The notes beneath the pieces are model-generated. The model saw nothing but the letters and a program-made list of their open reading frames with translations. It was not told where the DNA came from and searched no databases. A stretch of DNA of 64,000 nucleotides from Octopus vulgaris. Taxonomy: Eukaryota. Of this stretch, positions 1 to 64,000 are shown one piece after another. The DNA is taken from the NCBI GenBank assembly GCA_951406725.2, contig OX597829.1, positions 29,946,001 to 30,010,000 on the forward strand, read 5' to 3'. Position numbers and translations under genes: made by a program. Numbering within the stretch: position 1 is the first letter of the stretch; every line of letters starts with the position of its first letter.

Positions 1-334
1 GATTGTAATTGGCATATATTTCACCCTGATTCATTGGTATGACTATGATTAAGAAGTTTTCTTCTCAGTCACATTGTTTCGGGCTCAGTCCCACTGTGTG
101 GCACCTTGGGCAGGTGTCTTCCACTATATCCTCTGGCTGATCAAAGCCTTGTGAATGGATTTGATAGAAGGAAGCCTGTTATGTGTGAATGTGTTTGTGT
201 CTCCTTGTCTTGACAATGCTTGATTGTTGTAAATGAATGTCATTCGTTTCCAGTATTCTGTGAAAACATGTCACCAAAATTTTTAATAAACCATTCAATC
301 ATGGAAAAGAGGGTATTAAAATGATTGGTGATGT

Positions 335-558
335 TTAACCCATTAGCATTTAAACCAACTATTTCTGGCCCAAATATTCTTCCTGTTTTCTGTTCAAACT
401 GGCCAGATCTAGTCTTTCATTTCTACCCTACAATGTCATTCTAAAATTAAACAGTCACATCATCAAAATCTTGGATCTACAAGATAATGCAGGATTAATT
501 CAAAATGATGTGAATAAGCAGTACATTTGATTGACTAGTGTGAATACTAGAAGCTTAA
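335..558 (-). mobile_element. piggyBac-like TTAA MITE, about 225 bp
   Basis: TTAA-CCCATTAGCATTTAAAC left end and a degenerate ...AGC-TTAA right end. Body is reverse-complementary to the copies at 43291 and 62115. Confidence 0.7.
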
Positions 559-595
559 ATATTGTCATGCCAGAAATTCTGTTGATCTGTTGTAT

Positions 596-931
596 AAGGC
601 GGCGAGCTGGCAGATATGTTAGCGCACTGGGCGATGGTTGACTTTGCCTTTCATCCTTTCAGGGTCAGTTAAATAAGTACCAGTTATGCACTGGGGTCGA
701 TATAATCAACTTAATCTGTTTGTCCTCTCTGTGTTTAGCCCCTTGTGGGTAGTAAAGAAATAGGTATTTCGTCTGCCGTTATGTTCTAAGTTCAAATTCT
801 GCCGAGGTTGACTTTGCCTTTCATCCTTTCGGGGTCAATAAATTAAGTACCAGTTACACACTGGGGTCAATCTAATCGACTTAAACTCTTTGTCTGTCCT
901 TATTTAGCCTCTTGTTGGCAATAAAGAAATA
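596..931 (+). mobile_element. tRNA-derived SINE family A, dimeric or nested copy
   Basis: Head AAGGCGGCGAGCTGGCAG; core GACTTTGCCTTTCATCCTTTC..GGTC..TAAATAAGTACCAG present twice. 18-bp TSD AGAAATTCTGTTGATCTG at 572-589 and 932-949. Confidence 0.9.
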
Positions 932-2239
932 AGAAATTCTGTTGATCTGGTCAGCAGCTGCTTCAAATGCATAGTGGAAGACAATTTTTTTATAATATGG
1001 TTGTAGAAGCTGCAACTTATGGCACAATTTTTACATAAACAGATAATCTTTCCAATAGTTATTGTTCAGTATTGTGACAGATGTATTGAATTCAGGAAAA
1101 CCCTAGTGTGGAGGACAAGGTTTTAACTATGTATATGTAGAGCCTGTGTGGGATGAGGAATGTTTAATTTAGTTATGTAAGACTTCCATAAAGTGACGTT
1201 ATTAATCTATATTTCTTATATGAATCCAAACCTACATTTATCTAAAGGAAAAAAAGTCTTGTTTTAAAGGTTAGTTTAGTTAGAGGATCACAAAACTCTG
1301 GTTTCTTTCTAAAAAAAACAAAAAAAAAAAAAAACACTGTTGCTTCCAGGAAAATGTTCAGGCATTTTTTTTTATGTATGGCTTTTGTCTAAATGTGGCT
1401 GTACCTGTTAGTTTTGAAACATCATCTGTTGAGAAATGTCAATGTACCTAAAGAAATAATAGTTAAATTTCCCTCAAAAAAAAAAAAAAAGAGAGTGAGA
1501 GAGAACATTAGATAGCAAATGTATATACTTCCAAAAAGACTGGAATGTCTTTGATAATTGGTCAGTAGGTCAGTTCAGTTAAGGTTGAGCAAGCATTAGG
1601 CTACAATCTTGACTTGTTCCTTAAGTTAGTTATTAAGAAGAAATCCCACTATTGACAAAAATTAGTACAGTTCTCATTTACTCTGTTCAAACGATTAAAA
1701 GTCAAGTGAGTGGTTCATCTGTTAATTATAGGTTATTTAATAATTAGAGAGAGAGAGAAGTTGGCTGAGATCATAAAATTCTAGATTAGGCACAAGCAAC
1801 CATTTTTGAGAAATGAGCTGCATGAGACATTCAAGTTTATTGCACTACTAAAGAAATTCATGGTGATTTTTTTTTTTTTTTTTTTTTTTTTGCATTTCAT
1901 TCAGAAAGTCCTGTGAGCCACTGTTGACCCATGATTGTTCCACATTAAATGGTTCAAAGTATTTTGTCCTCCTAAGTTTTGGATTCAAGGCTTGATGTTA
2001 TTGATTGACTTTCAGTTCTCCCAGTCAAATTTGTGTCAGTATTTTATTGGTATCTGTTTATGTGACTGAATTGCACCTCATCCAGCAACTATTTATGAAG
2101 TAACAAAAATTATGGGAAATTATAAGCTTAAACCTTGCTGTTCATCATTCTGAAACTGATAAAAACAACAAATATCATTTCTCCCTCAAACATTGTTTGT
2201 CTCTGTAGACAAGGGGTTAAAAATAAACTGTTTATCTAA

Positions 2240-2478
2240 AAACACCATCCGAGCGTGGCCGTCTGCCAGCCTCGTCTGGCACCTGTGTCGGTGGCACATA
2301 AAATCACCCACTAGACTCTCGGAGTGGTTGGCGTTAGGAAGGGCATCCAGCTGTAGAAACACTGCCAGATCTGACTGGCCTGGTGCAGCCCTCGAGCTTG
2401 CCAGACCCCAGTTGAACCGTCCAACCCATGCTAGCATGGAAAGCGGACGTTAAATGATGATGATGATGATGATGATGA
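2240..2478 (+). mobile_element. SINE or LINE-tail family C with (GAT)n tail
   Basis: GTTGGCGTTAGGAAGGGCATCCAGCTGTAGAAAC ... GCATGGAAAGCGGACGTTAAA(TGA)n. Explains the ORFs at 2186 and 2193. Related pieces at about 2490-2690, 10080-10340, 12880-13010 and 14550-14680. Confidence 0.85.
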
Positions 2479-5400
2479 CAACTTCTCTAGTGCTGGCTGC
2501 AATATGACATGCACCCAGTATACTCTGTAAAATCACTTGCGTTAGGAACCATGCCAAAAATGGAATGTTTTGTGCAAGATCTGACTTTCCAACTTGTCTA
2601 AAAGGACAATAGTTTCAAATGAGAATTGGTCAAATTGTGATGATCTGTCCAGCCATGCCAGCATAGTAAGTGGATTTAAAATGAATTTGGTACAGTGAGT
2701 GGACAGCCTGTAGTTGGCACTAGATGAAATTGTTTACAAGTTTCTTTTTTATTTTCAGCTTAATCTCAACAACTTTTTGCCATTTTCACTTCAGTAAAGA
2801 ATTCAGTAATACACTGAATTCAGTGTAATTCACTGTGATACTCCTGTTGAAATATATGTCCTCTGTTTAAGCAAGGAATCGCTGTTGTTTTAGTAGGATT
2901 CCAATTGTTTGGTAGATAGGGTTATTAACATATGATATCTCTAATGGTTGCTTCCACTGAATTCTTATTTTATAAATATGGGGATATGTCTTAAAATATA
3001 AATAATATAATTTTCATGATATAGTTAAGTGGGTGGATAAGTTGTGGTAAACTTGTTACAAGAAATAGTGTTGGTTTTAGAAACAAATTTAAATATCTCA
3101 GCAGGGCTGGATGGAAAATGACTAAAATAAATAAAATTCTATCAAAGATCTATGTGTAGATTCTTTGTGAAAATGTAATTTTTAACATCCATTTTTTCTC
3201 TGCATGCATGGGGCATACAAAATTTGTTGAGGTAGATATTTCTATGACTAGATGCTCTTCCTGTTGCCAATCTTCACTTGTTTTCGGGCAAAGTTATATT
3301 GCCTATGGTCAGACACCTTTTTTATGTAAGGCTGGAAACACAACATTGCTTGGTTCAGTGGTTAGTGTCAGGCTTACAATCATGAGGTAGTGAGTTTGAT
3401 TCCTGGACTGGGCTGTGCATTGTGTTCTTGAGCAAGATACTTTTTCATGTTGCTCCAGTTCACTCAGCTATAAAAATGAGTTGTGACATCGCTAAGGCCA
3501 AACTGTATTGGCCTTTGCCTTTCCTTGGATAACATCAGTGGGGTGGAGAGGAGGTATGTATTCATGGGCAACTGCTGGTCTTCCACAACCTTGCTTGGAC
3601 TTGTGCCTTGGAGGGTAACTTTCTAGGTGCAATCCCATGTTCCACTCATCTCTTGTCTACCAGATTCACTCTCAAGGCTTTGGTTAGTATGGGACTATGG
3701 AAAAAGCCACTTTGCCTAGGTGCTACACAATGGGATTGAACCCTAGACCACATATTACAAAGCAAGCTTCTTAACCACTCAACCATGCCTGTGCCTTGAC
3801 ATTCACCCCTCCTGACACTTCCATTCACTGGTTCCACCTTCAAATCTGACTTAGCTATGACGTTATCATATTTCTATATAAAAGCTTGTCAACTTGATGT
3901 TTTTATTTTTTCATAAAGCAAAACAGCTGTAGAGAAGAAATTTAAATCACTAATCTGGTCATAGTTCAGAAAACTTAATCCTTTCTTTGGTTAATAGTGG
4001 AATATAATTGATGTGTAATGGTTAATTTTAAAATGCTATGTGACTGTGTGTCTGTTTCTGTATCTTTTATCATTTACTTATTTCAGTCATTGGACTGTGA
4101 CTATATTGGGGCATCATCTTGAAGGATTTTAGTTGAACAGGTCTACACCAGTACTTATTTTTTTAAGCCTGACGCTTATTTCGTCAGTCTCTTTTGACAA
4201 ACTGTCAATGTACAAGGACATAAACAAAACACCAGTTGTCGAGTGGTGTGGGGCAGGGGACAAATATTAATACACATACACACCTCTCTGTCTCTGTATA
4301 TCTATCTATCCATCCATCCATTTAATTATCCATCTCTCCATCCATCCATCCATCTAGTTATCTTTCTACTCATCTGGCCATCCAATGGTCTTCCATGTGG
4401 CTTCCATCTACCAAATTCATTTACAAGGTATACATTGGTCATTCAAGGGTGTGATGTAAAAAAAATTAAGAAATTTTCTTTGCTTACACACTCCCTTGAA
4501 ATTTTGGGGTAGCTATTAGATAAGCTGTAGTGGAAGACATGATAAGTAACAGTAATCTCTTAAGGAAGTATGTGTGTGATTCTATTTCACTTCCTAGAAG
4601 AACCATTTCATTTATGCTGCTAATTCTTATAGGCGAGGTTTCAAATTTTCATTTCCTCTACTTTACAAATCTGAAGTGTTAGGTTTTATTTAGAAACACA
4701 GTTTATATAAGTCAATTAATTAAGAAATTTCTACATTGTGTTTAAATTTACTGCTGCTCTCGGTAGTAGCCCAATTGCCATCAAATACAAATACCCTGTC
4801 TTTGAAATAGTCACTCTCTAGCTGATTCAGTGCATATGTAGTCATTTGACTTGCACACTGTGACAACTAAAATAATGTACTTCACATTGTCACAAGTATT
4901 ACTATAGCTAGAATACTATTTTATTTTGGTTAGCTACATGTGAATTATAGGTCTGGTGAGGCAAAGCTGATTGGAGGTTACTATTCACTGACATCAAGTG
5001 AGTAAGTGGGTTGCCTCTAAATTATATTATTTTCATCCCAGAAATAGCTGTGCATGAAAATATTAATAATAAAAATAACAACAATAATAGTTTCAAAAAT
5101 TTGGTGCAAGCCACTAATTATTTAGGAGGAGTGGGTTAGTCAGTTATGTTGACTCTAGTGCTCAACTGTTACTTCATTGAATTGACTCTGCAAGCATGAA
5201 AGCCAAAGTTGACCTCGGTGGAATTTGAACTCAGAACTTAATGAGTTTGAAAAAAAGCCGCTAAGCATTTCATCCAATGTGCTAATGATTTTGCCTGCTT
5301 GCTGCCTTTATAATTATAACAACAACAATAATGGTGGTGTTGGTGGTAGTAATGTTGGCTGAGATGACTTTTCATAAAAGGAAATCACCTGTTACTGAGG

Positions 5401-8400
5401 AGTCATACTTAGTCTGTGTTGGAACAAGTTTTACTGCTCTTTATTATTTATATTACAAGTGCGAGCGCTCTCTTTCTCTCTGTCCTTTACACAAGCACAG
5501 ACAAACATTCCCAAGACAGTTTGAGAGCACCAATAAGTGATAGTCATTTAGTAATTAAAATCTGATAAAATCTAAAGTTGAATTATTTTCTCAGATGAAA
5601 TTTAGTAATTTTGATTGGGCATACTATTTCATCTGTCTGTTTGCAAATGTGTGTGTGTGTGTGTATATGTACACCATTTTCTCTGTCTACCCCTCACACT
5701 CTACCTGTATGTACATCGACATTAAGTGTATTAGTGACTCATTTCTCCTACAGCAGGTGATGAGATAGCTGCACATACTTCTTCATACAAGTTGTAGTCA
5801 TGCATTAAGACAAGCTGACCTCTCCCTCCCTTTCCTTTCACTTTACTTTTCTCTCTCCTTTCCCTCTCTCTCTCTCTCTGTTTCTCCCTTTTCCTTTCTT
5901 TCCTCACTCTCATGTATGACACAAGTAAATTGAGAAAGTATTTTTCTTTTATAACACAATCAGAAAACCAGCAGTCATTAATGAAATCTCTTTTTTCGGA
6001 AGACTTACTTTTTATCCTTTCACTTCAAAGAATTTTGGTTTGTAAACATGCTCCACCTGTTTGTACCATCATTTATTTATCTTACTTTCTATCATGAAAT
6101 TTGCAATTGTATTATTGTGATTTAAATAATTTCTTGACAACTACTGTGTAAAATTATGTCCATTTGCATAACTTTTTATTTTTACATTAGCCATAGCACA
6201 TGTTTTCTTTAGCGAAAATCAGTGGCATGTTGATGTTCATAACATTTCTCAAATGTATTAAAACTTTTCAGTCAAAAGCATTTCTTAGGAATAAAAACCA
6301 ATTTCACATTTGTTCATTGAAAATTAAATTCTTCCCCTCAGCACTTGTCATGTGAGAACTTTAATGATTTTTTTAAGCAAAAGTTTTGCAAATAACTATT
6401 GTTAAATTTGATGTGTGTGATAAATTGAGCATTCTAAGAATTTTTGATTATCTGAATTAAGTTGTGGAATTGGTAGCAATACCATCAAAACTTGATTTAA
6501 TATGACTTGGTTTCAATTTAAACAGTTTTGTTAGCAAAAAATTTAATTTTTTGGTTAAACAATTTGCCATTTAAGTTAAGTTAAAATTTTTTAGTTGTAA
6601 AATATTTCAATAAGTTTAGATTACTCTTCACACCTTGATTTTTCTGTACATTTTATTCATGTATTTTAATCATCATCCTTCATCACAGTTGAAAAACGAA
6701 TCCTAACCAGTTGAGATTATTTTAATAACCTGATGTATATATGTATATACATACACATATTGAATTTTTCTTGTATCTTGACTCAATGTATTTCATATAA
6801 ACTTTGAGCTGTCTCGTAGTTATATATATGTGTGTGTATATGTATGTATGTATGTATATTTAAATTTATTCTCAGTCCTCTGTAGATGAAAACTATAATA
6901 TCTTCATGTCATAGTTTTTTCTGTGCAAAATAGTATCAGCTTGTTGCAAGTCTGTTGAACAGTTTTTATTCAGAGATTTATTCTCTTAGATGATTGTCTT
7001 CACTACAACACGTGAGAACCATCTATTGATGACTAAGCTCAATGGCCATTGACTCCTGAGTTCTTCCTCATCTTTGATGTGTCCTATTTCTCATCCTGTG
7101 GGGTGTTCCAAAAATCACCCTCCTCATCAAGCAAGCTTGGTGGTGTTGCTAGTTTAGTTACCAACCATGCAACAGCTTGTACTGGGTTACATGTTACCAG
7201 TTGAGCAAGAGCAACCTGACACACAAGAGGGCCTGACATATATGTATATATGCATGCATGTGTGTATGCATATTGCTTCAAATTTTTATACAAGGCCAGC
7301 AATTTTAGGAGAAGCGGGTTAGTCAGTTACATCTACCCCAATATTTGACTGGTGTACTTATTGACTCTGAAAGGATGAAAGGAAAAGCTTACTTTAATAG
7401 GATTTGAACTCAATACAAAAAGCCAGAAGAAATGCCACTGAGCATTTTGTCTGATACGCTAACAGTTCTACTAGCTTGCCTTTTATGTGTTCATCCATTT
7501 TAGGTCAATTTATTAAATTTATATCGAAGTTTTAATATATAATATTGTATTTAAAGAATATTAAAGAAAAGTAATTTCTTTTATATATAAAATTAAATAC
7601 AAATGAATTATGTTAGTATATTATATTTTGTGTGTGTATGTGTGTGTGTGTGTGTGTGTGTGTAGAAGAAGCTGAATTTTATGAAACCCACCAATATACA
7701 GATTTGTAGAATTGAGCTGTTTCCTGGTACTGTCTTCCATTTTGTACATTTATTCTTTTTCCAACTATAGAAATTCCAGTTTCTATATATGAAAGAATCT
7801 AAATTTCTTTCATTTCATTTAAGCTGTGAAATATTTGTAGTAAAAATGTGAAGTTATAAGTTATTAAATCTAGTGATAGAAAAAAATTTTTTTTGCTGAT
7901 AATAGAATTGATGTGCATAATATGATGAAGCTATAATGATGGCTCTCTTGCATGACATCTTCACAACTATTGCACTGGATTCTCTTCATTAATTAATTTT
8001 AATTTCTTACTTGGTGGTAAACTTTTAACCTAGTCTAATTTTGATTATAGGGTAAATAATTAGTTTTCTGTTAAAGCATAAGTTGAACTCTGAGGAATCA
8101 GTCCGTGTCAAGGCAATTCTGTATCACATTTCGAATTAGTCTTTAGGTAGAGTCCATGCACTTTTACTACAATTATCATACTAAGGCTTTTATACATTTT
8201 TATTTTATTTTTTATCTTTCTTCCTAACTTTTTAGAAGGGCTACTTATTCAGCATTTTTAGAAAATAAAAATAAAATAAAAAGTAATTATCCACTGATCT
8301 TTTGACAGTTAATGATATGGAGACTTTGGTCGACAGGCAACTGTTGAGTCTTTTTGTTGAAGATGATGAGACATTTGTTGTTTGAGTCCAAGGTAAAAAT

Positions 8401-11400
8401 AGACTAATTCAAAGGTGACTGAAACAAAGCAGGCTGTGGTAGTGGAACATGGGTTGTTTTTTTTTTTTGAAAGTGCAAGAGAGTTTAGTATAAGGTGGTC
8501 ATTAACAAAGGACTTTAATACATTGTTGTTGGAGAGAAGGGTAGTGGTAGTGGCTTGAAGCAGAAAATACATTGGCTGATAAACTTGTTTCTTTTGGTGA
8601 TTAACATAATTTGATATTTCTTTCAATAAACATAGACAATCACTTAACTAGGAAGTGAATGAATAATTTTATTTTTTTTTTTTATCTAATCTAATAACGA
8701 CTACTCATGGACAGCAAACAATACCCCCCCTCCTCTTGATATTTGTTTTTAAAAGCTGGAAATGTTTGCTAAATTATAATTGACATGACTCATTAATTTC
8801 CCTTAATATTATAGAAAAAAAAAGGTAAATAATGGCTTTAAAATCAAACACATATTAATGTTGCTAATATCAATTTCCTCCTCAGTGCTTAGATATTCAA
8901 AATATACTGTACTTTTCTTATAAATATTTTCCCCATAAGTCATTATTTACTAAATATAAGGTTATTGCTGATTAATTGTGAGAAAATGTATCTTAATATA
9001 ACTCTGTGAGTCTAATTCACATAATAAGTTTTTAAATGAGGTTTTGTTTTTGGTGAGGAACAAAAAGGGAAAATATATCAAATCAACTGAATGCTTTGAG
9101 AAAAATATTCATTTAAAATATATTTCTGAAAATAAATTAATTACTTAATATGATTTTGCACTTGAATATTGTAGCATAAATTTAACTGCAAGTCATACCG
9201 ACCTGGTAAAAGTGATTTAAAGTTTTTTCTTGCATAGATACAAAACCTCAGATTTATGGTGGTGGGAATAAGTTTTTCTATGTGTGTATTAGTTCCATGA
9301 GAGGTTAAGTAGCATCAGTCTTGAATTGAAACTCTTTCTACATTCAGTTGGTGCTTATCAGTAGTTTAAAATGTTAGAAATAAACAAGATTGGTATTTTA
9401 ATCACAGACTTTTATGCATTTTCCTTCATAGTACTGTATAAAGAAATTGCTTTTAAAATAAAACAGAATTTTGTTTCATAAAATAACTAGTTTTTTTTTT
9501 TTTTGTTAAAATTTTAATTTTAAGAATTATGCATGTGTTACCTCTTTGTTACATTATAATATAAAACTGTTTAATAAGATATAGTCACCTAAGCTGATAT
9601 ATATTAACACCTAAAATGTATACTGCATTGAAAAGTGAGTAGTTATAAGGCTTTTTCTGAATTATGATTTCATCTATCTGATAATTTTTTAAAAAACATC
9701 GTGGGATATGTTGTTTAGATAATATCTCTAGGATAAATAGCTTGGCAGAATTTGCAGACTCTAATTTCCTTTTGTCAACCTATGGAAGAATTTGAATTTG
9801 GCAATATAACTTAAGCTTTTCACTGCTTTTTGTGACTTTAGTTAAATACAACAGCCTGTTAAGAAATTTAACTAGTCAAATTAAACAGTGTCTATAAAGC
9901 TTTATTTTCCAACATTAATTTATTTACTCAGGGAACCAAGTAGCATTGCAAGGGTTAATGTAAATGCACAATAGCTGTATCTTGCTCTTTGCAAATATGT
10001 AAACTTTTTCACTTTGAGGGGTTGCAATTTATTGGCTTAAATGTCTGCACCTATTTTTAAAATTCCTTGTCTTGCAAGGTGACTCTGCCAGTGCTAGTGC
10101 CACGTAAAAAGCATCCAGTCCATACTGTGAAGTGGTTGGTATTTGGAAGGTCATCCTGCTGTAAAAACCATTCTAAACCTGACCTCACCTGTGCTGGTGC
10201 TATGTATAAAGCACTCAGTCCACTCAGCAGGGTGGTTGGTGTTAGGAAGGTTGTTCAACCATAAAAGCCATGCCAGAACAGACATGGTAGCCTGGTGTAG
10301 TCTTCTACTTGGCCAGCAGATATTTCACATTGATGATGACAGACAATAAATATTAAATGAATCTCTGCCAGTTTTGATGATGGAAATTCAGTTGTTCAGT
10401 CAACTGAATTACCTACTGCTTGAATTAAAATTTAAGGGTCCTAATATTCTACAGCTACATGTACCCTTAATGTAATCCTCAAGCAGAATCAATATGATGC
10501 AGTGTGTGACAAGGCTGGATTTTTCAAATTAAAGGTACAGTCCATTCTGCACAGTTTCTATCTAAGCAGTTTCATTCACACAGTTTGGAATGACTTTAGG
10601 CAGTGGTTAAAAAACAAAAAGCAAATTTGCTATAGGTGCTGCATAGTGGGATCAAACCCAGAACCTTGTGATTCCAAATAGAACTTCTTAACCTTTCAAT
10701 CATGTTACATCTAATGTAGCACTAATGATGACAGGATGAGACTTTGTCTGGAGAGAAAAATGGATCATATGTTCATATTGTTCATGTATTTGCTATGAAA
10801 TATCACTATAGCTCACACTTCCTTCAAAATATAAAATTGTTGGCCAATCTGACATTACTGCCTGAAGGTGATGGCAGATAATTGCATTTATTTCTTATTG
10901 TTTCATGTCACAAGTGACATTAATCAGCAATATTATTATGTAGCTGTTCTGGTAAAAACGTTAAGATTTTAAAGTGATGTTGATACATTAGTCTTAATTA
11001 GAAATTATAAGTTTCAATTTATGTGTGTGTGTGTGTGTGTGAAAGAGAGAGAGAGAGATAATGACCAATTGGGTAAAGAAATAAATTTAGTAAAACCATG
11101 TTTTTGAAGGTTAAATTTAAATGTCTATTTCAGACTCAGTCCAGGAAATGCATTTGTAGTCCAAATTGGGAAACATGTACACACACATACACACATTCAT
11201 GGAAAATTTAAATTATTTTGTTAGTCTTTATATTTAAAAAAAAATCATAATTGTTTTTGGCATAAATGCTTGTTTTTGTTTAAGCCCCAGGTCTGACATA
11301 ACCAAGTAGCAGTTTAATCAAAGAATTTCTGGTCAATGCCATTGTCTTTTAATGATTAGCTTGAACTACATTATTCTATGTGGTAGGGTGTGACTTGAGA

Positions 11401-11519
11401 GAAATTTAGTTGATTTTTCTAGCAGGTTGAGTAACTATATAGGAGGCTTCATTGTTGTGTAGTTCTGTTAAGAGATGATAAAATCAAGTGGTTTACTCTC
11501 AATATATTACTGATACTGA

Positions 11520-11719
11520 GGTGAGGAGCTGGCAGAATCATTAGCACATCAGGCTTAGTAGCATTTTTACAATCTGAGTTCAAATTCTGCTGAGGTCAGC
11601 TTTTCCTTTCATCCTTTTGGAGTTGATAAAATAAGTACCAGTTGACCACAGGGGTGAAAATAATCAACTTATACCCCCTGCCCAATTTCTGGCCTTGTGC
11701 CAAAATTTGAAAGCAATAA
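11520..11719 (+). mobile_element. SINE family A, short-tail variant
   Basis: Same head and core with the tail ...GGCCTTGTGCCAAAATTTGAAA; 14-bp TSD ATTACTGATACTGA at 11506-11519 and 11720-11733. Similar minus-strand copies at about 5095-5310 and 7275-7482. Confidence 0.85.
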
Positions 11720-13700
11720 ATTACTGATACTGATTTTGCTAACTCAGTCAATGGAGGCCAAATCAAAATGCACAATTTTTTAAATACTTTTATTAGTCAT
11801 ATAGCGATAATTCTTTTGATTATTCAAATTATGTTTTCAGTAGTTGTTTTTTGTGGATTATTTAATGTCTCCATAATTTCTGACTTTTCAGTTAAGTTTT
11901 ATCTGTTCTTCACAGATGTTTTTCAATTATTTAGCATTTTCTTAGAGTTGTGTTGAATTGAACCAAAGACATGAAAGTGAGCATAGCCAAAACTAAGCTA
12001 CTGTATTAGAGACCGACTGCATGAAGGATGTAGTCTGGTGCATTGTCTAAGAAACAAATTACCAGCTTCATTAGTGAGTTCTTAGTTGATGGAATATGTC
12101 TTTAGTCAGCTCAGAAAAATTAACCATTCTTTTAAGTATATCAATTAAATTAGACTGGAATATGAATCATAAACCATGTCTCTGAATTTCTTGGTTGACT
12201 TGCTTTCAGTAAAAGATATCTTCTATATATAAGTGGTAATGTTCAGTTTGAGGTACATGTAAGATATTCCATAATCTACTTCTTTCTGCAAGAAGCAAAA
12301 TGTTTCTTGTTCTGTTTGTCAGTCCCTCTCTTTCTCCCTCCTTCCCTCTCAGAGCAGACTAAGGAGTGGGGTAATATGTAAGATAGTGTATACTAGGAGT
12401 TTGAATTCTCTAAAGAGGAATTAGATGTGCAGTGCTTAGATGAGAGAAAAACTGAATGCAAGCAAAGATAAGTGATTCAGAAGACAAGCAGATATTTGGT
12501 CGGATGACGTAAATGGAGGATTAAAAAGGGTGGGGGTGAGGGTAAAAATATTTATTCGCTGTGAAAGAACAGATATTACTGATTTGTGAACTCTGGTATT
12601 ACAGAGGCAATTATGCAGTCCAAAATGAGGAAGGTTTATTTGGTTTCTGTAAATATATCCTGCTAATGTCATCATGTTAAAAAAAAAAAACAGGCATAAA
12701 AGTGTTACCTTCAGCAATAAATTATTTACTAGAACTTTCTATTATAGGTGGATGTTGAGACACTATATCTCAAAGGGCATTATTGATTAGCTGAGATGTT
12801 CTGATGGCTAAGTAGTCAATAGTGAAGTAATAGCATTGATACTATGTTATTGCTGTTTAATTTTGCGTTCCTGTCAGTTATCATCATCATCATCATTATT
12901 TTTGTTGGTTTTTAATGTTCATTTTTTACATCTTTGCATGGTTTGGATGGAATTCATTGTGGCAGAATTTCTATGTCTGGATATCCTTCCTATTATCAAC
13001 TCTCACCTCTTTCTAAGTAAGGTAATAATTCTCACTGGCCAGACATATTTTTCATGGAAGATTGGAAACAAAGGATGCCATTTGTAGGACAGTAACACTC
13101 TTTTACATCTGTCATACAATATCAAGACAGAGATTCTAACATATATATGATGAGCTTCTTTCAGTTTGTGACTACCAAATTCCATTCACAAGGCATTGGT
13201 CAGCTCAAGGCTATAGTAGAGGGTGCTAGCCACTGTATCATGCAGTGGGACTGAACCTGGAGCCATGTAGCAAACTTCTTAACCACATAGCCATACTTGT
13301 CCAGCAATTTTTATTTGATGGAAATTTGTGTGGAGAAGGGTGAGGAAGAGAGTTTTAGATACCCAGATTAGCAGCTCAATTATATCCATAAGACAATAAC
13401 AAATCACAACTAAAATCATCACACACACAAACATGTGTGCACGCTCCATGGTACAGGTATTTGGTTTAATCGTCTCTTGAATTCTTATGATGACTTAGCA
13501 TATTTCACATTCCTTTCACTGCATCACAAAGGTGAGATTTCCTTTTCAAGGCCAGAATAAAGTTGTTGACAACATACTTTGTACAAATATTAGATACACC
13601 AGAATATTGCTTCCACATCTAAGATAGTTCTATCACATAGACTTATTTGGTCAGTTCTTTATTTAGCTCTCTTTATTATTATTTCTTTCTAAGTCTTTCT

Positions 13701-13933
13701 TGTTTCTTTACTGCCCACAAGGGATTAAACATAGAGGGGACAAACAAGGACAGACAAAGGGATTAAGTCAATTACATCGACCTCAGTGCGTAACTGGTAC
13801 TTATTTAATTGAACCCGAAAGGATGAAAAGCTAAGTTGACCTCGGCGGAATTTGAACTCAGAACGTAATGACAGACGAAATACCACTAAGCATTTTGCCT
13901 GACGTGTTAACGTTTCTGCCGGCTCAACGCCTT
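13701..13933 (-). mobile_element. SINE family A, full-length, minus strand
   Basis: Reverse complement of the 22411 copy; about 21-bp near-perfect TSD TATTTCTT(T/A)CTAAGTCTTTCT. Confidence 0.9.
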
Positions 13934-14764
13934 ATTTCTTACTAAGTCTTTCTATCATAACTGTAAGATTTCTGTCCCTGAATTTGCTAACTCTGTGTAC
14001 CATTTTTTCATAAATCCTGTCTTTCTTTCTTCCTTCTTACAACTGAGTGGACTCCACAAAAGGCTCTGCACCTTACACCTCAACACATAACTCAATTCTT
14101 CTGGTTCAATTCTGCATTCTTTCTGAACTTCAAACTAAACATAATCTGACATTGCTTTTCATATTAAATTAGATTAAGCTGATAACAAAATCATTAAGGT
14201 ACACGATACTGTGTATATTAATGTCCATTTGGTACAGGTGTAGGTACACAGTTAGGAAGCTCATTTGGGAACCATGTGGATTGAGATTTGTTCTCGATAT
14301 GTGAACATTACCGGCTGGTGTCCTCTACTATGATTGCAAGTTGACCAATAGCTTATGAGTGAAATTTTGTAAATGGAAACTGTGTTTTGTGTGTATGTAT
14401 AGATATGCGTGTGTAAGAGATAGCCTGTATTCCCCTTGTCTTATGCACTCTGATTGTAAACACAGTTACTTTTCATGTAAATAGTGTTATTTGTTTGCAA
14501 TCCTCTTCAATTGCATGTCTGGGCTATTTGTTTGATAGACAAGAGGAAATATTACCTTGCTTAGAAACAGGTGAGGGTCAATGACAGGAAGAGTATCTGG
14601 CTGTACAAAAGTGTCTCAACATCTTATCTGGTTCATGCAAGTCTGGTAAAGTAGATGTTAAGATATGATGATGATTATTAATGTCCAATTGAACATTTTT
14701 ATTTATTTTTTTGTAAGATCTCAAATCAAATATTTGCTTTGTGTTAGGAATGTTTTCTTCTTTT

Positions 14765-15052
14765 CTTTTCGCCCTTTTCAAGCCTAGCCAGACTCATGGG
14801 CCTGGTTTCTGTGGTGTATGTATTCCCCCCAGCTGGATGGGATGCCAGTCCATCGCGGCATTACTCAAGAAACGGGAAGAGAGAGTGAGAGAAAGTTGGG
14901 GCGAAAGAGTACAACAGGGATTGCCACCCCCCCCTGCCGAAGCCTTGTGGAGCTTTAAGTGTTTTTACTCAATAAACTCTCACAATGCCCAGCCTGGGAA
15001 TTGAAACTGCAATCCCCTAACCGCGAGTCCGCTGCCCTAACCACTGGGTCAT
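14765..15052 (-). mobile_element. tRNA-derived SINE, separate family
   Basis: Minus-strand tRNA-like head CCCAGTGGTTAGGGCAGCGGACTCGCGGTT...TTCAATTCCCAGG; flanks share TTA.GAATGTTTT. A related + copy lies at about 3350-3640. Confidence 0.7.
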
Positions 15053-16506
15053 TAAGAATGTTTTGGCATGACTAAATTAACCTCTGGCTTTTATCTAATT
15101 ATATACTTGATATATTTAAATTTGTGTTTAAGCCATATTATAAGAAATCATTTTAGAAATGGGAACAGCAATGTTGGTCTAGGCTTGTAGACACAGTCAG
15201 AAAGTTTGTGGAAAACTGGTGTTATTTTATTTTTAAAGTTACCTAGAAGTTTTAATTTATGTGCCTGATGATAAATCCAGCTTTTGTAAACAACCCAAAC
15301 TGCAACATTTCCGAGATTAGTAGCTATAAATATATCTGAATTTTGTATAATATTGTAAGCTTCTATCATGCTCCATTTGTTGAACCTGCTAGTTTTTCAG
15401 ACTTGCATGTGACTTTCAAATTATGCTGGGATTCTTTCAAGTAATTGCACATGTTGTTCATCATAGCTCGACTGAATGCTCTGTGTATACTGTATATACA
15501 GGGTTTGCTTTTAATGTGTGTAATAAAGGGTTCTTTTTTTTTTTGTATCATTATTGCTTATGGAAAGGCAAGGATTTGGTAGAAACTAACTTATACGGTC
15601 TTCAATGTAGTGAGCATCAAATACTTAGATTACATGATGAAGTATCACAAATTAATCATTTCAACAAGTGCCAGAAACATGCTTTGGTCTTATTAAACCT
15701 CCTCAGTACTTGCCAAAACTGTTAAAGTAATAGTCATTGAGCTAATTATGTATTAAATTCTCATATTAAATATGTTAACAGTAATTTAACTATTATTTCT
15801 CATGCAGATGGCATCTCCAAGTAATTAACTTCAGTGCTTTAGGTTTTGAAATATACTAATTTTTCATGCCTACTGGTTTATAATATTTACTTAGTGATTC
15901 AGTATCTTGCAATTATGGTGAAATCTGTTTTACTGAGGAGGTTTCATAATATTGAAACATGTCTACAGTTGTTTCCCATACTTGCTTAAGTGATAAAATA
16001 ATAATAGTCGTTTAAGCTAAGGGTTTTTTTTTTTTTTTTGTTAATTTACTATTTATATTTTTCAGTTAGGTAATTAATACTATATTAAATGCTACATAGT
16101 TTTGTCCTTCAGTATATTCGGGTGTGATTTTGCTTTTCACTCATTCAAAATTGATAAATTCTGTAATATTTTGCCACATTACAATCAACTTGGCCCCTCA
16201 CTTGTAAAAATTGTTTTTGTGCCTATCTGAAAATAAAGGAGTAAATAAATGATGCTAATGACACAGACAGTAAAACAGCTGGTCTACTTGTAGTAAAATA
16301 GCTGAACTACTTGTTACCACTGTACTTTTGTTTGCTGTCTTAACAATTTAAGATTAACCACTCTTGCAATACACTTTTCCATTTCCTCTTCCTGGAAATA
16401 AGTACTAGTTGCATATGCATGCACACACACTTCAAGTTCAACGACTGTGTTTCTATTTACTTTCAAAAGAAATAGCATCGTTGTATCTAAAACAGAAGAT
16501 CCCATT

Positions 16507-16571
16507 ATGTGTGTATGCAAACAAAGCACAGCGTTATTCTTGCTCCACCCAGTGCCGATTATGTCCCCTAA
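16507..16571 (+). CDS. Candidate alternative first coding exon of Klc (MCVCKQSTALFLLHPVPIMSP-K), phase 2
   Basis: In-frame ATGs at 16507 and 16561 (both with A at -3) and donor AA|GTAAGA at 16572 in phase 2. Four CpGs in 16441-16560 against a CpG-poor background; non-repetitive sequence. Confidence 0.35.
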
Positions 16572-18340
16572 GTAAGAGCAAATACAAATGCTATTGCTTT
16601 TAGTGAGTCATTGGAAATCATTATTTGCAGAAAAGTTGTTTTTTTTTCTTTCTATTATTTATTGCAGGATCCATTGACAACGTATTGTTCCATGTACTTG
16701 AAGCACAACTTGTCCATCTTGTATGGATTTTGAATATTGACTAATATTTAAGTTTGTACTTTGTCTTGTCTTATAGATCAGGCAAATGTGAAATGGGAGG
16801 GCTACTGAAGAGGACAAATGTTCTCTCTGTATCATTTCGATTTAAAGAAACAATTATAACGTTGCATTTTTTTCTCTTTATTATTATTATTATTATTTTT
16901 ACATCAATAAACTAACAAGCTGTTAGAAAGCATGAATGACTCGGCATCAAAACCGGTTAGTACTTTCAGTTTAACCACACCCATACTTGCATTCACATAT
17001 ACTCACACATCCACATTTATTTATTTTGTGTGTGTATGTGTGTGTGTGTGTGTGTGTGCACATATACATACACACTTTCAGCATGTACAAGACAAGGAAG
17101 AAATCTATGAATTGACTTATTTACATCATTATAATAGTTATCACGTAGATATGTGTAACATGAATGCCAATAGCAACTGTTATGACTAAAACTATTGATT
17201 TTTTTTTTTTCTTTTTACTTGCTGATAGAAACCCAGACTAGACAGACAGAATGAAGTTTTTTTGTGTTTTCTTTTTTTGTCTTAGGAAACAAAAAAGTAT
17301 TTGTTGTACTGTCTTAAGCTTATTTATATATATATAAAAAAATGATGATGACAATTATAGTAATAATCAATAATAATATTTTCTAACTTTGGCACAGTAC
17401 CTCTTATTTGGGAGGGAATATGTCACTTTCTGCAAATTTTGTACTGAGTAAAGAGAAATGGAAAAAATGAAGTCCAGTCAAGTAGAGTTTTAGCTCTCTA
17501 GAAATTACAAAGAACCTTATTAGATGAGAACAAATTATTTATACTGCAGGGACACAAAAATATATATTTCACTCTGGTACTCCAGCACGACTACAGTTGT
17601 ATGGTTGAAATGTATGAAAGAATATTATATATGTAGGATGTGTATGTGTTTGTGTTTTGTATATATGTATACATATTATACATACATACACACACACACA
17701 TATATATACACACACACATACACCTCACAATGAAAGTTGGAATACTTAAATTATCTACTTAAAATTCCAACTTTTCTTTTGTTAGAAGAATCGCTAAAAT
17801 ATATTTTTTCCCCAACTTTTAGATGAACTATAATACTTCTAAGATATGTCAGAATTTTGTGTGTGTGTGTGTGCATGTATGTGGGTAGGTGGGTGGCTGA
17901 TAGGGTGAGTGAAGTGGGGGATAGTGGGAAAGTAGAACTTGGGATAATCCAAAACGTCATTTATTATTTCTATTCAAGTAGGTTGCTAGGATAATCTTTT
18001 TTAAATCCTGTTACAGCCTACCTAAAACTCTTAATTAAAATCTATTTTTAATGCTTATCATTAGGCTTACAACCCTTTTTAATAGAGTTTAGTTGTCTTT
18101 TATCTATTGTCAGCATTATCTTTGTTTAAAATTATTCTTAAACTTGTCCTATGTCATTGCTTTGAATAAATGTAAGTAGAAACTATTTCTTGGTTAAAAC
18201 CTGAAAAATATTTTTGAGAAGTGACATACCACAAATTATATTGCAATGATCTTTTGCATTTTGTTTGTTTGTGTGTGGATGCTTTTGGATCCACACGTAC
18301 ACAGAGGTATGCAAGCATACACATGCACACACGCACACAT

Positions 18341-18388
<48 letters not shown>

Positions 18389-18979
18389 AAATAATTCATG
18401 TGCGTGCATGTAATTATAAAAATCTGTTTGTAACAGGTGACCATCATTATTGAATCTAAAGTTCTAAGTATGAGTAACATTTGTAAAGGGAAATGGCTAG
18501 GTCAGTGTCTGTGTTTATATCTGGAGTGAGAGAATACTCCATATATGAAGCATGTATATTTTATTAGCTGAAGCTTCTTGAATTGAAGCACTGAATTTTC
18601 ACATTACAGAATATTTAACTTCTGTATGTGTGTATGTATGCATAATACATGTAATTATATATGGAAAGTGTGTGTGTGTATATGTATTTGTTTGGTGAAT
18701 ATTTTGTATTTGCAAAGTGTCTGTATATTCTATTAGAGGTTCGTGCTTCTTGATTTCTAATTCTAATTTTCACATTACAGGTTATGTGTCTGTGTCTGTG
18801 TGTGTGTGTGTGGAACAGTCAGAACAAATTTAATTAAAAGGCAATTTATTTAATCTGCTTGAATGAATGTTTTTGTTTTTTAAATTTTTCTTATATCTTC
18901 TAATGGGACATTATACATTTATCAAAGTTTAACAATCCTGACATTGTTTTTAAACATTTTATTTTTCTGCTTTTATCAG

Positions 18980-18991
18980 ATATTTATTGAG
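18980..18991 (+). CDS. Candidate 12-nt microexon of Klc (a TAT TTA TTG ag, x-Y-L-L-R in phase 2)
   Basis: TTTTCTGCTTTTATCAG acceptor after about 50 nt free of AG, CTGAC branch-like motif near 18938, strong GAG|GTAAGC donor, frame-preserving length, and TGCATG at 19049-19054. Confidence 0.55.
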
Positions 18992-19062
18992 GTAAGCATC
19001 TTTTAGTAGAATAGGCTCTTTGCTACTAATTTCTTTATTAAATTATTTTGCATGGTACGTTT

Positions 19063-19098
<36 letters not shown>

Positions 19099-22000
19099 GT
19101 ATATATATATATATATCTTTTTTCAATTAATTCGTTATTGTAATTAATCTTTACTTTTCATTCTTTTTTTCAAAGTTCTGCTTGTTCAGATATAATTTTT
19201 GATTAAAAAAAACAAAACCTCTTTTAATAGAAAATCATATTTTGTTCAGTAATTTAAAAAATTTATTTCTGTCTTTAATATAATAGTCTGAACTTTTAAA
19301 ACTAAACTTGATTGATTGAAGTTAATCATCTTGTGTTCAAATTTATTTTGGCGTATTTGTGTGCATATTTGTGTATGAGTGCATTGGTTGTTTTCTATGT
19401 ATAAATAATGATTAAAATTTTGCTTATTCCTTTAATACTTTATTTCTTAAAGTAACATTTTTAGACTCTTTTCCCCCCTCTTCTTTTTAGTTTATTGGTT
19501 AAGATCCTTGTTTTTTGTAGTGTTTATTTTTATCTCTTCCTTGCATGTTTCTGAAGAACATCATTGCTAAATTTAATCTTCTAAGAATTTGTTGAGATAT
19601 GAATAAAATATTCTTTCATTAGAATTGTTTAATCTATTTTCCATTGCTTCCTCTATTTTTATTCTCTTTCAATTATTTTCCCAATTTGAAAAATAAAATC
19701 CTTCTAGAATAATGTGGAGGTAACCTGTGTAGCTAAGTGGGCACTGAAACAAAAGTGAGTTGGAACAGAGAGATCTGTTATTCTAGTATAGTTGCTTTGG
19801 TGTTAGCAGTTTGATAAATATCAAGATGTTTATGATAATAGCTCTGAAATGTGTAAAAACACCATTACATCCTTAGTCATAAATATTAGTAAAAACCATC
19901 ATATGACAATCTTCTGGGCCAAAGGTTTTAAGTGAAAAGAAACCCAGATTCTTGATGTGCTAATAATCTGAATGACTGTAAGAATATAACATTTTCCCAA
20001 ATGGCTTCAATGAATTTGTAAACATATTGGAGGCTTAAGAAGCATATTTAAAAATGCCTAATAATGTAGATTTCACACATTTCAGTTCATGATGTGAATA
20101 TGCCTGGTCTCTAAGTACATGGTAGCTCAAATCATAGCATAGGTTACTGACTTCCAATTGAGTATTGAAATACAATTTTCTCTTCCTCCACAGCACAGGT
20201 CTATATATAAATAATATAGATTTAAACATGCCAAAGTCTTGGAGGAAAAAAATCTTACTGCCTACATGTTTCTCTCTGTCACTGACAGTATCCATGAATT
20301 TACACAGGATCCTCTAGATTGTCTCTCAATCTGCCTGTTAGATATAAATTAAATTATCTTCAAACTACATCTTAAAAAAAAAAAGACATGTCATCTGAAA
20401 ATATGAGAAGCCATGGTTGGCTTACTTGATTAGAGTTGACATTATTATCACCCACAATCTGTTATAGAGCACTGAGTCTTCTAATGTTCCTTGCTCTTAA
20501 TATTTGCCCCACATTTGCATCTTCACAAAAAATTGAAAATACCCTTGATAACTGGTATGAAGTATCACGACTGATATTTGACACTTGTAAACAGCTTCAC
20601 AAAAAGTAAAACCTGAGGAATTTAAGATTCTCTGTTCTGTCTTGTATTTTACCATAAAATCTTCCAGTTTATTTACTTAAATAATTTACTCAGTCATCCA
20701 CCATATTTGATTGAGTAGTTCTCAATAACTTTGAAAGTTATATTTTGCTTTTGACATCAATAAATTCTTTTATTGGCATTAGAAACTTAACAAAGCTGCC
20801 TACAGACAGACACCTCTCATCATTAACCTGTTCATATTCAGAATACTCTGTCAAATGTAATGCTATTTATTCAGATTGTTTTGAATTAATTATGCATTAT
20901 CTCATAACTGAGATTTCTACAATGTGACAACTGAACTAAATAAGATGTTTTTTGACCAGTTTTCATCATATTCCATCTTTCTCCCTTACCCTGCTGTTAT
21001 GCTCGTGATGTCATGAGACAACCGCCTAAGTTAATGATGACTCGACAAGCTATACTATACACAAGCTCCATTCATATGCAGTATCACCATGTGCTGGCAT
21101 ATCTTCAGCTTGGTCCATAAAAATAAATAAATAACCTTTCCATAAACTAAAACCAACAGATGACAACACTACATCCCTTTACTTCGTTTACTTGTGAACA
21201 ATACAGCTAAAACCATCGTAAGTCCCTTATAAATAGTTTACCTGGCAGTCAGTCACTAGCACCCTCTCACAATGCCCTACATAACCAAGGCTGCTCTATA
21301 GTTACTAAGCCTTTCAAAATGTCATTTCTTCTATACATTAACATTCTAGGCCACACCCAAGAAGAGATATATGCTAAGCAAGTCTTTGCTTACTAACAGA
21401 CTCAATGAGATCTCTGACTCCTCCAACAAATTTTTCCTTGTCTTCACTTTACAACTAACTAGTATAATATTCCCAAATTTTCTGAACATTGTCAACTTTA
21501 TATTACTGTCGTCACTCCCTTCAGTATGGTATGCCATGCAATTTGCCCAATGTTTTGTTTTTTTCCCCCTGAGTCTCACATCTGTCTGGTATTTTATCTA
21601 TCTATGATTTCCCTCCATCTACTTGAAACAGTAACCCACAATTGAGCTGTCACCCATCACACCCCTCTCTTTCTTGCTCTACCAACTTCTACTACAATTA
21701 TTGCTTTTCTAAATATTATTGACTATTACACCTATACTTATTTCTCCAGTATACTATGTCTCTGGTATTATTCCTTATGACCCCTTTCTAGAACTGCTGG
21801 CAACAATAGTTACTCTTCCAGATATTGCTGTCATGATAGATTCCCTCTTAGTGTTATTTTCCTACAGTTACTCTAAAAAACTACCTGCTCTTATAGATAC
21901 TACTTTTTTTCCCCCAAACACATTTGTCTAGTATTTCCTCTTGGTATATGGCTTTCACCCTATTACGGTTTATAACAAATATTAATCTTGCTCACCCTTT

Positions 22001-22410
22001 ACACTCCTCATTATTCCTGATAGTTGGAACTCATGACAGCAAATAAGCTATGGGTACTGCCCATCTTATTCCAAAGATTTTTTCAATATCTCAAAAACAA
22101 AATTATGCAGCTTGTAATTTGTTTTCATTTTAAATGTGGTTTGACTATTATAAAGGCTTTATATTTTGGATAGCAGTGAAATGTGAGTGAAACAGCTTCA
22201 TGTGGGAAATGAAACTAGATCAACACTGGCACCATACATCACTGTTTTCTACATGCTGAACAAATATCCAAGATCAAATTTCATATATTTTTCTAAAATA
22301 TATGGTATGCAAGAAAACATAAGATATATTGATAGGTAATCAAATCCAGAATTGAACTAATGTGTGATCAAAGGGTTTACTACATACACAGAGATCTTGA
22401 TGGTATTTGC

Positions 22411-22643
22411 AAGGCGGTGAGCTGGCAGAAGCGTTAGCACGTCGGGCGAAATGCTTAGCGGTATTTCGTTTGTCGCTACGTTCTGAGTTCAAATTCTGCC
22501 GAGGTCGACTTTGCCTTTCATCCTTTCGGGGTCGGTTAAATAAGTACCAGTTACGCACTGGGGTCATTATAATCGACTTAATCCGTTTGTCTGTCCTTGT
22601 TTGTCCCCTCTGTGTTTAGCCCCTTGTGGGTAGTAAAGAAATA
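22411..22643 (+). mobile_element. SINE family A, full-length young copy
   Basis: A-box-like and B-box-like (GAGTTCAAATTC) head, intact CpGs, 10-bp TSD GGTATTTGCA at 22402-22411 and 22644-22653. Confidence 0.92.
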
Positions 22644-24562
22644 GGTATTTGCATCTGCATATAAACACCTCAGTTACTATCATTGTACAAGTCTGTAATC
22701 TTTTATTCTAGCACTGATACTTCTGAGATTATATTAATTCTAACTTTTGTAAAGTTTCAAGTTCCATCAGATTGCAGTGCTGTTTCCTCAAGACTAATTG
22801 TAGCCAAGATTTTAGTAAGGCTGATGTTTTGTTCTAGTCATATAAAAGGGTAGTAATCAATTCTGTTTGAAAAAAGAGCCAAAGGTTTCAGTCCAACCAA
22901 ATTCTCAAATTTATATCCCCTTATGTTTATTCTTCATGTGATGCATCAACAATTTAACTCTTGTTATATTTTTGTTAAAATAACACTGCTGTTGTTTCAA
23001 TTAATTTTGAAAATAATGAATTTATGGGTGGGGTGGGGTGGAGTTGCCATTATTAAGCCAGTATTTGGAACATGAATTGACATGAAATTTGGATGGAAAT
23101 TTTTAGCTCATTTTACAAGATGAAGTTTCTGTCCTAGAATGGGCTATGTTCCATGCTACTGGCATGTGTAACACTTGTGTAGTCTCTTACTGTATTTTTA
23201 CCTATAGATCAAACAAATTACTTGCATTTTGTACAAACTAGATATATTTACCATGATTATAGATATTTTTAACATATATATATATTTGACCTACTGTATC
23301 TGAGACACTACATACACTATGAAACTTAATTGTCATTTCTAGCGAAGTTTCATTGTTGATCTGCCGTATTTCAGTGAAGAAATAAATCAATATTATCAGT
23401 AGTATTCTCTATTCATATTTAAGAATAGGTGGATGTGTAATATACATACACATATTTGCAGGACTGAAATAAATATGAATATTACAAAGTCTAGCTGTGA
23501 GAGGAATGCAAATGTAAACCTGTTCCTTCTCTGCTCTTGATGTATGGAAAAAGCGTGAAGGAACCTTCCAATGGACTGTTTCTTGGAGACTCATCCTCCT
23601 TTTTTCCCCCCATATATCAAGAGCATTGCAATAATGTATTTACCTTTCTTATGTCTCTTGTAGCTTGGCATTTTTAATATTCAGATTTATTCCACTTCTG
23701 ATTCGTGCTGTGTTGTACTTAAAGTTTAAACTTTTTAATTAATGTCAACCTGTCAAAAGCACAGATATGAAAACTAGTCTGTCCATTATGGTGATGGCTT
23801 AATTTACGACAGCTCTATACAGCTGCTGAAACACTGTTCCATTTGAAGTTCATGAAATCGAACATGTGACATATAATGAATTGTGATTTTAGCACAAAGA
23901 TGGGAGTAGTTAGTTGAATACATTGACATTGATGCTGGACTGATACTTAATTTTATCAATCCCAAAGAACTCAGAACATAAAGGGCTGGGACAAATACCA
24001 CACATAATTTTTACCTTGGGTATTTTGAGTAGAATTGCAGAACAGTGGAATAGCTTGCTGGGAGTTTATAACTACTCAGTAGCACAGAAATCTAACCATT
24101 GTGTGTGTTAGTGTATATATTTTTGAGTAGGTTTCTGTGTATTTTGACAGATATAGTGAGTGCTCACACACCCAACCTACCCATATTTATAGATTCATCT
24201 CCAAAAATATAACTTTAAAACTGACTGTAAACATCCGTATCTAAATTAAAGCCTATAAGAAATGCAAGTAATTGTATTTTTTAAATATCGTAGTATTTGG
24301 TACATTAAGATATTTTCAAAGCTATAAATGTTTATAGATTGCAATAAAAATCTAGGATTGTATCATTGACTGAAAGCTTATTTTTAAATATATTAATGTC
24401 CAAATTTTTTTTGTTTTTGCTTTTCATCCTTCCAAGATTGATAAAATAAACACCAAGTCAATACAATTGACGTATCTTTTCTCAAAATTTGTAGTTATTT
24501 TAATATTTCAGAAACTACTGAAGTCAGCAAGTTCAGATGCTTTTATTTTAACATCTAAAAGA

Positions 24563-24810
24563 TGCAGGCATGGTTATGTGGTTAAGAAGCTTGCTTTACA
24601 ATCATGTTGTTTCAGTTTCTGCCCCACTGTGTGACACTTTGGGCAAGTGTCTTTTGACTATAGCCCTGAGCTGACCAATATTTTGTAAGTGAATTTGGTT
24701 TGTCAATATCGCAGTGACTTAGCAGTTTAGCAAAATGAACTAATAGGATAAGCATTGGGTTTGATTTATTTGAATAAATCATTTGAAGTGGTACTCCTGC
24801 ATGACTGCAT

Positions 24811-24860
<50 letters not shown>

Positions 24861-25125
24861 AAAGCCTGGTTCTTATTTTCTTGGTCCCTTTTACTAAACT
24901 GTTATGGGGATGTAAACACAGCAGAACAGGTTGTCAAGTGGGGGTGGGGCACAAACACACACATATATGAAAGTCTTCTTTCAGTTTCCATCTACCAAAT
25001 CCACTCACAAGGTTTTCGTTAGCCTGAAGGTATGATAGAAGACACTTATCCAAGGTGCCACACAGTGGGACTGAACCTGGAATCATGTCATTGGGAAGCA
25101 AGCTTCTTACCACATACATACAACC
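24563..25125. mobile_element. Two adjacent SINE family B copies in inverted orientation separated by (TG)n
   Basis: + copy at about 24563-24812 and - copy at about 24858-25125. Other minus copies at about 3645-3795, 4066-4445, 13140-13300, 25680-25850, 28387-28715 and 49190-49500. Confidence 0.8.
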
Positions 25126-25211
25126 TACCAGCAAGGTGGCAACATCATAAGGCCACAACAATGTAAAGTGCATTGTTAGTAGTGGTGTATAACATCTGAC
25201 ATCTGATTGAT

Positions 25212-25262
<51 letters not shown>

Positions 25263-27056
25263 GTTACATATTTGCAATTAAGAAGTTTGGAATGAAACCA
25301 GGTTTGTGGTAGGAATGCATTGGGCCGAACAATTGCTTGTGAATGAATTGGTTGTGAAGAGCCCATCATGTATGTGTGCTTTCCACATGAGCAAGAAAAA
25401 TGTGTAGTATGTTTACATTTGTAATAAATGTTCTATATTGTGGTTCAACTCTCTTAAAGTCAAGCGTTGTCCAATGTAAATCTTACCTGTGTCCACTTTT
25501 CCATGCTTGCATATGTCAGATGCCTTTTCTATCACCAACCCTCACATGTTTCCAAGCAAGACAATGTTTCCCTATAGTCAGTTTTGTTTTCATAGAAAAC
25601 TGGAAACTAGAAACATTCGTTGTATGGTGGTGAAAGTCTTTTATCTCTATTGCATGATGTTAGCACAAGGAAAGCTGAACACACACACACACTCACAGTT
25701 TCTTTTAGTTTCTGTATATCAAATCCCTTAAGGTTTTGGTCAGCCTGATGCTTTAGTAAGACTCTTTGTTAAGGTGCCATGCAGTGGGACTGAACCAGAA
25801 ACCATGTGGATGAGAAGAAAACTTCTTAATCTTGTAACTATACCTCTGCCTATATATACAGTGTGTGTGTGTAGTGTGTTTATGTATTGTATACATACAC
25901 GTGTTTATGTATATATTGTACACATGTGTTTATATATTGTATACATACACGTGTGTTTATCTTTATGTATGTGTGTCTATTGGGTGCAATGTGTATTGTG
26001 TAGTATTTTAGGTGACTAAAATACTACACAATAGAGTGGAGGGAGTTGTAGCTATTTTTTGTCCTTAAATTATAGGCTTCTCATGAGGCTTCTCACGAAT
26101 TAGAAATTAGAAATGTACCCATTACAAGCTACTGTATATTTTTGAAATTTCACATATTGTTTTGTTATTTTCTGCTACCCTAAACTGTCAATATTATATA
26201 GGACATATCTCAGGAAGTAAATAATAATACATGAATTTTTTTTTCATTTTTATTGCTAATCAAGTAATATGTACAAGCTTCTAAATTCATATATACCAAA
26301 TATTCATTAAAAACAATAGCTCTGTGTACATGTTTTGTACTATGGGACCTTATATAAAGTTGACTGAATTAAGAGTCAATGAAATTACAAAGTTAAAAGA
26401 TAGTGGAATTTTTCAGGTTTAAAACCACTGAAATTAATTGATTTTTTTTCATTAGATATTAAAGGGATATTAAACTAACTTTAAGAATATAAATATCTAT
26501 TGACATTAATCTATTTCAAAGTTTCTTTTGCATCATACTTTTCATTTCATTTTTTTGTCTTGAAATCTAACTCTGTCTTTTCCTCTCTGTCTTTTCCTCA
26601 GTTATAATAGATCAGTTACTGAAGATGAGCATTTTACATTCTAAATACAAACATTTCTAGTATAGGGAGGTTTAAGTCCTGAAAATTAAGCAAAGAAGCT
26701 ATCCCCAATAAGATCCTTATCCTTGAATAAGACTGGTCTTATTCAGGTGTAGAATGGCATGGAGCTTATCTTTAAAACTTAATTGGTGAAAGTAACAGTG
26801 TTGATTTTATTCAACATTCTCATCAAAGTCTGTTCTACTTGGTTGGTAAGTCTGAGTTGACATTCACAATCCTAGTTGCTACATTACTTCCTCTTTGTTT
26901 CTCTGTGTTTCTGTATTTAAAAAAGTTTACTTCACAACCACATGACCTCTGGTTCAGTCCCACTGTGTAACACCTTTGGAAACTGTCAAGCTGAAGTGGA
27001 ACAACCACTACCTTGTGAGTGAATTGGTCAGACAGAAACTGTATAGAGCCATCCCC

Positions 27057-27106
<50 letters not shown>

Positions 27107-27189
27107 CTGTGTGTGTGTGTATATATATTTATATATATATATATAGTCTTGCCATCTGAGAATATACTTCTACGAAAAGGTTAAATAAG

Positions 27190-28330
27190 ATTGAAACATG
27201 TCTCCTGCTGCTACTGGTTACTTGCTTTTAGATTTTGAACATTCCCCTTACGGAGATTCTTCTCTCCTACTTCTGTGGATACATTCAGTTGAAAGTTTTT
27301 TAGCTCACTATATTACATAAGATCCCACTGTATTTATAGATTATTTCATGTTGTAGACAGAAAAGATATATTTATCTTTTGTGATAATTCAGAAAACATG
27401 CATATATCATAAGGATGAAGAACCTGTGAATATTGAGTTGAATAACAATTTGTTTCCCAAATTTTTACTCATTTTATTTTCGTTCTCCTTATCCTTCCTG
27501 ATGTAAACCTCATCTGCCATCCTAAACAAGACTCTCAAATAGGCTTCAGTGGGGTTTGAAAACCTAGTTTCTTTCAACATCAATTTACCATATTTGTTTG
27601 TATCAAGGAAATATTCTTGCACATGAATGAAAGTAAAACTGTCAGACGTTAGAAATGTTTAGGTCTTTCTCTTTTTGATTTGTGAAAGCCTCACATGTGT
27701 TAGCAAATTCCTTAAGACCAGAAAATATTTGGGTACTAACTGTTAGTCACTGACCTACTACAAGGCTCAGGCTAAGGTAGGACTTCCATTAGAATACTGC
27801 CTGCATCTACTGGTCACTGCTGTTGCTTCTCCCTTCCCCCCTCTCTCCCACACATCTTAGACCACTGATAAAAGATAGCCATTCAACAAAGATTGGTTAA
27901 GATTCAATTACTGATATACTATAATCAACATAAACAAGCCATATCACATCCTACACTCTTCTAAAAATATACTTCTAGTTATACTATTTGCAAACCAAAA
28001 AATATTGATGGTGATGTTCTAGAATGTTTTTGGTTGTAGATTTGCTTGATCAAAGCTGACCTGTGGCCATTCTGCCACAGCTCCAATAACCTTCCTACTC
28101 ACTAGCTGCACATTTTTTTTTCACTCAAAAACCATAGTGGATCTATCGCTGTCATCCTTAGATCTACCCCACTCACCAAACATTCGGTCCAATCCTACCT
28201 CCACTCAAAATTCAACTGCCTGGAATTTACCTGTCCAACCTATATATTGTTTTAAAGCTTCCACATATACATTTACTTGCAAATGTTCAAACCGAATGCT
28301 AATTAACGTTCAACTCAACTGTCTGAAAAT
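27190..28330 (+). mobile_element. Decayed CR1/Jockey-like LINE relic
   Basis: Relic motifs QWG..NLVSFN (about 27545-27580), YYKAQ...PLEYC (about 27755-27800, like YKAQVRP.LEYC) and WNLP (about 28220). Heavily mutated. Confidence 0.55.
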
Positions 28331-29718
28331 TTGCAACAATCATGGACATTGTTGTGCCACCATCTTGTCAACTCGTATATAATACCTTTTTACTTGTTTC
28401 AGTTATTGAATTGTGGCTATACTCAGGTATCCCCTTGAAGAGTTTTAAGTCTGGCACTTACTCTGTGGGTCCCTTTTGCTAAACCGCTAAATATGGTGAC
28501 ATAAACCCCATATCGGTTTTCAAGTGATGGTAGGGGTACACAACATACACACACACACATGTTTTTGGGAATAATGATTGTCGAAGCATATCATATACAG
28601 CTACCAAATCCACTCAGAAGGAATTGGTTGGTCCAGTAGAAGACACTTGCACATTAGGACTGAACCTAAGACCACATGTTTGTGGAGCAAGCTCCTTACA
28701 CAACTAAGCCTGCTTTTATTTCCACAAACGTATTCAAAATTGGATACCTCTGGGGTGAGTGCAAACAAGATATCATTAAGAAAAGATGTGTATGTGTGTG
28801 CTATACAATAGTTTTACTAGTATAGCACTTGTAAAATCCAGGTTTATTACTGTCTTTTAGTAATTCTTATTCTTCCTGCTTCAAGCTAGTTCTCTCTTTC
28901 CTTTCCACTCTGTCAATCCCCTGTCTATCTGCTTATTTGTCTTATCTATCGCTATAACACTTTCTTCCTCTGTCTTAGAACTTACTCAACACAACCACTG
29001 GTTTCCCCATCTCCATGATGGTAGGAAGCTTTCAAAAGAGCTGAACAGTAGGAGGCGTGACATGAAGATTAAATGCAGCAAACAAAAAGGAAATGTGCAT
29101 GACTTTGTGTGTGTGTATGTATGTGTAACACTTGAAAAATAACATTATTGAAAAACGTGTTTAATTTGGTTGTGTTTTATGCAAGAAATATATAGGTGGA
29201 TGCTGTTGAGGTGCCATCATTAAAATTAAGGAAGTTGATAATCATGTAAGCTGTGAACTTTATGGTGTTTTAGCTAAAATAACAGGCAGCAAAGTTTTAA
29301 AGTGTAAATTTTGTCATTATTTTGAAAACATTAGATTAAATACACCACAATATTAACTTAGAAATTTACTCACACTCTTTGTTAACAGCATATAAAGGCA
29401 TAATTAAGGGAGGAAACTTATGGGGGATTATGATATTTATTGTTTAATATAGAGACAGAAAAAATGTTTGGGTACTAACTGTTTCTGACGTCTAATTTGA
29501 GAATAACATTGGTGAGAAGAATGTGAAAGTGTGGGAGTCTTTTTTCTTCTATTGATATTGAGCAAATTATCCCAAATGTTTGGGGTGAATAAACATCCCT
29601 TTTTTTTTTAAATGGCTGTTTGTGTGTTACAATTTTTAGTGGGACATTTTGAAGTTTAACAACATTACAGGATTATGGATTTAGTTCAGTTACCTAAAAT
29701 TTACACTACAAAATACAA

Positions 29719-30145
29719 TACTCTTTTACTCTCTCTTTTACTCTTTTACTTGTTTCAGTCATTTGACTGCGGCCATGCTGGAGCACCGCCTTTAATCGAA
29801 CAAATCAACTCCAGGACTTATTCTTTGTAAGCCCAGTACTTATTCTATCGGTCTCTTTTGCCGAACCGCTAAGTGACGGGGACGTAAACACACCAGCATC
29901 GGTTGTCAAGCAATGCTAGGGGGACAAACACAGACACACAAATACACACACATATACATATATATATATATATACATATATACGACAGGCTTCTTTCAGT
30001 TTCCGTCTACCAAATCCACTCACAAGGCATTGGTCGGCCCGGGGCTATAGCAGAAGACACTTGCCCAAGATGCCACGCAGTGGGACTGAACCCGGAACCA
30101 TGTGGTTGGTTAGCAAGCTACTTACCACACAGCCACTCCTGCGCC
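29719..30145 (-). mobile_element. tRNA-derived SINE family B, full-length young copy
   Basis: Minus-strand head GGCGCAGGAGTGGCTGTGTGGTAAG...GGTTCAGTCCC, then TTGGGCAAGTGTCTT core, internal (TA/TG)n and (AGTAAAAG)n tail. CpGs retained. Confidence 0.92.
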
Positions 30146-30340
30146 TATATTTATATTTATATTTATACTAATTTCTAGTAAGTCAACATTATGTTAGTAT
30201 ACTAAATTGTACATTTTTCGTAATCATTTATAATAACTGAATGAATGAATGAATGAACATGTGAGAAAGATACATTTCAAACTTGTGTACAAATAAACAG
30301 CAGGATGTAACTAGTACCAATGATTTAGAAATTGAAAAGA

Positions 30341-30344
<4 letters not shown>

Positions 30345-30414
<70 letters not shown>

Positions 30415-30430
30415 ATATATATATATCTCA
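30345..30430. repeat. (CT)n(AT)n compound microsatellite, representative of many in the window
   Basis: Seen directly. Others include (AT)n at about 18345, 19065, 36403, 42850 and 49565, (CT)n at 27060 and 36989, (TG)n at 24814 and (CA)n at 25214. Confidence 0.95.
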
Positions 30431-30603
30431 TTGAAATGAAATGGAATTATTTGAATTGCTGGATTGTTTCATAAAAAGTTCATAAAGTATTTTTCAGCTT
30501 TCACAGACTAAGTTGTATTTGAAGTATATTTAAGCAAAAGAGTTATTTGCAAAATAAACTGAATTCATAGATATTGTGATTTGTTGTTGTGTGTATGTAT
30601 ATA

Positions 30604-31865
30604 CATTGGGTCATCCCGTTTTTTTAATACTTTTAGTTTTCAAAATTAAGATAAACAGTTCTTTATACTCTCCTTCATTTTTCAATAATACTCTTCCATC
30701 TGTCTGTTAGACTTGTAAGGCCCCTTTTCCAAAATTTACTTGTCCGTGATGAAAAATATTCCTCCAGTACTGTTCTGACCTCGTCTATGGAATTCATATT
30801 TTTTCTGTCCAAATGATTTTGAAGACTACTGAATAAATGATAATCAGATGGGGGCAGTGTCCAGGAAATATGGTGGGTGGGGCATCATTTTCCATTCAAA
30901 CTGCTCCAAGCTTTGGAATGTCATCTTCACTGAATGTGGCTGAGCATTATCCTGATAGAACATTTTTTGTCTTGAAACCAAAGATGGTTGTTTTTCTTCT
31001 AGCACTGACTTAAGTTGTTCAAGCTGCTCACAATATACCTCCTTTGTTATCATTTGGTTTGGGTTTAATAGTTCAAAGTGGACTAAACTTTTCATATCCC
31101 ACCAAACAGATAACAACACTTCGTGTGGGTGAAGACCTTCTTTAGCCTGGAGTGCCAGTGTTTCTCCTTTTCCTATCCGCTATCTTTGGCACTTGACATT
31201 TTTATAGAGAATCCATTCCTTGTCACCAATCACTATTCAGTCCAAAAATGGTTCATTCGTGAGATGTGACAGCAAAGAAAAGCACACAATTACTCTCTGC
31301 GTTTGATTAGACTCAGAAAGTTTGTGAGGGACCCACTGGCTCAATTTGCTAACTTTTCTGATGGCACACATGTGTTGATGAATGGTTGAATGAGCAAATC
31401 TAAGCTTCTCTGCTGCTTCCTCAACAGTTATGATGGGATTTTGTTCCACCAGGTTTTGCAGGATGTCCTCATTGAGCTCTACAGATCTTCCATGATGAGA
31501 CTCATCTTCTATGCTGCAGTTTCTGACTCAGAATTTTTGGAACCACTGTTGACCTTGGCCTACACTTATTGTTCAATCCCCATATACTGCATTAATATTC
31601 CTTGCACTTTCCTTTGTGCTGTTGCTCTTATTGAACTCGTAAAGCAAAATATGCTGAGTATGCTCTTTTGTCACTTCCATTATAGCTTTGAAAAATAACT
31701 GTTAAAATCGAACTGCACTCTTCAAAACTTGCACTAAGAATAAGTACAAGATAAAATTACAACCTGGTTTTATTGCAAGTTGATGCAGGTAGTTTATCCT
31801 GTCCCCCTCCAACTTTTAGTTCATGCAGTTGAAAAAAAACGCATTATTTATGAGATGACCCAATA
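30604..31865 (-). mobile_element. Decayed mariner (Tc1/mariner) DNA transposon, about 1.26 kb
   Basis: Inverted termini (C/T)ATTGGGTCATC... flanked by TA at 30602-30603 and 31866-31867. The left TIR lacks about 11 nt (ATAAATAATG) present in the right TIR. Encloses a transposase relic. Confidence 0.93.
30655..31680 (-). pseudogene. Mariner transposase pseudogene
   Basis: Minus-strand read from the ATG at 31680: MEVTKEHTQHILLYEFNK...WFQKF*...; WVPHKL (WVPHEL), LLSVWWDMK, YQDNAQPH (HDNARPH), PHPPYFLDTAP (YSPDLAP). Contains several stops (TGA) and frameshifts. Confidence 0.92.
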
Positions 31866-32789
31866 TATATATATATGTGTGTGTGTGTGTGTATGACTGT
31901 GTATTCATCATTGCTATTTTATTGTTCATAATTCCATGCTTGCATTGGGTCTGACAATTCCTTGAAGCAAATTTTCTAAGGCTAGATATCTTTCTCGTCA
32001 CTGGCCCCCACCTCTTTCCAAATAAATTCGTTCTTCCTCATAGTTGGACGTATTTCCATGAAAAATTAGGAACAAAAGGCATTGCTTGTATGGCAACGAC
32101 AGTGGTTTACAACTCTTGTGCAATGCCAATTGATCTCTCTCACACACACACACTCTTTCTCTCTCTTTCTCTTTTACTTCCACTTTCCGTCTATCATATC
32201 CCCTATCCCCTCAGAAGGTTTTGAAGGAATGTCATTGCCTATGGCCCTTAATATAGCATCAAAAACTGATGGGAAGTATAAGAGAGAAAGCTAGCCTCAG
32301 CTGGAGACCTGGCCTGAATTCTTGCAGAGTGAACTTGTTAAAGACACCCACAGTACCAGGTGGGTATTTTTTTACACACACATACACACATTGACATGTG
32401 TGCCTGTGTGTGTGAATGTATATGAATGACCTATCAGTGTTGTATATTTAGAACAAATAGGATGACCAAAAATTATAATGGGAGACTATGGATATCTTCT
32501 GCTAATCTGTTGGTTGGTACTTGCTGACATCTAATTTTTTCATAACTTTGGTAGTATTTAACCTTGGTGAAAAATATATATTCTGTTTCTACACCAAAAA
32601 GTCATGTTAACAATTCACACTGGATTTGAAACTGTACTTTAGTTGCAATTCTTCATGTGAGAACGTAACTTGTGTAGAAGAACACGATTTAAATTATCTT
32701 GAGAATGTGAATAATTTCAGTTAGTTGTGAGCTAGTCACATGTTTATTGTAATAGAGGATGCTTTAGTAACACAGATATGTAATGTGAG

Positions 32790-33105
32790 AGTAGTTGTTA
32801 TTTAGCTCCAGTTAGTCAAATAAAAGACAAGCCCATCATGACCTTACTGTCTTTTTAGAATAAGTCTACGACTACATTATCTGTCTTTCCTGTATTAAGG
32901 TATTGAAATGTGCTTTGAGAAGATTTGGTTGTTGTTGTTTTTTCTAGCAGGTCCATGCATCGATATAGAGATTCCAGTGCAGTGCTTTATCTTCTTGTGG
33001 AGTAAATTGTTTATCTCCAGATCAGCCTTTATTGAGCAGATCAGTTACCACTGCCAGACAATAATGCATCTAAAACTATATTGTCCAAGGTGTCTTTTTG
33101 TAAGA
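32790..33105 (+). repeat. Dispersed repeat family (TTATTTAGCCCCAG ... ACTACATT ... GATTTGGCTG.TATTTCTAGCAGG), two tandem copies
   Basis: Similar degraded copies at about 11280-11460, 45920-46080, 51020-51150 and 54890-55050. Class not identified. Confidence 0.5.
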
Positions 33106-35939
33106 CATAGGTGCTGGCATGGTCATGTGGTGAGAAGTTTGGTTCCCAACCACATGGTTCTGGCTTCAGTCCCACTGTTTGGCATGTTGGACAAGTGTGT
33201 GTCTCTGTCTGTCCCCACCAGCACTTGACAACTAGTGTTGGTGTGTTTACAGCCCTTTAACTTAGCAGTTCATAAAAGAAACAGATAAAATAAGTATCAG
33301 GCTTTAAAAAAAATAATAAATACTAGGGTTGATTCATTCAATTAAAACTCTTCAAGGTGGTGCCCCAGCTTGGCCACAGTCTAATGACTGAAACATGTAA
33401 AAGGTAAAAGACATTTGGGTGTGGTTCAAGGAAGATCTGGCACTGTTAACTAGCTATAAAATGTGGTTTCCCTCATTGGCACATGGGTGAATGGTAGATA
33501 GATGATAACCAAATTGGATAACTCTAAAGAAGACAAGTTTAGCCAGTGTTCTATTTGGCAAAGCTTTCAGCTGACTAAAAATTGGTACATTTGTAGACAT
33601 CTGATATTGTGTGTAATGTGTCTGTCTGTTATAAGATACCATATAAAAAGAAAGTAATAGCTATGAATGATATAAAGATTTTAGTAAAACTTCCCACATT
33701 GTCAGAAGCTTTCTTATTTTCCCTTTTCTTTCTGATATTATTATATGTGTATATGTATGTATGCACACATGCACATGTACACACACATACAAAAACATGC
33801 TCACACACACACACACCCACACACTTACAAACACATACAAATATGTACATACAAACACATACACACACATATATAGATAGATAGATGTAAGCATTTCTTG
33901 TTTGGGATCAGTCTCATTGCGGCATATTAGGACTGAACCTGTGGGAAAAAAATCCATGGTGCCAGAGGTAAAAAAAAAAAGAAGAAACAGCAGAAAACTA
34001 CTGGTGTTGGTTTGTTTATATTCCCATAACTTAGCAGTACATCAAGAAGACTCCAGTAGAATAAACACTGAACTTAAAACAAGTACTGGGGTCTGTGTGA
34101 TCAACTAAGCCTTCTAGTCATTGCTCCAGCATAGCCACATTCCAGTGACTGGAAACCAGTAAAATAAAAGAATTATGTGTATATGTATATAGAGAAAAAA
34201 TAGCAAATAGAGAGGATGTCTGTAGTTGAGTAAGTAGAACTTGAAGTCATGATGTAATCAGTAGTTTTATCGGGACATTATGGTGTTAATGTCCACATCA
34301 GTTGTCAATCATGCTCTATATATTGTTGTGTGTGTGTGTGTGTTGCCAAGTATTTAATGTAAGCTAAATTGCGGGGAACCATGTTGCTGACTAGTTTGTA
34401 TGGTTCCTGCTTTATAAATCTGTATTCCATATTATTATCTCATTCATTCAAGACACTCCACATTCTTACTAAAGTTGTTAAGAAATTATTATTAAAACTA
34501 AACTTCAAAATAAATGTATTTAACCTTCATCAGAATCTCTGACATTTTATCTTCCAGTCTAGTTAGCGTTTCTGTGATGTATTTATGCGTATATTTAAGC
34601 ATTATGCATATTGTATTTCAATGGGTTTTTCATTACTTTTTTTATACTTTACTTCGAGAAGAAAAGACATCAAATATAAATTCACTTGAGTGTTGTTCTT
34701 CCAATTTTTTTTCTTATCAAATATTTAAAAAATTTTAAATAACTGCTTAAAATACTTAAATTTACGGCTTATTTATCACATATTTATTTATGTATATATA
34801 AAAGATAGATCTAAGCTTTTTTAATAGTTTTTAGGTTTGTTTGAAAGATGGTTGTCTTAAAAGAAAAACTTTGATTAAAATACATTTATTTTTTTGCTTT
34901 TTGTTTAAAGCTTATTTGAAAAGTGTTCATATTTACTTAAGTGTCTAACAATACAAATTGTATAAAAAAAAGAAAATTTGAAAAAATAAACTAGTTTCAA
35001 AGTATTTCTTTCTGAAAAAAAAAAAAGAAGGAAAATGGAACGTGATTAGTTATGTTATAATTTATTTATTAAAATAAATTAAGAACCAATAGAATTTCTT
35101 TCTTTCTTTCTTTCTTTTTTCATAAATTTCTTCAAAATAACCAACTGTTGACTGTTTCATTCCATCTGTGGTGCAGCTACTGTTTAAAGATGCTGTGCTC
35201 TAATTAATTAGTTCCTAATTATTCTGCTCTGCAAATGCCTGTATTGTTCCTGTCATTATTGAAATAGCTAGGAAGAATACAAACATGACTCCAGTAAATA
35301 AAAAGAATATAATGTTTAGAAATAATGATGGTGTGAGAGGAGGGGAGGGAAAATAGTGATGCTGAAAAGGAAAATGTGTACATATGTATTAATGTAAAAA
35401 ATGGTAAAATCATTTTGTCCCTGAACCTTTTACATTACAGAAAAATAAACATTTATATTCCTTTCCTAGAAAACATTGTCTGAATCTTTAGTGTTTTCAA
35501 AAAATATATATATATGCATCTGTAGAGAAGCAACATTATATTTGCTAGGCTTGTCTCTGTTCATAAATTATCTCTCACATGATGTCACTTATCTGCTTCA
35601 CTATTCTAGTTGGTTCTACTGCTATGAAGCTATAGTGGAGCGAGATAGATTTAGAAAAAATCAATATGCCAGCTGTGGTGGTTGTATAGCTGCAATAATT
35701 ATTCCAATGGATTGCTCCCTATCAGTAGCTGAAACATCTACTATAGTGGTGGTGGGTGCTATGGTGTTTCTAGCACACTTGTCAGCGTATATTCACTAGT
35801 TGCATGCAATCAAACAGTTGAAATTGCTTATTTCCAACTGTTGCTCCTAGCGATTTTATTTATCTTATTATAATAATTTTAATCAGTGATTGTCATTAGG
35901 TGTAGTTTGGTTTGTCTATTAAGCGATAAAAAAAGGGGG

Positions 35940-36013
35940 AGAAATTATTCATTTCTATAAAGATTGCGTATTTCACTCCTGCCCTGTCTTCCCCCCCTTT
36001 AGCATCAGTGAGC
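35940..36013 (+). promoter_or_regulatory. Possible core promoter or 3' splice site upstream of the MEVT exon
   Basis: TATAAAG at 35956-35962, pyrimidine tract 35971-36000 ending in TTTAG (36002), and Inr-like TCAGT at 36005-36009. CpG enrichment over about 35640-36140. The sequence cannot distinguish a TSS from an acceptor. Confidence 0.3.
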
Positions 36014-36044
36014 ATGCCCTGTGTGCTAGTCAACTGTTTCTGCC

Positions 36045-36077
36045 ATGGTGGTTACCGAGTGGAGAACTCAGATCTAG
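36045..36077 (+). promoter_or_regulatory. uORF (MVVTEWRTQI*) in the Klc 5' leader
   Basis: GCCATGG context at 36042-36048 and TAG at 36075-36077; ends 32 nt before the MEVT ATG and is out of frame with it. Confidence 0.5.
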
Positions 36078-36109
36078 GAGAGATCCTGAGCACTACACTT
36101 CACTTGGCG

Positions 36110-36144
36110 ATGGAAGTTACACAAACAGTAAAATCATATCGAAT
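36110..36144 (+). CDS. Klc: Kinesin light chain, first coding exon (MEVTQTVKSYR-I), phase-2 end
   Basis: GCG-ATG-G start at 36110 and donor AT|GTAAGT at 36145. AT + A of the 44406 exon gives ATA (Ile) and the continuous read MEVTQTVKSYRIKKIEEIGKMTALSQ, matching the squid KLC N-terminus as I recall it. The region is locally CpG-enriched. Not in the ORF track. Confidence 0.88.
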
Positions 36145-36400
36145 GTAAGTTTTAGCTTCAACATGGCTACCATTTTAGTTCATTTTTCCATTTATAATAA
36201 TTACAAAATTAACCTGTTGCTAGGCATTTTTCTAGATATATTTATTCTCTACTTTCTCTTTCCTCTTTGTATTAGTTTCCTATCACCACTGAATTCACTT
36301 ATAATATACTGAGTTATTCCTACACAATGAGAACAATAAATTTAATTTATATTTCCAGCGTGTGTATATATGTATATGTTTATTTTGTTTTATATTTGTA

Positions 36401-36437
<37 letters not shown>

Positions 36438-36985
36438 GTATTTGTGTAATATAGAGATTTTAATCATCAATCTTTTGTGACATTTGTAAAATATTTGAAA
36501 AAACCTTCCATATTGGGTTTTATATTGATGATGTACACAGATGAATGTAATTTCATGTATCTATTTAATTTTTTTTTTCTTCATTCAGTCATTGAGGGAA
36601 ATTACATTGCAGTTTACATATATGTATAGATATGTTTTGCGCGTGTGTGTCAATTGATAGAAAATTGTTTGTTTGATGTAGAAATGATGTGGCTATAACA
36701 CTGCTATATTGTTTGATACAAATAAACTCAGCTTCCCTGATAATTAAAGAAAAAAAGCAACAATATGTAGATGATCTACAGTTATTCCTTTATATTAAAT
36801 TACATGTACTGCCTGATCTTTTCTATATATTTCATAAAAAAAAGGTTGTTTCTATGAATGACAGCTTATACATATTGAATTTATAAATGTCATATATCTA
36901 ATAACATTGGATGTTTAAAATAATAAGCCAGTTTGTTGTGGGGTGGATTTTCCTGGTTACTTTGAAAATAGATAAATTTGTTTGT

Positions 36986-37023
<38 letters not shown>

Positions 37024-40000
37024 AATAAAATTTATTTCATCATATAAGAATAATTTTATATTCTATTGAAGGTTTTATATTGCATATTACCAAGTATTTA
37101 TTGAGATATATCATCAGTTGACACTTCTGGTTTAGCTTCATTTACTCATCTTATTTGACATCTCTCTCTATCTTTCTCTCTCTCTTTCTCTTTCTCTTTT
37201 AAATATCACTGTACTCTACAGAAGCCATGTTGGATTTATTTTTAGGGTAATATAGCAGTTATTTTGTTTCACATTCACTGAACATACATTTTATACCTAG
37301 GATATTACAATTAATTTTGTGGTCACTAGATTTAGTTTGTTGCTTCAGTTGACACATTTACCCACCGACTGACACTCGCATACATACACACAAATATACA
37401 TATGAAGAAGGGAGAAAAATATTTCACTAAGCTACTACCCACTGCATTGTAATCTTTTTTCTTTTAATGATTAATTCCCATGATTACAAAAACTAAAAAT
37501 AATAATTTATCTTTGTCAGGTTATATATATATGTACTCTCATTTTTCCAATTATAAAAACATAATTAACAATTTGTGTCTTAATCACTCATAAGGTCATA
37601 ATGCTATTTTATACTTCAAAATGTTTTTCCAGTTAAAACTACCATAATTTTTTTTTTCGATTTCAAAATATCAGTTGTACTCTCATTTAATGAAAATAAT
37701 AAGATTTTACTTTATATTTCTATGCAGACAGTATATCCAAATTTCTAATGTCAATGTTCTAGCTGTTAAATTTTCCATAATTCAAGTGAAATATAAACAT
37801 GGCTGCCAATAAATAAGATTCTCTCTGTTTCTCTTACTAGATTTACTATTGTATATAATAGGCTTATGGTTTCATTTGCTACTCAGGATTATTTCAATTT
37901 TTTTTTTTTTTTTGCTTTCAATCTCTTTTCCACTCATCTGATTTCATTTATTTTTTTTTTCATTAGTACCTGCTAATAGTACCTTGATTGATTCATCTAA
38001 CAATTGCTCTCTTCTATTAGCCTATTCAATTATTTTTTTCCTTCTTTTTATCATTTACTTCAATTAATTGAATCTTTAGGTTTCTTTATTTCTTGTATGC
38101 ATTTGTATGTGGGTCGGGAGGTTTGCTTGCCAGCATCTTAATAAATTAGATATTAACAAAGTGAAAGTGAATAACTATATAAATGTGTATGGACAATTTC
38201 TTTCATTGATTTCTTGTGGGATGTTGCTTTACCCAGTTTCAAACAGATCTTTATGAATACACTATTCTATTCACAAAAACCCACTGTCATAAATGTATAG
38301 AATCCCTATAGAAAATTCTTTTAAATGCTATTTACAGTTTAGCTGTTTAAGTTATCTTGTAACATTTCTAGAGAAATCAAAACCTTAGTTTCCTTGTCAT
38401 ACAAATATTAAATGCTTCCCTTTATCTGGACTTGTATATGGTGGTATGAAGCATAATCAATTTTTAAGTGAAGCCATTGGTTATATATTAGTTAATAGTT
38501 TGCTTTTCATCTTCTTTCTGGTCATTTCACAATCTCTTCTTTGTATTTTACCAATGTTTCGGACAAGGTCATCAATATTCAAAATGGCAACTAGCTCTTG
38601 TTATTATTATTATTATTATTGTTAGGATAATTGAGCTAAATTGATGTCAACATTGAATAGCCAGATAAAATGATTTAAAGTATTAAGCTTGGTGTCCCAT
38701 TAAAACTGTCATTACTTTTTTATTTTATTTTTTTACTTCTGGTTAAAATTTTTTCGAGAGGTTAGTATTTGTATTAAATGAGTTATTGACTGTGCAGCTT
38801 TAAGAATTCCCTATTTTCATTTATAAAACCATCTTGTTAAAGGTCTCTGCATTATATCCTCTCACTTATTAATTAGTATGTTTATTAATGACTGTTTATT
38901 AATATGATGCGAGATTGTCCTGTCAGTTGCCAATTTATTCAAAAGTTTGCTTTGTAGCTTCTGTTATCAAATAGCTGCTTGCTCGTAGCAAGTGTTATTA
39001 TTCTGTTTGACATTTATTGAGACTGAAGCAATTATTGCTACTCAGTGCAGCTAGTGCTATTGACTAGTCTCAGGGGCGATGTTTCTATGCAAAGTGTACT
39101 TTTACTTTTACTTTCATTTTGGCTGTAATGGTAAACATCAATTCTACATTGACTTACATGTGGTATACTGAATGTATGTCTATAATGTTAAAGATGAAGT
39201 TAGAAATGTTTGATATATAGTCAGTCTGTCACGACAGAATATTCTTAGTTCTATGAATTTTTAATCAAGTTGTTTTTAGTTGATATGCTGATGTAAACCT
39301 GTTTGGCTTTTATTGACCTAGGTGCATAGTTTAGTCACACGATTGTCAAGTAGATCTGAAGTATTAAGAACCTGTTCTCTGTAGAGATAGTTCTTCTTTT
39401 GTGTATGTGTGTGTTATGTCTTATACTGGCAGAATAATGAACTGTAAATCTTTATTTCTAATTTTATTTTTTTCTAATCATGTGACTAAGTAACTGATTA
39501 TAATTATTTCTGTTTCCTTGATTCCTAGGCATGATTATTGACTCATTGTTTTAGTAACACACAATCACAAATTATTAAAGGGTATATACATCAGTGGTTT
39601 TATAAATTCATAATGTACCAGTAAGTATTGCTAGCTTTTTTTTTTAAAGTTATCAAGGAAATGAGCATGGTTCACTAATTAAATTAATAGAAATAAGACT
39701 GTTATATTAGTGTTTAAATTGTATATGAGTGAGAAGACTGGAATTTTTTTATTTGTGTATTACAATTTTTTTACATTTGTGTATTATTATTTTTACACGA
39801 TAGGCTTCAGTTGCTAAGTTTTTTAAGTTACTAAAATTACTAAGAATATATTATTTAAATTGATTGTTTTAAATTGTGCATGTGTGTGCCTGTGCATACA
39901 TACATTATACATTGTTAACAATTGTTACTTTTAATCAATACTGTATTATCAATCATATCAAGATAAGATAATGAAATTGTCAACCATAAAAAAGTCATGG

Positions 40001-42847
40001 CATTTTAAGTCTGGGCCAGGTCTTATTACCCATAATTTATATTTTAAGGTCCATAAATTCAATACCAGTAAAACACTTGGGTAAAATCAGTCAATAAAAA
40101 TTTCAAGTCAAAAGGAACAAGTGTCTCTATCAGAAAAAACAATAAAATTCTTAAACAATAAGAATTTTGTGTTTTACAGTGCTTTGCAAACATCCTGTAA
40201 AGATCATTCTGTCCCTAGAGTTGTGAAGAATGACTCATCTTTTATGTCCGGGTTTGGGTAGTGTTTGAATAATGTAACAGCCAAACCATCATTGAGCAGT
40301 GATATAATGTTGGAGTCTAGCATTACCACAAATAATGGAATTAATTTTTCATGCCTCTTTCCTTCTGACGATAAACTAGTTGTCTTCATTAATAGGTAGT
40401 TTTTATCGATTTCTAACATGCATACAAAAAATTGTTAATAATGCTGTAAAGAAGTTAATTCATTTATTAAATAAAATCTGAAATTTCATGCTGTTTGACG
40501 TTATCTATTAACAGCTCATTAGTGGAAACCCAATGTATATTTTCTTGCTCGTTGTATGTGTTTCATACTATTTTCATGTTTTGTTTTTAATATTATTGCA
40601 GTATCCTTTCTTATAAATTTTACAACTCTTGAAATTCTTTATAAGATCACAAGCTTAGTATTTTTAATGGATTCAGATATTCAACAAAGTTTTCTTCAAA
40701 AACGAAATAAAAAATAAGTATTAGTTCAGATTATCATCAGTGGTCATCATTCCCAGTTTTGTTATTGGAATAATTAGCATCAATTTACTTACTCTTTCTG
40801 ACAGTTTCAGTTAAGGACATTTTAAATTGAACTTTGTTTTATTATTACAAGAAATGTAGCTAAAACAAATCATACCGCCCCCTGACAAAGTATACTCTAC
40901 ATTCTGGCAAAGCAAAGGAACTGTTTTTACTCTGGGACCCGACTGCATTTCAGGCAAGGCTTGGGAATAACTAATAGGCATTGTAGTAAGGAATTCTGTT
41001 GAATTGAAGCCAGTCCATGTCTTCAGCATTTTAAGTGTTAATAATAATAAACTTATGTTTAAGAAATTGTCTTAGTAAACCTAATAGTGAAAAATCTTTA
41101 GAAAGATAATTTAAAATTTTGTTTATAATGGAAACATGTCAGTCATAGTTTGTACAGTTTATTGCTTTTTTAAAATTTTTATAAAAAGATTTAAGCAATT
41201 TGTTATTTGCATAATTTAGATACCAATCCTTTACTTTATTATCAATATGTAAATCTTTTCTGTCTGTAATTAAATTCATCACATTGCCTTTTTTTGAAAA
41301 GATACTCTATGTAGAGAATGTTTCTTCCTCACAGTTCTTGTATAGTGACAAGCTTTTACTATTTGTTCTCAACACAGTCTCACCAGTTTATTATTTTCCT
41401 TCATCCATCCCCTCCTATTCCTTGCTGATGTTTCATTCCATCAGTTACTGCATGTGCATGCATGCTTAATGAGAATATATGTGTATATATATATATATAT
41501 ATATTTGTATATGCAAGCATGTACGTATCTTTATGTGTAGTTGGTTCTTAATAGTTATCAAGTCTTTTTTTACATTGCTATTTGCTATTTCAGTAATAAA
41601 GTAGCAGTGAAATAATACAGTTAAATATAATGGCTATCTCGCATAAATGTATTTTCAGTATAGTAGTTAGTTACCTAGCTATAAAGCTAAATCAGCTGAC
41701 AAAAAAAAAAGTGACAGATTGGTGAGGTTTAAAAAATTTTTTTCGTTTGAAACACCTTTTTGTTTTCTCCATCCCCTGTACTCATTTCAACAGTACAAAA
41801 CAGTTTTTAATTGGTATTTATATTTTAATAAAATCCATTATTCTTTGGAAAGCAGTCTCCTCATTATTGTTACCTAGTAACCATTGGTAATAATAGAAAA
41901 GAGAAAATCAATAAAGTAATTCTGAATAGTCTCCAACATATAGGTTATAAATGTTGATTAGATTGATGTATTAGAGTATTTTAGAATCTGGTTGTGAAGT
42001 AAATATCCTCGTTTTGGTTTAGTAGTGGGAGAGATGGGGTGGAGTTGGATGGAAATGGGATGGAGAGATGGCGGTGGTGGACAGGGGGAAATTTTGGCAG
42101 GCAGACAAATTTTAATGAGATTTCTCTTGATGTATAATGAAATAATAGAATACTTTGCATAGTAGAAAATATTTACCATTGCCCCACAGTATAATTGTGA
42201 ATTTAATTAGTTTTGTTGTTGTTATAATCATCAGCATTATTAATGTAAAGATGACTAACGAAGGTAGGGATGATAAATAAGGATGACTAAGGAAGCAGAA
42301 AACTCTTAATGGATTGTTTACAGTATCACGCTGCTCTTAGTTCAATTAATACCTGGGTTGACTGTCGTTATGGGGGTCAATAAAATAAGCAATAGGTGTG
42401 TATCTGTGTGCGTAAGTATGCAGTCTGCACAAAAGGTTTTGGGTGTGGATTTGTAATACTGGTCTATGCATGCACACACGCATAACTTATTTATTTATTT
42501 ATATGGTTTTTCATTTGACTATATAACCCTTGGGAAATATCTTCCTTCTCCCAATTTATATATATATAGAAATCATATCTTTATTTTAAGAAATGAGATT
42601 TTTTTTTTTCTGTCTTTCTGGTAGGAACCTTGACTTCTGGATAATAGCTAAAGAAATCTGAATTGCTTTAAGAAAAAATTTTTTGTATAGTGTAATCTCT
42701 CTCTCCACTTCTTCTCCATTTCTCTCTCTCCTTCTCTCCCCCTCTCTCACCCACATACAGATATATCTAGATTATGGTTAATCGATATTAGGACCACTTG
42801 CAGTTGAGTCATTCTCAAAAACAATGTATGTGTGAGGAGGACAAGGA

Positions 42848-42895
<48 letters not shown>

Positions 42896-43290
42896 CTGTG
42901 TGTGTGTGTGTGTGTATAATATCCACATACTTATGAGTCTGTTCTTTTGAAGTCTCCTTTCTTCTTTATTATCATGTGTGACCCAAACATCAACAGTAAC
43001 TTTAAACGCCAATGCTTTTGGTGGGGATGGGGAGGGATTCAAATTTCAAATTAAAATTGCCTGCTTATTAATATTTAAATTTATCTTTATTTTGGGATGG
43101 CTATAATATTTTGTTATTTGCTCTTAGAGTTTCAAAATCTTGATTCAAAGAACATGTTGATTATTATCTTAGTTATATATTAAAAAACAATAAAGCTAAT
43201 ATTTTGATATTCATTCTATATTCCATATTAGTTTATTCTGTATTCCTTATTAGTTAATATCAGTAGATTTGTTTTTATAAATTGTTTTCC

Positions 43291-43499
43291 TTAACCCTTT
43301 TTAGCATTCAAATTACTCTGTGAAACATAATGTTTATTTATTCACATTGTTTTGAATTAATCATGCATTATCTCACAGCTTTGGGATGACAATGATGTGA
43401 TTGTATATTTTTAGAATGACATTGTAGGGTTGATGTAAGAGGCCAGATGTTGATAGAATATTTGAGTTGGATATCACAGTTTAAATGCTAAAGGGTTAA
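43291..43499 (+). mobile_element. piggyBac-like TTAA MITE
   Basis: TTAACCCTTT(TT)AGCATT ... AATGCTAAAGGGTTAA terminal inverted repeats with TTAA ends. Confidence 0.85.
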
Positions 43500-43876
43500 T
43501 GTGTGACTTTACATCATGTGTGTGTGTGTGCGCGCGTGCATTTCACTTTAGAAATTCCTATATTTTACAGTCACACACTGCGCTGCAATTTACTACTACT
43601 GAATCGTATCTTTGTGTTGTTTGTTCAAGCTTCTTTGATCTGTGGCATTGTGTGTGTGTGTGTGTGTTTATAATTTGGCAGAGTTTGTCTACTCTGAGTT
43701 TTGCTTGTAGGTGCACAGGGTCTTAGGCAAGTTACGACTTGCCTGAAGACCCATACACACCCAGGCAAAATTCAGAGTAGCAAGAGACTGACTTGACCAA
43801 AATAAAAAATATTATTGATCTCTACTATGATATCAAGTGCTTTTTTTCTTCTGGCAGTGAACACTAAACGGATGGA

Positions 43877-44126
43877 GGTGTGTGTGTATGTACATACATT
43901 TGTGTGTGTATGTGTACATACATTTGTGTGTGTGTATGTGTACATGCATACATGTGTGTGTGTACATGCATCTGTGTGTGTGTGTGTGTGTACATTTTGT
44001 CTGCGTGTGTGTTTGTATACATTTTGTCTGTGTGTGTGTGTATATGTATACATTTTCTCTGTGTGTGTGTGTGTGTATACATTTTGTCTGTATGTGTGTG
44101 TACATACATCTGTCTGCGTGTGTGTG
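43877..44126. repeat. Compound (TG)n minisatellite with the recurring unit TACATTTT(G/C)TCTG(TG)n
   Basis: About 8-9 higher-order units seen directly; generates the spurious Cys/Val and His/Thr ORFs in the track. Confidence 0.9.
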
Positions 44127-44405
44127 TTAGCAATGTTTCTATGGTTTTACTCTTAGAATCAGATGATTACTTTATAATGCTGCATTATCAGACCATCTCT
44201 TACTCTTTCAAACTGCTTGATAATTTATTTCTAAACTTTTTTTTTCCAGTCTTCCTGATCTATAATTTTTGTCCCTTTTATAATAATTAATCTTAGTAGA
44301 TTACTATTCCAACGTAGAACATTCTAAACTTTTAGTTCTTTTTACATATTCTTATTGTTATTCTAATATTTTTAATTTTATTTTTTTGCTCTTGCTGTTT
44401 TGCAG

Positions 44406-44649
44406 AAAGAAAATTGAAGAGATTGGCAAGATGACTGCCTTATCTCAGGAAGATATTATCTCCAACACCAGGACAGTTATTCAGGGATTAGAAACTCTGA
44501 AAAATGAACATAATCAAATACTCTATAGTCTCCTAAATTCTATGAAGACCATCAAGAAGGAGAATGGGGACACTAACTTGGTGGAAGAGAAAACAAATAT
44601 TCTCAAGAAATCTGTAGATTCTATTGAACTGGGGCTTGGAGAAGCTCAG
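44406..44649 (+). CDS. Klc: Kinesin light chain exon (KKIEEIGKMTALSQEDIISNTRTVIQGLETLKNEH...ELGLGEAQ), start of the heptad-repeat region
   Basis: Polypyrimidine tract plus TGCAG acceptor at 44401-44405; donor CAG|GTACGA at 44650. Carries the KLC hallmark sequences IQGLE.LKNEH and ELGLGEAQ. Internal in-frame ATG at 44431. Confidence 0.97.
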
Positions 44650-47600
44650 GTACGACCTCTTTTTTGTTTTATATTTTTTCTATCCTTTCCTATGCAAAGA
44701 TTTTTTTTCTGTTTTAATTAATTTTTTTTTTTTTTATAAAATTAAGCTGATGCTTTATATTTCATTGTATTTAGTTTTAAGATTATGGTATTGAATTTCT
44801 CTTTTGAAGTATGTTGAATGTTTATTTTATTACAGCTATTTTGTATCTGTTATTTGAGTAGATAAAAAAAGGGAAAAAATCATCTATTTCACTTCTGCAC
44901 CAGTATTCCTGTGTCTTGTAGGTTTTTATTTATGATGGTCTTTTAACTTGTATTTTTAGAACAAGCCACTTAAACTGTTGTTACAGTGTCATGTAGAATT
45001 AAGAAATCTTATTTGAGTATAATCTCCCAAATTATCTGTTAATATTGCTGGCTTATGGATTAGATGTATCTTTTTAAAAAAATTGTCCAAGTTATGTTTT
45101 ATTATACAAAGATGTTTAACTGTTAAGGAAAAAATATTTTGATTTTTATCATTAAACCCTATTGTCTTTTTTCTTTTCTTTTCATTTTACTTTTTCCCTC
45201 CCATTGAGGACTCACTTTTGGAAGCAGTGTCAGTGGTTTTCAGGTTCTTAGGAATAATTTTTCACTGATTCAAGAGAAACATGATTTCACAAGTGTTCTT
45301 ATTAATTTTCAGTAAATAAATGTTTTTCTTCTATCATCATCATCATCGTTTAACGTCCGTATTCAAGGTTATTAATACTTTCAAGGTATCAATAAACCTG
45401 AAGCTATGGTTGAAGGCACTTGCTTAGTGACATTGAACCTTGGAAACCTGGTTGTAAAGTGAACTTCTTATCAAAAGTAATTAACATGAATATAGGCAAA
45501 GCTGTATGATTATTTGCAATAGATAAGTTGCCTGGCTCTATGTAGCTGACATTTGCTTAGCAATCATATATGTGATGCCAGGATCAAATCCTGCTAAAAG
45601 GAAAATTGCTCAAGTATTTTCTTCTGTATCCTCAGGTTGACCTAATTTGTCCGAGGGAAATTGGGTAGACTTAATACATTTGCCAGTTTTAAACACTAGA
45701 AACTGACCCTTTTATGTCTTTAGCAGAGTTCTCTTACCTGTAAGCATTTGGGCTGGCTCTGAAAATAGATGCACTGCTTTCTACTTACCTTTGATTAACC
45801 CATTAAAAAACAATATATGTTGAGATATTGCCACACAGTGCTGTGAGTAGTCATTCCAGGTGTTATTTTCTAGGCTTTCTTGTAGGGATATCTTTTGAGA
45901 AAAGAATGAAGTCATTCATAGTTTAGCTCTATGCCAGCTTTGATAGAACAGAAAGATCTCTTATTAAAAGGCAGCTATTACTCAGCCTATCTAGAACTAG
46001 TGTCCAACATGTCCTTCTTATATTTTTAAGGTTAAAAATTTGGGGGATATTTTGCTGCATCTAAGGAGATTCCATTGTTGGCTTGTTCATAGTTCAGTTT
46101 CAAAACTTTTAGTACATCTGGTCTTATCTACTATTAAGACACATTGTTTATTGCTCATTACCTAATTAGAAAATATGTATCAACTCTGTTTAGTGGGAAG
46201 GTTAGTTTCAAAAGTGGTAATTACTATAGAATAACTTGAGCCCATAGTAGTTTAGATATAAATTTGTTTTTTCTAAATGTTACTTGATATTTATGAAGTC
46301 TGTGATAGCTCAAACATATAAATGATACATACTGAATATGAAGATGATGTGAGCTAACAGCTATGATAGTTTGACATGAATAGTCAGATTCAAGACATTT
46401 GATACTCACTGTTCAGATGTTGTAATGATGCTGTTTTGCTGAATTGTAAAACTTAGTCTCAACCTCCATAGGTCAGTACCTCCTGTTTGCTAAATAATGA
46501 GTGTTTCACAAATAACCCTTCCTTATATCTAAGAAAAACCATTATTTTAATCAAACAATAGCTAATTTGGCTCACTGGTTTATAATTCATAGTTTCTTAT
46601 ATTATCCCATCAGCATGTGTCCCATTTTAAATATTTGCATGGGTTAGTACTCTTATGCTAAATTTTTATGGAAACTACTAAGATTGGTGTGAACTTACTG
46701 GATGTTGGTGTATAATCAAACATGTTCCTGCTCACTGAATTATTCTAAACCCGACAAAGAAATTTTTGAGAATTTGTTTAAAATATAAGTATTTTACCTG
46801 GTCTGAATAGTTTATTCCTAAGAAGAATTATGGTCTCTCTAAATATCCAGTGCCCCCTATAACATGGTGGGTGGGAGGAGTATGGAGGATATAACACTAC
46901 TACTTCCTTGACGTTTTCCACTTTCTTATGAACTCACAATGTTCCCAAAAGGGCACTACTCCCTGGGTTAAAAATTTGCTAGTTTAACTCTATATCAGCA
47001 TAGAAAATGGGCAAATAGGGATGATGATGATAAGGAGGAGGCAGAGGGTGATGACAATAATGATATGATCATAACAACAGTCATGACAATCATGATCACA
47101 ATGATAACAATAAGTAATATGATTGCCAGTTAAGAGTAAGTTGGGGAGGAAGCCATTAATGCTGTTGCATTTACAGTAGATTAGAAGCAATAAAATAAGC
47201 TGAGGTAATCTGGCAACTGAGCTGAATGTGTAATGCTGTTCATCAAAATGCCTTTTAGTAGAAGACTTTCGTTCTGTGTTCTCTGACAGAGTGAAGAGAT
47301 TCAAAAGATTTGTAGCTATTGATACTTCATTGCTAACATTCATTTGAACATTTGTTTTTGCATTTAATTAAACATTACTATCAGTTTCTGCTAACAGCCT
47401 TGCTAATACTTTCTGTTGTTAAACTATTATACTGAAAACTAAATAATAGATATGGTCTCAACCTTGGATATTCTTATATGGGACGATTTTTGAGTAGAAA
47501 ATAGAAATCACAATTCTGTTGTCCATTATAGAATTATATGGAAATCCTTGTTTAAAATACCAGTTGGAGTAGTTAACAAATTTGTATTATATTGGTTAAC

Positions 47601-47695
47601 TTTTTCATGATTTGTATTTATAATTAGTAGATTATCTTTGTTTCAGTTAATTTACTGTACAATTAAGATTTTAGTAAAATATTTGTATTATAAAA

Positions 47696-49560
47696 CTAGC
47701 AGAGATACCCGGTGTTGCCCGTGTTACATGCAACTGAAGAATTAGACTTTTCTTTTATATTTTCTCTAATTAACTGGAATACCTATGATTCGAATTTCAT
47801 CAAAATTGCAGATTAGGGTTCTTTCCCTCTTTACACACCCTAGAAAAATTCTAATCATGACACATGTATCCCATACTACTGATCTTTATGTGCAGATTCC
47901 AAAATTCCAGTCTTATAGAACCTGTTAAAAGAATTTTTCTCATGAAAAATGGAAGTCATTGAGCTCTAAAATGTGGGAGTTAGGGCCCCTATTGTGGGTG
48001 GGTGTCTTAATGTCAACTAGAGAACTCAAATTATTGAGAATCTTTTTAACTTGGTTCTTATATCTATTGTTTGAATTTCTTTGAAATAGGAAATATATGT
48101 ATGTTCACTGGGTTTGTTAAAGAGAGCAAAGTTATAGGAAACCAAAACACGAATGATCACAATAAGCAGTCAGCTACCCTACCCTAGTTGTTACCACTCC
48201 CAATGTAGGATTCCTTACCATACAGGTGACAGGCACAGCCGTAAGATGCATTACGGATCTATAGCAATTGGAAGGGCATGACCTAACTCAAATAAACATT
48301 AACAACTGTGTGACGTGAGGGCTAAGGAGAAATGAAAGTGTCACCTCTGGAGTTTGCAAATGACCACTATACCGATTGGTAACTGGACAGAATAAATTTA
48401 CAATCTATAAGTCTTTGAATAACCAGTCACTCATTTCGGAAGGCCTTGAAATCAATGTTACCATCTGGAGACTGTGTGACCCAGTGATAATAAAAAGACT
48501 GAAAGGAGGTCTGCAATGAAATAACTTTACTGAGCACTTTGCAACTGAATCAGTGGAGGCAAAGATGCCTCTCATTTACTCGACAATTTATGCACCACAT
48601 TGCAGAAATCACAATCTAAGTATATCTCAAAGCAAACTCTTACACTGTTGTACCATTGAATTACAAATAACGCTCATCTTTTATGCTCGGGTGACCCTAC
48701 AGCTTCCAAGAGTACATGTTTATTCGTCTTTGCTTAGATAAAATGACTAAATTGTGGGTGTTAAGTCCCCATGAAGGGGTCTGTGTAACTTCTAAGATGA
48801 AATTTTAGAAATATTACTTCATTTGTGTCTAATATCTATGGTTAAAATTTCATCAACAGCCAGGATATATGAATTTTTATAGGGGTTATGGCCCTTATGC
48901 ATAGAATATAATTTCATAACGATCCATTCAGTACTTTTGACCTAGTTTTGGATCATAAAAAATTACTAAAATTTGGGAGTTACAGATGCCATTAGGGGGT
49001 CTTAGAATGCTCATGAGAAGTGGAAACTTTGAGAATATTTCTTGATGTGTGTCAATTACCTATGGTTGATAACATCATTACCCTTCTCCCTAGGCTTGGA
49101 TTTTGTGTATTAAATTTCATTAGGATCGGTGCAGTAGAACTGAGTGGGCAAAGAAAAATATGAGACACTGCCTAGAGCTTTTTTTTTATTTTGATAAGCC
49201 TGTCACTTATTCTATCAGTTTCTTCTTGTGAAACCAGTAAGTTATGGGGATGTAAATAAACGAACAACAGTGATGAGGGAGAAACACAGAGACAAAGACA
49301 CACACATACACTTACATATATACATACATATATATACGATTGATTTCTTTGAATTTCTGTCTACGAAATCTACTGACAAGGCTTTGGTTGGTCTGAGGCT
49401 GTAGCAGAAGACACATGCCAAGTCACCACACAGTGAGACTAAACCCAGGACCATGTGTTTTGGAACCAAGTTTCTTACCACACAGCTACACATGCACCTA
49501 TGGATGTATATATGTGTACATATTACATGTACATCTATATATATACATTTGTGCAGATGT

Positions 49561-49601
<41 letters not shown>

Positions 49602-49906
49602 CATAATAATATATATTATATGTATTTATGTATATATATATGTGAGATAATAGTTTTACTATTAAAGTGAAAGTATCTGACATTACAATAGAGAGATGTT
49701 ATTCTTTCACTTTTGACATGTAATACTGAAATAGTGGAGAAGATATGATATTGCTGTGGGCTCGCATTAAGCAAGAAGTTAAAAACAGTTTTGGCCTATG
49801 ACACTACATGGACCCTAAGTAAGGCATGTATGAAATTGGTTGTGTAGTTCTCAAGTTTTAGGGATTCACACAGACAGATAGACGCACATTCTCATCTTTA
49901 TATAGA
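47696..49906 (-). mobile_element. Non-autonomous Helitron, about 2.2 kb, with a nested SINE
   Basis: On the minus strand it starts A|TCTATATAAAGATGAGAATGTG (49906) and ends with the hairpin CACGGGCAACACCGGG followed by ...CTAG|T (47696). Inserted between A and T with no TSD; internal repeats of an AATTTCATCA-like motif. Confidence 0.75.
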
Positions 49907-52264
49907 TTACAATTTTTAAATCTCACAACGTGAGATGTTTCCTGGGGCTGAATTACAGAAGCATTTGTCCTAAACTAGGACTGCCATGTTATGATTGCAA
50001 ACAATCTTTACTACTATTTATATTATGTTGTAGTCTGAGATTTCACATAATTAAATGAGATTTTAATTATGTCTCTAGATATAAGTTTTGGAACATATTT
50101 TTTACTCATTCAGTGAACATTTTTTTTGTGCAATGTCTATTTATGTTTCCTTTTCTCTCTCTTTTGTCTCTCTCTCTCTCTCCCTCTCCCTCCTTCACTC
50201 TCCATTGCTCTCTCTCACTGCCCTCGACCACTTTTTCTTCCACTGCCTCATGACTTGTGGTCATCCTAACCTCTCTTCTCTATTTCCTTTTTACACCTGA
50301 TTGCCAAGGTGATCAGTCGTGTTTCTCTTGTTGCCCACTTTCAACATGCTTTGTTGTCTCATTTGCTTTTTCATTCCCAGTCCTTTAGAACACTTTTCCC
50401 TGGTGTTACCCATACATTCAACTCATATTACAGCCACAAGGCCATATTTTGTCTGTATAATATATATTTATTTCTTTTTGTTTTTATGTTCACATTCTGT
50501 CATGTTTGTTTTCATCTCTGTCCCTTGTTCATTCACTATTTCCCAATGGCTTCTTGTTGCTGCCACCACCAAAGGTGAACAATATTATCATTAGAGGTGT
50601 GAAATTATGATTCTTTGGATAACTGATGAGGATTTAGCAACATACCATGTGTGTATTTTCCATTTGTTCCATATATATACACACACATTTTGGTACTTAT
50701 TCATGTTAAAAAGTAATATAACTTTCTATTAGTTTATCAGATATGGAAGCCAAGTTTTGGTGAATGTAAGGTCAAAATAGATTTAGTTCTTAACTGGTCT
50801 TAATTTTAGGTTCTTTCCTTTGCTTTGTTCTTAAGACACGTTTTGTTATCAAACTTTTAATCATATACATTGATTACAAGTTTTAATTGAATTTTGAGAA
50901 TAATCGGAAATTGCTTGTGAATAAGTAAAATAATTAACTTCATATTGAACTCTTATTTGTCACGTAAATTTAGCAAAAAGTTATGTAAAATTGAATCCGG
51001 TTTTAAATTGTTTGAACACACTAGGATCAGCTGTTGTTAAAACCAGAGTTGATCTCAAGTAGATTGGTATGAAGTGTTAATGGAATTGATTGCTTAGATC
51101 CAATATATTTCTGTTATAGATTAGTTAAAAATACATTGTCCTCGTTTTCCTTTTTTATGCTGGATAGATATTTTATTACTTACATTTTATATCCATTTTG
51201 TTTTTGTTTTGTTTAATGATGAAAGGCAAATTAGAAGCTTGCATCTATTTTTAGATGCAATTCCATATTAATTAATTGTTAAGATTTAATATGGTATTAA
51301 ATTCTTTATCAAAAATAAAAGTTCTGTGTTCAAACCTATCTTAGAAACTTGTATACATTTAGTAATAGGACACATAAAGATGATGACAACACAGGGTTAA
51401 ATTCAAAAGATGAGGGGTAATAGTCCATAAAATTTAAAGTATAACTGGCAATCTTCAAAACACCTACTATAATTAGTACTATGTTTTTGTTGCCTCTTTC
51501 TCCCTCTGCGTCTGTCTCTTTGATGTGTGTACATCAAAAGCAGTCAGCTGCTAAGGTACTTTCACTGTGTCTGAATTTCATGAAAGCACTAATAGTTTTA
51601 ATAAACAATATACTTACAAGTTCACATACATAGTTTATACACACAGTTAAAACTTATATAAATGTTTCTATTCAGTATTCAACTTACAACCTATTAATTA
51701 AATACTGAGTAGTAATGTGTACATAAGTTTAAATATCCAGATAAGGCTTATCATAGATGAAGTTGTGAATAGCAACTAAAAGACTTCGACAAACCTAGTT
51801 GATTGATTGAACAATCAGTTAGTTAATTGGTTTAAATAGTTAACCAGTTGACAAATAATAAAAAAATAAAGTGAAATAAAACCCATGTGTTTATCACTGA
51901 GATAAAACAAAATAGAAATATTTTCTTCATTCAATTCATCCTTTACTGCAATTAAACTCTGAAACTGAATATTTATCTCCTGTGCATTAGTGGTACCCAC
52001 TGATTGATATTTAATTGAAACCGACACATTTGAGACAAGGATGATATAACTAGAAAGAAAATTAATTTTAGACTAGAATGAAATGTTTTATACAAAGCAA
52101 TGTATTGCAAAGCCATGCTAGAAATTAGCACAACATTGTTACCATTATAAACACATTTTAATATGTTTGAACTGACAGTATGATTATTTAAAATACTTTT
52201 CTATTGTATATAATATTAACAGGTTTTTATATAATTTATATATGTTTATATATATTTTTTATAG

Positions 52265-52573
<309 letters not shown>

Positions 52574-52849
52574 TAGAATTATACCTTCATATATTCATCT
52601 AAAGTTATTTAAGTAAACTTAACTCAAAACTAATCAAAGCAATTAACTAAGTGACTTTCATCTACCTTTGATATTTTAAATATGACTTTTATGTATGACT
52701 ACCTATCAAAAAAACACCAAAAAACATTGATGTCTCGTTATCTGTTACCTAGTGATTCTATTTAAACTTCATTTTCCTTCTCCCTATAATATATGCAGTT
52801 CAGAGAGTTTTGGTAATATACAGAGTAGCAATAGAGTGCATCATAGTTT

Positions 52850-53735
52850 CAGAGGACAATATATTGTCCTTTTGACTTTTAAGCTAATCCCTCACATTCG
52901 GTGTCCATGCTTTGCTGCCATACAGCATCACAGTACATACACCAGTATCATACAATCTTCCTCTTATGCAGAGCAAGAATCTCTTTGTTACCAGCAGAGT
53001 TAATAGCTTCTTGAACTTTTTCTACCCCATTCTTACTGAGGCTTCTATCTCTTTGAAAGACAAGACTTTCCTCTGCTTTGATTAGGTATCCTAGTTAAGA
53101 GAAACTTTAATTGCTTCTAATGAACTCTGAACATTTGAAAGAATTTTCCGTGGTTACTTTTGCTGCTAAATACTCCTTTTTTATCCAATTTACCTTTGAT
53201 CCCATTGCATTTCTTGTGCTCCGCACACATTAAATACACTGTATTGAATTCCTGTTTCTCTGTTGCCATCTGTAAAGCATCTGTGCTCAACATACAGTCC
53301 TGTCTTCTTTTCTGTTAACTAAAGCTTAAGCTTTTGTTTCATTTGCCTCTCAATTCTAGGCATTACTTCTACGTTTGAAATTTCTTCAACTGAGAACTAG
53401 TTCATCAACATACATGTTTCCATAGACAGCCTGTCTTAATCTCATCTGTTAGGATTGGAAATGTATAATAAACAAAAGTGTTGGGATCTGAGCTCTAATT
53501 AACATTTACCAGCATACTAAATTTCTTGCTGAACTTGTTGCTTACTCACACCATGCTGACATCTCTGACAAGGCTTGCATACCTTTCACTATCCATTCAT
53601 CTTCACCTACTTTTTTGAGTGACCACTAGACTACAGTTGTGGCACATTGTCAAAGACCTTCCCTAGGTCAGTGAATACTAGTTACAGTCTTGCTTATGTT
53701 TAAGAACTTCTCTTGTAGTTGGTGTTCAGCATCAA
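52850..53735 (-). mobile_element. Decayed RTE-clade LINE, reverse-transcriptase region
   Basis: Minus-strand relics QLQEKFL, VFTDLGKVFDNVP (about FVDLEKAFDRVP), WSLKKVGEDEWIV, TDEIKTGCLW..YVDELVL (about YADDLVL) and RGRLYDTGVCTVMLYGSKAW. Confidence 0.85.
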
Positions 53736-54357
53736 GTCATCTCTAATTGAGCTGACGTGTGATCAAAGGCATTCCAGCCATTTTTAGTAAGAGATAGGAA
53801 GGGAAAGCAGAGTGTTATGGGTAAAGGGAAGATGAGAGGGTTCTTTCATTTGATGTCTGTTTTTCAATACTAGCATGGCTTACACATAAGGCTATTTCCA
53901 ACTACATGGTTTCCAGTTCATTCCTATTATGTTGCATCTTGGGAAGGTAACTTCTGCTATAATCCCAGTGAACAGAAACTGAAAGAAGCCTGTCACAAGC
54001 ACACAACACGTGCGCGCACACACATAATCTCAGTTCTATATTGTCTGGTTCATTTTCCTGGCATCAATAGTTGCTTCTTCTGACACAAACCCTAAATGCA
54101 TCTCATGTTTATCAACCAACTAACCAATCTTCATCCCATTTATTAGTGAAATAGATATGCTTGCTTTATATGAAGTGGCTATCAGTGATTGTAGTTACTT
54201 TCCCCAAAGGCATTTAATAGAAGTTGAAAGTATTATAAGGTTTAAATTATCATAAACTAGAACTGAAGTCAGCTAACAAGACTTTATATAACCAAAAGCT
54301 TCTCTTTAACATTTAACTCATTCTTTTCTTATAAAAAGACCAAACATTTTTATTGGT

Positions 54358-54572
54358 ACCCTGGCAGAATCATTAGCATGCTAGACAAAATGTTTGGCAG
54401 CATTTCTTCCAACTTTATATTCTATGTTCAAAAGCTGCCATGGTCAGCTTTGATTTCAGCCTCTCTGAGTCAATAAAATAAGTACCAGCTGAGCACTGGG
54501 ATTGATCTAATCAACCTTTACCCAACTCCTGAAATTGTTGACCTTGTGCCCAAATTTGAAACTTATTATTAT
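54358..54572 (+). mobile_element. SINE family A, short-tail variant, ending about 35 nt upstream of a Klc acceptor
   Basis: CTGGCAGAATCATTAGCATG head, TAAAATAAGTACCAG core and CCCAAATTTGAAAC tail. Confidence 0.8.
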
Positions 54573-54607
54573 TAGAATTACTGTGCATATTATTTTTCTT
54601 TTAACAG

Positions 54608-54686
54608 AATGAGGAAAAAGAGAATGATCAGTCATCCCTCGATTTAGGTTTTCCTGATGATGATGATGATAGTGGTCAACCAGAAG
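54608..54686 (+). CDS. Klc: Kinesin light chain 79-nt exon, acidic linker NEEKENDQSSLDLGFPDDDDDSGQPE
   Basis: TTTTTCTTTTAACAG acceptor and GAAG|GTACTG donor. Phase 0 in and phase 1 out, exactly bridging the flanking exons. Encodes the acidic (L)FP linker typical of KLC. Not in the ORF track. Confidence 0.92.
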
Positions 54687-55890
54687 GTACTGATAGATTT
54701 ATATAATATTTTAATTGAAGTTTTGCTTTAACCCTTTGCACTTTCATTCATACATTTATTACATGATAATGTACATATATGCTTTTTTAGTCTGATTAAA
54801 ATTAGCATTATTCCTTATTCAAAATATTAGATGACCTTAAAATATTATTGTAATAATTTTTTTATCACAGAAGTTTGGATGTAAATGTAGTTGTAGTAAT
54901 TTAGATGCAAAGCAGACTTTTTTTTCTATGTATAGTTAGGACTACATTGTCCTATAAGTCCTTTGTTTTGTTTTGTTTTCAATATGGGTGTGATTTGAAG
55001 ATGATTTGGCTGCCATTTCTTTCAGTACAAGCTATCAGATTGAGTAAGGGTACCTTTTTTAGTTTCAATAATGAAATGAAGTTTATAAAAACTTGTTTGA
55101 TACATATGTATCTAGAAGAATAGTGTTTTATAGCACACACTCATATGTATATGACTTAGATAAAATTACTGTTTTGGTTTTAGAGATTTTGAATACAGAT
55201 GACATTTCAGCTGCCATTGAAGGAATTCCCACCTTTGACATTGGGACTTGCTTGATAGTGTCATATGTGCATGTCACTTAAAATATTTTAAAATTAAGTA
55301 ATACTATTGTAATACAAACCCTGTGATGCGTCTCTATTTTCAGAAAAACCGTAGAAAATTAACTGTGTATAGTATTCTTTAATTTTGAGATTTTGTATCT
55401 TACCATTATTATGATAAAATATAGCCAGCACATTCTGTAAAGTGTTTGGTGATTGGTAGAGCATCCAGCTTTAGAAAACCTGTCAAAAATGAAGTATAAC
55501 GATGAAACTTGAAGTCTTTATGCAGTACCACATTCTAGCTGTTCTCAAAGTAGAGGGTGGCTCTTTAAGTTCTCTTCCTCACATGGAATAGTTTCTCTTC
55601 TAGTGTTGGTGATGTAAAATGATGACAGTGATGGTGATTCTGTAAAAACAAAAGTGGTGAAATGAATGTGACATAGAAACAAGAGTACACATCTTTCTGC
55701 AAACAGTTAAGATATCTTTAAGACAGAACCTCTTCTGCAGCTTAGTAAATTAAATCTGTTTGCGTCACATCTTAACAGCTTAGTGTTGTAGTCACAAGTT
55801 TAATCAGCTCTACAATAAGGATTGATTGTTCATCTTTTCCAGGTTTTGATAGGAATTAAATGATGCTTAATTTACTTAATTTTCTATTAA

Positions 55891-56223
<333 letters not shown>

Positions 56224-57339
56224 TAAATCAATTTAAGAAAATTGTTTAAATTATGTATCAAATTTAAAGTTTATTAAGATTTAAAAACAGTTGTTCACAA
56301 ATTTTTACTTAATGTTTCATAATTAGAAATATTAAGCTACTTTTAGATTCATTCAAACTTAAGTTTTATGTCTGAATTTGGAATACTCTGTAAATTTTCA
56401 AAGACAATTTCATAATCTTTTAAAATTCTGTGATGTTGAAATTTGTATTACCTTTTTTGTTATTGAAATTTGTGATTATCTTTTGACATTACATTTTCCT
56501 TCCCTTGCTTCCAGATTTTCTGCATCTTACACCATTTTTTTGTACCTTCATTACTTTATTCAAAAAAAAATTTTTTTTTTCATTTTAACATTTTTTGAGA
56601 GATGTTTAAAACTTTTCCTCCTTCACCAACCTTCATGTGGTATTTACAAATTCCTTTCTGTTGATCTCTAAAACAAAAAGTATTTTAAACAAATATAGTT
56701 GAATAGAGTGCTATTTCAAGAGGCTTACAACCAATGAAACAGTTAATTTTTTTCCTATAAATTTCTTTAATAACAGCACAGAAGAAATCAGACTTCTCTT
56801 TTATCTTCTCTTTATATCTTTACATATTAAAATATAATTTATATGTTTCGGTTGTTTTAAATTTAACTTTTTCCCTTCTTTCCTTGAATTACAAAAAACC
56901 CTTTACCCAACTGCTTTACATCCAAAGCTTACCAACCCTGTATTTAGCTTTGATATAAATATATTTTAAATTGTTTGACCCCTCTGATTCTGTTTGGTTT
57001 TTACAGGGATTTGGGATCAATAAAACTAGCCATGTCATGTCTCCATTCTTCTCTGGAAATCAGAGAGAAAGCACTTGGGAAGGATGACCCAACTGTGAGT
57101 TTTAGGAATGTAAAATTAACAATAGTTAAAATTTAACTTATTGTATTAAACATGGAAAAGAATTTTTTTTTGTTAAAAATTATTGCCCTTATAAAAAATT
57201 ACATTTACTGTCGAGGTTATATTAGGATAGAAATATTTCTTCTTTTTTAAATATGAAATTTAACCAAATAAAAAAAACATGTTGCATCTGTCACAATCCA
57301 TATCATATATTTGTAGTTTTGATATTATCACATTTGATT

Positions 57340-57547
57340 AAAGGCAGCGATCTGGCAGAATTGTTAGCATGCTAGGCAAAATGCTCAGCAGCTTTTTGTC
57401 TGTCTGAGTTCAAATTGTGCCAAGGTCGACTTTGCCTTTCATCCTTTCAGGGTAGATAAAATAAGTACCAGTTGAATATTGGGGTTGATGTAATCAGTTT
57501 ACTCCCCTCTCCCAAAATTGCTGGTCTTATGCCAAAATTTGAAACCA
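57340..57547 (+). mobile_element. SINE family A, short-tail variant
   Basis: 17-bp TSD ATATTATCACATTTGAT at 57322-57338 and 57548-57564. A truncated copy lies at about 61963-62075. Confidence 0.88.
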
Positions 57548-58362
57548 ATATTATCACATTTGATCAGTTGCAGTTTTAATATAATTTGATATGGTGGTTG
57601 GTTGGTTTAGTTTAGATTTTATTCATTTGAAATGATTCTTTGATTTAGGAAGTAAAATTTTACATCTCTCTTTATAGTTATGTATTCAACATTTCTATTT
57701 ATAATTATGTATTTAATGTTGTATTTCAACTTAAGTACTTTTTTCTTTGCTTTAGAGCCTATACATGGATTTAACTTGATACCTTCATCATGAGTTTTGT
57801 GAAATGCTTTCTTGTCTTAAGTCTGATTTCTTGGCTATGAAAATATTGTGCTGTTATTGTGTAGCCCACATCAGCCCAAATTGAGCAGTCTCATGTAATA
57901 TTACTAATTGTTCTGAGGGTGTGATCCCTTCAAATTCATAGTTCCCTATGTACTATGCAGACATTTAGTAAAGGACCATCCTGCACATTCTAACATGCAG
58001 TGGTTCATTATACATGGTGCAATGTGAAATTGTATGTGTTTTGTTCAGTGTGACAGGTGTGTGGTATATATTCTCCATCATCCAAATCGGTGTCTGCATG
58101 TCTAGAGATTTTGCAGATGGTCACAATGGAGGCGGGCAGAGTTCAACTTAGAATGTGACATCTGGTGTTTTATTCTGTTCTTAATAAGTCTAGTAGTACA
58201 TGGGACAATAAATCTTTAGACAGTTTAAATATCATCACCTTCTTAATTTTATGTTTGCTGTATCTATATTTCTGTAGGTTGAACAGATTTTAAAATTCTT
58301 TTGAAATTTAGAAAGGATTTTCCATATTTCCGAAGTTAATATTTGAATGTCAACAGTCAAAT

Positions 58363-58703
58363 ATCGTCATCATCATCGTCGTTTAATGTCCGTTTTTCAT
58401 GCTAGCATGGGCTGGATGGTTTGTCTGAGGACTGGCAAGCCAGTAGGCTGCACCAGGCTCGAATCTGATCTGGTAAAGTTTCTACAGCTGGACGCCCTTC
58501 CTAACACCAATTACTCTGAGAGTGTAGTGGGTGCTTTTTATGTGCCACCGGTACAGAAGCCAGTCAGGTGGCATTGGCATCGACCATATTTGGATGGTGC
58601 TTTTTATATGTCACCAGCATGAGGAGGCAGTCAGGTGGCACTGGCATTGACCCATACTTGAATGGTGCTTATTATGTGCCACCAGCATGGGTGCCAGTCA
58701 GGT
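58363..58703 (-). mobile_element. Family C element with internal tandem repeats
   Basis: Same as the 61392 copy; three units of GGTGCTTTTTATGTGCCACC...CCAGTCAGGTGGCA.TGGCAT. Confidence 0.82.
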
Positions 58704-58906
58704 GATTTATTACATATCACTCACAATTATTTTATTAAGTAAGCATTGCGTTTTTAGCTAGTTCTCTAAATTTTTAGTATGTAAAAATATAAATATTGTC
58801 TTAGCCATTGGTACTTTAAAGACAAATTAGTAGTTTATTTAGACTGATATTTCAGTTCTAATACTAATTTCTTTACACAAAGATGTATTTGAAGCATATC
58901 TCCATA

Positions 58907-59273
58907 GGCATAGGAGTGGCTGTGTGGTAAGTAGTTTGCTTACCAGCCACATGGTTCCAGGTTCAGTCCCACTGCGTGGCATCTTGGGCAAGTGTCTTCT
59001 ACTATAGCCTTGGGCTGACCAAAGCTTTACGAGTGGATTTGGTAGATGGAAACTGAAAGAAGTCACATGTGTGTGTATGTTTGTGCGTCTGTGTTTGTCT
59101 CCCCACCATTGTTTGACAACCGATGTTGGTGTGTTTGCATCCCTGTAACTTAGCAGTTCGGCAAAAGGAACTGATAGAATACGTACTAGGCTTACAAAGA
59201 ATAAGTCCTGGGATCGATTTGTTTGACTAAAGGCGGTACTCCAGCATGACCACAGTCAAATGGCTGAAACAAA
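58907..59273 (+). mobile_element. SINE family B, near full-length
   Basis: Same sequence as the 29719 copy in + orientation. Further + copies at about 38-280, 14232-14400, 26915-27050, 33107-33412, 53873-53995 and 60395-60740. Confidence 0.9.
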
Positions 59274-61391
59274 TATAATAATCATAAGAAAACTATATCG
59301 TATGGAATCTTTCTAGTATGTTATACCGTTTTGTATACTTTTCATTTGATTTCTGTTAATATTTAGCTTATTTAACCAATAATTCACATTCTAAATTACA
59401 CCTTAACTAAGAATTACATATTGTGTAATTACACATTGTGTAATTGTGATGGAAGCAGGTTAAGTTGTATAAGTGCCAAAACTCTCCATTATCTTTAAAT
59501 TTCAGAAACTTCATGCCAAATAAAACTTTTAGAACTTCCTTTATCAGGTTGAATGAGAGTAATTTCTATTTTGGCATTAACGAGGAAATGAGATATTTTC
59601 TTTTATATACATATTCATTATCAGCTCAGAATTTCAAAATATGTTTTCAACACACGTTACATACCTGAAGCATTTAACCTTGCTGCAAAGTATGTTTTAG
59701 ATGTATGTTGCATACAGCATGGCTATTTGGCTAATATCTTTTAGGGTGTAATTTGTGAAATTACCCAATGAGTATTGCTATGTCTTGATATATTGATGCA
59801 TCTAACAAAGGCATTTTGTGATATTTGCTGTGCAAGATGTGCTTTACACTAAAAGTCTTTGTTGATTGATAAAAAGGTACCCAATGAAAAACTATAGTTG
59901 CTGTAATTAGAACAAAAGAAAAAAATAAATGTGCCCTAGCATGGTTGTAGCCCAAAAGAGTACAATTAGTAAACAAATAAAAGAATATAAATGTATTATG
60001 AATGATAAATATGTCTTCGCATCTTGAACTGTTTGGTTTGCTAATTATGCCTGACATTCCAATTAATTTTAGAATCCTATACAAATTATTACATGTTCAT
60101 CATTTTCTTATATTCCTTGATTACATTTTATTATAATAACTATCTCCTTTCATTCTTTCCTGAATTACACCATAATTATTTAACTAACTTACTGGTCAAT
60201 TGTTTGCTTAGTCATTTAGTCAGTCAATCAATCAGCAAGATACAACAAAATCTTTTTCAACACTTTATTTTACTTCAAAAAATTTGGCAAATCTTATTCA
60301 GAAACCCATGCAAAGTGTTCTCTTCAAGCCAAGAACACTTTTTAGGTTTCAGTTTTTTTTTTTTTGTACCTTCTAAGCATAAATATTTCCAACATAGACT
60401 CAGGTGTAACTGTGTGATAAGAAGCTTACTTAATCACATGGTTCTGGATTCAGGCCCACTGCAATGCACCTTTGGCAAGTGTTTTCTATTTATATCCTTA
60501 GGCTGATCAAAGCCTTGGAAGTGAATTTGGTAGACGGAAATTGGAAGAAGCTTGCCATATATATATAGTGTCTATCCCCCACACACTGCATAACTTAGCA
60601 GTTCAGCAAAAGTGATCAACAGAATAAGTACCAGGCTTAAATAAAAAGTACTAGTGTTGATTCATTCAACTAGAATTTCTTTAATGCAGTGCTCCAGCAT
60701 GACCACAGTCTAATAACTGAAACGAATAAAAGATAGAAGATTTAAAAATAAACTATAAAATGAAGCATACTTGAAATTCCTCACCTTTTTAAATATAGAA
60801 AACATTGAAATTTCTAAAGACATTTATCATTATATGTTTTATTATTATATCAACTTTTTAAAACATACTAGACCATGAGATATGAAGAATAGATATTGTT
60901 AAATTGTTAATTATTAAGAAGAAAAAAAAGCAATAAATTGTGCATTATATTTTTAACATTTCATTTAGTTTGAAGGTATTTTAAAATATAACTCAGGGTA
61001 TTATTCATTTTATGACTATTTTCAAATGCTGACAACTGGTATGTTAGTTGAATTAAAAAGCGTATATGAATTTGATTAGATCTCATTCATTCATAGTAAG
61101 ATCATTGCCATTATTTGCAGTTGGTTCTTTTTCCTTATTTTTGAAAAGAAATTTCAAGACATTTCAAAACTTGGCCATCATTGAAAAGTTAATTAACGTA
61201 TATTCAAATTTTAAGGCATTTGAGAATAGTTATTTTCAGGAACAACTTTTTAATGAATTGCTTCAAATTTGTCAATCTAAAGTTTCTCAGTAAATGGCAA
61301 ATTTTGCTGCAAAGTGTCTAGATAATAATGATTACCAAATTTTAATCAAAGAAACTCAATTGCTAATCACTTCCCCTAAGTTGTTTATTAT

Positions 61392-61780
61392 TCATCATCA
61401 TCATCATCATCATTTAACATCCGCTTTCCATGCTAGCATGGGTTGAACGATTTGACTGAGGGCTGGCGAACTAGATGGCTGCACCAGGCTTCAATCTTGA
61501 TCTGGCAGAGTTTCTATAGCTGGATGCCCTTCCTAATGCCAACCACTCCGAGAGTGTAGTGGATGCTTTTACGTGTCGCTGGCACGGGGCCAGTCAGGCA
61601 GTACTGGCAATGACCTCGCTCGAATCTTTTACACATGCCACCGGCACAGGTACCAGTAAGGCGATGCTGGCAACGATCACGCTCGAATGGTGTTTTTTAC
61701 GTGCCACTGGCACGGAGGCCAGATAGCCATTCTGGCAACGATTACGCTCGGATGGTGCTCTTAATACCCTACTAGCCCGG
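61392..61780 (-). mobile_element. Family C element with about 60-bp internal tandem repeats
   Basis: (CAT)n TTTAACATCCGCTTTCCATGCTAGCATGGG start on +, followed by 3-4 units of ...TTTTACGTGCCAC.GGCAC....CTGGCAACGA..CGCTCG.ATGG. Confidence 0.85.
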
Positions 61781-62114
61781 GGCTCTGTCGTTTCACTTCT
61801 CAGAGCTCTTGATCTCACTCGCTCTGGTTGATTCTGTGAGAGCAGACAGCAACCTGCTGTCAGAGGTCTCACATGGCATGGTCTCTTTCTGCAAATTATA
61901 AGCTTTAGTACTTGGATGTTAACTTAACATGAAAGACAATCATTATTATTATTATTATCTTTTAAGGCAGTGAGCTGCAAAATCATTAGCATGTTGGATG
62001 AAATGCTTAGCAGTATTTTGCCCATCACTACGTTTTGAGTTCAAATTCTACTGAGTTCAACTTTGCCTCTCATTATCATCATATCTATGAGCCCTGTTGA
62101 AGTGATAGTGTTTT

Positions 62115-62342
62115 TTAACCCTTTAGCATTCAGGTTACTCTGTCCAATGTTATGTATATTTATTGACATTCTTTTGAATTAATCATGCATTATCTTGTAA
62201 CTTTGGGATTCATGATGTGATTGTTTATTTTTACAATGGCATTGTAGAGTAGATGTGAGAGGCCAGATCTGTCTGGCTTAAACATAAAACTGGTAAAACA
62301 TTTGGGCTTGGATGTGGCCAGTTTAAATGCTAAATGGGTTAA
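62115..62342 (+). mobile_element. piggyBac-like TTAA MITE
   Basis: TTAACCCTTTAGCATT ... AATGCTAAATGGGTTAA; same body as 43291. A left-half fragment also lies at about 20823-20926. Confidence 0.85.
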
Positions 62343-63295
62343 CTCCTACTTTTAGTGAGTGTATTTGGGAGAATAAGGCTCTGTCTAATATATATATTTT
62401 TGATAATACTTCAAATAAGTTAAGCCTTTTCATTTTTGCTTACTAAACCCAAGGGAAAAGCAGTGCCCCATGACTTTTTGACGTACTCTGAGACTAGTTA
62501 GCTTGATCTTATTAATGTCATGTTTAAATTGTTGCAAGAGAGATATGAGCTGGGTAGAGATTCTAGGAGGTGGATGTTTAGGTGAGGAAGAACTGGGTAT
62601 AGCATTTAGTGCATGACCTAGAGCATTGACACCAGAAGGGTGATGACTATAGGAGACACAAATGGATTGGGAGTGTCTGAGTGGAAAGATACAAGATCAG
62701 CTGTTTCCAAGGAACAGAAACCATAATGGTTGCTAATTTATTCTCAAAATAAATATTTAATCTTATGAAATAATTAGTAATTCAATTGTCAGAAGAAAGA
62801 AAACTTTTCATTTTATATTTTAAACACCCATGTACAGTATACATTTATATATATTTATGGATAATGTAATGCATTCTTATTAAGAAAAACATATATTCCT
62901 TTTCTTTCTTCATATGAAAGTGTATACATGCATACATAACGTGTATGTGCTTGCAAGAAGTGTATATGTGCATTTTTGTTTGTATATCTGGCTGTCTATG
63001 TGTTTGTATGTGGATATCTATATATGTATGTGTTTGTGGTTGTGCATGTAGATGTACATATAGACATGTACAAATAGAACTAATAAAGTAACTATTTACT
63101 TTACAACACACATTGAATACTTTATATTTTATTTGCAAATAGCAGTGTAAACATACTATATATACACACATATACAACTGCATTTAGTCAATTGTAGTTT
63201 AACCTTGACAATAAGCAACTACTTATACTGATTTTTTTTTTAAGTTCATCTCCACATTTTCTTTCATGCCCCTCCCCCTCCTCTATCTCTCATGA

Positions 63296-63544
<249 letters not shown>

Positions 63545-64000
63545 TAGCTGCTTTATGTAGTGCATGTTCACAAAAGGTAGCATTTTGTCTTTGGCCACTG
63601 CTACTACTTTTACATTCATTGACTTATCCACACTCATTTCTTTTTCTGTTATCTGTTGTATGGTATTTCTCTTAATAATTTGGCTTACTGCTATCTTATT
63701 TATCTCTGTCTTCACTCACTCTCGCACACTTTCTGTAACTCACTCTCTTATAGTCTCACTTACACAATGGCTTCAATATGCTTTCTCCAAATAATCTTAG
63801 CATGCTACTGAATATTATAGAACAAATTTCATGGTCAATATATCATGGGGGATAAGAGAAAAATGATAATAGAAATTCTCTGTCATTGTTGCTTTCTAAA
63901 GGGTGAAGAACGGACTGTCTTGCATGAAACTGTCTTACATTTTAATGTATTTTACAAGGGTTGAGTGAACCAAGCTTGGTTTTGTAGTCACAACGTTGTG

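Follow-up and report, generated by a model that had tools for sequence, protein, structure and literature searches.

The stretch of Octopus vulgaris DNA analysed here (64,000 nucleotides, referred to below as the window) carries part of the gene for kinesin light chain (Klc), which extends ~40 kb past the window end. The common exon of this gene matches Octopus kinesin light chain with 100% identity (Table 1). Several annotated Octopus leaders join this same KKIEEIGK exon in phase 2, and its acceptor, to which the preliminary description had also assigned phase 2, indeed reads x-KKIEEIGKM. Three alternative first exons (MPCVL/MEVT, MLDLFLG and MYQ) lie between the 12-nt exon that is the subject of this work and the common exon, and two further 5' exons, E1 and E2, are found before the window. 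The ATG of E1 precedes that of the MEVT form by 49 kb, so that the start of Klc, which had been predicted to lie more than 17 kb upstream of the MEVT exon, is at least 49 kb away from it. The same E1/E2 arrangement is present in the abalone isoforms P0156 and P0158. In octopus, at least five coding 5' exons contribute to the KLC leader, in addition to the 12-nt microexon.

Table 1. Features of the Klc 5' region; positions are those of the window unless a genomic coordinate is given
Feature	Position	Strand	Remarks
Upstream exon E1	ATG at G000:C16:29933031		before the window
Upstream exon E2, 42 nt	G000:C16:29936172-29936213		9.8 kb before the window
3' splice region of the Klc microexon	18928..18979	+	AG-free zone plus AG; CTGAC, U-rich tract, UGC
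Klc 12-nt microexon	18980..18991	+	symmetric phase-2 cassette; adds YLLR after the 42-nt exon E2
5' splice site of the Klc microexon, GTAAGC	18992..18997	+	consensus-like
Rbfox-type hexamer TGCATG	19049..19054	+	57 nt downstream of the microexon (position +58)
Alternative first exon MPCVL/MEVT, coding part	36014..36144	+	second ATG at 36110
Alternative first exon MLDLFLG, coding part	37227..37246	+	matches O. bimaculoides isoform X9
Alternative first exon MYQ, coding part	39613..39620	+	matches O. bimaculoides X11 and O. sinensis X19
Common Klc exon (KKIEEIGKMTALSQ to EAQ)	44406..44649	+	phase-2 acceptor common to all N-terminal variants found

Other variable parts of the gene were also seen. 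E2 (L002:1485-1526) is symmetric and itself skippable (P0133 joins E1 straight to the common exon); a UGC stands at -15, the AG-free zone measures 42 nt, and an ATG in strong context lies within the exon. Two small alternative exons, L010:6154-6189 (36 nt) and L010:9808-9846 (~39 nt), are used either singly or not at all in the isoforms mapped, and the former, in which an AG-free zone of 49 nt is combined with a UGC at -10, is a second candidate for regulation through the eMIC domain (see below). Another 36-nt alternative exon (L012:2404-2439) belongs to the C-terminal tail of Klc. The end of exon 52265 has two donors 3 nt apart (52493-52497), and at this point P0134 and P0131 lack one residue. 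Within the open frame at 56954-57136 (+), the segment from RDLGSIKLAM to DDPTV is a diverged version of the TPR exon 63436-63523, and these two probably form an either-or pair. Besides, an uninterrupted KLC-like frame of 486 codons with 46% identity is located at G000:C10:25204550-25205929 (+) and may represent a retrocopy or a second gene of this kind.

The microexon, with its 12 nt, falls within the microexon range of 3-27 nt, and it is flanked by canonical splice dinucleotides (CAG upstream, GTAAGC downstream). The AG-free zone before it spans 50 nt, the preceding AG ending at 18927. It contains a branch-point-like CTGAC (matching CURAY) at 18938-18942, i.e., at position -42, and, between this branch point and the AG, a TGC at 18968-18970 (position -12). 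A second TGCATG is found further downstream at 19542. All these signals (the 50-nt AG-free zone, CTGAC, UGC, CAG/GTAAGC and both TGCATG copies, at 19049 and 19542) are located where the preliminary description had put them. UCUC or CUCU, in turn, does not occur within 60 nt upstream of the microexon, and the UC-rich element is absent. A DNA search of the 2.8-Gb genome found the 201-nt stretch with the microexon to be single-copy.

The assignment of this exon to Klc comes from a protein of the sister species. Isoform X15 of O. sinensis Klc (RefSeq XP_036367545.1 = P0123) starts with MENKELEERYLLRKKIEEIGK and contains YLLR at this junction. In-silico splicing of E2, the 12-mer and the common exon of O. 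vulgaris gave exactly the first 60 residues of XP_036367545.1, and all its remaining segments map exactly to this O. vulgaris locus as well. The proposed phase-2 reading of YLLR into KKIEE is thereby borne out, (R)YLL(R) being what the X15 model has. If E2 is spliced to the common exon without the 12-mer, isoform P0001 results. The introns flanking the microexon comprise 28,766 and 25,414 nt, and in the undivided intron of 54,191 nt it is the only AG-12-GT site coding for YLL. Other origins of these residues were rejected: an extension of E2 at its donor runs into a stop, an extension of the common exon at its acceptor reads LFCR, and two further YLL-like 12-mers in the intron are devoid of splice dinucleotides.

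Skipping of the microexon is represented by the isoforms P0001, P0004, P0128, P0131 and P0132 (O. vulgaris), P0138 (Sepia), P0148 and P0149. Both included (P0123) and skipped (P0001, P0004, P0138) products are thus annotated, as gene models from related species rather than as reads. The evidence for inclusion is one predicted gene model of the automatic annotation of O. sinensis; RefSeq isoforms rest on transcript alignments. Among 23 Octopus proteins examined (the main Octopus cluster, with 60 members, was covered by 15 of them), six use the E2 donor and one of these, O. sinensis X15, contains the microexon. E1 and the microexon occur together in none of the isoforms mapped. Taken together, these models make it very probable that the microexon is a real cassette exon. 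As the MPCVL/MEVT, MLDLFLG and MYQ first exons lie downstream of the microexon, transcripts starting there are unable to include it, and it would be carried only by transcripts from the distal start(s). Nor, for the same reason, can any junction link the microexon to the MEVT exon, an alternative first exon further downstream. The likeness between YLLR and the S-Y-R-I of the MEVT form, to which attention had been drawn earlier, proved superficial, the Tyr standing four residues before KK in the one and three in the other.

How often would a site of this kind appear by chance? We searched the window for YAG-[3-27 nt]-GTRAG candidates with an AG-free zone of at least 30 nt, a pyrimidine content of at least 0.7, a UGC, a length divisible by three and a TGCATG within 200 nt. 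One of 80 candidates on the + strand, the Klc microexon, and none of 95 on the - strand passed all filters. Local shuffling produced such a site in 1 of 100 cases, a rate that flatters the microexon, since the filters were picked after the candidate was known. TGCATG is present 32 times on the + strand of the window, and random positions have one within 65 nt in 3% and within 200 nt in 10% of cases; because of this frequency, the copy at 19542 carries no weight. An 8-nt microexon-like site lies in the same intron at 1905-1912 (+), with a 49-nt AG-free zone, a UGC and a GTGAGC donor. Its use would lead to a frame shift and an early stop, and CURAY and UGCAUG are missing there; shuffles yield 0.49 such sites per window, so that chance is its likely origin.

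As an internal control, 20 other Klc acceptors were scored for four features of the microexon. An AG-free zone of at least 45 nt was present at 13 of them, UGC at five and CURAY at three, and UGCAUG followed within 200 nt downstream at three of the 20 exons. Even the common acceptor combines UGC and CURAY with an AG-free zone of 68 nt, and one of the 20 (the constitutive exon 76197) unites a long AG-free zone, UGC and UGCAUG. Single motifs are therefore weak evidence, since in this AT-rich gene each of them is frequent at acceptors of the ordinary kind. All four features together, however, were found solely at the microexon among the 21 Klc acceptors. Similarly, it alone had the full motif set among the UGC-bearing small-exon candidates in 154 kb (three on the + and two on the - strand). 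This combination is suggestive of regulation by eMIC.

Exons dependent on eMIC, a domain of Srrm234 (SRRM3/4), are characterized by a long AG exclusion zone, a UGC near the 3' splice site, a UC-rich tract and a strong branch point (PMC8797185). A UGC is found in 74-79% of eMIC targets and is not a strict requirement (10.1101/2024.09.17.613571), and the UCUC/CUCU element is enriched at such exons without being obligatory (PMC8797185; 10.1101/2024.09.17.613571). The O. vulgaris genome encodes an eMIC exon (L006:1492-1637), whose SRRM_C match (PF15230) at G000:C25:37317492-37317626 scored 33.2 bits, above the cut-off of 27. A cwf21 match is located at G000:C25:35789896, 1.5 Mb upstream of the eMIC exon on the same strand; if both belong to one gene, Srrm234 would be very long here. 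The Rbfox-family profile PF12414 had zero matches in the genome and likewise zero in the controls, so that this negative result is uninformative about Rbfox.

On balance, we favour the view that the Klc microexon is an optional in-frame exon that is likely left out by default and whose inclusion is likely to occur mainly in neurons, mediated by the eMIC of Srrm234. The distant branch point and the tiny size of the exon would result in its poor default recognition; eMIC acting at the UGC would promote early spliceosome assembly, and Rbfox bound to the downstream UGCAUG may perhaps assist inclusion. The motifs make such neural, eMIC-driven inclusion somewhat probable. Alternatively, the microexon may be a real cassette exon that is not a neural eMIC target, being included in another tissue (e.g., in muscle via Rbfox), across tissues in general, or at low levels without regulation. 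This is a possibility to be taken seriously, even if we regard it as rather doubtful: ordinary acceptors of this gene often have one or another of the motifs, the UCUC element is absent upstream, and, among the matches listed, one of the six Octopus isoforms with the E2 donor shows inclusion, as against no isoform from other genera. Against it, the short neural exons of bilaterians are described as being driven mainly by eMIC (PMC8797185), and the motifs co-occur nowhere else in the Klc locus. The length of the microexon, a multiple of three, moreover preserves the frame. It appears very improbable that the microexon is an artefact of annotation, or a pseudo-exon that O. vulgaris does not use: there is a single predicted model from a single species and, among the matches listed, none of the five E2-using O. 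vulgaris isoforms includes it, but a 12-nt exon inside a 54-kb intron is unlikely to be annotated without junction reads, the O. vulgaris genome has its splice signals undamaged and close to consensus, and the YLL-coding match is unique in the intron.

The distribution of the insert in other animals is an argument against neural eMIC-driven inclusion, the reading that we prefer. A YLLR-like insert was present in one of 270 anchor-bearing KLC-like proteins (out of 296 in all) and in none of the 269 others. In the decapod cluster, of which 15 of 18 proteins were examined, E2 was found in three, none of them (0/3) with the microexon. Neither junction-centred protein searches nor the clusters of other molluscs and a nemertean had a YLLR insert among the matches listed. 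This negative result is weak, as up to 15 members per cluster were covered and short matches resembled genomic read-throughs. An insert in a single protein would fit the rapid turnover reported for neural exons (10.64898/2026.09.05.749416), or under-annotation.

The YLLR insert corresponds to residues 10-13 of XP_036367545.1. The solved KLC1 chain 9pmb_C starts at QEDII, and the insert, which precedes QEDII by 14-17 residues, is thus probably outside the kinesin assembly interface. Given this distance from the start of the heavy-chain-binding helix at QEDII, the insert would fine-tune the leader and would not alter kinesin assembly. It increases the net charge of the leader by 1, and L12 is in a heptad d position relative to I16/I19. 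A gain of an amphipathic helix was unsupported, the hydrophobic moment being 0.25 with and 0.26 without the insert. Isoforms starting at the downstream methionine of MTALSQ would leave YLLR untranslated.

Inclusion of the microexon creates the sequence EERYLL, a pattern absent from the eight other leaders tested. Acidic dileucine motifs are defined as [DE]xxxL[LI]. This pattern is matched once more in the same protein (residue 281), which makes it a weak motif. It is a speculation, and a most improbable one, that a neuron-specific octopus KLC might bind the clathrin adaptors AP-1/2/3 directly via its N-terminus. If true, a microexon switch would couple kinesin-1 to a vesicle coat at a place other than the cargo sites known in the TPR and C-terminal regions.

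The exon is already contained in a public gene model, XP_036367545.1, whose N-terminus including YLLR is identical, and is therefore not new at the gene-model level; this automatic model comes without tissue or regulatory information. In its architecture, the Klc microexon resembles the neural microexons controlled by the eMIC of Srrm234 (SRRM3/4), which are 3-27 nt long, keep the frame and possess a long AG-free zone, a distant CURAY and a UGC (PMC8797185; 10.1101/2024.09.17.613571). Its consensus-like donor is as in mammalian eMIC exons, whereas fly eMIC exons have weak donors. Unlike eMIC microexons, it is not accompanied by UCUC, and an orthologous exon was not found outside Octopus among the matches listed. 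We thus regard it as a candidate member of the bilaterian eMIC microexons in which one enriched feature is absent.

Isoform variation of KLC is known from squid as well (P46825-2/-3/-4), where none of five records has the YLLR insert. A 51-nt neural exon of mouse Klc1 (MmuEX0025678; table S2 of PMC8797185) is a case of neural KLC variation, and an 18-nt neural microexon of fly syd/JIP3 (10.64898/2026.09.05.749416) affects a KLC adaptor; both are different exons. Apart from the mouse Klc1 exon, one supplementary table of PMC8797185 has no Klc or Octopus entry. We found no paper on the Klc microexon, and the literature found on a cephalopod neural microexon programme was confined to a broad comparative study; the supplements of 10.64898/2026.09.05.749416, which include O. 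bimaculoides tissues, may list the event.

The Klc microexon is an ordinary instance of a well-known class and involves no new mechanism. Its importance is modest: as a candidate cephalopod target of eMIC it is clean and open to testing. The protein concerned is part of the motor complex for fast axonal transport, and the microexon would extend the recurrent gain of neural exons in the kinesin-1/JIP3 module.
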